Source: Octopus vulgaris
Lineage: Eukaryota
DNA length: 64,000 nucleotides
Assembly: GCA_951406725.2 (NCBI GenBank)
Contig: OX597837.1
Coordinates: 23,560,001-23,624,000, forward strand
Direction: 5' to 3'
The notes beneath the pieces were generated by a model. That model did not search any database, was not told the DNA's origin, and saw only the letters and a list, made by a program, of their open reading frames with translations. This document shows positions 1-64,000 of this stretch, in pieces; within the stretch, counting starts at the first letter, position 1, and each line of letters begins with the position of its first letter. A program made the position numbers and the translations under genes.

Positions 1-134
1 GAATGTGGCTAGGGACAGGGCGGGGTGGTGGGGGTGTTACTGATGCATTTAGCCCCAGGCGATCATCGACGTCACCAGAAGGACCGACACCATCACGGTG
101 TCCTTGCTAGCCTGCCCTGTCCCTAGCCACATTC
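1..134. repeat. Fold-back with a 21-bp perfect inverted repeat, probably truncated by the window start
   Basis: GAATGTGGCTAGGGACAGGGC (1-21) is the reverse complement of GCCCTGTCCCTAGCCACATTC (114-134). There is an internal hairpin GACACC-atcac-GGTGTC. Confidence 0.75.
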
Positions 135-196
135 AGATGGCTGATCCCCCTTACGTTATAGAGCAGTTACTGTTTATATCTCACTCAGAGATTTAT

Positions 197-329
<133 letters not shown>

Positions 330-680
330 AGGGATAACCACTAAGTGGGCATCCATTATGCTAGAGGTAGACCCCATATGGTCTAACCACTAAGAAAAGA
401 TTGTTCTGAAGAAAATTCACCAATATATTTTGTATCTTTTCATTTTTCTTGTTCGCTTACGTTCTGGAATTTGCTGAATTTTCTTCAGAACAATCTTTTC
501 TTAGTGGTCAGACCATATGGGGTCTACCTCTAGCATAATGGATGTCCACTTAGTGGTCATCCCTTTTATATTTATGTAATATAATTTTTCTGAATCTTCA
601 GATTTTTCAATATGCTAGGCCACTGGTTTTAAATTGATATTAATCAAATTAATATTCCATTTTCCACCCTTATTATTTAA

Positions 681-684
<4 letters not shown>
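330..684. mobile_element. (TA)n-embedded element with a 90-bp inverted repeat, probable Penelope-like remnant
   Basis: Arms at 330-419 and 475-564 have 3 mismatches and enclose a 55-bp loop. (TA)n flanks both sides. The family assignment is inferred. Confidence 0.55.
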
Positions 685-736
<52 letters not shown>

Positions 737-890
737 GTGAGTGAAGAAATGAAAGAAAAGGGCACTCAACTCATTTAGTGGGGGTTACAGTTTGATCTAG
801 TTCCATGTAACTTACTTAAAATTTCACAAGCTTCTGTTAGAGGCTTGTGAAACTGTAAATTGCATGGAGCCAAATCAAATTTTTTAAATA

Positions 891-934
<44 letters not shown>

Positions 935-1004
935 ATGTGTGTGTGTGTGCATGTGTGTGTGTGTGTGCATGTGTGTGTGTGTATGTGTCTTTGTGTTTGT
1001 GCAT

Positions 1005-1257
1005 GACCCCACCACTGTTTGACAACTGGTGCTGGTTTGTTTATGTTTGACCACACCAGTTTGACGGCTGGTGTTGGTTTGTTTATGTTTGACCCCACCA
1101 GTTTGACAGCTGGTGTTGGTTTGTTTATGTTTGACCCCACCAGTTTGACGGCTGGTGTTGGTTTGTTTATGTTTGACCCCACCAGTTTAACAGCTGGTGT
1201 TGGTTTGTTTATGTTTGACCCCACCAGTTTGACAGCTGCTGTAGGTTTGTTTATGTT
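1005..1257 (+). repeat. 42-bp minisatellite (about 6 units) expanded from the 3' half of a family A SINE
   Basis: The unit is GACCCCACCAGTTTGACAGCTGGTGTTGGTTTGTTTATGTTT. It continues into the family A tail (gatagaataagta...gtgctccagcatgg...acaagtaaaa) to about 1405. Confidence 0.9.
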
Positions 1258-1819
1258 GCATGGAACTTAATAATTAGGCCAAAAGAAACTGATAGAATAA
1301 GTAGCAGGCTTTAAAAAAAAGTACTGGTGTTGATTTGTTTGACTAAAATTCTCCAAGACAGTGCTCCAGCATGGGCCGCAGTCTAATGACTAGAACAAGT
1401 AAAAACTAGAATATGGCAGCTTCCTTTCAATTTCCATCTACTAAATACACTCATAAATCTTTGTTCTACCCAAGGCTACAATGGACGACACTTGTCCAAA
1501 GAGCCACACTATGGAACTGAAGAACAAGTGTCTTCTATTATAGTCTTGGACATGAAAATTCAATTTATTAAGAAATTCCATTTGGTACGTGATAATAAGA
1601 TATGTCACTCAGTGCTTAACTATATGTTATTATGGCAGAGAGTGCCATTGGGAAATTTAATACTGCATCTCTCTTCGTCTGGCCTGTCATAGAAATCATC
1701 ATACACTGACTGATGATGTCATTCTCGTTAACTCCACAGACAAACAATAGACTGTAACTATCATTGCAATCATTGAACTCATTAGCATTGTTATATTAAC
1801 CATTCTTGTTTAGCATTCT

Positions 1820-1916
1820 CGTCATCATCATCGTCATCATCATCATCACAATGACCACCACCACTATCATCATCATCATCACCACCACCACCATCATCAT
1901 CATCACCACCACCACT

Positions 1917-1947
<31 letters not shown>

Positions 1948-2047
1948 CCACCATCATCATCATCATCGTCATCACCACCACCATCATCATCATCATCATC
2001 ACCACCACCACCACCACCACCATCATAATCACCATCCTCATCATCAT

Positions 2048-2088
<41 letters not shown>

Positions 2089-2385
2089 GCAGCACCACCA
2101 CCACCACCACCACCACCACCACCATCGTCATCATCATCATAGTTATCATCATTGTCATTGTAAGCATCACTGTCATCTTCATTGTCGTCATCATAATCAT
2201 CATCATCATCATCATCATCAGCACCATCTTCACTACCAAAGCCATCACCTCCACTGCTGCCACCACCACCACCATCACTTCTAAGACCATCATGGCTGCT
2301 ACCACTAACTCCGCTACCATCACAACCAGCATCACCTCATCCTCAACATTGGCGTCATCATAGTTGTTGTCACCATCATCATCTT
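1820..2385. repeat. Compound (CAT)n/(CAC)n/(CAG)n trinucleotide tract
   Basis: Directly visible. Similar tracts lie at 21440-21716, 25697-25830, 45445-45675, 46790-46940, 47180-48640 and 61866-62163. Confidence 0.95.
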
Positions 2386-2394
2386 TGATAATTG

Positions 2395-3150
2395 CTTCAA
2401 ATTATGGCACAATGCCAGCAATTTTTGTGGGATGGGGGTAAGTGTGTTGCATTCAACCCCAATACATGACTGGTACTCATTTTACCAGCCCTGAAAGGAT
2501 GAAATGCCGAGTAGGTCTTGGTGGAATTTGAACACAAAACATAAAGAGTTGGAAGAAATGTAACTAAACATTTTGTCCAACATGCTAACAATTCTGCCAG
2601 CGCACCACCCTTTCAATTCTAAGCATGAAGCCTGAAATTTATGGTGGAAAGGGGCTAATTGATTACATTGACCCCACTGATTAACTAGTTCTTATTTTAT
2701 CAATCCTGAAGGGATGAAAAGTAAAGTTAGCCTCAGCAGAATTTGAACTCAGAATGTAGAGAGCCAGAAGAAATTCTTCCAAGCATTTTGTTTGATCCTG
2801 CCATCTCTCTGTCGTGTCATCATCTACTATAATTATTCTGCTTGTCACTCCATTACTTAGCCCGTCCGTAACACCTCCACGTGATTAGCTGAAGGGAGGA
2901 GGGGAGGGGGGAGGAATAGAAGGGTGAGGTGTGGGGTAGTTGAAAGGAAGGTGAGGGATGGGGGAGGGGCTAGTTTATTACATCAACCCCAGTGCTCAAC
3001 TAGTACTTATTTTATTGACACCCACCCCAACTCCTCCAAAAGGATAAAAGGCAGAGTTGACCCTGGTGGAATTTGAACTCAGAACACATAAAGCCAGAAA
3101 AACTGCATCTAGTAATTTTGTTCAATATTCTCATGCTTCTGTCAGCTCGC
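2395..3150 (-). mobile_element. Three diverged family B SINE copies (tRNA-derived, Nin-like domain)
   Basis: Reverse complement of ttctgagttcaaattc...gcctttcatcctttc(a/g)ggg...aagtaccag at about 2395-2610, 2615-2800 and 2960-3150. Confidence 0.75.
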
Positions 3151-3544
3151 TACCAAATCATTATCTTTATTAATGATACCCTTTTCATTATCATCAATGT
3201 CAACAATAGTTCTCTCTCTCTCTCTTTTCCTTCTTCTCTACGCACCCCCACACACATCTGCACACTTGTGTACACATACACATGAATGTACATATACTGT
3301 ATGTATTATATATGACTATGAATATATCTGTGTACCTATGTGTGTATATGACTCTGTGTGTGTGTGTGTGTATGTGTGTGTGCATTTGTGATTAATTTCC
3401 TCATATTTCCTTTGATTTTTTTATTCAAAAGCAATGAATAGAAAAAAACAAGATCCATAAAGAACATTTAAAATCTACATTTTATGTGTGTGGATGCATT
3501 ATATAAATATATACATACATATATACAAGTGTATGTGTGTTTTT

Positions 3545-3765
3545 TCTTGTACTTGTTTCAGTCATTTGACTGCGGCCATGCTGGAGCACCGCCTTTTAGA
3601 GTGGTGAAAGAGTACAGCAGGGATCACCACCTCCTGCCGGAGCCTCGTGGAGCTTTTAGGTGTTTTTTTCGCTCAATAAACACACACAACGCCCGGTCTG
3701 GGAATTGAAACCACGATCCTCCGACCGCAAGTCCGCTGCCCTAACCACTTGGCCATTGCGCCTCC
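3545..3765 (-). mobile_element. Family D tRNA-derived SINE head fused to a family A-type 3' tail
   Basis: Minus-strand head GGAGGCGCAATGGCCAAGTGGTTAGGG with B-box GGTTTCAATTCCC, and tail AAAGGCGGTGCTCCAGCATGGCCGCAGTCAAATGACTGAAACAAG. Confidence 0.8.
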
Positions 3766-3810
<45 letters not shown>

Positions 3811-4056
3811 TTATTTATATATATAATTTGGTCATCACTAATTGTGACGGTATGTGCTACAAGCACATCTATTGCTAGAAATAAAAGTTAAACCATTTAT
3901 ACCTGTGTAATAGCACATTTATATATGCTGACAAGGGAGATAACTGCCCCATGACTGAAGCAAAGCTGGAACACTGAACTGCACAGTTTCATCCTAGTGG
4001 GAATCGTCAGTAGTATCTCTCCATTACTTCCATGGAACAACTAATCTCTTCTATCA

Positions 4057-4383
4057 TCTTTATATATGAAAGTGAAGTTGTGTGTCTGTCTCCTACGATT
4101 TAGATTCCTAACTACTCCCACATTTTGCGGTGCAGTTTAACCAAAACCGGGTATCTTATAGTCGTGATTCATATCGAGCCCTTCTGGGTATTTGCGCACG
4201 TCTACGATGAGTCTATGATTTTAAAAAAAATTTACCATCATTTTTTTCCATTTTAATGCATTTTTTTCGCTATTATATAAGGGAAGTAACTCTCTAAAAA
4301 TGTCTACGATAAGTCAACAATTTAAAAAAAAATTTACCATTATTTCCATTACAAACCCGAGCAACGCTGGGCGATACTGCTAG
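4057..4383 (+). mobile_element. Non-autonomous Helitron
   Basis: A|TC 5' end (TCTTTATATAT), subterminal hairpin CCCGAGCAACGCTGGG at 4356-4371, CTAG|T 3' end, and no TSD. Confidence 0.85.
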
Positions 4384-4486
4384 TTATATATATATTTGCC
4401 ATATGTATTAATGATTTCGTGAAATGCCAAATTGTATAGTGTAAAATTAATGTAGGCAGCTGGGCGCAATATAAATGGTGAGGCAG

Positions 4487-5146
4487 TTATCTATTTGTCA
4501 AGGTTTGTAGGACATCTTTGTCGAGCTCTAAATATCTTTCATGATGAGACTCATCTTCTAGGCTGTAGTTTCCGGCTTGAAATTTCTGGAACCACTGTTG
4601 ACACTGTCTTACGCTTATTGTCCAATCCCCACATACTGCTTTAATATTCCTCACGCTTTCCATTCCGTTGTTGCCTTTATCGAATTCATAAACCAAAATA
4701 TGCCAAATATGCTCTTTTGTCACTTCCATTATAGCTTTGAAAACATAACTGTTAAAATCAAACTGCACTCTTCAAAACTTGCACTAAGAATAAGTACAAG
4801 GTAAAATTACTACCTGCTTTTATAGCAAGTTGATGCTGGTAGTTTATCCCGTCCCCCTCTGGCTTTTAGTTCATGCAACCGAAAAACCACATTATTTATG
4901 GGATGTGAGCTGGCAGAAACGTTAGCATGCCTGGCGAAATGCTTAGCAGTATTTCATCTGCAGTTATGTTCTGAGTTCAAATTCCGCTGAGGTCAACTTT
5001 GCTTTTCATCCTTTTGGGGTCGATAAATTAAGTACCAGTTACACACTGGGGTCTATGTAATCGACTTAATCCCTTTGTCTGTCCTTGTTTGTCCCCTCTA
5101 CATTTAGCTCCTTGTGGGCAATAAAGAAATAAGGGATGACCCAATA
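4487..5146 (-). mobile_element. Truncated mariner element with an N-terminal HTH transposase remnant; its TIR is split by a SINE
   Basis: Translation MEVTKEHIWHILVYEFDKGNN...ISVRQCQQWFQKFQAGNYSLEDE is typical of a mariner HTH. The TIR TATTGGGTCATCCCATAAATAATG is rebuilt from 5133-5146 plus 4890-4905. Confidence 0.85.
4906..5132 (+). mobile_element. Family B SINE inserted in the mariner TIR
   Basis: Runs from head GAGCTGGCAGAAACGTTAGC to tail AATAAAGAAATAA. The TSD GGGATG is at 4900-4905 and 5133-5138. Confidence 0.88.
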
Positions 5147-5258
5147 CACACACACACACGTGTAAGTGTATATACACACATATATAAAATCTACAGTTCC
5201 ATTATAGGTACAATCAATACAAAAAGTACTCCATCCACTGACATATAAATATCAATTT

Positions 5259-5627
5259 AAATACACAACCGAAAGAGCTAGTAAGAGTTTCTTGTTATTA
5301 CGATACTTGAAAAGGCATATTTTGACACATTTTTTGTTATTTTGTTCTAAACCAGTTGTATTTAATGAGCTTTCTACAATCAGGGACAACAAGGATCTTA
5401 GCTTTCTTGATTTCGTTTCCTTTTATTCATTCCATTTTTTGCATCAACCTTCTTCACATTTTGTTTTTCTATGTTGTTTTCTTATTTTCTTACTGCATGA
5501 CCTCCTTCTTTTTTATATATATATAATGCATAAAGAGAGCTTGAAAGATTGCTTTAAGATACATGGTGTATTTTATAAAGTATCATAATAACATGAAACT
5601 ATTAGTAGCTCTTTTGGTTGTGTATTT
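5259..5627. mobile_element. Penelope-like remnant with an approximately 50-bp imperfect inverted repeat and a degenerate hammerhead motif
   Basis: Arms at 5259-5308 and 5578-5627. The motif GAGC-TTGAAAGA...GAAA-CTATTAG-TA-GCTC lies at 5537-5611, abutting (TA)n. Confidence 0.5.
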
Positions 5628-5630
5628 GAT

Positions 5631-5661
<31 letters not shown>

Positions 5662-5702
5662 ATATATATATATATATATATGTATTTATATATATATGTA
5701 TT

Positions 5703-5753
<51 letters not shown>

Positions 5754-5770
5754 TTATATATATATATATG

Positions 5771-5829
<59 letters not shown>

Positions 5830-5957
5830 ATATACATATATATACATATATATACATATATATATATATATGTGTGTGTGTGTATATATATATATGTATA
5901 TATATATGTATGTGTATATATATATGTATATATATGTATATATAGATAGATACATAC

Positions 5958-5996
<39 letters not shown>

Positions 5997-6859
5997 AACT
6001 GTCTCTTCTCACACAAGCATAGACACTTGTAACCATACACAAGCACACATACGTATTACATATTTCTTTTTTATTGATGAATTGGTTTTGTAAATGTTGA
6101 AATATAATTAATTTCTGATAATTAAGAATGACAAATGAAGTTAGACATTATTAAAAGTTTAGTCGCTCCTGAGCATCACTTTGACTTGAACCACCACTTC
6201 CACCACTGCCACCAAAAACGTGTGTGTGTATGTGTGTGTGTGGTGAGTGTATGTGCATGTGTGTGTTTGTGTGGTGAATGTATATGCATGTGTGTGTGTG
6301 TGTGTGTGTGTGTGTCTGCCTATATGTGTGTGTCTTTGAATATGCATCTGTATCTGTGTGTTTGTGTGTATATATGTGTGTATGTACATCTATATGTGTA
6401 TGTATGTGTGTTTATGCATATGTGGCTATATATATATATATATATATATATGCATGTGTGTCTGTGCATGTGTGTCTCTTTGATTGTGAGTGTGTGTGTA
6501 TCTCTGCTTGGCTCTGTATGTATATTACATACAGTGTGAGGGCAGTGAACTGACAAAATCGTTACCAGTCAAAATACTTAGCAGCATTTCTTCTGACACT
6601 TTACATCCTGAGTTCAAATTCCATGCTGAGGTTAACTTTGCCTTTCACCCCTTCAGGGTCAATAAAACAAGTACCAGTTGAGCACTGGGGTTGATGTAAT
6701 TGACTAGTACCTCTGCCCACAAAATTTAAGGTCTTCAGCCTACTGTGGAAAGGTTATCACATGCAGATTGTTTAAGGAATTCACTTCAAAACAACGATGT
6801 CTCTGGTTTGATACCCTCATGTGGCCCCTCAGGTAGATTGACCCAAGATTTGTGAGTGA

Positions 6860-7121
6860 TATCATCTTCATCATCATCATCATCGTTTAACGTCTGCTTT
6901 CCATGCTAGCATGGGTTAGACGATTTGACTGAGGGCTGGCGAACCAGATGGCTGCACCAGGCTCCAATCTTGATCTGGCAGAGTTTCTACAGTTGGATGT
7001 CCTTCCTAATGCCAACCACTCCGAGAGTGTAGTGGGTGCTTTTACGTGCCACCAGTATGGGGGCTAGTTAGGTGGTACTGGCAATGACCTCGCTTGAATG
7101 TTTTTACACGTGTCACCGGCA
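6860..7121 (-). mobile_element. 5'-truncated family C SINE ((GAT)n tail) between two copies of an approximately 252-bp direct repeat
   Basis: catcatcatcgtttaacgtc...cttcctaatgccaaccactc. The repeats are 6607-6859 and 7122-7373. Confidence 0.85.
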
Positions 7122-7424
7122 CCTGAATTCAAATTCCATGCTGAGGTTAACTTTGCCTTTCATCCCTTCAAAGTAAATAAAACAAGTACCAGTTGAGCAC
7201 TGGGGTTGATGTAATTGACTAGTACCTCCACCCACAAAAATCAGGTCTTCAGCCTACTGTAGAAAGATTATCACATATAGCTTGTTTAAGGAATTCACTT
7301 CAAAACAACGTTGTCTCTGGTTTGATACCCTCATGTGGCCTCTCAGGTAGACTGACCCAAGATTTGTGAGTGAAATTGTTTATATAGAAACTGCATAGAA
7401 GCTCATTAGATGAACTCTGTGTTC

Positions 7425-8030
7425 TTGGCAAGCGCAAGTGAGACCATAACCTTGTGGCCTATGCCAGGGGTGTAACCAGTCCACTTATGCGTGCCTTTCC
7501 TTTATTGGACACTAAACTCTGCCTGCGAAGACTTGTTGAGGCAAGTGAAATCGAAATTGAAATCAAATTCAATGACTGGCATCCATGCTAGTGGAGTGCT
7601 AAGAGTACCATACGAGTGAGATCGTTGACAGAGCAACAAGCTGGCCTCTGTGCCGATGGCACATTAAGAACACCATTCGAGCATGATTGTTACCCGCGTC
7701 ACCTTACTGGCACTTGTGCTGGTGGCACGTGAAAAAACATTCGATCAAGGTCGTTGCCAGTGCCGCTGGACTGGCTCCTGTGCAGGTGGCACATAAAAAG
7801 CACCATTTGAGCGTGGCCGTTGCCAGTACCCCCTGAGTGACCCTTGTGCTGGTGGCACATAAAAGCACCCACTACACTCTCGGAGTGTTTGACATTAGGA
7901 AGGGCATCCAGCTGTAGAAACTCTGCCAGATCAGATTGGAGTCTGGTGCAGCCATCCGGTTTGCCAGACCTCAGTCAAATCGTCCAACCCATGAAAGCGG
8001 ATGTTAAACAATGATGATGATGATGATGAT
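7425..8030 (+). mobile_element. Long family C SINE with an internal approximately 65-bp tandem array
   Basis: Units GTGCNGGTGGCAC..AAAAGCACC at 7649, 7715, 7779 and 7845, followed by the AGGAAGGGCATCCAGCTGTAGAAA block and a (GAT)n tail. Confidence 0.88.
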
Positions 8031-8066
8031 TGTTTAACTTTCAATAGACAGGTAATTATCACTTAA

Positions 8067-8487
8067 TTAACCTCTTAACACTCAGATTACTCTGTGAATT
8101 GTAAAGCTTATTTATTCACATTGTTTTCAATTAATCATGCATTATCTTGTAGCTTCAAGATTTTGCTGATGTGATTGTTTATTGGCTTCAAATTTTGGCA
8201 CAAAGCCAGTGATTCCAGGGGGAGGGGTTCAGTCAAATACATCAACCTCAGTGTTCAACAGGTAATTTATTCTATTGACCCTGAAAGGATGAAAGGCAAA
8301 GTCAACCTTGGCAGAATTTGAACTCAGAACATAAAGATAGGCATCATACTGCTAAGCATTTGCCTGTTGTGCTGGCAATTCTGCCATCTCACTGCATTAT
8401 GATGTCATTGTTTATTATTAAAATGATATTGTAGGGTAGGTGTGAGGAACCAGATCTGGCTGTTTTGAGTGAAATATGAATGGTTTA
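8067..8487. mobile_element. Degraded piggyBac-like MITE interrupted by a minus-strand family B SINE
   Basis: Homologous to 9281-10194. The SINE (about 8183-8400) is flanked by a 16-bp TSD, GATGTGATTGTTTATT / GATGTCATTGTTTATT. Confidence 0.65.
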
Positions 8488-8641
8488 ATTAACAGTCAAA
8501 CATGCCTGTGTGGATTGTTTTCAAGTATTTTTGGTTTTTCTGGGAGTCCCTTTTTAAAGTAGAAGAAATAGCTAACGTTTTTTGGCTGCTATTTCTAAAC
8601 TTCGGTATGTGGTAAAGCAAATCTTTGCTGAACCCTAATTA

Positions 8642-8816
8642 TTAATGAAAATGTTTCAGGAACTCTGAAATTTGTACGAAAGTTAGTCTACCAGTTAGAA
8701 GAAAAAAACCCTGCGAGGCACCTTGGGCAAGTGTCTTCTACTTTAGCCTCGGGCCGACTAAAGCCTTGTGAATGGATTTGGTAGACGGAAACTGAAAGAA
8801 GCCCATCGTATATACC

Positions 8817-8851
<35 letters not shown>

Positions 8852-9000
8852 TTCCATCTACCAAATCCACTCACAAGGCTTTAGTCGGCCCGAGGCTAAA
8901 GTAGAAGACACTTGCCCAAGGTGCCACGCAGGGTTTTTTTCTTCTAACTGGTAGACTAACTTTCGTACAAATTTCAGAGTTCCTGAAACATTTTCATTAA
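8642..9000. repeat. 150-bp near-perfect inverted duplication of unique DNA plus a SINE A fragment
   Basis: Arms at 8642-8791 and 8851-9000 with 3 mismatches seen, around an approximately 59-bp TA-rich spacer. Confidence 0.95.
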
Positions 9001-9280
9001 AAAAGAGTATTACGTTGTCATGGAAACTTTGAATCCTATAGCAGACTTTCCTCAGTAGCAAAAGGAAAAAATGCATTTGAAGGCATTCTTTTCCAATATA
9101 ATCCTATCTGATCTAGTTTGGAAATAAAATCTTCAGGCATGACTGTGTGGTAACAACTTTGCTTCCCAACCAGATGGTTCTGGGTTCAATCCCACAGCAT
9201 GGCACCTTGAGCAACTGTACTACATTCAAAGACAGTCTGAAGCAACTTAGCACCATCTGGCTAGATGCAGTCAACTATGC

Positions 9281-10194
9281 TCAACCCTTTAGCATTCAGA
9301 TTATTCAGTCAAACATAGTGCTTACTTGCTCACACTGTTTTGAATTGAGTGGCTGTGTGGTAAGTAGCTTGCTTACTAACCACATGGTTCCAGGTTCAGT
9401 CCCACTGTGTGGCACCTTGGGCAAGTGTCTTCTACTATAGCCTCAGGCTGACCAAATCCTTGTGAGTGGATTTGGTAGACGGAAACTGAAAGAAGCCCGT
9501 CATATAAATGTATATGTATATATATGCGTGTGTCTGTGTTTGTCCCACCAACATTGCTTGACAACCGCTGCTGGTTATGGGGACAACTGATGTCCCCATA
9601 ACTTAGCGGTTTGGCAAAACAGACTGATAGAATAAGTACTAGGCTTACAAAGAATAAGTCTTGGGGTCGATCTGCACGACTAAAGGCGGTGCTTCAGCAT
9701 GGCCACAGTCAAATGACTGAAACAAGTTAAAGAGTAAAAGAGTAATCAAACATTATCTCAAAGCTTTGAGAATTCGATGACGATGATGATGATGATTATC
9801 ATTGTTTAACATCTGCCTTCCATCCTGACATGGGTTGAACAGTTTAACAGGAATGGGCCAGGCAGGAGCCTGCACCAGACTTCTGTGTCTGGTTTGGCAT
9901 GGTTTTTACAGCTGGATACTCTTCCTAACACCAACAACCCAGCAGAGTGGACAGAGTGCTTCTTAAGTAGCACAAGCACAGGTGTGGTCAGTTTTAGCAT
10001 GGTTTTTACAACTGGATGTCCTTCCAAATGCCAACCACTTTACCGTGTGGACTGGTTGCTTTTTCTGTGGCACATTATTTATTTTTAGAATGATATTGTG
10101 GGGTAGGTGTGAGAGGCCAGATCGGGCCAGTTTGAACATAAAACAGGTAGAATATTTGGGCTTAATAACACCAGTTTAAATGTGAAAGGGTTAA
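9281..10194. mobile_element. piggyBac-like MITE carrying nested family A (9347-9744) and family C (about 9790-10075) SINEs
   Basis: Ends are TCAA|CCCTTTAGCATT and AATGTGAAAGGG|TTAA. The body matches the 8067 copy once the inserts are removed. Confidence 0.7.
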
Positions 10195-10649
10195 AACCGA
10201 GATAACTGAAAAATGCCTTGTTGCCCAATGCACGGGCCAGCCCTGAGGGAGGAACTAAGACAAAGACTAGGGCAGCCTATCTTGGATTACATCATCTAAT
10301 GCGTCCTTGCTTTTTAAGACCAAATGGTGAGATTTGAAGAGAGTGATTTGGCTGTTATTTCTAGCAAGGTTCAGTGAGTATATAAAGCTTATGTCCCTCT
10401 TCATCTCACAGAGTTCTTAGTTTAGAATTTAGTTGGGAAAGTGCTATGATCCATGTCCAGATATAACAACTGAGTAATTTTTACATTAGAAACTTCTCTT
10501 TGATGGTTTTGTTTATGAAATGAAATAAAGAAGCGAGGACAAAGATAAAAACTTAAATAAATATTTCATCTAAATTATTGATCACTGATTTCTCACAAAA
10601 GACTCTTGATGTCTCTTATTGATTTCCCCCATCATCCACCCTCATCCAA

Positions 10650-11170
10650 ACCTCCCTCTCTCTCTCTCCCTTATTTCCTCTCTCACTCTCTTACTCTCTC
10701 TCTCTTTTACTTCCTCTCTCACTCTCTTTCTCTCTCTCCCTTACTTCCTCTCTCACTCTCTTACTCTCTCTCTCTTTTACTTCCTCTCTCACTCTCTTAC
10801 TCTCTCTTTCTCCCTTACTTCCTCTCTCACTCTCTTACTTTCTCTCTCTCTCCTTTACTTCTTCTCTCACTCTCATACTTTCTCTCTCTCTCATGCTCTC
10901 TCCCTTACTTCCTTTCTCACTCTCTTACACTCTCTCCTTTACTTTTTCTCTCACTCTCTTTCTCTCTCTCTTTCTCTCACACACACACACTCTCTTTCTC
11001 TCTTTCTTTCCCCTTCTCTTTCTTACTTTCCCGCTCTCCCTTACTTCCACTCTCTCTCTCGCTTTATTTCTCTTACTTTCTCTCTCTCTCTCTCTTACTC
11101 AACTTCTCTCATACTCACTCTCTCTCATACTTACTCTCTCTCTCTTTCCCTCTCTCTTTCTCTCTCTCAC
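10650..11170. repeat. CT-rich polypyrimidine tract with a degenerate TTACTTCCTCTCTCACTCTC unit
   Basis: Directly visible. Confidence 0.9.
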
Positions 11171-11440
11171 ATGAGATTATCATTGGTATCCAAAGAAACA
11201 AACTGAATCTCTAAAGCACTCTTTCGGTCCTACCAAATCTCTTTCCCCTGCCCCTCCCCCATACATGCACATACCTTTATATGGGCCTGATATTAATAAA
11301 GTGAGTATTTTAATAACGTAGATCAATAGATAAAACTGGATGCTGACAGCAGTGACGAGAGTAGTGATGATGATGATGGTAGGGATTCTAGATTAACCCC
11401 TTCACAGGTATACATGGTTAAGGTATACAAACATATGTAG

Positions 11441-12020
11441 GAGTGGGAGTGGCTGTGTGGTAAGTAGCTTGCTTACCAACCACATGGTTCCAGGTTCAGT
11501 CCCATTGCGTGGCACCTTGGGCAAGTGTCTTCTACTATAGCCATGGGCCGACCAAAGCCTTGTGAGTGGATTTGTTAGACGGAAACTGAAAGAAGCCCAT
11601 TGGATCGTAGGGTGACCTGCTGTGCTTGAGGAGACCTATTGAGTCAAGTACATCAACATCAAAATAAAATCAAATGGAAATTGTAGTTGTGATACCTGTG
11701 CCAGTGGCACGTAAAAAATGCCATCTGAATGTGGCCGATGCCAGCGCCATCTTGACTGGTTTCTGTGCCGGTGGCACATAAAAAGCACCAACTGATCGTG
11801 ACCGTTGCCAGCCTGTTCTGTCCCCTGTGCTGGTGGCACATAAAAAGCACCCACTACACTCTCGAAGTGGTTGGCATTAGGAAGAGCATCCAGCTGTAGA
11901 AAAACTGGCAGATCAGACTGGAGCCTGGTGCAGCCTCCTGGCTTCCCAGACCACGGTCGAACCATCCAACCCATGCTAGCATGGAAAACGGACGTTAAAC
12001 GATGATGAGGATGATGATGA
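11441..12020 (+). mobile_element. Family A head followed by a family C SINE with 3 array units
   Basis: gagtggctgtgtggtaagtagc...gaaagaagccc to about 11600, then units near 11697, 11764 and 11826, and a (GAT)n tail. Confidence 0.8.
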
Positions 12021-12021
12021 C

Positions 12022-12230
12022 ATGACAGAGTTGACCAATGCATACAATGTGCCAAAGTCTCGGTGCTGAACTCTGAAGCTGAAAGTAATGACATTACCAT
12101 CCTTTGGGACTTTACAGTACATATATAGTGATTGTACAGCTAACGTCAACTGCCCAGATGTTATTGCTAAAGGCTCCAAAAACAAGAACCCTCTGCTTTG
12201 TATCTGCCAAAATGTACCTGTCAAGGAATA
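12022..12230 (+). pseudogene. Degraded R4/Dong-clade LINE restriction-like endonuclease fragment
   Basis: The plus frame reads ESNDITILWDFTVH, then after a frameshift ANVNCPDVIAKGSKNKNPLL. This matches the ILWDF..ANRPDI..KDK motif of RLE domains. Confidence 0.65.
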
Positions 12231-12391
12231 ACATCATCATCATCATCACCATCATCATCTTCAACATTTAACATTTAACAGTTTTCCATAGCATAGGTTG
12301 GATAGCTCGACAGGAACTGGCAAGGCCAGGGAATGCACTAGACTCCATTTTACTGTTTCACCTTGGTTTCTATTACTGGACACCCTTCCTA

Positions 12392-12772
12392 GTCGATCCC
12401 CTCCTCACCATAGTGTGGACGCTGGCGTCGGGTAGTGTCAGAGCTATGCCGTCGGGAACTTCGGTTCCTGGTAGGGCCGCCCAAGGCAGATTGGTCTGAC
12501 ACCGAGTGGTATTAAGGCCACAACCCGGCAGACGGGGCTCTGGTGAAAATCCTCAGAGTGTCTGTTTCGGCAACTGGTGGCTCCTCGGTCATTCTGTCCC
12601 TGCATCTGCAGACAATCTGCGGCAAATAGGATGTCTCTACATGTGGGACTGTTGGGGACCGCTTGTGAAATTCATATTCCCACGAAATTTCTTCCACTGC
12701 CATGGTTCAAGATGCCCCAAGGGTGGGTGAAGAAGCCGACTCAACCTGCCAAGGGTGAATGTCGCCACAAGT
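12392..12772 (+). mobile_element. GC/CpG-rich 381-bp insertion, probable non-autonomous RTE-derived element, inside a minus-strand family C SINE
   Basis: 12-bp TSD ACACCCTTCCTA at 12380-12391 and 12773-12784. The motif GAGCTATGCCG...GGTAGGGCCGCCCAAGGCAGATTGGTC resembles the RTE/BovB 5' UTR as I recall it. Confidence 0.75.
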
Positions 12773-12939
12773 ACACCCTTCCTAATGCCAATCGCTCTAC
12801 AGACGGTACTGTGTGCTTTTTATGTGGCACCATCACCAATGCTTTTTACGTGGCACCTTGGTTTTAGAAGCTTAATACAAACTTGCCAAATATAGAATAC
12901 ATATTTTCAGTAATTTTATTGAACTACATTAATATGAGT

Positions 12940-14310
12940 AACATTTTCAGCATAGTTTCCACTGTTAGTGATGCAAGGATTAATACACTTTGCAAGATTC
13001 AAATGAACCCGATTCAGCAAACTCCACATTTCTATTGTTTTGAGCACATTCATCCATGAAGTCTTCCTTCAGGTGATTCATACCTGTAATTTACACTGAT
13101 TACACCGTCTCCTTCAGTATACCTCAGAAAAAGAAATCAAGGAGACTAAAATCTGGTTGGTGAATGAAGAAGTCAGAAGTCTTGAGATGCCTGAATCAGA
13201 TGAGATGATTTTTTACCAATTTTTGGCAAAGTGCTGGTTATGGCATACCCGAGAGATTGTAGGGTGTTATGGCAACATTGTTTGACCTCCCTCTCGACTA
13301 TGATTCAGTTCCATTGATGAATAGCATTTTCATGGTTTCTACTATTAGAGTTGCAAAGTTTGATACATGCAAGGTTCACGTGAACCTGAATTCCACCAAT
13401 TTGAGCTCATTCATTCATGCTGTGTTCCTTCAGATAATTCACATCTATGATTTTCATTGAGTATTACCCTCTCCTTCAACGTACCCCAGAAAAATAGATC
13501 AAAGGTATTAAAATCTGGATGATGCATGAGGAGGTCAGAAGTGTTGAAATGCCCGAATCAGATGAGAGGATTTTTATCAGTTTTTGGCAAAGTGCTGGAT
13601 ATGGCAAACTCAAGAGATTCTATGGTGGTATTGAGACGTTGTTTGACCTCTTTCTCGACTACGCTCCAGCCCCATACATAATAGTCCAACTACATTGATG
13701 AATACCTTTTTTTCAACATGGTTTCTACCATCAGAGTTGAAAGTTTGATATGCCCTGCAAGATCCAAAGGAGCTCAATTCAGCAACTGCACATTTCCATC
13801 GCTTTGAGCACGTTCATTCATGAGGTGTTCCTTCAGGTGATTCATACCTGTAATTTTCACTGATTACACCATCTCCTTCAGTATACCCCAGAAAAAGAAG
13901 TCAAAGAGACTGAAATCTGGTTGGTGAATGAGGAAATCAGAAGTGTTGAGATGCCTGAATCAGATGATTTTTTTACCAATTTTTACCGTAGCGCTGGTTA
14001 AGGTGGACTTGAGAGATTGTATGGTGTTATGGGGACATTGACTGACCTCTGTCTTGACTGAGCTCCAAATGTAATAGTCCAGCTATATTAATAACATTTT
14101 CAACATGGTTTTCACCATAAAGTTCAAAGTGCTGTGCAAGAGTCAAATGAAACTGATGCAATAACTCCACATTTACATCAATTTGACTACATTTATTCAT
14201 GTGGCATTAATTCAGATGATTCATACCTGTGATTTTCATTGAGTACACCTTCTTCCACATACCCTAGAAAAAGAAGTCAAGCGGATTAAAATCTGGTTGA
14301 TGAATAAGGA
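12940..14310 (-). repeat. Tandem repeat (about 3.6 units of 360-400 bp) derived from Tc1/mariner transposase 3' regions
   Basis: An anchor resembling CCCAGAAAAAGAAGTC occurs near 13123, 13485, 13887 and 14262. The minus strand reads PDFSLFDFFFWG, PDFNTFDLFFWGTLKERV and LDYYVWG..VEKEVKQRLNTTIESL. Confidence 0.8.
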
Positions 14311-14483
14311 GCCCATTCCACAAGAATACCAGTGATATTCCCCATGTGACCAGACATTATGGTCACCCTGCATAATGTGATCCTAAATGTACTGCACCTG
14401 AAAAATGAAAAAAGAAGATGGGTTAATCACAGTTGAAATGTCTTTTCAGCATAGATTAGCATAGGTCAACAACAGCAACAAGT

Positions 14484-14670
14484 GGAGGCGCAATGGCCCA
14501 GTGGTTAGGGCAGCGGACTCGCGGTCATAAGAACGTGTTTTCGATTTCCAGACCGGACATTGTGAGTGTTTATTGAGCAAAAACACCTAAGCTCCACGAG
14601 GCTCTGGCGGGGGTGGTGGTGAACCCTGCTGTACTCTTTCACCACAACTTTCTCTCACTCTTTCTTCCTA
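14484..14670 (+). mobile_element. Family D tRNA-derived SINE 5' part
   Basis: GGAGGCGCAATGGCCCAGTGGTTAGGGCAGCGGACTCGCGG with A-box and B-box (TTCGATTTC). Confidence 0.85.
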
Positions 14671-14674
14671 CTTC

Positions 14675-14983
14675 TTCCACAAAGCAGAGGAACCATGGTG
14701 TAACCCACTATGGTATAGTAAACTTTCAGACCCTAGTCTAGATTGCGAATCCTCTGTAGCCCAGGATGGTTCGGCTCTCCACCCGTTAAAAGCCACCGTT
14801 TACGGAATGAGGATAACAACGTAGTTTTCGCACCTGTGCAACCGCTAGTCTATCGCATGTGGTGGGTGGATCTTCAAGTTGCCACACGGATTCTTAGTAG
14901 CTTAGAGTAGGCTCGAATTAGAGTTTATTCTTTGTGGCTAATGGCATGAGTCCTGACTGGAAGAAGAAGAAGAAGAAGAAGAA
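14675..14983 (+). mobile_element. Unclassified retroposon 3' fragment ending in (GAA)n
   Basis: CpG-containing non-simple DNA that ends in gactg(gaa)n and interrupts or replaces the SINE D tail. Confidence 0.4.
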
Positions 14984-15087
14984 TTTTAATAATATTAATA
15001 TTAATAATAATAATATTAATAATAATAATATTAATAATAATAATATTGATAATAATAATATTAATAATAATAATAATAATAATAATT

Positions 15088-15360
15088 TGGAATATGAAAA
15101 TTGTAAAGGTTGTGCCAATAATAATTGGTATGTTTGGAACTGCAAGCAAAGATATAGACAAATGATTGAAGGAGATTGGAATAGAATGCCCTGTAGAACT
15201 TCTACAAAATGCTTTGCCTCTTAAAGGACAGGAAAGATTTATCAGGAGAGTCTTAAACACTTGAAAGACTATTGAAAGATTGTGGATACCAAAGGTTACA
15301 GGTAGTAACCTGCTACCTACATAAATTCTACAAGGAATAAGAACAAAACTGAGTCAAATA
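15088..15360 (+). mobile_element. R4/Dong-clade LINE 3' end in (TAA)n
   Basis: Reads WNMKIVKVVPIIIGMFGT...IGIECPVELLQ...IRRVLNT* with frameshifts. A second copy lies at 31690-32053. Confidence 0.75.
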
Positions 15361-16210
15361 CCGAAGCTCGTTGTATCGCCCACATACACTTGGATGTACC
15401 CGCGACCGATGCCGGAAGGCTGTCACGAGATACATGCAGTTGATACAGCGATGTGGTCCGTCCTATAAATTCCCGAAAGATGACAACTGCGGCTAGTATA
15501 GGAGCACACATCCTGAAATTTTCAAGGAGGCAACTAGTTGATTTTATTGACCCAATAAATTTGTCGACCCCAAAAGTATAAAAGGTAAATCGACTGTGGT
15601 GGAATTTGAACTCAAAATGTAAAGACGCACATCATACTGCTAAGCATTTTGTCAACCATGCTAACACTTCAGCCAGATCACTGCCTTAACGACAATAGTA
15701 ATAATAACAGTAATGACAACAACAGTATCAAAGACAACAGCAACAATAACAACCACAGCAATTACAACAACCTCAAAAAACATCATCATGAACTACAAAA
15801 AAAACCACAACAACAACAAAAATACCAGCGACTACAAAAAACAGCCTATCATAGACCTTCCATAAAATACTCTGTATAAAGTACATAGCAATAGATTGTG
15901 CTGTTATCTTGGCCGCTATTCATAATTCCGATAAATCTAATGCTATATCAATGGCTAACCTATAACTATACAATATAGCTTAACATTATATCATCGTAAG
16001 CCAGCAATTATTCAGTTTCATATCAACAATATCACATAATGATGTATTTTTACATTCTATTATAAGCTTCCATCTCGATATTAATTGGTATGGTTATAAA
16101 CAATATGAAGTATTGCAAAGTATATGCATACATACATATGTACATACATGCATACATACATAAATACATACGTACATACATACCTACACACACACACATA
16201 TACGAATGCG

Positions 16211-16246
<36 letters not shown>

Positions 16247-16381
16247 TATATATATATATTCATATATATAGATATATATATACACACATATACATGTATA
16301 TGTAAATGTATGTAAGTTATTTATGTATATGTGTTTGTGTACATATCTAGTCATTACTCACTTTCTCTGTCTCTCCCTTTC

Positions 16382-16420
<39 letters not shown>

Positions 16421-16476
16421 GAACACACACACACATGTATATGTGTATATATATATATGCTTGTATATACATATGT

Positions 16477-16725
16477 GGAGGCACGTGGCTTAGTGGTTAG
16501 GGTGTCAGCATCATGATCGTAAGATCGTGGTTTCGATTCCTGGACCGGGTGACGCGTTGTGTTCTTGAGCAAAACACTTCATTTCATGTTGCTCCAGTCC
16601 ACTCAGCTGGCAAAAATAAGTAACGCTGTGATGGACTGGCGTCCCGTCCATCTCTGGGGAAGACCCACGCCATAGAATCCAGGAAACCGTGCCCATGAGC
16701 CTGGCTAGGCTTTAAAAGGGCACAT
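16477..16725 (+). mobile_element. Family E tRNA-derived SINE (CORE-like plus V-like blocks)
   Basis: Head GGAGGCACGTGGCTTAGTGGTTAGGG, B-box GGTTTCGATTCC, GTGTTCTTGAGCAAAACACTT and GATGGACTGGCGTCCCGTCCA. Another copy lies at 38338-38580. Confidence 0.85.
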
Positions 16726-16770
16726 TTATATTTTTATTATTTATATATACATATATATGTATGTATATAT

Positions 16771-17059
16771 ATCACGTGATCACGTGACCGACTAGACCAT
16801 CAGATGTTGCTACACACCGCTGGTCACAATGCGTTCGCATTGTTTTAGCCTTCGAATGATGCCACCCCACTGGCTAAGCGAGCAGGCCAACAGAAGAAAG
16901 AGTAGTGAAAGAGTACAGCAGGGATCACCACTACCGGAGCCTCATGGAGTTTTTAGGTGTTTTCGTTCAATAAACGCTCACAATGCCCGGTCTGGGAATC
17001 AAAACCGTGATCCTACGACCACAAATCTGCTGCCCTAATGACTGGGCCATTGCGCCTCC

Positions 17060-17060
<1 letters not shown>
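16771..17060 (-). mobile_element. Family D SINE with a distinct tail ending in (CACGTGAT)2
   Basis: The head reverse complement GGGCCATTGCGCCTCC is at 17044-17059, and the 3' end ATCACGTGATCACGTGACC is at 16771. Confidence 0.8.
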
Positions 17061-17106
<46 letters not shown>

Positions 17107-17377
17107 TTAGTGGTTAGGGTGTTGCACTCATGATCAACTGATCATGATTTCAATTTTAAGACCAGGTGATGCATTGTGTTCTTGAGCAAAGCCCTTCAAT
17201 CACTTCAACACCTGATGCATGATACACCGTTAACCTGTTCAGACAACGTAGATTTTATGGGGAGAGTGAGCAAATACATGGCATGAATATTTGATCACCA
17301 TATACAAATCATTTGTGCAGGCTGAATGCTCATACATCATCTTTGATGGGAGAGTCCATCATCATATATATACATGT

Positions 17378-17536
17378 AGGAGTGGTTGTGTGGTAAGTAG
17401 CTTGCTTACCAAGCACATGGTTCCAGATTCAGTCCCACTGTATAGCACCTTGGGCAAGTGTCTTCTACTATACCCTTGGGCTGAACAAAGATTGTGAGTG
17501 GATTTGGTAGGCGGAAACTGAAAGAAGCCCGTCGTG

Positions 17537-17568
<32 letters not shown>

Positions 17569-17785
17569 AATGTGTGTATATGTTTGTGTCTATGTTTGTC
17601 CCCTAACATTGCTTGACAACCGATGCTGGTGTGTTTACATCCCCATAACTTAGCAGTTCGGCAAAAGAGACTGATAGAATAAGTACTAGGTGTACAAAGA
17701 ATAAGTCCTAGGGTTGACTTGCGCAACTAAAGGTGGTGCTCCAGCATGGCCACAGTCAAATTACTGAAACAAGTAAAAGAGTAAG
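17378..17785 (+). mobile_element. Full-length family A SINE (tRNA head, CORE-like block, internal (TA)n(TG)n, (AGTAAAAG)n tail)
   Basis: ggagtggttgtgtggtaag...CCTTGGGCAAGTGTC...gaaacaagtaaaagagt. Confidence 0.88.
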
Positions 17786-18039
17786 TAAACTGAGTGCAAA
17801 ATGTAGAAACTTAGGGGTCATAATAGATTGCCAATTTGGCTTAAATTGTTATTATGTGATTTTTTAAAAAATATATAAAACACTAAATTTGTAATATTAG
17901 ATTTTTAATGTGTAAACTGGCTGGCAAGTAGTCTTCTCACTAAAATTTGAAAATAAATAGCTTCTTGGGTATTTTGATTTAAACTTTTATGTAAAAATAA
18001 AAAATATAAAGGGTAAATAATATTATTTTAGTTCTTAAA

Positions 18040-18660
18040 TTCTAACTTCAGCAGCAAAATTTTGAATCTTTTTTCTTCTTGTCCTATACTTTCCCAGACT
18101 TAATTACTGCTTGTCCTGTTCTTCTCCAGGTTTAATACTTTATAATATTCTAGCACTTTGCACCTGTATTTTTCATTCTAGCCTTCTTTTTCCCCTGGCA
18201 ATGTTTCTATTACTATAATTATGTTTACCTTTATATTTTTTCATTTTAGTAATACGTTAGTAAGACAACTGTTTTAGTTTAACATAAAGACATTTTAAAA
18301 TCAAATATATAAACTTAAACTTTATAACTTTGCAATAAAAAGCATAACAGTCCACACACTCTTTGACGAAAAATTTCAGAAATTTATTTAGTAAATTCAA
18401 ACTTCAGCAGCAAAATTTTAAATTTCTTCTTCTTGTCCTGTACTTTTCCAGGCTTAATTTTTACCTGTCTTCTTCTTCTCCAAGTTTAATACTTAAGAAT
18501 ATTCTACCACTTTGCACCTGCATTTTTCATTCTAGTCCACTTTTTTTCCAGACAACACTTCTGTTACTATAATCAATTATATTTACTGTTATATTTTTGT
18601 ATTTTAGTAATACTAAAAGTAAGACAAAAATGTTTTAGCTTCACATAATGAAATTTTTAA
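18040..18660. repeat. Diverged tandem duplication, period about 355 bp
   Basis: AACTTCAGCAGCAAAATTTT...CACTTTGCACCTG.ATTTTTCATTCTAG...GTAAGACAA starts at about 18044 and about 18400. Confidence 0.85.
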
Positions 18661-18823
18661 AGGTGTAGGAGTGGCTGTGTGGTAAGTAGCTTGCTTACGA
18701 ACCACATGGTTCTGGGTTCAGTCCCACAGTGTGGCACCTTAGGCAAGTGTCTTCTACTATAGCATTGGGCTGACCAAAGCCTTGTGAATGGATTTGGTAG
18801 ACGGAAAAAGAAAGAAGCCCATC

Positions 18824-18870
<47 letters not shown>

Positions 18871-19112
18871 TATATTTATATATATATGTATATGTGTGTG
18901 TGTGTGTTTGTCACCCCAACATCGCTTGACAACCAATGATGGTGTGATTACATCCCCGTAACTTAGCGGTTCAGCAAAAGAGACCAATAGAATAAGTACT
19001 AGGCTTACAAAGAATAAGTCCTGGAGGTCAATTTGCTCTACTAAAGGCGGTGCTCTAGCATGGCCACAGTCAAATGACTGAAACAAGTAAAAGAGCAAAA
19101 GAGTAAAAGAGT
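18661..19112 (+). mobile_element. Full-length family A SINE
   Basis: Same architecture as 17378-17785. Confidence 0.88.
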
Positions 19113-19605
19113 CTCTTCTTCTTGTTAAAATTAGTTCATACATAATCCTTTACTATCACTAAAGCATTTTACGAGGCACCAACTTAATTACCTTATTGCG
19201 GTAGGGGCGTGGTGTGATTTAAGTCGAATGTCAGAATAGATGTTATAAATCTTTGTCAAGCTTTTCTTTTTAGGTATTTATGACAATAACCTAGGTGTCT
19301 GATTGGTTGTTTGCCTTTTTCTCACTACTACTGTTAATATTAGCTTGACTGTTTGTTGGATTTTTTGGATGGAGTTGCTGCACTGATGCAGTTCAGGGGT
19401 CTGGAGATGTGGCACACATTTCTAATTATTTCTAATATATGTAATGCATATAACTGCACATTATAAATGTGTTGCTACAGTAACATGTATAGCTCAGAAT
19501 GAACTGCTTTTGTCCACTCTTTTATCTGTATATATGAGTATGTATACACACATACACTTACAGATAGATAGATAAATAGATAGATAGATTGAAAGATAGA
19601 TGATG

Positions 19606-19641
<36 letters not shown>

Positions 19642-19674
19642 CATAGACACATAGAAAGATATATAGATATATGG

Positions 19675-19719
<45 letters not shown>

Positions 19720-20493
19720 CAGACAGACAGACATCGAAATCACACATAAACAGCTCCTCCTCACACCGAAATATTTACCCGCTTTTTCCTTCCATTTATT
19801 TTTTCCACTTTATGGAAGTCAATATTTTCTATGTTGACATCCACTTCAGCAAGGTCACAGATCAAGTGGAAACACATCAATCACTGTTCCTTCTTGACAG
19901 GACAAAGAAATTTCCCACTGTTTTGGCAAGCAACAAGCAGGTGGATATGGTTTCAAAACCAGGCAGGGCCAAACGAGGTCCTACAAGTTATTTATAATAA
20001 TAAGTAGCATTATATCGGGGTTGAAAGAATGATGCATACAGTATCATATATGCTAACACAATCTGAAAACAAGAGAAAGTTTGAAATGTTTACCAGTTTT
20101 TATGAAATTTATGGGTTAACGGACTTGAGTCAATGGAAGCTAAATGTAACATAAGTTAATTAGTCCAATAATGATTTTTGAAGTTAACTTAAAAGTTAAA
20201 TCATTAACAAAAATGTTAACTTCGTTAATGAATGATTAATGGGTTTATGCCCAGCTCTGTATATATATATATATGTGTGTATATATATATACACACACAT
20301 ATTCTGTAAGAGACTGGCATCAGTTAGTAATCTATGAATCTTGAAGTCACATGGAACTGAATCAAACTGTTTTGAATATATACCTGATTATGTTACATAA
20401 TCAGGTCTGCTACACCTAACACTCTGCTGAACCTTTAGTGCAAAGCCAATTGTTCAGATTGACCATAATGAATATATAATACTTTACATTTCA

Positions 20494-20535
<42 letters not shown>

Positions 20536-20612
20536 GTTTTTATTTCTTTAAGAAATATTGTTTAATTCTATTTGATTATTTATTAAAAATATGTATTATT
20601 GTTATTATTGTT

Positions 20613-20714
20613 GACCTGAGGAGTGACTATACTTTTAAATTGAATTGCTTTTGGATTAAATTTAAATTTAATTGTAATTTGAATTGAAGTTATAGCCACA
20701 AAATGTACATAGTC
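20613..20714 (+). ncRNA. Decayed type-I hammerhead ribozyme motif in a Penelope-like remnant (about 20535-20975)
   Basis: GAC-CTGAGGA-GTGACTATA...TATAGCCAC-AAAA-TGTACA-TA-GTC. The GAAA to AAAA change is explicable by CpG decay. Confidence 0.6.
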
Positions 20715-20970
20715 TTTTTACTTATCATATAGTGTTTATGCATTTTTTGTACTTTTTATGATCTAGATATATGTTTATAATATATTTTATTTTTTCTATA
20801 TGATATGGTTTATGTCTATCATTGTTTGATTTGAATAATAGTGGTTTTTCTCTAATTTATATATATTATATATTTATATTGTGAAATTTGATTTAATACT
20901 AAATTGAATTTTTCCCTGTAAGTTTGGAGTTATACTCTCTGATATCATTATTATTATTATCATTATTATC

Positions 20971-21046
<76 letters not shown>

Positions 21047-21929
21047 TAATTACAATGAATATGTAGATTAATAAATCTGCATATTTTATTGATTTCCATT
21101 ACACTGGAACTGCCTTGGCTATACACTCAGGAAACTATTTATAAACTGGTAAAGTGGACCCAGGATTTTCCCTTTGGGTGAAATACGTTGTAATTGCTTA
21201 CCTTAAGTATTCCTAGCTGCTCCTTACAACTCGTGGCAGTTAGTTACAACCTGGATTATGACTGAATGATTGTGTGGTACTTGCTTGGATACTTTATCCC
21301 AATCTATTCACTATGTGTGTGTGTATGTGTGTGTGTGTATATATTTAGAGAGAGAGAGAGAGAGAGGTGGGAGGGAGGCATACATATGTAATCTCTAATG
21401 CAAAATGCTTTAATATACACTTATAACAAATTTGACCTCTTGTCATCACCATGACAACCAATTACCATCTTCACCACTCATCACACGATTAACACCGTCT
21501 TCGTCATCACCATCCTCCATCCTTGTCCATCATCAGTGCCATCAACACTCACCATCATTATTATCACCATCCTCCTTCTCCTCACCATCATTATCCCCAT
21601 CATCGTTGTCATCATCATCATCGTTGTAGTCGTCGTCATTGTCATCATCATCATCATTATTATCGTCATGCTTGTCATCATCAGCATCATCATCATTGTC
21701 GTCATCATCATCATCAAAAGCAGGAGCAAGAATATTAATAACTGCAAAAGTACCTTTTCAAACACATGATAAATTGCCTTGATTATACTAATTCTCTCTC
21801 TCTCTCTCTCTTTCTCTCTTTCCTCTCTCCATTTCCTCTCTCTCTCTCTCTTTCTCGTTTTTCCCTCTTTCTCCTTCTCCCCCTCTCTCTCCCTCTTATC
21901 TATTTATCTTTCTCTCCTACTGTAAAAAA

Positions 21930-23445
21930 TGCACTCACACATTTGCTTGTACATTCACACATCCAGTCACTCACTCACATACACACACATACACACATAC
22001 ACACACTCATGCACACATTCGACTGCACATTCTCACATATACACACACTCACTTGTATATTTGCATATACACACTCACACATTCATTCACACTCTCGTTC
22101 ATTCACCCACACATTCACATACCATTGGGTATTCACACACACTCACACACTTACTCACCCATCACTCACACACACTCACCCACACTCTCTCTCATTCACC
22201 CACACACACACATACACTCACCCGTTTACTCATACACTCATTCACAGATTCATCCATCACTCACAGACACACACACATTCACTCACAAACCTACACTCAC
22301 ACACCTACACTCACACACCTACACTCACACACCTACACTCACACACTCACTCACACTCACTCACCCATACATTCACTCACACACATATACAGACATGCAC
22401 TCACACAATCACATACTCACAAGCTCACTCACCCACTCACTCACCCACACATTCACTCATACACATACACACACACACACCTACACTCGCACACTCACAT
22501 GTTCACTCACACACTCGCTCTCTCACCCACACATTCACTCACACACATACACACATGCATACACTTACACACTCACTCACCCACACATTCACACACACAT
22601 ATACATACATACATACATACATACATACACTTATGCACTCACTCACACACATATAAACACACAATCACACACTCACACATACGCTCACACATACGCTCAC
22701 ACATACGCTCACACACTCACATGCTCACTCACAGACTCACTCACTCCACCCACACATGCACTCACACACACGCTCACACACTAACATGCTCACTCACAGA
22801 CTCACTCACTCCACCCACACATACACTCACACACACACTCACACACTCACATGCTCACTCACAGACTCACTCACTCCACCCACACATACACTCACACACT
22901 CACATGCTCACTCACAGACTCACTCCACCCACACATACACTCACACACATATACACACACACACTCACATGCTCACTCACAGACTCACTCACTCCACCCA
23001 CACATACACTCACACACACGCTCACACACTCACATGCTCACTCACAGACTCACTCACTCCACCCACACATACACTCACACACACTCACACACTCACTCAC
23101 TCACAGACTCACTCCACCCACACATACACTCACACACACGCTCACACACTCACATGCTCACTCACAGACTCACTCACTCCATCCACACATACACTCACAC
23201 ACGCGCTCACACACTCACATGCCCACTCACAGACTCACTCCACCCACACATACACTCACACACACGCTCACACACTAGCATGCTCACTCACAGACTCACT
23301 CACTCCACCCACACATACACTCACACACACGCTCACACACTAGCATGCTCACTCACAGACTCACTCCACCCACACATACACTCACGCACTTACGTACTCA
23401 CGCACTTACGTACTCATGCACTTACGTACTCACCCACGCATGCAT
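21930..23445. repeat. CA-rich tract grading into an approximately 55-65-bp minisatellite (about 22710-23385)
   Basis: Unit CACATGCTCACTCACAGACTCACTCACTCCACCCACACATACACTCACAC. Confidence 0.92.
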
Positions 23446-23925
23446 TCCACCTCCCACTCATGCATTCGTTCAGTTCTTCATATCTTCTTTCACTCATGCT
23501 CTATTCATTGATAGCTTCTTTTAAAGGCACAGGGCCAACTGAGTCACACTCAACGCTTAACAGCTACACTCATGACATCGACTAATGTGAGAATTTGTGA
23601 AATCAGAATTTCAAGAAATGGAACTAAAGCTACAGAGAGAAGATGAGAGAGAGGGGTGAAGTGAGAGAGAGAAAGGGAGAGAGAGTGGCGTGGGATGTGT
23701 GAGAGTGAGGGATAATAATAGACTGTGAAAGTGAGAAAGTGGGAGTGTGGGAGGAAGGGACACACTGAAGAGGATAGGGTGTGTGTAAGAGAGACAGAGA
23801 GGCAGAAAGAGAGAGACAAGTGGGAGGTTCATTACCGAATAAACATCCTTTGAACTATAACAATGTATGTATGTATGTATGTATGGAGAAGGGACATTAA
23901 ATGATGATGATGATGATGGTACATA

Positions 23926-23956
<31 letters not shown>

Positions 23957-24121
23957 ATATATATACATGTGTATGTATGTATATATATATGTATATATGT
24001 AATATATGTATATATATATATATGTATGTGTATGTATGTATATATATATAATGCACATATATATATGTATATAATATATATGTACATATATACATATATG
24101 TACTTATATATATATATGTGC

Positions 24122-24213
<92 letters not shown>

Positions 24214-24218
24214 CATAT

Positions 24219-24269
<51 letters not shown>

Positions 24270-24315
24270 CATATACATATAATATGTTTGTATACATACA
24301 TATATATATATATAC

Positions 24316-24390
<75 letters not shown>

Positions 24391-24654
24391 TGTTTAGTGT
24401 GTCATATATATATACATGTGTGTGTGTGTATTAATCAAAGTATCAAAGTATATAGTACATATATATATGTGTGCGTGTATACACATATGCACACACACGC
24501 ACACACATGTATAGACAGTTGCAAAACATTTGTGAGCATGGGAAGTGGGGGTAAGGTGCACATGTGCATATGTGTGCATGCATGGCTACAAGTGCATTCA
24601 TGGAAAACATTTATGCACACATATAAATATTTAACCTGTAACCTTTCGGGCCTA

Positions 24655-25340
24655 TGTATGTTTGTATGTATGTATGTACGTATGCATGTATGCAGGTAGG
24701 TAGGTATGTGTGTGTATGTGTATGTATGTATGTATGTTTATATGTATGTATGTATGTATGTATGTAAGTATGTATGTATGTATGTATGTATGTATGTATG
24801 TATGCATGCATGCATGTATGTATGTATGTATGTATGTATGTATATATGCATGTATGTATGTATGTATGTATGAATGTATGTATGTAGGTATGTATGTATG
24901 TATGTATGTATGTATGTATGTATGTATGTATGAATGTATGTATGTATGTATGTATGTATGTATGTATGAATGTATGTATGTATGTATGTACGTACATACG
25001 TATGTATGTATGTATGTATTTATGTATGCAGGTTGGTAGGTATGTGTGTGTATGTGTGTATGTATGTATGTATGTATGTATGTATGTATGTATGTATGTG
25101 TGTATGTATGTTTGTATGTTTGTTTGTTTGTGTGTGTGTGTTTATATGTGTAACCATTAATAACATGCAGAGAGAAAACTTCATATAACATTCTTTCTGT
25201 ATAGATACACACACACGTGCACACACACACACACACACTCACACATGCATGTAGTGTACGAAAACATATTCACACAAACCCACACAACACACATACATAC
25301 ATACATACATACATACATACATACATACACATATACATAT
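24655..25340. repeat. (TATG)n / (CATA)n tetranucleotide tracts
   Basis: Directly visible. Confidence 0.95.
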
Positions 25341-25786
25341 ACATATATATATATCCATATATGTATAAGCGTTTGACCATTGACAACCTACACTGCTGCA
25401 GCCACCCACTACCATCACAACAACAACTACTACCACCACCACCAACCACTACCACCACTGCCACCAATACTAATAAATATCTTTTCATTCATATTTTCAT
25501 TCATACCATTTACTTCTGTTACTGTTGTTGTTAATACCACTGCTGTTTTGGTTCTTACTTTCACTTTCGTTTCATGTTACCATTATTGTTGCTGTTGTTG
25601 CTGGGTCCTAGATGACCTACAATCAAAGCCACTCCATCCATGACCATTCCATGCTTTTTCCAAACATTGTTTTCCACTGGAGTATATTATGCAGAGCATC
25701 ATCATCATCATCATCAACATCATCATCACCATCATCACCATCATCACCATCATCATCATCATCACCATCATCACCACCATCACCAT

Positions 25787-25818
<32 letters not shown>

Positions 25819-25825
25819 TCATCAT

Positions 25826-26216
25826 TATTTATTTTTTCCTTCTTTCTTCAAATTTTCTTCCTTTTCTCACCGGGTGTTTTCCGTACACCTAGGGCAGAGA
25901 AGTTCATTGAATGCATTCCCAGATTACACACGCAAATTCACAGGTAAAATATGTATTTAAAAAAATTAATAAATAAATAAATTCATGAATGGTTGTTGTT
26001 TTCACAGCGATAATGCTCTTCTCAGTACATGAGGCATTCCAGTTAACGTGATTTTTTGCACCTCCTTTAGGGATGGTAAGCCTGGTATCATTTTCAAATA
26101 GGTTTCAGTACCTTTTTTTTATCATTCCTAGAGCTCCTACAATCACTGGTACTGTAGTTGCCTTGAGATGCCACCTTTTTTCAATTTCTATTAGCAAGTC
26201 TTTATATTTACTGATC

Positions 26217-26220
<4 letters not shown>
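25826..26220 (-). mobile_element. R4/Dong-clade LINE 3' end (second family) adjoining (TAA)n
   Basis: Reads KISKYKDLLIEIEKRWHLKATTVPVIVGALGMIKK...PSLKEVQKITLTG..HVLRRALS. A related 3' UTR lies at 33270-33470. Confidence 0.8.
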
Positions 26221-26266
<46 letters not shown>

Positions 26267-26289
26267 CATCATCATCATCATTATTATTA

Positions 26290-26353
<64 letters not shown>

Positions 26354-27124
26354 AACGTGGAAGGTGTTTATAAGCCATTTAAGAAACACACAAAAATCGT
26401 TAGATTCACTTCAGCATTTAAATAATATTATAATAATAATAATAATATCATTGTTGTATTTTGGAAAGGTCATTTTGCCAGTTTAGCCAATAATAGGTTT
26501 CAGTACCTTTTTTTATTATTATTATTATTGTCTGAGGCAGTAAGATGTAATTTTTGAAGATTTAGCTTCTATTTCTAGCAGGTTAAACAACCATAAAGCA
26601 GTCCATCCAGGTAATATCAAGGACTACTGGTAATATACTGTCAAGTACAGAGCTGATTACTCTGGCAATTAATATATAGCTGATTACTCTGCTGATTATT
26701 AGTATAGAGCTGATTACTCTGGCAATTTGTATATTTCTTGAAGTAAACCAGGAGAACTGTTTAACAATTAAGCAATTCTGAGGTCACATCAGACACACCA
26801 ATGTAATTAATGTAATTAATGATTTAATTGTTGAGGTTTATTGTGGAGTCATTATGCCAATAATATTAACATGTGCACAGGTTCAATTTCACTTCTTTCT
26901 CTCTTCTTCGGTTGCACTTCTTTCGTGAATTCCCATGATTCTCTGTCATTATCCAATTCCATTATTATGAATCTGAATTGGGAGATTGATTCATAGTGAA
27001 TCTTTCATTAGCTGATTACACAACCATGGATGCCACCCCTATGAATATGTTGCAGTTACTCTCTAGATAGAGCTTGGTGACCTTGGCCATTGACCTCCTA
27101 GGATTCCTTTGCTTAATGCCAATG

Positions 27125-27692
27125 TATTGGGTTGTCCAGAAAATTCGAGCCGATTTATAGTAGCTTACCTTTCAACTTATTTTAGAACATGTTTGAGTCC
27201 ATAAAATAGGATTTGACAACACCTCCATTTAGAGCACAGTTTAAGCTATCTTTTCGTGGAAGAAGGTTTATGTTCCTATAACCTGTGTTAATTCTGTAAC
27301 CCTATAAAATGGAAGATAAGAAAGTTTATTTTCGGCACTTGATGCTTTTCTTTTTCCATAAAGGGAAAAATGCCTCACAAGCAAGCAAATAAATATGCGC
27401 AGTTTATGGTGATGTTTCTTTATCCGAAAGAACTGTACAGAAGTTATTTTTCCTCGAGATTGTAGCCTTATTGATAAAGAGCGATCAGGCAGACCGTCCA
27501 CTACAGATGATGACCAAATCAAGTCATCAATTGAGAATAACCCACATTGCACAACCTGAGAATTGGCAGAAAGCCTCAACCTATCAAAATCCGTCATTCA
27601 TGAGCACCTGGTAAAGCTTAGGTAATGGTAAGTATTTATTGACCTTTCATTTTCTTTTAAAAATCGCCACAAACTTTCCGGACAACCCAATA
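27125..27692 (+). mobile_element. Internally deleted mariner element with both TIRs and TA TSD
   Basis: TA|TTGGGTTGTCCAGAAAATTCGAGCCGATTT ... AAATCGCCACAAACTTTCCGGACAACCCAA|TA. Protein remnants are MEDKKVYFRHLMLFFFHKGKNASQA (from 27309) and KERSGRPSTTDDDQIK...HEHLVKL. Confidence 0.9.
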
Positions 27693-29871
27693 AAAAGCAT
27701 TGTTGGCTCAGTCGAGCTCTTCTGCTACCTCTTCACCATCTGCCATGCATATCACCCATTCAGACACCCTGCCAGGGATCCACTTCTTAATGTTAGTTAA
27801 TTGTTAATCAATTGGTTAAAAATCTAATCAACTAACTGTGGTATATTAAATAAATAATTGAATGGTTAGTTAATTAGGTATTTAACCAACTGACTAACAA
27901 TTGACTAACAATAAAGAAGTGGGATTCACCCTGTGTTTTTATTGTTATTATTGGCCTAATGACCCTACCCAAGATACAACAAAGTTTGTTTCAACACACG
28001 AATTCATATCAAGAATCTTGCAAACTGAATACAAAAACAAAGACTGTAGAATCATAATGTTCCAAGACCTTGCTCTTCAACATAAAGTTTGGGAAGTTCA
28101 ACTGTGGCAAGGATTGAAGAATTTCAACTTTTCAAACCCTTGCACTTCTGTAGAGATTTTAATAAGAAATGTAGAACCTTAATGTTCCAAAACCTCGCTC
28201 TTCATCAGAAAATTTGGCAAGTTCCATTGCTGCAAAAACTGTAAAATTTTACTTTTTTGAAAGCTTTACTGTTGAGCAGAAAGTCTGAAAAATTCAATGA
28301 CCAAGAGGAGATGAGAATCTGACATTCCATGTGCATGTCTTTCATCAGAGAATTTGACAAGTTCAGATGCCAATGAGAATCTAATATTCCTTATCTTGTT
28401 TTTCATCTGACAAATACTAAACTCCAAAACACAATTGAACTTATCCAAATGTTTCCCATTAAATGTTCCTCGGGACTATTAGCAATCTGATATGTTCATC
28501 CATTCTGTTATTTGATTCCTAGTTTCTGAACAGAGAAAAATTAATATCTGTCAAGTGAAAGTGGAAGAGAATAGAGGAGAGGAAGGAGTGTCTGAGGAAA
28601 GAAATGGCAGGAAGAGGTGGAAATAAATGGGAATAGTTGGTAAAGATGTCTGAGAGTGTCAAGGATGTTGGTGCCTTCTGAGTTAAGTATGTTGCTGCAT
28701 AAATGATGAGAGAGCAAAAGAAAGAATTCCACAGACAAAGATACCATTTAAATTTATTCGGAAACTGGTGCGAATGTGAGTCATGCAAATGTGGAAACAG
28801 ACATTATAAAATAGAATTTTAAAAAATAGTGAAAAGGAGGAAAAAAAAGGAAGAAAAGATGAAAAGAAATATGTTTTTTTATTTTTTCTGCTTACTTTTT
28901 TTGAGAGGGGATAACTTTTATTTTATTTATTTATTTTTTTTTTGTCTTTCCAATATTTGTGGCTATGGTTATCTCTTTTCTGAGACATAAAAGTGAAAAA
29001 TAAAAGAAAGGAAACAGGTCAATAAAAACCCAATAAAAACCTCTAAAAGAATTTGGTAAGTATAAGGATGGAAATGGGGAGGATGTACATCTTGCTCTCA
29101 TTCTAAAGAAGAAAAAAAAAGAAGAAAAAAAAACAAAAAAGATGCAGTAAATAACAGCTACAAAAAAAAAAAAGGAAAAATCATTTTTTATTTGTTACAA
29201 GTCTGTTAGTCTGGGGAAAGAGTTAAAGCTGGGGAGGGTGTTGGGAAGGGAGTAAATAGAAGAATGGATGAGAAAGGCATACAGGAAGAATGGAAAAAGA
29301 ATGAGAAAAACATAAAAAAACTGATGAAGCAAAACAGTAAAATTCTTAGAAGAGAGGACAAATAGTGAGAAAAAACTGGTTGGTGTGAAGCAGTAGACCA
29401 AAAATGGAAAAAAAAACCAAGAATTCCAAAAACCTGAAGAACATAAGTGAGAAATGAGTTGTCCTTGTTTCAAGTGACATTTGAAGGTCAAAATAGAAGT
29501 TATTTTTTTCCTTTGTTTTACTTTTCTACTTCACCAAACAAACATTTGAAAAAGAAGGGAGAAAAAATTATTCTGAAAAATTTAATTCTTCCTAATGCCA
29601 AAAGAAAATGAATTTCTTCAATTCTTTAAAAAAAAAATTTTTCTTCAGGTTTTTGTCTTTGTTTTATTTATCAGTTTATTTGCTTCATTACATCAAGAAT
29701 TTTATTTTTTGCTGTTTTCTAGTTCTTAACCACCCCTTGTCTCCAAGTTTTATTTTAAACAATTGATTCAAATTTAATAACTTGGAAACACTTAATTCTT
29801 CATTTAATGCTGGAAATCAAAAAAAGGAAATGTATAAATAAAATTATAATAGAATTAAGAAATAATGATTA

Positions 29872-29902
<31 letters not shown>

Positions 29903-29945
29903 TGATGATAATAATAATAATAATAATAATAAAAATAATGAAATG

Positions 29946-29988
<43 letters not shown>

Positions 29989-29999
29989 TAATAGGTGTG

Positions 30000-30497
30000 G
30001 TTGAAATTGAAATCAAACTCGGTGACTGGCATCCGTTGCTAGTGGAGCACTAAGAGTACCATATGAGTGAGATTGTTGCCAGAGCAACAAGCTGGCCTTC
30101 ATGCCGATGGCACGTTTAACCACACCATTCAAACGTGATCATTACTGCGTCGCCTTACTAGCACTTGTGCTGGTGGCACGTGAAAGTACCATTCGAGCGA
30201 GGTCATTGCCAGTGCCGCTGGACTGGCTCCTGTGCAGGTGGCACATAAAAAGCACCATTTGAGAGTGGCCATTTCCAGTACCACCTAACTGACCCTTGTG
30301 CCGGTGACACGTAAAAGCACCCACTACACTCGCGGAGTGGTTGGCGTTAGGAAAGGCATCAAGCTGTAGAAACTCTGCCAGATCAGATTGGAGTCTGGTG
30401 CAGCCATCTGGTTCGCCAGACCTCAGTCAAATCGTCCAACCCATGCTAGCATGGAAAGCGGACGTTAAATGATGATGATGATGATGATGATGATGAT
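30000..30497 (+). mobile_element. Family C SINE with about 5 array units, nearly colinear with the 7425 copy
   Basis: Same unit order and spacers as 7560-8030. An opposite-strand relative lies at about 30630-31125. Confidence 0.88.
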
Positions 30498-31555
30498 GTG
30501 TGGTAAAAAGCTTGCTTCCCAACTGTATAGTTCTTGGCTAGTGTCTTCAACTATAACTTTAGGCCAACCAAAGCCTTGTGAGTAGATCTGGTGGACTGAA
30601 TTTGAAAGAAGCCCATTGTATATATTTATCATCATAATCATCATTTAATATCCATTGTCCATGCTGGCATGGGTTGAACTGTTTGACCAGGGTTGGTAAG
30701 CTGGAAGGCTGCATCAGACTCCAGTCTGATTTGGCAAAGTTTTCTATGACTGGATGACCTTCCTAATGCCAACCACTCCGCGAGTGAAATGGGTGCTTTT
30801 ATGTGCCACCAGCATGGGTGCCATTTGCATGACCCCAGTATCTGCTATGACTGCGATTTTACTTGGCTTGATGGGTCTTCTTCTCAAGCATGACATAATG
30901 CCAAAGGTCTCAGTCATTGCCTCCTTGAGGCCCAACACTTTAAAGGAACTCAGCCACTATGCCTCCGTGAGACCCAACGCTCAAAAGGAACTCAGCCACT
31001 TTGCCTTCAGGAGGCCTAATGCTCGAAAAGTATTCTTTACGTGCCACCGTGATGGGCACCAGTTAAGTGACACCAACATCAACCATGACCATGATTTCAT
31101 TTGGCTTGATGGGTCTTCTCAACCCCAAAAAGGATTTAAGGCAAATTCGGCCTTAGCCAAATTTGAACTCAGAATATAACAACAGGCAAAATACTGCTAA
31201 GCATTTCATCCAGCATGCTAACGATTCTGCCAGCTCACCACCTTAATAATAATGATGATGATGATGATGATGATGATGATAATGATTTGCCCGGCACTAA
31301 GGTAGCTGAATTAAGGTTATAATGAAAAGAAACCATAAATAATAATAATAATAATAATAATTATAATAGTAATAGTAATAGTAATAATGATAATAATAAT
31401 CATCATCATCATCATCATCGTTTAGCGTCTGTTTTCCATGCTAGCATGGGTTGGACGGTTCTACTGGGGTCTGTGAAGCCAGAAGGCTTCATCAGGCTCA
31501 GTCAAATCTGGCAGTGTTTCTACGGCTGGATGCCCTTCCTAACGCCATGCCCTTC

Positions 31556-31589
<34 letters not shown>

Positions 31590-31616
31590 GTAATAGTAAT
31601 AGTAATAGTAATAATG

Positions 31617-31689
<73 letters not shown>

Positions 31690-32053
31690 GTCATTTACTA
31701 ATTGATCCATCCTGGCCATTTGATTCCAGGATCATAAAGAAAAAAGATGAAAAACATAAAAAATATAATCCCTCAAAATTTGAAATTGCAAGCATTTGGA
31801 ATATGAAAACTGTAAAGCTTGTGCCTGTAATAACTGGTACAGTAAAGGTATAGATAAATGTTTGAAGTAGATTAGAATAGAATGTCCTATAGAGCTTCTA
31901 TAGAAAGTTTGCCTCTTAGGGACAGGAAAGATTATCAGGAGCGTCTTAAGCACTTGAAAGACTATTGAAAGATTGTGGATACTAAGGTTACAGGTAGTCA
32001 CCTGCTACCCTTATAAATCCTGCCAGGAATAGCACCAAACTTGAGTTAAATCA
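31690..32053 (+). mobile_element. R4/Dong-clade LINE 3' fragment between (TAA)n tracts
   Basis: Reads LLIDPSWPFDSRIIKKKDEKHKKYNPSKFEIASIWNMKTVKLVPVITG, an RLE C-terminus. Its 3' UTR matches 15260-15360. Confidence 0.8.
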
Positions 32054-32089
32054 ATAATAATAATATTAATAATAATAATGATAATAATG

Positions 32090-32122
<33 letters not shown>

Positions 32123-33016
32123 GTAATAATAGTAATAATAATAATAGTAATAATAATAATAGTAATAATAATAATAGTAATGATAATAATAATCCTTTCT
32201 AGTATAGGCACAAGGCCTGAAATTTTAGGGGAAGGAGATAGTCGATTACATCAACCTCAGTGCTCCACTGGTTCTTATTTAATCAACCCTGAAAGAATGA
32301 CAGGTAAAGTCAACCTTGGTGGAATAAAAATGATAGTAATAATAAGAAGAAAGAAAGAATGAAAAAAAACAAAGAAAGAAAGAAAGAAGTATTGAAATCA
32401 GGATAGAAGTAAAAATAAATAAATGTAAGAAAATGAAACTTTCTATCAATTAAATAATTCTTTTTTGTTTTCTTTGCTGTTGTTATGTTTTTATTTTTCT
32501 CAGCTTTTCCTAAATTTAACAAGTCACCAGTCACCAATGAAGTCTCATAGGTTTGGCTCAATCAAGAACCAAAGTAAAAAAAAAGAAGAAAAAAACACAA
32601 ATAAAAACAAAATACCTACCACTTCTGTAGTTCTCTCTTATCAACAGTTCTCAATATTTTTACCATATTTTGTAATATTGATTTTTGACATTTGCAAACA
32701 AAGACAGATTTATAAGAGCAAAGGTTATAATTGATCAAAACCACCATGTTATACCTTCAGAGTGAAACCAGCCATATCTGACCCATATAATCTACATGTT
32801 TTATGTTCAAGCCAGCCAGATCCATCCTCTCATGCTTAACCTGCAATGTCTTTCTAAAACTAAACAATTACATTATTGAAATCTTCTATTATATTCTACT
32901 CTTTTATTCTATCCTATTCTATTGACCCCAATACTTAACTGGTACTTATTTAATCAACCCTGAAAGAATGACAGGTAAAGTCAACCTTGGTGGAATAAAA
33001 ATGATAATAATAAGAA

Positions 33017-33077
<61 letters not shown>

Positions 33078-33239
33078 AGTATTGAAATCAGGATAAAAGT
33101 AAAAATAAATAAATGTAAGAAAATGAAACTTTCTATCAATAAAATTATTTTTTTTTGTTTTCTTTGCTGTTGTTGGGGTCAATGTAATCAACTAGCTCCC
33201 TCCCCTAAAATTTCAGGCCTTGTGCCTATACTAGAAAGG

Positions 33240-33271
<32 letters not shown>

Positions 33272-33502
33272 TTTTTTTTTCTTCTTTCAAATTTGTTCCA
33301 TTTCTTGCCGAGTGTCTTCCCGACTCCTAGGGCAAAGAAACTCATAGTATACATTGGTAGGCCAATAAACTAAACTCAATAGTTCGTTCATTTTTTTTTT
33401 TTTAAGTTAAATTAAAATACATGGGTAGTAATAATTCTCACATCGACAATGCTCTTCTCAATACGTGTGATTTTATTATTATTATTATTATTATTATTAT
33501 CA

Positions 33503-33555
<53 letters not shown>

Positions 33556-33699
33556 GATTTGACTCAAGTTTGGTGCTATTCCTGACAGGATTTATAAGGG
33601 ATATAAGCAGAAGTATGACTATTGGTTTAGGTATGGCTGTGTACTCGAGAAGAAAGTATCTGAACCATACACAACAACTTCTAAGACTTGAGGCTTATT

Positions 33700-35290
33700 T
33701 TTAATGAAGGAATGAAGCAGAATTGAAATAAACTGCACAGAATAGGAAAGAATGGAAGATTTACAAGATAATAATGGAAATAAGAGATCAGAATGGAAGA
33801 GAAGAGAACAGAATAGAATGGAACAGAATCAAACAGAATAAGACTGATCAAGATAGAACAGAATAAAACAGAAATGAAAACATGGACCAGAATGGAATGG
33901 GAGAGAACACAATGGAACTAAATAGATTAGAATATGTATAACAGAATAGAATATATGGAAGAGAATAAATAGGACACAAGAGCAGAATAGAATAGGATAG
34001 AATAGAATAGGGTAAAATAGGATAGAACAGAATATACTAGAATAGAACAGAACAGAATAGGATAGAATAGAATGGGATAGAACAGAATAAAATGGGCTAG
34101 AATGTAATAGAATAGAATAGGATACACTAGAATAGGGTAAAATAGGATAGAATAGAATATGCTAGAATAGAACAGAACAGAATAGGATAGAATAGAATGG
34201 GATAGAACAGAATAGAATAGAATAGGAAAGAACAGATTAGAGAGGAGAGAATAGAACAGAATAGAGTAGGACAGAATAGAAGAGTAGAATATAATAGCAG
34301 AGGACATAACAGAATAGGATAGAACAGAATAGAACAATTGTTGTTTGTTCCTTCTCTTGTTGTTCCGGTTTCTTTGGTGTATAGGTTCCCTACCTGGATG
34401 GGATGCCAGTCCATCGCAAGTGAGCTGCAAGATGCTGGAGGAAAGGGTGAGAGAAAGTTGTAAAAGACTCAGCAGAAGTTTGCTATTACCTTCTGCCGGA
34501 ACCACATGGATCTTAGGTGTTTCACTCATAAACACACATTGCCCTGTCTGAGATTCGAACCAACGATCTCTCGACTGTGAGTCCGCTGCTCTAACCACTA
34601 GGCCATGTGCCTCCACATAGAACAGAATAGTACAAGATAAAACAGAAGAGACATGAAAATAGAACTGGAGGAACATATTCTAGCAGAATAGACCATGTGG
34701 AACAGAATAGAACAGAACAAAATTAGAATAGAACGGAACATATAGTACAGAACAGAATAAGATAGAACAGAATTATTGTTTGTTCTTTCTCGAGCCACAC
34801 TTGGCTCATAAGGGCTGGTTTCCTGGTTTCTTTCGTGTATAGGTTCCCCACCTGGATGAGACACCGGTCTGTTGCAGGTGAGCTGCAAGATGCAGGAGGA
34901 AAGAGTGAGAGAAAGTTGTGGCGTAAGAGTCAGCAGAAGTTTGCCATTACCTTCTGCCAGAGCCGTGTGGAGCTTAGGTGTTTCACTCATAAACACACAC
35001 ATTGCCCGGTCTGAGATTCGAACCCATGATCCCTCGACTGCGAGTCCGCTGCTCTAACCACTAGGCCATGTGCCTCTACATAGAACAGAATAGTACAAGA
35101 TAAAACAGAAGAGGCAAGAAAATAGAACTGGGGGAACATATTCTAGCAGAATAGACCATGTGGAACAGAATAGAACAGAATAAAATTAGAATAGAATAGA
35201 ATGGAACATATAGGACAGACCAGAACAGGATAGAATAGCATATAAGAAACAGAATAAACAGAATGGGACAAAATAATACAGAATAGTAAA
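33700..35290. repeat. (ATAGA/ACAGA)n pentanucleotide region containing a tandemly duplicated minus-strand family D SINE plus flank
   Basis: SINEs at 34340-34617 and 34775-35077 are each followed by the same flank ACATAGAACAGAATAGTACAAGATAAAACAGAAGAG. Confidence 0.85.
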
Positions 35291-35886
35291 TAAAAGTCCC
35301 TTGTACTGCACACACACACATGCACACACACACACACACATACACACAAATACATATGCTATACATTCACATATACACTCATACATACCAACATACACGC
35401 ACACATGCACACACACACACACACACATATGCAAACAAACAAATTTTCATAAAATAGATACTACACAATACATGTTAGTGTGTGTGTGTGAGTATGTGTG
35501 TGTGTGAATGTTAGTGTGTATGTGAATGTATAGCATGTGTATCTGTGGGTGTATGCTAATAATATAATCTTAAAGGTTGCATACAATATACACATACACA
35601 CACACACACACACTCTCACACACACATTTTTCTAAAGTATATATTAATAACAATGCATGCATGTGTGTGTAATATGATTGTTGGTGTGTATGTGTATGTA
35701 TGCAAATGTATTGCCTATGTGTGCATATGTGTGTATTTTACGTAACCTTAAAGGTTGCAAAACACACACACATTTTTCTAAAATATATAATACACTATGT
35801 ACGCTTGTGTGTGTGTGTATGTATTTATGTGTATGTCTATGTATGTTTATATATGCAAATATATAGCCTGTGTGTGAATATATAGC

Positions 35887-35924
<38 letters not shown>

Positions 35925-36544
35925 TACACAGCCTGAAAGGTTGCATAAATATACGGACACACACACATTCTCCGTCCCTCACTCACACACACTCTCACAT
36001 ACACACTCCCACATAAACACACACACACACAAACATACTTCAAAGGTTGCATAAATATAAGCATACACACACATTCTCCCTCCCTCTCTCACACACATAC
36101 ACACACACACTCACATACACACATACACACACACACACACACAAACATGCATTATAGTAAGCAGTACGATGCATTAGTAGGTTGGTCAGAATATATATGA
36201 GCAAAGTTACAATTGAGTATTGTGTAAATGGGGAGCTAATTAGGCATGTAACCAATTAGAAGTTGGAAAATGTATTAACGAGAGAAGACCATTGAGAATA
36301 GAAAACTATTCCTTTAAAATGCCATTTAGACATTGTATCTGCTGTCAGCTAATAGACATCTTACTCATTTTTACTCTCCAACTCCCCCTCCTCTTCATCC
36401 TCTCCTCCTACTCATACTCCTTGTCCATTCATATAAACTGTTTTTAATGGTGAAGGCTATTTGGAATATTAAGCAGCTTTACTCATACGTTTAGCTCAGT
36501 TTTAGCTTGTCTTTAGTGTCTGACTAACCATAGATGCAGTCTTT

Positions 36545-36865
36545 ACTCTTTTACTTGTTTCAGTCATTTGACTGCGACCATGCCGGAGCACCGCCTTTAG
36601 TCGAGCAATTCGATCCCAGGACTTATTCTTTCTAAGCCTAGTACTTATTCTATCGGTCTCTTTTGCCTAACCGCTAAGTTTAGGGGACACACCACCATCG
36701 GTTGTCAAGCGATGGTGGGGGACAAACACACACACACAAACATATACACACACACACATATATATATACATACACACACGCTGAGTTACGGGGATGTAAA
36801 CACACCAGCATCAATCACGACTGACGTGATGTTGCCAGGACAAACACAGACACACAGACACACAA

Positions 36866-36909
<44 letters not shown>

Positions 36910-37102
36910 GTATATATACATATACATATATACATATATACGACAGGCTTCTTTCAGTTTCCGTCTACCAAATCTATTCACAAGGCTTTGGTTGGCCCAA
37001 GGTTATGGTAGAAGACACTTGCCCAAGGTGCCATGCAGTGGGATTGAAACCGGAACCATGTGGTTGGTAAGCAAGCTACTTACCACACACCCACTCCTGC
37101 GT
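36545..37102 (-). mobile_element. Family A SINE with an internal partial duplication
   Basis: ctcttttacttgtttcagtcatttg ... ccacacacccactcctgcg. Confidence 0.85.
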
Positions 37103-37149
37103 CTTGGTAAATTCACAGTATAGTTATGGTTGTTAATACGGCTTCATCA

Positions 37150-38325
37150 GTGATATTTCATCCATCCTTATGTTCTGAGTTCAAATTCCACCGAGGTCAT
37201 TTTCAATCTTTCAGGGTTGATAAAATAAGTACCAGTTGAATACTGGGATTGATCTAATCAACCTTCGCCCTTCCTCCAAATTGCTGGCTTTGTGTCAAAA
37301 TTCGAAACCAATAGGTCTTTATTAACGATAAGGTTGTAAGCTGGCAGGATCATTAGCATGCTGGACAAAATGCTTAGTGGTATTTCATCTGCGGTTACGT
37401 TCTGAGTTCAAATTCCACCGAGGTCGACTTTACCTTTCATCCTTTCGGGGTCGATTAAATAAGTACTAGTTACGCACTGGGGTTGATATAATTGACTTAA
37501 TCCGTTTGTCTGGCCTTGTTTGTCCTCTCTGCCATTATGTTCTGAGGTTGACTTTTTCCTTTTATCTTTTCGGAGTCAATAAATAAAGTACCAGTTACAT
37601 ACTGGGGGTCAATGTAATCAACTTAATCCTTTTGTCTGTCCTTGTTTGTCCTCTCTGTGTTTAGCCCCTTGTGGGTAGTAAAGAAATAGGTATTTCATCT
37701 GGCTTTACATTTGGAGTTTAACCCCTTACCCAACAATTATTTTGAAAATATATGTATTTTTTCAGACATATTTTTTAATTGTTTTATTTTACTATGTTTT
37801 GAACGGTGATTTCGAGGTATATTTCAAACCCTATTTATTATGAATTTTAATCTTTTAAAATCTTTTGACGAGTTAACTCGCCAGAGATAGAAAAAAACGA
37901 TTTCGGTCAAAACGCATATATTCATTTCTGCCGGGTAAGGGGTTAAATTCTGCCGAGGTCAACTTTGCCTTTCATCTTTTCAGGGGCAATAAAATAAGAA
38001 CCAGTTGTACGCTGGGGTCAATGAAATTGACTTATTCCCTTCCCTAAACCTGTTGGCCTTTTGCCAAAATTTGAAACCAATATGTCTCATAATTAATTTC
38101 ATTGCTAGTGTGGTGAGCTGGTAGAATTGTTAGCATGCCAGGCAAAATGATTAGCAGCACTTCATCCTTTTCTTTGTTCTGAGTTCAAATTCTGCTGAGG
38201 TCAACTTTGCCTTTCTTCCTTTTGAGGTCAATAAAATAAGTACCAGTTGAACACTGCAGTCAATGTAATCGACTTACCTCCTCTCCTGAAATTGCTAGCC
38301 TAGTCCCAAAATTTGAAACCAATAT
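37150..38325 (+). mobile_element. Cluster of same-orientation family B SINE units
   Basis: At least 5 occurrences of ttctgagttcaaattc..gaggtc..tttcggg..aagtaccagtt. Confidence 0.82.
37718..37946. mobile_element. piggyBac-like MITE inserted in a family B SINE
   Basis: TTAA|CCCCTTACCC (37722-37731) ... GGGTAAGGGG|TTAA (37933-37946). The SINE resumes in register as gagtTTAAattctgccgagg. Confidence 0.88.
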
Positions 38326-39926
38326 ATCTTTATTAAGTGGCGGCGCATGGCTTAGTCGTTAGGGTGTCAGTATCATGATCGTAAGATTGTGGTTTCGATT
38401 CCTGGACTGGGCGACGAGTTGTGTTCTTGAGCAAAACACTTCATTTCACATTGCTCCAGTGCAAAAATGAGTAACGCTGTGATGGACTGGTGTCCTATTC
38501 AGCTCGGGAACACATACGCCATTGAAACCTGGAAACCGGGCCCATGAGCCTGGCTCGGCTTTAAAAGGGCACATTTATTTATTTTTTATTATGTCTTTAT
38601 TAACAATGTGTCCTGAAATGAATTCACTTATGAATAACAGCTTGTAATTATACATTGGTTTAAAAGCACCCCTTGGACAACAGAAAAAAATGGTGAGATT
38701 CCTGTAAGATTTGAACCACACATCTTCTGTAACCCAGACAGACATACTAAGAATTGCACTGAAGTAGTCCACAGTGTATAGTCATATTCTTTTCTTTTAT
38801 TCTTTCATTTGTTTCAGTGATTTTACTGTGGTCATGCTGGAACACTACCTTTAGTCAAACAAATTGACCCCAGGACTTATTCTTTGTAAACCTAGTACTT
38901 ATTCTATCGGTCTCCTATAACTTAACAGTTCATCAAAAGGAGGCAATAGAATAAGTACCAGGCTTTAAAAAAAGTACTGGGGTTGATTTGTTTGACTAAA
39001 ACCCTTCAAAGCAGTGCTCCAGCATGGCTACATTCTAAAGACTGAAAAAGTAAAAGAAAAGATAACACAGCAGGGACATTCTAAGTACAGCATTTTCATT
39101 TTATATAACCTATTTAGGCTTCAGCAGCTCCCTCAGCTTAGAAATAAGAGATCCTGGGTCTAATCCTGTTTGGGGCTATGTATGTATCTTTTCTCTGCTA
39201 CTTGTTTCAGTCATTGGACTGCGTCCATGCTGGGAGAGTGTCTTGAAGGCTTTTAGTCGAAAAAAATTAACCCCAGTTCGTATTTTTAGGCCTGGTATGT
39301 ATTCCATCAGTCTCTTCACTTGAACTGCTCAGTCATGGAGATGTAATACAACCAACACCCATTGTCAAGTGGTTGAGGGGAACATGCACAGACATACACA
39401 CGCACACACATGCACACACATGCATGTGCATATGCATGCATACACACATACACATGCACGTACATACACAAACACACACAGATACACACACACGCACACA
39501 AACATATGATAGGTGTTTTTTGAGTTTCTTCTGCTCAATCCAGTCACGAGACTTTGGTCAACCCAGGGCTTTAGTAGAAGACACTTACCTAAAGTAACAC
39601 ACAGTGGGACTGAACCTAGAACCATGTGGTTGAGAAGCAAGCTTCTTACCATACTGTCACGTCTGCAGCTACATATCCAAAAAACAACACAATTGATGGT
39701 GATTGTTAATGAAAGCAATCAATTTTTTTGTGTAACTATATGAATTTTGTAAATATACATTGTAAAGTTAAGGCTAATTGTTCAGATAATTAAAATCTAA
39801 TTACGAACGACTCATCTCAAACACTCAGACATTTAATTATTAAACTTAAAGAACAGCTTCCGTGTTTTTAAATAAAATAGAAACTGATTTCTCTGTTTAT
39901 TTGTAAATATGTGAGCATGTGTGTGT

Positions 39927-40280
39927 AAGTGTGAGTTTGTATGTGTGTATGTATATAGACACACGAAAACACACACATATATGAATATAATTATAAGCAG
40001 GTGCATGCATATGCATATGAGCATATATATATATATATATATATATAGTAAATCCAAACAAGAAAGCACAAAAAAACACAACGCGAGGACGTGGAACAAA
40101 TATAAGTGTGAGTTTGTATGTGTGTATGTATATAGACACACGAAAACACACACATATATGAATATAATTATAAGCAGGTGCATGCATATGCATATGAGCA
40201 TATATATATATATATATATATATAGTTAATCCAAACAAGAAAGCACAAAAAAACACAACGCGAGGACGTGGAACAAATAT
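39927..40280. repeat. Near-identical tandem duplication, unit about 177 bp
   Basis: AAGTGTGAGTTTGTATG...GGACGTGGAACAAATAT occurs twice. Confidence 0.9.
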
Positions 40281-40319
40281 AATATTATTGGACGCTTAGG
40301 AAAGAAGGAAAGAAGAAGG

Positions 40320-40354
40320 GTTTAACGTTTCAAGCAGAGCTCTTCGTCGGAAAC
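40320..40354 (-). ncRNA. Minimal hammerhead-like motif (core position U4 changed to C)
   Basis: Minus strand GTTT-CCGACGA-A-GAGC-tct-GCTT-GAAA-CG-TT-AAAC. Confidence 0.55.
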
Positions 40355-40646
40355 ATAGGAGAAGGAAAGATACAGAGAAGGGAAGACAGAGGAAAAAAAT
40401 CACCAACAGTACACACGCGGTCACATTTTGATTATATATATATAGTCATTACGAGGATATATAAACCTCTTATGGTGATAGTTTCATCGAAATTACACTG
40501 ATTTAGTATATTATATTGTTGAGAAATATAGGTATATTATAAATATCAAATATTATTAAGTAAGAAAATGGAGAGATTTAATGAAGATAAATTACTTTAT
40601 AAACATTTTTAATAAGGCCTACAATGTAGTTTCCTTGATGTCCATT

Positions 40647-40749
40647 GGCCCTGAAGAAATTAATATTCAAATAATATTCAAAATGCAAACTTATTTTATT
40701 CTATAGGTTTGTAATTTGTATTGAGTGTGAATTGAAACAATTGTAGGCC
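40647..40749 (+). ncRNA. Type-I hammerhead ribozyme with intact core, within a Penelope-like inverted repeat (arms about 40558-40625 and 40740-40807)
   Basis: GGCC-CTGAAGA-AATT...AATT-GAAA-CAATTG-TA-GGCC. Stem II extends via ATATTCAA/TTGAGTGT. Cleavage is predicted after GUA at 40745. Confidence 0.72.
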
Positions 40750-40897
40750 TTATTAAAAATGTTAATAAATTAAATTATATCCGTTAAATCTCTCCATTTT
40801 TTTACTTTTTTGTTAGGGCATATTCCTCAAGTTCTGAGCATTTCCTTACATCTGCAATGTAGATATTATTTCGCTCACTGTTTATTTCCTCATATTC

Positions 40898-40933
40898 CTT
40901 TCTGTTGAAGAGCATAGGCTTGAAACATAAAAG
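40898..40933 (+). ncRNA. Minimal hammerhead-like motif (variant core CUGUUGA)
   Basis: CTTT-CTGTTGA-A-GAGC-atag-GCTT-GAAA-CA-TA-AAAG. Confidence 0.5.
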
Positions 40934-41025
40934 ACTTTCTCACTTTCTGGAACACCCAACTAATACACCTGCTTGTCGTTCATAGCCCTGTCTTCGTCTT
41001 TTGTTTTCTGTAAATTTCAACTATA

Positions 41026-41085
<60 letters not shown>

Positions 41086-41156
41086 TTATATATGTGTATA
41101 TACATACATACATTCATACATATAAACATACATACATTTATATATATATGTATATA

Positions 41157-41198
<42 letters not shown>

Positions 41199-42184
41199 AT
41201 ATATATGTATATATATGTATATATATGTATATATAGTATATATATATATATATAGATAGATAGATAGATAGATAGATATGCATACATATACATACATACT
41301 TGTATATAGTGAATATAAGGAGTTATACTCCAAGCTGTGCTTTGTGTATGTCACAACAGAATAACTTCTTTTTACAACAACAGTGTGTTCAACATACTCA
41401 CCTCATTGGCACAAGGCATTCTGGGATGTCAATGTTTTGACATGTGTCTTGCCAGCCAGAAATATCAGAAACTCTAAACTGAGACAAAGCCACTATTTTT
41501 GTTTATATTTTCAGTGAACAAATTGTTTGCTGATTGATGCTTACATCTCCCAACTGATGGAAGATTGTTATTTGCACCACCATGTACCTCAGTGAAGACA
41601 CGTAGCCTAGTGGTTAGTGTGTTGCACTGACAATCACTAGATCATGAGTTCAATTCTCAGACCAGGCAATACTCTGTGTTCTTAAGCAAAATACTTAATC
41701 TCATGTTACTCTGTGAGTGAGAGAATAGCAGAATCATTGGTACATCAGCAGAAATGATTCAAGGAATATTTTTCAGCTCTCTACATTCTGAGTTTAAATC
41801 CCAAACTGCCTGGAGATGGCAATGGGAGACCACTCAAGCATTCATCCCAAGTCTATCCATGGTAACCAAAGTTCCAGCAATCGATTTAATGGCAGCAAAG
41901 GTTGGCATACAGACCCACTCCAGTCATACAGAGAATATTAGAGGAGGTTCACATGCACAGGACCTACCGAACTACTGGGCCAGAGAGCAGATATAAGCAC
42001 CACTCAGCAAACATTCTGTTCACTGAAAGTATAAATGAAACCCAATCGTTTTGTCTAGGCTCAGAGTTCCAGATATTTCTGGATATGTTTTTTGGCTTAC
42101 CTCAGGAAGAAACAAAAAGTAAATAAAAGTGTGGTCATGGGATGAGTAAGTGTGGTAGAGAAAATGTAGGAGGTGGAGAATCAA

Positions 42185-42290
42185 GAGGAGGAGGAGGAAG
42201 GAGAAGAAGAGGAAGGAGAAGAAGAAGAAGAAGAAGAAGAAGAAGAAGAAGAAGAAGAAGAAGAAGAAGAAGAAGAAGAAGAAGAAGAAG
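42185..42290. repeat. (GGA)n/(GAA)n tract
   Basis: Directly visible. Confidence 0.95.
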
Positions 42291-42936
42291 CTAAACAGGT
42301 AGGGTCATATAGAGCAAATCAGTTTATCTGGACATAGGCTAGTGGTCAGTCAGTACAAACAATATTCCATTGTTACAGTGGGGTGGAAGGGATTTGGAAA
42401 TTCGTTTGATGGATGAAAATTTATTTCACCACCAGTGACAATGGAAAGTGAAAATAATTATTAAATAGATAACTTGATAATTACTCAGGAATCAAAATAC
42501 TGAAGATGTATATGATGTTTGTGGTGGAGTAGTAGTGCGGTCAATGGTAGGGTAGCATAAATCACCTTCAAACTAGAAGACCTACATTGTGACCCAAGAG
42601 TGTGTAGGCAAGGGAGAAAAGATGCAAGAAAATATATTTATTGTATATATATATGTTTGTGCGTATACATGTGTATATATATTCTTTTATTCTTTTATTC
42701 ATTTACTTGTTTCAGTCATGTGATTGTGGCCATTCTGGAGCACCGCCTTTAGTCAAGCAAATCAAGCTCTGGACATATTCTTTGTACGCTTAGTACTTAT
42801 TCTATTGGTCCCATTTGCCAAACTGCTATGTTATGGGGACGTAAACACTCCAACCTCGGTTGTCAAGGAATGATGAGGGGAGGACAAACACAGACACACA
42901 AACATATACACACATATACATATATATGTGTATGTA

Positions 42937-42967
<31 letters not shown>

Positions 42968-42991
42968 ATATATACATATGCGTGTGTGTAT

Positions 42992-43044
<53 letters not shown>

Positions 43045-43516
43045 TGCTGTATAACCAGCCGATTTAAGAGTACCTTTCAATCATTGGACAATAAACTACG
43101 CTTGTGAAGACCTGTTGAGGCAAGCGAAATCAAAATTGGTGTTGTGGCCAATGACAGTACCACCTGATTAGCACCCGTGCCAGTGGAACGTTAAAAGCAC
43201 CATTCGAGCCTGGTGCAGCCTTCTGGTTCGCCAGTCCCCAGTCAAACCGTCTAACCCATGCCCGCATGGAAAGTGAACATTAAACGGTGATGAGGAGGAT
43301 TTAAATTATGTAGTAATGCTTCAACAAGTAGAAAAACACCTGATCAGCTAAGAAAGTAAAGATGATCTTAAAACAAAATCACCACAAATCTTGTGAATAC
43401 AGCTACCAAGGGTTTCCTGGGTGAAATAAAAGCATGAAGGAATAAATTATCATTTTGACCAGGTGACCTTGTGTAGCTGTAATTACAAGATTTGTGGGTT
43501 TTTTTAAAGATTTTAT

Positions 43517-43843
43517 ATATCTATCTATCTATCTGCTCAGTCGAAGTCGACTCTCGGTCACTCGTTGGATCAGTGTCCTCCAGTCAGTTCTATCCTGGGT
43601 CACTTCTTTCAGATTGGCTATGTCCATTCCGGTATCCCTCTTGATGGTGTCAAGCCAGCGGGTTCTTGGTCGGCCTCTTCCTCTCTTGCCACTGACCATT
43701 CCGAGCGTGATGTCCTTCTCCAGGGATTTTCTCCACATAATATGACCAAAATATGCCAATCTATGCTTAGTGATCCTAGCTTCTAGCGACATTTTCGGCC
43801 TGATCTGCTTAAGAACTTCTCCATTGGTGAGCCTCGCTGTCCT
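43517..43843 (-). mobile_element. RTE-BovB clade LINE 3' end with (TAGA)n tail
   Basis: Reads TARLTNGEVLKQIRPKMSLEARITKHRLAYFGHIM...GKRGRGRPRTRWLDTIKRDTG...DRTDWRTLIQRVTESRLRL*. Confidence 0.9.
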
Positions 43844-43869
43844 GAAAGATTTTATATATATATGTATAA

Positions 43870-44190
43870 AAATAAAGCACCAACTGATCGTGGCCGATGC
43901 CAGTACCCCTTGACTGGTTCTTGTGCTGGTGGCACATAAAAAACACCATCTGAATGTGATCGATGCCAGGCCCACCTGACTGGCTCCTGTGCTGGTGGTA
44001 CATAAAAAGTACCCACTACACTCTTGGAGTGGTTGGCGTAAGGAAGGGCATCCAGCTGTAGAAACATTGCCAGATCAGATTCGAGCCTGGTGCAGCCATA
44101 GGCTTTCCAGACCTCAGTGAAACCGTCCAACCCATGCCAGCATGGAAAACAGACGTTAAACGATGATGGTGATGATGATGATGATGATGA
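43870..44190 (+). mobile_element. 5'-truncated family C SINE
   Basis: Array units at about 43922 and 43988, AGGAAGGGCATCCAGCTG, and a (GAT)n tail. Confidence 0.85.
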
Positions 44191-44317
44191 AAGAGAAGCA
44201 CATTCTAAGTTATAGAGCAGGAGAGTATATAGATAGATACATATGACCAGTCTATGGGGCAAGACCTGCAACATATCTATTTATATCCATCTATACATAC
44301 ATACATACATATATACA

Positions 44318-45263
44318 AGGCAGCTAGCTGGCAGAAACGTTAGCGCGCTGGGCGAAATGCTTAGTGGTATTTCGTCTGTCTTTACGTTCTGAGTTCAAAT
44401 TCCGCCGAGGTCGACTTTGCCTTTCATCCTTTCGGGGTCGATAAATAAAGTACCAGTTGCGTACTGGGGTCAATGTAATCGACTTAATCCCTTTGTCTGT
44501 CCTTGTTTGTCCCCTCTATGTTTAGCCCCTTGTGGGTAATAAAGAAATAGGTATTTCGTCTGTCTTTATGTTCTGAGTTCAAATTCCGCCGAGGTCGACT
44601 TTGCCTTTCATCCTTTCGGGGTCGATAAATAAAGTACCAGTTGCGTACTGGGGTCAATGTAATCGACTTAATCCGTTTGTCTGTCCTTGTTTGTCCCCTC
44701 TATGTTTAGCCCCTTGTGGGTAATAAAGAAATAGGTATTTCGTCTGTCTTTATGTTCTGAGTTCAAATTCCGCCGAGGTCGACTTTGCCTTTCATCCTTT
44801 CGGGGTCGATAAATAAAGTACCAGTTGCGTACTGGGGTCAATGTAATCGACTTAATCCCTTTGTCTGTCCTTGTTTGTCCCCTCTATGTTTAGCCCCTTG
44901 TGGGTAATAAAGAAATAGGTATTTCGTCTGTCTTTATGTTCTGAGTTCAAATTCCGCCGAGGTCGACTTTGCTTTTCATCCTTTCGGGGTCGATAAATAA
45001 AGTACCAGTTGCGTACTGGGGTCAATGTAATCGACTTAATCCCTTTGTCTGTCCTTGTTTGTCCCCTCTATGTTTAGCCCCTTGTGGGTAATAAAGAAAT
45101 AGGTATTTCGTCTGTCTTTATGTTCTGAGTTCAAATCCTCATCATCATCATCCTCATCATCATCAGTACCAGTTGCGTACTGGGGTCAATGTAATCGACT
45201 TAATCCGTTTGTCTGTCCTTGTTTGTCCCCTCTATGTTTAGCCCCTTGTGGGTAGTGAAGAAA
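44318..45263 (+). mobile_element. Family B SINE concatemer: one head plus five 184-bp units
   Basis: GTATTTCGTCTG at 44367, 44551, 44735, 44919 and 45103. The units are nearly identical and CpG-rich. Confidence 0.95.
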
Positions 45264-45272
45264 TATATATAT

Positions 45273-45303
<31 letters not shown>

Positions 45304-45611
45304 CATGCTTTGAGCACTTGTGCATGTGTGTAAGACAATATGTCAGTATGTGCACACGTGTATATGTCTCATGTGTGCTTGCATTATTTCCTTTATCTTT
45401 TGCTTTTCTTGACCTTTTTCTTTTTCCACCAACCACGATTTAAGATCCTCCTCCTCCTCCTCCTCCTCCTCCTCCTCCTCCACCTCCTCATCCATCCTCC
45501 ACCTCCTCATCATCATCATCCTCATCCTCATCCTCATCATCATCATCCTCATCATCATCATCCTCCTCATCATCATCATCCTCCTCCTCCTCCTCCTCCT
45601 CATCATCATCC

Positions 45612-45642
<31 letters not shown>

Positions 45643-46011
45643 AATCTTCCACCTCCTCCTCCTCCTCCTCCTCTTCACATTGAAAAAAAATGTTTATTTT
45701 CTTCTCTCTCTTCTCTTTCTCTCTTTCTCTTTCCTCTGCCTTTCCTGCCCTGCACTTTTTCCTTCCTCTTTCTCATCTCCTTCTTTCATATTTTATACTT
45801 CAACAGCTGGAGTACCATCACTACTAACACAACACAACACAACACAACACAACACAGCACCACAAGCACCGCCGCCTCCACCACCACTATCCTCCAAAAC
45901 AACAACAACAACAACAGCAATAAGCAACAACAGTACAAGTGTGTTAGTGAAGGAGAAAAATCTATGTGAATGCTTGTATGCATGTGTGTATGACTGTCCC
46001 TGTGTGTGTTT

Positions 46012-46057
<46 letters not shown>

Positions 46058-46345
46058 TTGTGTGTATGCGTGTGTATGCATGTGTGTGTGTGAGCATGTG
46101 TGTATGTGAATATATGTGCGTGTGCGCGTGCACGAGGGTGGGTCATTTAGTGCAGACCTTGTAGAACATTCCACACTCAAGTGTTGTAGCTAAAGTAATT
46201 AATTAACCAATCAATATTGAAACGAAGCAAAGAAAAACAAAACAAAACAAAAAAATAAAAAAACGAAAATGCATTTTTATGTGTGTGCGTATGCGTTTGT
46301 GTGCATGTATGTCTGTGTATGTGTGAATGTATGTATGTGAGTAGT

Positions 46346-46388
<43 letters not shown>

Positions 46389-46438
46389 GCATGTATATGT
46401 GTATGTATGTATTATATGTATGTATGTATGTATGTATG

Positions 46439-46469
<31 letters not shown>

Positions 46470-46500
46470 CTGTGTGTGTGTGTATTTAAACACTACCCCT

Positions 46501-46533
<33 letters not shown>

Positions 46534-46654
46534 CTTACATGTATGGGTGTATGTGTTTTTATATTTGTATGTGTGTATATGTGTGTATACATATATACAT
46601 ATATATATATGTATGTATACACTCATGTATATAAATGCATACACCCATACAGGC

Positions 46655-46735
<81 letters not shown>

Positions 46736-46789
46736 GCTCCAAAATAAAAAAGAAATTTTAAGTATTGCCCTCTACCACTAAACCACTAA

Positions 46790-46820
<31 letters not shown>

Positions 46821-46822
46821 TG

Positions 46823-46862
<40 letters not shown>

Positions 46863-48932
46863 TAGCTACTACTACAGCCATCACCATCACCACCACCATC
46901 ACCATCACCACCACCACTACTACCACCACCACCACCATCTTATAACTACAATTCAATTTCCGCTTTTACCACAGTGCCCAACGCTACGTCCAGCACTGCC
47001 ACAATAACGGAACCATAGAAGAAAGATTCTATTCAGTTGCTTAACTTCTTAGAAATAGCAGCCAAATTTCCCTCAAATGATAGCTTGTCATCTTAACGAT
47101 GTGTGCATAGGACAATGATGTACATAAAGATGGAATGGTCACAACTAGGTGTATCCAGCGGATGAATGACAAGAAGGACAATACCACCACCACCACCGCC
47201 ACCACCAACACTATCACTACCATTGCCACATCCACTACCACCACCACCACTACCATCACCATCACAACCACTGCCACTGCACTACCATCACCACCACCAC
47301 TACCACCACCACCACTACCATCACTACCACTACCATCCCCACCACCACCACTACCATCCCCACTGCCATCACCACTGCCACCACCACCACCACTACCACC
47401 ACCGTCACCATGCCACTGCCTCCAACACCACCACCACCACCGTCACCACCACTATTGTCACCACCACCACCACCAGCACCACCACCACTATCACTACCAT
47501 TATGCCAACACTATCACATTACCATTATACTACTACTATTACTATCATAAACCACAACCACCTTGCTGTACTATCACCATCACTTTGTCACTACTACTAC
47601 CACCCAAAATCTACCTCCAATACAACTACCACTACCACTACATCATTACCACAAGCATCATCACCACCACCGTGCAGTACTAAGCTGCTACCACCACTAC
47701 CACCACCACCATTACTGTCAATACCACTGCCAGCCCTATTCCTACCACTTTCACCATTGCCATTCACCACTACCACAACTCTCACCACTTCTAGCACCAC
47801 TGCCACTACCATCGCCACCACTAACTTCCATCCTCATCACCATCACCATTATGATCAACACCACTTCCACCCTAACCACCACCACCACCACCACCACCAC
47901 CACCTCCATCACCATCACTAATACCACCAGCACTCCAAGCACCATCACCACCGCCACCACCACCACCACCACCATCGCCATCACCACCACTCCCACCATC
48001 ATCCCCATCACCACCACTACCACCCCCACTCCCATCCTCATCACCATCAACACCACTTCCACCCTAACCACCACCACCACCACCACCTGCATCACCATCA
48101 TTAATACCACCAGCACTCCAAGCACCATCACCACCGCCACCACCACTTCCACCACCACCACCATCGCCATCACCACCACTCCCACCATCATCCCCCATCA
48201 CCACCACTACCACCACTAACTCCCATCCTTTTCACCATCAACACCACTTCCACCCTAACCACCACCATCACTAATACCACCAGTACCGCAAGCACCATCA
48301 CCATCATCACCGCCGCCGCCACCACCACCACCACTCCCACCACCACTCCCACCACCATCATCATCTCAACCACCGCCACCACCACCACCACCAACGCCAT
48401 CACCACCACTCCCACCATCATCTCCATCACCATCATCTCCATCACCACCACTACCAACACTAACTCCCATCCTCATCACCATCAACACCACTTCCACCCT
48501 AACCACCACCATCACTAATACCACCAGTACCGCAAGCACCATCACCATCATCACCGCCGCCACCACCACCCTCACTCCCACCACCATCATCATCTCAACC
48601 ACCGCCACCACTATCACCACTACTATCACACGACTATGATATAATCTATCAATAGCAAAAATAGCAGCATTAAATTCTATATATATTAACATCAAATATA
48701 GATTAATTATGAATGCATTGGGTAGTTAAGAGGGGAAGGGTTTGGGTGGGTAGCTGTAGGTGTGTGTTTGTGCGTGTGTGTGTTTGTGCGTGTGTGTGTT
48801 TGTGTGTCTAGATGAGTACATATGTGGGTGACTGAGTATGCCTATGCCTGAGTGAGTGTACAGGTACGCATGTGCCTTAGCAGACGTACATATACACACA
48901 CACACACACACATAATCACACATGTGTATATA

Positions 48933-49525
48933 TCATCATCATCATCATCGTTTAATGTCCGCTTTCCATGCTGGCATGGGTTGGATGGTTTGACTGAGGA
49001 CTGGTGAACCAGATGGCTGCACTAGGCTCCAATCTGATCTGGCAGAGTTTCCACAGCTGGATGCCCTTCCTAATGCCAATCACTCCAAGAGTGTAGTGGG
49101 TGCTTTTACGTACGACCGGCACAAGGGCCAGTCAGGCGGTACTGGTGTTTTTACGTGTCACCTGCCCAGGGGCCAGTCCAGCGGCACTGGCAACGCCCTC
49201 ACTCGAATGTTGTTTTTCACACACAAGTGCCAGTAAGGCAACGCTGGTAATGATCATGCTCGAATGGTGCTTTTTATGTGCCATCAGCATGGGAGCCAGT
49301 CAGCGGCCCTGGCAACGATCATGCTCGGATGGTGCTCTTAGCGCTCCACTAGCACAGATGCCAGTCATGCAGTGCTCTCATCGAATTTGAGTGTGATTTC
49401 ACTTGCCTCAACAGGTCTTCACAAGCAGAGTTTAGTGTCCAATGAAGGAAAGGTACACCTTAGTGGGCTGGTTATACCACTGGCATAGGTCATGGGTTAT
49501 GGTCTCACTTGGCTTGCCGAGTCTT
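48933..49525 (-). mobile_element. Long family C SINE
   Basis: Reverse complement of the 7425-8030 architecture, including the 5' block gtgagaccataacc...gaggcaagtgaaatc. Confidence 0.85.
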
Positions 49526-49559
49526 GTAAATAAATGAAACCCTCAAATCCATCACTGTA

Positions 49560-49656
49560 CACACACACCCACACACACGCACACACACTCACACACTCAC
49601 ACACACACACATGCACACACACACATGCACACACACACATGCACACACACACACAT

Positions 49657-49712
<56 letters not shown>

Positions 49713-49835
49713 ACACACACACATGCACACACATGCATGCATGCACACACCCACACACACACACACACACACTCACACACACACACACACATGCACACAC
49801 ATGCATGCATGCACACACCCACACACACACACACA

Positions 49836-49869
<34 letters not shown>

Positions 49870-49886
49870 CACACACATGCATGCAT

Positions 49887-49930
<44 letters not shown>

Positions 49931-49993
49931 ACACACATGCACACACACACATGCACACACACACATGCACACACACACACACACACACACACA
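49560..49993. repeat. (CA)n tract punctuated by CATG
   Basis: Directly visible. Confidence 0.95.
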
Positions 49994-50629
49994 GAGTCGT
50001 ATATCTATGTATACATTTATGTATGTATGTATGTTACAGGACTGGATTTAAACCATGGGGGTTGCACAGAGCACTTCATATTCAGTGGAGCCCCCACATG
50101 CACAAAAATTTAAATTTTAGGAAATTAGCAAATTTACATCTCAAAGCCCATCTATCACATGTAATTGTATTTGACAAGTTAGCAAAAAAGTTTAAATAAA
50201 CAACTGAAAATATCACTTTATAGATACACTTTTCAAAATTCAAATTTTTTTCACATACATTCACTTACAGTGTTTGACTTTTATTTCATTGAAGGAGAGA
50301 AGAGGGGGCAAGATTTCTTTTCTTTAATATGAGTTACAAATGTTTCAGAACATAGAATACGATAAAATGACAGAAAATTACAAAAAGGAAAAATATATCA
50401 TTTTAGTGGTTGTTGTTCCAAAGGTATGATGAGTGTATTTGTGTGAGGGGAGAGACAAACATTGAAAAGACATGGATTTTTCAAACTTCCGCTTTAAAAA
50501 GGCTTCCCTTCGTTGTTTTGCATGCAGGAAAAAGAAAAAAGGAAAATCCTGACAAAATTTGTGAGATTCCAACATATATGGGACAGCTATTCAAAAATAA
50601 TTCTGTTTTTCCAAAAGATGTCAATGTAA

Positions 50630-51158
50630 GAGTTCTGGTCTTCTCATAGGTCTTTGCAATAGCAAGAACTAGTTCTACTGGAATGCCATATACTTGAAGG
50701 ATCTTCAATATTTTGTAACAATAGGTGCTGTCAAACCCATTGCTGAAGTCCATGAAGGTTATAATGGTAGGTAGCAGTCTTGATTTAACTCCTATGATAT
50801 GCCTCAAGACTAAGACCTGAGATGTTGTGGCTCTCCCTGGTCTAAATCCATTTTGATTTAGTCTTAGATGACTATCAAGCACCTGTTGAATCCTATTGAG
50901 GACCATTCGCTTGATGCCTTTGAGTGAGATATTGTACAGTGCAATTCCTCTGTAGTTAGTTTCATTGCTGAGGTTTTCTGACTTTGGAATTGGCATCAAG
51001 TAAATCTCAGACCACTGATCTGGAGTTTCTTGGTTCTGCAAGAGCTTATTCAATATTATTTCATCCAGATTGCACCTTTTGATAACTTCAGGGGGAATTT
51101 CATCAGGGCCAGCAGCTTTTCCCTCTTTCAGTCAATATTTGGCACTCTGAATTCTTTC
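50630..51158 (-). pseudogene. RTE-like LINE reverse transcriptase, N-terminal half (inverted segment)
   Basis: Reads GKAAGPDEIPPEV...PIPKSENLS..TNYRGIAL...NQNGFRPGRATT...FMDFSNGFDS...YGIPVELV..IAKTYEKT. Confidence 0.9.
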
Positions 51159-51714
51159 AAATACTAGCTGGGGTGCTACAAGGAGATACACTTGCACCAT
51201 ATCTGTTTGTAATTGTATTGGATTCTACATAATCCAATAGATAACAGTGATGAAGATCTTGATTTCATCATAGATCAGCAATGATCATGGAGAGTGCCAG
51301 CAGTAACCATCACAGACCTGGACTTCACAGATGATACAGTACTCTTATCTAATAGATCAAGATCAACAGTTGTTCAGCAGAGTAGAAGCATCAGCTGCAA
51401 AGACAGGGCTGTGCACAAACGCCAAGGAAATGAAACACATGTCTTTCAGCCAATCAAATGATACTGAACTGCTGGTTCTGAGTGGTTCCAAATTGAATGA
51501 TGCTGAAGACTTCAAGTACTTAGGTTGTTGGGTGAGCAGTTTGGAAGCAGACATCAAGATCAAGAAAACACAAGCATGGACAGCCTGTCACAAACTAAAG
51601 AAAGTCTGTAACACTGAATTGCCCAGGCAAATCAAAATGAAGCTGCTCATTGCAACTGTTGAACCAGTGCTGTTATATGGGAGTGAAATATGGACAGTGA
51701 CAAAGAACTTTTAA
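51156..51714 (+). pseudogene. RTE-like LINE reverse transcriptase, C-terminal half
   Basis: Reads ILAGVLQGDTLAPYLFVIVLD...ITDLDFTDD...DFKYLGCWV...VEPVLLYGSEIWT, with frameshifts and stops. Confidence 0.9.
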
Positions 51715-51899
51715 TAATGGTTTATTAATAAGAGGAATATTGTCTCCTTCCATCATCCTTTTGTTCTTCAAGTAGTTCAAGTAGTGCCACCGACAGAGGG
51801 AGCAGTGCCCCCTCCCAGAAAGAGGAAAGATGAGTTTGTCATACTCTTTCCGAAGGGGTGGGGCGATAGAAAGCTACCTAAGGAAGCGAGAAGGCTGGA

Positions 51900-53880
51900 C
51901 GGTGGTGGGGCACAATGAGTAACATTTACTGCATTTTTGACTTTGAGGAAAAAAAATATTTTAATAACTGTTCACTATCTAAAAACCTACGTCAGCTAAG
52001 CAAATGACCTTCTCTAAATGCATTAAAAAATATTCAGAACACTATTTCAGAAAATTACCTCTGTTCTCTTTGAGCATTTAAATGACAAATTTGTTTGTTC
52101 CTTCTTGAGCCTTGCCTGGCTATTAAGCACCAGGTTTCCTTGGCGTATAGGTTCCCCACCTGGATGGTGCAAGATGCAGGAGAAAAGAGTAGGAGAAAGA
52201 GTCAGCAGAAGTTTGCCATCATCTTCTGCTGGAGCCGTGTGGAGCTTAGGTGTTTTCGCTCATAAACACACACATCGCCCAGTCTGAGATTCGAACCCAC
52301 GATCCCTCAATTGCGAGTCCGCTGCTCTAACCACTAGGCCATGTGCCTCCATAAATGACAAATTTAGATGGGTCAAAATGAGTAAGAAAAGATAAGGTAA
52401 ATTTGCCTCTTCAGTTCTCCAGAATTACATTTGAAAAAAACTCACACACATCAGTATGTCGGTCAAATGAAAAGGAGTCATGGGAAAATGGCATAATATG
52501 AAATTAATGAAATTTGACTAAATCAAAAAATTCAGCATAAAATATTCTCTATAGCTTCTTCACGATCTGCCAGAGTGGCTCTCTGCAGAGTTCTGGTTTA
52601 AGCATCTCATATAACCTCTCATAGCTTTATTATTATTTTTTTTTTTTTGAATTTTTAAAACACATGAGGATTTATGCAACTATGAAAATTTTTTTTAATT
52701 TTTCGTTTTTTTTTTGTTTTTTTTTTGCAGACAGTCCTAAATTTTGACTTCAATCCTGGCAATAGACCATTAAACGTGTTTATGGGGAGAAAGATATTGA
52801 GAAACATCAATACATCAGAGTGATAAAGAAACGTGGTGGGTATCAGGTGGTCATGAGATGTGCTAAAAATAACAGCTAAATAGCCCTTAGATCATACACA
52901 AATAACGTTTTTTTTACTTTTTCATAGTCATATAAGCACAGGCGCAGGAGTGGCTGTGTGGTAAGTAGCTTGCTTAACAAACCACATGGTTCCGCATTCA
53001 GTCCCACTGCGTGGTACCTTGGGCAAGTGTCTTCAACTATAGCCGCAGGCTGACCAAAGACTTGTGAGTGGATTTGGTAGATGGAAACTGAAAGAAGCCG
53101 TCGTATATATGTATACGTATATATGTGTGTGTGTGTGTGTTTGTACCCCCAACATCGCTTGACAACCAATGCTGGTGTGTTTACGCTCCCGTAACTTAGC
53201 AGTTCAGCAAAAGAGACCGATAGAATAAGTACTAGGCTTACAAAGAATAAGTCCTGGGGTCGATTTACTTGACTAAAGGTGGTGCTCTAGCATGGCCACA
53301 GTCAAATGACTGAAACAAGTAAAAGAGTAAAAGAGTAAAGAGAATATGAAATCCCATGTGTAAAATACAAATTTGCAAAAATTTTCTGAAAAGTCCAAAA
53401 ACTAGAAAAAGTTATGAGATGTTATATGGGGTATTTAAAGCGGAATTCCACCTGGCTCTCTTCCTGATACATTTATACACCATGCATTTAAAGAGAAGAG
53501 ATCATTGAAATTAGTCATTACTCATTTTGCCCCAGTTTAGACATCAGCTTTTGAAAATTGAAAATTATCACATTAGACATTAACCCAACAGAGGAAAGAA
53601 TTTGGACAGTTGGACACCCAAAATTGCCTAGATATTTTATTAGGAACCTCAGAGGGAAAATTTCTTGAAAATAAAGTACCTCTTACCTGACAATTTCAAA
53701 CTGCCTCAACTGCAACAACCACAATGGTGGGCAATGCTTACTTCCAAAGATGATGCAAGAATACAAAATGATGGTGCAATACTTGCAATGTAATGTTTTC
53801 AGAGAAGTAGTGAGAAAATAATAAAAACTTGGTAATAACTCATTTTGCCCCAGTTACCAACTTTGCCCCACTTCACTGTA
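51900..53880. mobile_element. Possible degraded pogo/Tc1-like non-autonomous element with nested SINEs D (52090-52351, minus) and A (52940-53342, plus)
   Basis: The right end CATTTTGCCCCAGTTACCAACTTTGCCCCACTTCACTG|TA partly matches GTGGGGCACAATGAGTAAC near 51905. The nested SINEs are clear; the outer element is tentative. Confidence 0.4.
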
Positions 53881-54122
53881 GTTTGACAAAATGACGATAA
53901 ATTATGAAAACGAAAGAAAGAAAAAGAACATGTGAGCATAAAAGCAATAATTCTAAAGCTGTAAAAAAAAAAAGGTGCTTTGAGCTGTTGAGAGATGTAA
54001 TTTTATAATTAAAGCTAAATAAAAAATTTAGATTTTGGAACATAATACTTACTTGTTCTTTCATAAAATAAGACCAATTTTCCATGCCTAACTGAAAGAA
54101 TGGCAATATATGTGTGTGCATA

Positions 54123-54159
<37 letters not shown>

Positions 54160-55465
54160 CTTTAATGGCCAGTAATCAATCTAAGGTCGTTCATTGAAAG
54201 GAATCGGAACTAGAGACAATAATTTCTTTCTATCAATCTCCCTATCTATCTTTATATACATCCATACTCTCTCTCACACACACAAACACACACACACATA
54301 CGCTCACATACACGCAGATACACACACAAACACACACTCAGGGATACATACACTTTTTGGAGTGTTTTGTTGCTTTCTGTGAATAAAGAACTACAATTAA
54401 TTCCCATGGGAATTGCGGCTGCTTTGGGAATGAACTGATGTCACTAATGTAGTTAAAACTGGTTGTTTATCAAAACAGAGGCATTTTTTTAGGATATGTT
54501 TGTTTATTGAAAGAGAACTACTGCATGCAAGATTACTGGATTACTGAGGTGGGAGCCTGCCTATATTGAATAGTACATACCCTTCATAGCAGGAAAGCCC
54601 AATATCTTTGGATGCCTGGGGCATTTGCCCTCTTTGACTCACTATAAATTTGGCCCTGTGTATGTACACACGTATCTACACACCATGATTTATACACATG
54701 CAGATGAGGATCGATTCATATGAAAAAGGACGTGAACAAAATGATATGACCACTTGCTTATAGGGAAATTTGCAAGTTTGATTTAGAACTTTTCTTTTTT
54801 TTTCGTTTTTTTTTAAATGTAATCAAACCAAATGTTCATCATTTCGAGCCACTTACCCAATGAGTATTTCTGCCAAATGTGGTGAAACTCCGTTCAGCCA
54901 TTTTCCAGTAATTTTGCAAACACACAGACAAACAGACTAAGATGAGTGATTACAATACCCTGCTTCATTCATGTATGCAGGGTAATAAAATTGAAAGAGC
55001 AAAATAAGTACGGGGGTCAATTTGTTCAACTAATTCTCCAAAGCAATGCTCCAGCATGGCCAGTCTTATGACTGAAACAAGTAAAAGGTAAAAGATTTGT
55101 GTGTGTGTGTGTGTGTGATGGTATATTTTATCATGTGTGGTTATTTACTTGAGTGTGTGACTGTACAAGTTGTAATTGCTTAACCCCAGGTCAGACTTGA
55201 CAAACCAGACTTATGTTCTAGTTATGATCATTGTAGCTTTTTGTATGATTAGGACTATTTTGTCCAATGTTTCCTTCTTTTCTTAAGATGTGCGACTATG
55301 ATATATGGGAATTTGGCTACTATTTCTAGCATTTAGCATAACCCAGAGGCTAGTCTGCTGACACATTTTGGTGTCATGTATTGGTGTCATCATGTACTGT
55401 GTGTGTTTGCAGTGATTTGATGACACTGTAATGAGATCAATTTCTATTATGGTATATTGAAGACA

Positions 55466-56916
55466 TCTTACTATAAAGGGTGTTGTATCCATCTGTCTGT
55501 TCGTCTATCTGTTCCCTCTTCATGATCAAATGGCTGGACCATTTGACCATGAAGTTTGAGGTTATGAAGGAGGTAATCAGGAAGGTTTTTAGCAAAAAAA
55601 TGTGAAAAAGTATGATTATTTAAAGGATGAGTTTTGTATTAATAAATCACCTTTGATTTTTTTTTTGTTAAAATCCCGATGACGAAGATTAACTCTGCCC
55701 CCCATCCCCGTATAGTTCATGAATTTAGAGAGTTTAGATTTACAATACTATCCCTTTATTTTCCATCGTAGATAGGTACATTTGCTATCTTACTATAATG
55801 GGTGTTATGTCTGACCATCTCTTTGTCTGTTTCCTCTTCATGGCCAAACAGCTGGGCTAATAGTTATATTTTTCAGGATTACAAAGATGGTTGTCTGGAA
55901 GGATTAAAAAAATCAAGAAGTATGATTATTTCATGGATATCAATTTTTTAATTGATAAACCACCCTCACATTTTTATTAAAAATTCACCGACCACGAGTA
56001 ACTCTAGATTTTCATCGTATAGTTCGTGGCCCCATCGTAGATATGAAGGAGATCATAAGGATGGTTAATAGGAAAAATAAAATAGAAAAAGTGTGTGTCA
56101 GTATATAGTGTATGTGATTATTTAGTGGTTATTGAAGTGTGTCAGACTTGGGCAGGATTCAAAATGGCTAATCGAAGTGGTTGTTAGTTACATCTCAGTT
56201 TTGTCAATCAAAATAACCATGGTACCAGAACATCCAGACATTATTCGCATAGAACAGTGATGGTTAAGTCTTAGTTTGATTTTTTACAAACCTAAAGATT
56301 CTGCTTGTACATTCACAGCAAACAAGGCCCATGACCAGACTTTAGATCATCAAGGTATATTTTTACCTTCTCAAATGTTTACACTTGGTCAGTTATACAT
56401 CACTATGAGTTGAGCAATGGACTTCAGTAATTTGAAAATTAATGTTGACCAAACAGAAAATACCATCTACAAAGGAATTTTGGAATCATATTGATATTAT
56501 CAAAAGGAATATGATTCATAATTTAAATATGGAAATTTGTGAACTTTGAATGTATAAGAGTATAAACAAGCATAAAATAGTGTAAACAACTAAAACAAAA
56601 GTATATCTAAATAACATATTTTCTTGATACTTTCAAAAGAAGCTCTGGCTTTCGTTAGGAGTGGTCCACATAACCATTCTTAATGCAGAGGCTGGGAGCC
56701 TATTTCAGTTCATGAGTGAATCATTATTACATGTCACCTAGTCACAAACATGTCATATAGCTGCAATAGAATGTTGTATCACCAACAATAATGTGATTTC
56801 TCTAAGACATCACCCAGTAATCTATCAAGTCTATTTACACATTTCTGAATACATACAGCTGTTATGACTTCCTTCCCTCATTTTACGCTTCCATCGTAGA
56901 TGGGTACATTTGCAAG
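55466..56916 (+). mobile_element. Two head-to-tail non-autonomous Helitron-like elements (55466-55787 and 55788-56916)
   Basis: Both start TCTTACTATAA.GGGTGTT. Both end with the hairpin CCATC-gta-GAT(A/G)G plus TACATTTGCTA or TACATTTGCAAG|T. Confidence 0.7.
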
Positions 56917-57604
56917 TCAGTTTAATAGCCTTAGCATGGTAATCTGTAATGATTGGCCAACATACCTATCATGTATGGTTTGGACATTTGTTGAGTCCTG
57001 TGTTGTGATTGGTTGAGTGTTGTATGGGTATTGGATTGAAGGTCCAATCATATTCTGCTTAGTATATGTCAAATGACTAATCATTTATGTGTTCTGGAGC
57101 CTCCTTTTTTCCATAAATTGGTGCAACATATTATTTACAAGTCAGAGTGGTGAGAGTTTTTCAGCAAGGCATGTTATGCAGACCCTGCCATTTCCCAGGA
57201 AGATTAATATATAATGGAGCCCATGTAACCAATGACATCGCAAGCTGAATTATCAAAACCATGGATAAACAACAACCACCAGAATTTGTAATGTTTCTTG
57301 CTTTGATCTTCTGTATCACTTTACAAAGGAATAAACTCCCGCTGTCATTTTAAAGTTAATTTCTTTTGTTACTTCTGAGGATGAATACACAAAATATATT
57401 GAATAATGATTTACAGGATTCGTAAGTAAAATCAAGGGAGAGTTTAAACCAACATAAAAATCCTAAAACAAAAGTCTTCCTGATAAAATGTGAAGACATA
57501 GCAGTACTTCATTCTGACTTTCTTGTAGTGTTTTCTTGGCAGAGATATTGGGGTGGATCGTCATTGCCTAACCCAATGCTCTTACCACTGAGCTATGTGC
57601 CAGT

Positions 57605-58342
57605 GAAGACACATCACTCAATGGATAGAGTATCAGGCTCACAATCATGAGGTGGTGAGTTCAATTCCCAGACCGGGCCAAGTGTTGCGTTCTTGAGCAA
57701 GTCACTTTATTTCATGTTGCTCCAGGAGTGGCTGTGTGGTAAGTAGCTTGTCTACCAACCACATGGTTCCGGGTTCAGTCCCACTGCATGGCACCTTGGG
57801 CAAGTGTCTTCTACTATAGCCTCAGGCCGACCAAAGCCTTGTGAGTGGATTTGGTAGACGGAAACTGAAAGAAGCCTGTTGTATATATGTATATATATAT
57901 ATATATATGCATGTGTGTGTTTTTGTGGTTGTGTTTGTCCCCTAGCATTGCTTGACAACCGATGCTGGTGTGTTTACATCCCCATTACTTAGCGGTTCGG
58001 CAAAAGAGACCGATAGAATAAGTACTGGGCTTACAAAAGAATAAGTCCCGGGGATCGAGTTGCTTGATTAAAGGCGGTGCTCCAGCAGGCCGCAGTCAAA
58101 TGACTGAAACAAGTAAAAGAGTAAAAGAGTAAAGAGAGTAGAAATGAACTGCGATGTCACAGGTGCCAAGCTTGATCAGCCTTTCTCTTCCCCTTGGATA
58201 ACATCAGGGGTGTGGAGAGAGGAGTCTGGTATGCATGAGCGACTGCTGGTCTTCCATAAGCAACCTTGCCCAGACTTGTGCTACAGAGGGTAACTTTCTA
58301 AGTGCAAGCCCATAGTCATTCATGACCAAAGGGGATCCTTAT
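57605..58342 (+). mobile_element. Family E-like SINE interrupted by a full family A SINE (57725-58135)
   Basis: tRNA-like head and GTTCTTGAGCAAGTCACTT...GTTGCTCCAG, then the family A copy, then resumption at gtagaaatgaactgcg. Confidence 0.7.
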
Positions 58343-58637
58343 TATTTTACCCAACTGGATGGTCATTAACCTGTTAGGGGCTCATCCAGTCTTGTTTGTT
58401 AGTCCTGCAGGATGTCCAAACAAGCCATTCACAAGAGTAACCTACTATTTGAGTGGGGGGAGTTGGTTTAGTTACTGACCACTTGACCAAGAAACAGGCC
58501 ATACTGGTTTAGGGGTACCCAGTAGCAGGTCTTATTAGACTGTGACGAGACCTCTGACCTGACCTAGTGTATACCCATGTACACATGTGTGATGGTTAAT
58601 GTTTTTGAGTCTATGTATGTACATGTGCACACATGCA

Positions 58638-58686
<49 letters not shown>

Positions 58687-58879
58687 GTTATGGGTTTGTG
58701 TGCATGTATATTTGCATGAATGCATCTGTATTTGTGTGTATGTGCATGTAAGTGTTGATATGTATATATATATCATCAGTGTATCATATATCTTCTGTGT
58801 GTATGTGTGTATGTGTGTGTATGTGTGTGTGTGCATGCATGTGTGCGTATATATATATATATATATATATATTGAAAGA

Positions 58880-58916
58880 CTATTGAAAAGGTTGCAAGAC
58901 ACAACGAAAATTTTAG
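58880..58916 (+). ncRNA. Minimal hammerhead-like motif with a U3-A8 core in a (TA)n-embedded element (about 58872-59068)
   Basis: CTA-TTGAAAA-G-GTTG-caagaca-CAAC-GAAA-AT-TT-TAG. Confidence 0.45.
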
Positions 58917-59097
58917 GAAAATAAAAATAAGGAATAAGTGGAAATTTTACCAGTGAGTGTGTTAAATAATAAGGCACAAAAAGAAAATGGCTCTCTCCAG
59001 ACTCAGCAGAATATGCTTCAACACATGAACTCACATAAAGAATCTTGCAAACCAAATCCAAAAACGATATATATATACATACATGCATATATATATA

Positions 59098-59506
59098 CTC
59101 TCTTTTTACTCTTTTACTTGTTTCAGTCATGTGACTGTGGCCATGCTGGAGCACCGCCTTTAGTCGATCAAATCGACCCCAGGACTTATTCTTTGTAAGC
59201 CTAGTATTTTATCGGTCTCTTTTTGCCGAACCGCTAAATTACGGGCACGTAAACACACCAGCATCGGTTGTCAAGCGATGTTGGGGGGACAAACACAGAC
59301 ACACAAACACGCACATACACACATATATATATATACATATATACAACGGGCTTCTTTCAGTTTCCGTCTATCAAATCCACTCACAAGGCTTTGGTCGGCC
59401 CGAGGCTATAGTAGAAGACACTTGTCCAAGGTGCCACGCAGTGGGACTGAACCCGGAACCATGTGGTTGGTAAGCAAGCTACTTACCACACAGCCACTCC
59501 TGCGCC
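59098..59506 (-). mobile_element. Full-length, little-diverged family A SINE
   Basis: ctctttttactcttttacttg ... cagccactcctgcgcc, CpG-rich. Confidence 0.9.
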
Positions 59507-60279
59507 TTCTTAACTTTCTGCACACAAGCATCATGCAGACAGAGCCTAGAATATCTACTTCAGTACAATGCTATCTAAAACATAACCCAATAACACCTCC
59601 CCCCACTCACACACACACTTTTTTATAGCTAAAATTCAGTCATATATTTTACCCTCACGTGACCTCCCTAAGTATAGCCATCATTATTTATATTTTCTAA
59701 GAAACCAATGTAACATGGCAGGAAATTTCAAGACATAAAACACACACACAAAAACAAAAAATGCTAAATCTCAACTACTAAACTGGCACGGTTCCTGTTT
59801 ATACTCAGTAACTTTTGCTTATAAGCAATTGAGCTAAGGCTGTTAAAAAAAAAGAAAAAAGGTTAAAAAGGTTATTGTTCATAAAATGAATTTATCACTC
59901 AAAAACCACGGAAAGCCCAATTCATTATTTGATTCTTCATATAACTCTGGTCATTTTTCATGATTGAATTTTCTTTGCTTCTAAATTTACTTGCAGTATT
60001 CTTGCAGTATCTGTCTTTTTTCTCATTATCCATTCATTCAGCCAACACTTTTTACAGTTCTTAACAGTGACCCTGTTTTCCCTTTATAAATTGCTTGTTT
60101 TTTTTTTGTTTTTTGTTTTCTTACTTATTTTCTGTCATTGGACTCGGTTTCTTTCTTTCATCCATCTATCCATCCTGGTTGGGCTACTTTCCCAGACCAA
60201 TGAAAATCTTCCATACCAGATGTTTTGATCAAGTCTTGCCTGAGTTTTAATCACATTGCAAAGACCCAACAAATAACGT

Positions 60280-61864
60280 GAGCTCATGGCTATTTCCTGC
60301 ATCAGTTTCGCATAGCAGCTCCAGCCCATCCAAAGTACCTTGGATTGCAGAATGACCTGCTGTGCTTACCTTGGATCGTAGGGTGACCTGTTGTGCTTGA
60401 GGAGACCTATTGAGTCAAGTACATCAACATTGAAATAAATATCAAATGGAAATAGTAGTTGTGATACCTGTGCCAGTGGCACGTAAAAAGCACCATTCGA
60501 ACGTGGCCAATGCCAGCGCCGCCTTGACTGGCTTCCGTGCTGGTGGAACGTAAAAAGCACCAACTGATCGTGGCTGCTGCCAGCCTCTCCTGGCACCTGT
60601 GCTGGTGGCACATAAAAAGCAACCACTACACTCACAGAGTGGTTAGTGTTAGGAAAGGCACCCAGCTGTAGAAAAACTGCCAGATCAGACTGGAGACTGG
60701 TGCAGCCTTCTGGCTTCCCAGACCCCGGCCAAACAGTCCAACCCGTGCTAGCATGGAAAACGGACAATAAATGATGATGATGATGATGATTATGATGGTC
60801 TTTTACTAGCTGAAATATCTCATCTGCACATACCATGACTATAGATGGTAACAGTAATTTGCTAACTGAACTCCTCGATCCTAGCCATTGGATTTGATTT
60901 TTTTTAAATCTGTGACTGGAAGGAAATGTTTTTGGTTATTAGTAATCAAGTCTTGAGTCTGTTACAAACTAAAGATCAAATTATAGTTGTTATGTGCCGG
61001 TGGCACATAAAATCACCATCCGTTCGTGGCCGTTGCCAGCCTCGCCTGGCCCCGTGCCGGTGGCATGTAAAAGCACCATCCGTTCATGTCCGTTGCCAGC
61101 CTCGCCTGGCCCCCGTGCCGGTGGCACGTAAAAGCACCATCCGTTCGTGGCCATTTGCCAGCTCCGTCTGGCACCTGTGCGGGTGGCACGTAAAAAGCAC
61201 CCACTACACTCACGGAGTGGTTGGCGTTAGGAAGGGCATCCAGCCGTAGAAACATTGCCAGATCTGACTGGGCCTGGTGCAGCCTTCCGGCTTCACAGAC
61301 CCCAGTTGAACCGTCCAACCCATGCTAGCATGGAAAACGGACGCTAAATGATGATGATGATGATGATGATGTTGCTGTTTTCTAAACTTTTGCAACAGTG
61401 AATATATTTGTTATTGTTTTTGCATATACACAAAAAAGAGAAAAAGGAAATAGTCCTGACATGTTTCATAATTTGTTGACCATCTATCAAAGATGTCTTT
61501 CACCTGGCACAAAACCACCGCCTTCAACACCACTTCCCTTCTCAGTTGAGGGATCTTTGTCTTGCAAGTTATGAGGTTACTCCATCAGTGTTGATGCCAC
61601 ATAAAAAGCACCCGTTACACCCTGTAAAGTGGTTGGCATTTGGAAGGGCATCCTGCCATAAAACTTTGCCAAAGCAGATCTTACCTGTACTGGTGCCATG
61701 TAAAAAGCACCCAGTACAATTTGTAAGGTGGTTGGCATTAGGAAGGGCATCCAGCTGTAAAATCCATGGCAAAGCAGACAGTGGAACTTAGTGCACTCCC
61801 CAGGCTTCTTTATCAGCTCCTGTCAAACCGGTCAACCCATGCCAACATGGAAGATGGCTTTTAA

Positions 61865-61870
<6 letters not shown>
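60280..61870 (+). mobile_element. Three consecutive family C SINEs (about 60280-60790, 60991-61372 and 61550-61870)
   Basis: Each has array units, the AGGAAGGGCA block and a (GAT)n tail. Confidence 0.85.
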
Positions 61871-61896
<26 letters not shown>

Positions 61897-62045
61897 GGCG
61901 GTGGTGGTGGTGATGATGATGATGATGATGATGATGGTGGTGGTGATGATGATGATGATGATGGTGGTGGTGGATGGTGGTGGTGATGATGATGATGATG
62001 ATGGTGATGGTGGTGTGATGGTGATGATGGTGATGATGGTGATCC

Positions 62046-62089
<44 letters not shown>

Positions 62090-62823
62090 GTGGTGGTGAT
62101 GATGATGATGGTGGTAGTGGTGATGATGGTGGTGGTGGTGATGATGATGATGATGATGATGATAACCTGGTACAATAGTAATAGCAATGAGATTTTTAAG
62201 TTTTTGAAATTGCAACCATACAGTTGGTAGGCTTGTGTTTTAAAAGCAGACATCGCTCTTGCTCGAATGGATAATTCTATAGGATAAACCTATCGGTATG
62301 AGAGTGAAATCAACAAGAAACAACTCCATATCTCGTTTAGATGAGGCAAGAATTATTTAAGGATCAGCCACAGCATAATTGAATTACTAAATAGTGTTAA
62401 CTGTAAAGGCATTTAATCAATCAGCTTTATAAAAAAAAAAAAAGCGAAAATTTAAACAATCATTCCCCGCTATTTAGCCTCTTCTCCCCCACCCCACACT
62501 GAAACTAAAACTAAATCTAGAAAATTAGAAGTGAAGAATCGAAGGTGAAATTTGAGGAATTACTTATCTTCTTAAAACTGATGAAGAAAATCCTGGAACT
62601 ACATTACGACAATGGTACATCAGATTTTAAATAGTAGTTTTATTGCAAATCTTCCCGAGGATTTGTTTTTAATCTGTTTCATTGTTTTGAGTCATTCTTA
62701 GATGTTGGACAAAAATTTATATTGATTTTAAGATTATTTCTTTGTAAAAGATTGTTCTATCTGAAGTTCTTCAATTACATAAAAATAAATCTTTGTTGGA
62801 ATTTATATTTATTTATATATATA

Positions 62824-63032
<209 letters not shown>

Positions 63033-63344
63033 TTTTTTCTCCTCCTTCTTATCTATTGATTCTACTAATAGACTGATCCATTTTGTGGAGATATTGTCAC
63101 AACAATGATTCTAAGTATGGTGTAAGATGAGATGCAGAAAATAACTGCAGATTTAAAGAAATAAAGTGGGAGAGGAAGAGATAAGAAGGAGAGAGACAGG
63201 CAGACGGATGTAAAGAGAGAAGGAGAACGAAAGGAAGACGCCACTTGATAAGCAAGCTGGCGCTGTTGATATCCGTAGCAGACAAGGAATGGAGTAATGT
63301 AAAGGCAAAGTGGACGATGAAGCAGTGAAGAAATGTTGTGTATG

Positions 63345-63720
63345 TTATCATCATCATCATCATCATCATCATTTAACGTCCGTGTTCCATGCTAGCATGG
63401 GTGGGATGGTAACACAAGAGCTTTCCAGGCTGAAGCGTGCACCAGACTTTCCGTGACTGTTTTGGCAGGATTTTTACAGCTGGATGCCTTTCCTAACATC
63501 AACCACCCAGCAGAGTGGACTTAGTGCTTTATAAGTAGCACAAGCACAGGCAAGGTGAGTAGTGCTTTTTATGTGGCACAAGCACAGGCGAGGTCAGTTT
63601 TGGTAAGATTTGTCAGTTTTGTCAAGGTTTTACTGCTGGATGCCCTTCCTAACACCATCTACTTTACAATGTGGACTGGGTGCTTTTAAGTGGCACCTGC
63701 ACTGACAGGGTCACCAAATA
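63345..63720 (-). mobile_element. Family C-related SINE with a duplicated GGATGCCCTTCCTAAC block
   Basis: catcatcatttaacgtccg...; same subtype as about 9790-10075. Confidence 0.75.
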
Positions 63721-64000
63721 CTTGCAAGACAAAAACTTTTAAGAGGAGAGGAGGCATTGGAGGAGATGGTGATGAAAAGTTTATAGTGAGACAGATACAG
63801 GTGTCTTGCTGAAGAGGAAGTACAAGGTTACCCGGCCAGAGAGAGAGAAAGATCAGGAATGAAGACAGAAACAGTTGTGCTACCACAACGAAAATACATG
63901 GTTGCCCATCCTGAGGGAACTGCAAGAGAAGGAGTGAGAGAGAGGGAGTGGGAGACCTCAGGATGAAGATGGTGGCAAGATGCCAGACATACTCACAAGG

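Follow-up and report, generated by a model that had tools for sequence, protein, structure and literature searches.

A predicted RNA module, likely relocated from the 5′ UTR, at the 3′ end of an RTE-type LINE of Octopus vulgaris

Introduction

Stringent LINEs use a stem-loop at their 3′ terminus to prime reverse transcription. Bipartite non-autonomous RTE LINEs and RTE-derived SINE bodies have been described which consist of a piece from the middle of an RTE 5′ UTR, an RTE 3′ terminus and a microsatellite tail (Kojima, 2018; PMC5786205). Some RTEs carry the conserved 5′ UTR domain twice, and transcription-factor binding has been suggested for it, no RNA structure being proposed in the portions of that paper covered here; why RTE-derived SINEs keep a piece of the LINE from mid-5′ UTR is an open question (PMC5786205). 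In A-clade R2 elements, a pseudoknot-hinge-stem in the 3′ UTR is bound by the element's own protein, as verified by compensatory mutants (PMC12180492). Octopus vulgaris has a described single-ORF RTE LINE, RTE-2_OV (PMC9115989), and RTE elements have been engineered as gene writers, with their UTR requirements mapped by screening (PMC13708176). Each of these papers is cited for the portions of it that were covered.

We analysed a window of 64,000 nt from O. vulgaris (assembly GCA_951406725.2, contig OX597837.1, positions 23,560,001 to 23,624,000, forward strand), in which a preliminary description had assigned a repeat at 60991..61372 to a SINE family with tandem arrays of a compact H-type pseudoknot, amplified as a mobile multivalent cassette. 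We conclude that a structured module, likely relocated, is the part of this element worth testing, and that the SINE and multivalent readings are unsupported.

Results

Units and parts of the focal copy

The unit motif reported for the focal copy, YGTGC-N-GGTG-GCACR-TAAAA(A)G-CACC, was found again in the sequence, in four units that start at 60993, 61053, 61114 and 61176 with periods of 60, 61 and 62 nt. All parts of this copy lie on the plus strand. It is 5′-truncated at unit 1, the core of which (60993..61017), like that of unit 2 (61053..61077), is an internal copy of the pseudoknot motif; unit 3 (61114..61138) is penultimate, and the terminal unit (61176..61201) is predicted to form an H-type pseudoknot with a stem 1 of 5 bp, a loop 1 of 1 nt, a stem 2 of 4 bp and an A-rich loop 3. 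A GCCAG/CTGGC hairpin had been reported for every spacer. It is present in all three spacers here (61035..61050, with a 6-nt loop, 61095..61110 and 61157..61172), but it is kept in only 10 of the 11 main unit types. Behind the terminal unit, a small predicted hairpin (61202..61222) joins the pseudoknot to an anchor stem-loop (61223..61245) that is homologous to a 5′ UTR motif of related LINEs, and there follow an A-rich linker with TGCC (61246..61261), a variable linker (61262..61307), the LINE 3′ terminus with its stem-loop (61308..61347), which matches the ORF end and 3′ terminus of the relatives, and an (ATG)n microsatellite tail (61348..61371). We saw no clear target-site duplication at this copy. 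The TGCC could pair with the anchor loop as a second pseudoknot; this is a possible pairing only, since four or more pairs can form in six of the 15 sequences and, by a crude null, in 39% of random windows as well.

The loop base N had been considered unpaired because it takes all four bases. The instances cited are all correct (C at 61114, T at 7845, A at 7779 and G at 61176) and all four bases do occur, but they do so unequally: 198 units from a fixed-coordinate sample have C in 123, T in 43, A in 24 and G in eight, and a 6-bp hairpin becomes possible when N is C or T, either of which can pair with the final G of GGTG. Because C at N lies within a CpG, part of the T at this position is decay.

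Copies and subfamilies

The window contains seven exact and 30 approximate motifs, against none or one per shuffle in 10 shuffles, and the genome (2.8 Gb in 227 contigs) contains 50,210 exact motifs, while a search with the pattern reversed gave none; from 24 elements in a dispersed sample of 700 kb we estimate ~96,000 elements genome-wide, or roughly 100,000 copies. All six other copies cited for the window (7425, 11600, 30000, 43870, 48933 and 60280) do contain units. Arrays are not confined to the two to five units first reported and range from one to 15 units among the 223 elements parsed. On the plus strand, the copy whose ORF stops near 60280 begins in the last ORF codons and has three units at 60470..60623, the copy that begins at an ORF end at about 7425 has its units at 7650..7869, and truncated copies have theirs at 11698..11851, 30167..30321 and 43923..44013; on the minus strand, units at 49099..49290 belong to a copy that again begins in the last ORF codons. 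We designate the focal copy type A1, the 60280 type A2 and the 7425 type A3, with the truncated copies at 11698 and 30167 being of A2 and A3 type, respectively, and the minus-strand copy of A3 type. An older family B, which has the same terminal module, is represented at 61586..61870 (plus strand) by a copy in which the whole module is duplicated as a 99-nt repeat; this repeat spans 61586-61790, and in this copy the junction base C reassigns one pair of stem 1 to stem 2.

Copies match their subfamily consensus at a mean identity of 0.999 for a fourth subfamily, A4, 0.978 for A1, 0.953 for A3, 0.940 for A2 and 0.849 for family B, all of these being upper values since the copies were taken from top hits or exact-pattern hits. 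A4 (1,332 candidates) is the youngest subfamily, its dispersed copies being 99.9% identical, and was probably active very recently. In A4, ~360 nt of the 3′ UTR, from the ORF end onward, are duplicated head to tail, and duplications of 25, 61-67, 99, about 122 and about 360 nt recur in the octopus LINE 3′ UTR. The minus strand of 61183-61192, and of other units with CACGTA, reads TACGTG, the core of a HIF/ARNT site; a conserved function of this kind is unlikely, since the sequence is missing from A4 terminal units.

Several further repeats were observed. Arrays of 14-16 units and more (L003, L264 and the genome-wide lists) alternate two unit variants, and their period of ~122 nt constitutes a higher-order repeat within the LINE UTR. 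A minisatellite of ~25-nt units at L278:3463-3800 contains the family-B core motif only. A third, older family (L051:3895, L020:850, L079, L083 and L089) shares the anchor stem and the 3′ terminus, has a different upstream sequence and lacks the pseudoknot motif. At L038:9495-9640, about seven head-to-tail copies of ~20 nt of the anchor 5′ half stand at the truncation point, which suggests repeated re-priming in reverse transcription. Other tandem arrays in the window lie at 44366-45265 (184 nt), 37420-37657 (126 nt) and 39926-40282 (177 nt), the first two of which are built from a common SINE-like family. Contigs of sequencing run X20, which carry no transcription or strand information, hold mostly family-B-type pieces.

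The repeat is the 3′ end of a LINE

The assignment to a SINE family did not hold. The copies are without a tRNA-like or A/B-box head (there is no tRNA gene in the window and no B box 5′ of the seven cited copies), and in 30 of 90 copies of A1-A3 an RT ORF lies directly upstream, which contradicts the definition of a SINE as free of protein-coding sequence. Sense RT matches end less than 500 nt from the array in 8/30 A1, 14/30 A2 and 8/30 A3 copies, with scattered 5′ ends; for A4, in which the UTR itself is duplicated, 0/30 copies have an RT match within 1.5 kb upstream. Three of the cited window copies begin in the last codons of the ORF, and because longer copies continue into that ORF, through endonuclease, RT and PHD finger (near-complete in L031 and L033), the short ones are 5′-truncated LINE 3′ ends. 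A non-autonomous bipartite unit without an ORF was considered and rejected, as the ORF is upstream and the short copies share no 5′ start. By eye, family B also has RT sequence upstream (L240, L244).

Domains PF03372 and PF00078 were identified both in pieces of the octopus element and in P0001, a full-length relative, with no RNase H family reported. A single ORF with APE endonuclease and RT but no RNase H is a trait of RTE-type elements, as are the (ATG)n microsatellite tails and variable 5′ ends. In its domain layout, the architecture is that of the RTE group. An indirect link to RTE is that the 5′ end of relative L095 matches, by eye, an RTE 5′ UTR domain in the supplement of Kojima (PMC5786205, portions covered). 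The 3′ UTR of the octopus LINE is 350-700 nt long, and the unit array sits in it behind the ORF stop codon.

Relatives carry the anchor motif in their 5′ UTR

A protein search gave 403 relatives at E <= 1e-50, of which 58 were aligned with the octopus piece; a search based on this alignment gave 79 metagenome and 11 MAG loci, six of the 11 MAG loci being true relatives. Six bacterial MAG records (L170-L175) contain animal-type LINEs of the RT-PHD lineage, which are probably host contamination. No relatives were found among viral contigs, and 17 motif matches there were dismissed as chance.

In the relatives, which come from other animals, the 3′ UTR is tiny, the tail starting within ~100 nt of the stop where visible (43 loci examined, three of them without a stop in range), and in the eight loci aligned their ORF ends and 3′ terminus match the final 50 nt of the octopus element. 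The anchor motif, however, lies just upstream of the ORF in eight of 12 near-full-length relatives inspected, and also in L144. Its stem is well conserved: in an unedited 17-row alignment, 97.5% of cells are paired and four pairs are changed on both sides, a level of pairing reached in 0/500 shuffles and above all slid controls. Between the four family-A subfamily consensuses, one of 25 anchor-stem columns differs, against 17 of 52 columns of the variable linker, and between families A and B the corresponding figures are 2/25 and 26/52.

The 5′ UTR of the octopus LINE is unrelated to that of the relatives and is pyrimidine-rich, with a TATA-like motif and internal duplications. It was covered to a landmark 580-690 nt upstream of the ORF and over the 600-1000 nt upstream of the endonuclease start, short of the true 5′ end; the 5′ UTR features 600-1000 nt upstream of the endonuclease start were seen in L187, L191, L198, L201, L203 and L207. 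Between landmark and ORF the module is absent from all 14 copies that reach the landmark, out of 30 fetched. A splice acceptor suspected just before the endonuclease proved to be coding, with indels in multiples of three behind an in-frame ATG. Because the relatives carry the anchor in the 5′ UTR, and the octopus 5′ UTR is unrelated to theirs, it is likely that the module was relocated from the 5′ UTR to the 3′ end; we infer the direction of this move from that comparison. The octopus piece, with a 5′ UTR piece joined to a 3′ terminus, has the composition that defines bipartite RTEs.

Short elements from other animals contain the anchor motif as well (L118:220, L127:2980, L152:1909 and L175:1133), in L175 directly behind a tRNA-like head, and the motif may be a named SINE domain; the supplement files searched gave no match to it as a Meta or MESC domain, the alignments in figures lying outside their scope, and the supplement of PMC5786205, in the portions covered, gave 0 matches to the octopus motif. 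Other compact structures without a pseudoknot precede the anchor at L092:40-78, L095:40-96, L098:100-188 (where the structure is duplicated) and L103:150-208, none of them with an Rfam match.

A pseudoknot is predicted for the terminal unit

The H-type pseudoknot proposed for all units finds support in the terminal unit, through relatives that have the same geometry and changed stem-1 pairs, although the independent events are few, and this support does not extend to the internal array. We scanned ten relatives (one of them too short) by pairing and AAA in loop 3 alone, blind to the octopus sequence, and obtained matches in L093 (51 nt before the anchor), L094 (70 nt) and L144 (49 nt); the octopus terminal unit starts at -52. 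The background was 21 matches in 30,000 nt of ORF, giving a binomial p of 7e-4 for a window that was set after seeing the matches. Two more matches in L144, 190-206 nt upstream, lie in flanking sequence and were not counted. L093 has the same geometry (5, 1, 4, 7), with GGTG, the A run and CAC in common with octopus, and an unedited MAFFT alignment brings L093 and L144 into register; two pairs of stem 1, at non-CpG sites, differ there in both partners. In that alignment 90.5% of 63 cells are paired, its rows being five from octopus and two from relatives which were picked after the scan and probably represent one event. Stem 2 has one-sided changes only, and no pair in it is changed on both sides. 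Because seven of the ten relatives scanned are without a pseudoknot before the anchor, it is not universal in this lineage.

Within octopus, the four family-A terminal consensuses have three variable stem positions, all of which keep pairing, whereas loop 1, the final base of loop 3 and the length of the A run differ among them; the family B terminal unit forms 3 + 5 bp, one pair having shifted from stem 1 to stem 2. When N is C, which is the commonest base in terminal units (32/67, with a purine in 19/67), a 6-bp hairpin of -6.8 to -8.6 kcal/mol competes, whereas the stacking of the two pseudoknot stems sums to about -16 to -18 with the loop cost excluded. We judge from these comparisons that the terminal unit probably folds as an H-type pseudoknot.

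No Rfam family matched the window at the gathering threshold, the lowest E in 60200-61900 being 1.3, and none matched 14 related loci; home-made descriptors for HDV-like, hammerhead and twister ribozymes, run without a positive control, gave 0 matches. Frameshifting, one of the assays first proposed, is excluded: a slippery heptamer 5-9 nt upstream is present at 0/19 consensus unit positions, and the units lie behind a stop codon.

Internal units decay

A multivalent cassette was not supported: covariation is absent among the units, broken variants have been amplified internally, and the youngest subfamily contains broken internal units. The pair closing stem 1 is testable in that it is not part of a CpG, and within the genome it gave no covariation of the kind beyond CpG decay that the preliminary description had proposed as a test. 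Over 64,878 units it is C-G in 50,210, T.G in 7,174, C.A in 6,563 and T-A in 931, against 938 T-A expected under independence (odds ratio 0.99). Covariation at CpG-linked pairs within the genome was treated as decay. The C.A mismatch variant accounts for 538 terminal units against 20,411 intact ones (2.6%) and for 6,025 other units against 29,799 intact (16.8%), a contrast that rests on few master lineages, with the mismatch not necessarily abolishing the fold and the distal units also being older.

Clustering of 557 internal units from 223 elements gave 14 clusters present in at least four elements (391 units kept, the rest excluded). Four of the 11 main internal types are broken, every one of them at least two places from the array end, and intact types make up 8/8 of the terminal and penultimate ones but 3/7 of the more distal ones (p = 0.026, the types not being independent). 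In A4, two of four units are broken. There are also signs of constraint: across the 11 internal types, 10 of 18 stem columns vary against 37 of 44 unpaired ones (p = 0.025), the stem of the spacer hairpin persists despite changes in its loop, and family A (61-67-nt units) and family B (25-nt units in L278 and the 99-nt whole-module repeat) each multiplied the motif separately. Individual copies decay alike at all positions, as expected after insertion. We rejected the idea that the spacer arose through an internal deletion in the terminal module, because alignment scores mostly did not exceed those of shuffles (p 0.02-0.87 in 22 tests).

Discussion

What, then, is this element? That it is a LINE, that the array lies behind the stop codon, that the anchor and the 3′ terminus have homologs in related LINEs, that the 5′ UTR is unrelated to theirs and that the internal units decay is firm. 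Built on this is a joint reading to which we give an even chance: the 3′ end of an RTE-type LINE carrying a relocated module, the H-type pseudoknot of which docks the ORF protein, with the upstream units as spares. The octopus LINE would have gained a new promoter region, and a 5′-UTR-plus-3′-end piece, like those of bipartite RTE derivatives, would have become its 3′ UTR, the move having occurred through a template switch to a bipartite derivative or to the element's own 5′ UTR. The end of the LINE RNA runs from units through hairpin, anchor stem, linker and terminal stem-loop to (ATG)n; the terminal stem-loop would prime reverse transcription, and the relocated module would be a second contact for the endonuclease-RT ORF protein, with the pseudoknot as the putative docking site. 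The upstream tandem units would be duplicates under relaxed selection, duplications in the UTR being tolerated provided that the last copy stays intact. Two points lead us to favor docking: the module has remained conserved away from the start codon, something that translation initiation would not account for, and in R2 elements the protein docks on a pseudoknot of the 3′ UTR (PMC12180492, portions covered). Of the roles first proposed, RT recruitment is the most likely.

If instead there were no pseudoknot, the motif would be a simple hairpin, self-similar through its two GTG and two CAC and hence prone to slippage, the array would be a neutral minisatellite, and sequence recognition or a short divergence time would account for the conservation. 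Nested folds of -6.7 to -8.6 kcal/mol, C or T at N in 166/198 units, the absence of covariation within the genome and of a pseudoknot in 7/10 relatives, and a terminal motif that is not less variable than the whole linker (6/26 against 17/52 columns) all agree with such a hairpin; yet every stem change in the terminal consensuses preserves pairing, CACC is kept although a hairpin has no need of it, N is a purine in more than a quarter of the terminal units, and three relatives with other sequences have both stems at the same place, so that we regard this reading as unlikely. The pseudoknot could also be real without docking a protein, as an exonuclease roadblock, a 3′ translation enhancer or a relic of a 5′ initiation element. 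Stabilizing and ribosome-binding elements are known that consist of a compact pseudoknot whose loop 3 is A-rich, which counts in favor of such a role, as does the position of the relatives' module just upstream of the start codon. However, there is no Rfam match, and an element that served initiation alone would lose its role in the 3′ UTR, where the anchor nevertheless differs at just two columns between families A and B; on balance a role of this kind seems distinctly improbable.

The remaining alternative retains the tandem array as the functional entity, with every unit a pseudoknot and extra copies raising avidity for the RT protein or another factor. It accommodates the multiplication of the motif in two lineages with different unit boundaries, the intact penultimate units in 4/4 subfamilies, the lower variability of the internal stem columns and the preserved stem of the spacer hairpin, though low stem variation may stem from recent copying of the terminal unit. 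It is difficult to reconcile with half of the units being broken in the subfamily whose copies are 99.9% identical to their consensus, with four broken types among the 11 internal ones, and with a pair-breaking variant amplified to 6,563 units without compensation, and we consider it quite unlikely.

The literature covered, which excludes the curated libraries (Repbase, Dfam, Zenodo of PMC13282606) and a 1994 octopus SINE paper, contains no description of the octopus 3′ UTR, although the LINE family itself is probably already catalogued; figures and some supplements aside, it contains no 5′-to-3′ move in an autonomous RTE, and, apart from 5′ ribozymes, it reports no pseudoknot in the UTRs of RTEs or in SINE domains. 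A broader reading, which we hold to be doubtful, is that the compact pseudoknot, with its A-rich loop 3, recurs as a so far undescribed RT-docking element in RTE RNAs and in several conserved SINE bodies, moved 3′ along with the acquisition of a new promoter in octopus and multiplied by lineages to tune their competitiveness. If it were true, each truncated copy would carry both cis signals and could be mobilized like a SINE. At the level of annotation, roughly 100,000 short SINE-like octopus repeats are LINE 3′ ends. A portable cis module would be useful for RTE gene writers (PMC13708176, portions covered). A natural element in which a piece has moved away from the start codon and yet is conserved separates a role in protein docking from one in translation, and the module is a defined RNA of 90 nt that can be tested.

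How does the octopus LINE compare with known systems? Luteovirus frameshift pseudoknots and preQ1-I aptamers are H-type folds in which loop 1 is short and loop 3 is A-rich, and the octopus unit resembles them in fold only, being non-coding, with no slippery site and no Rfam match. RTE-2_OV, compared by its description only, has a C2H2 finger and a microsatellite from the ORF end, whereas in the present family the RT core is followed by a PHD finger, and the 3′ UTR is structured and 350-700 nt long (PMC9115989, portions covered). In figure S1 of Kojima, the start of the Ceph-SINE RTE 5′ UTR domain can be drawn by eye as a compact pseudoknot of H-type in which loop 3 reads YAAA, and a stretch of the Deu-domain likewise, with one compensatory pair between two SINEs (PMC5786205). 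Like the bipartite RTEs of that paper, in the portions covered, the octopus 3′ UTR combines a 5′ UTR piece, a 3′ terminus and a microsatellite, but unlike them it is the 3′ UTR of an autonomous element, behind an intact-type ORF (PMC5786205). As in A-clade R2, a compact pseudoknot, here a predicted one, lies near the RNA 3′ end and is followed by a stem; R2, however, is a site-specific RLE element with a single pseudoknot, native to its 3′ UTR and less than 65 nt from the RNA end, whereas the octopus LINE is an APE element with its pseudoknot ~170 nt from the tail, apparently relocated and duplicated, the two being compared here by structure (PMC12180492, portions covered).
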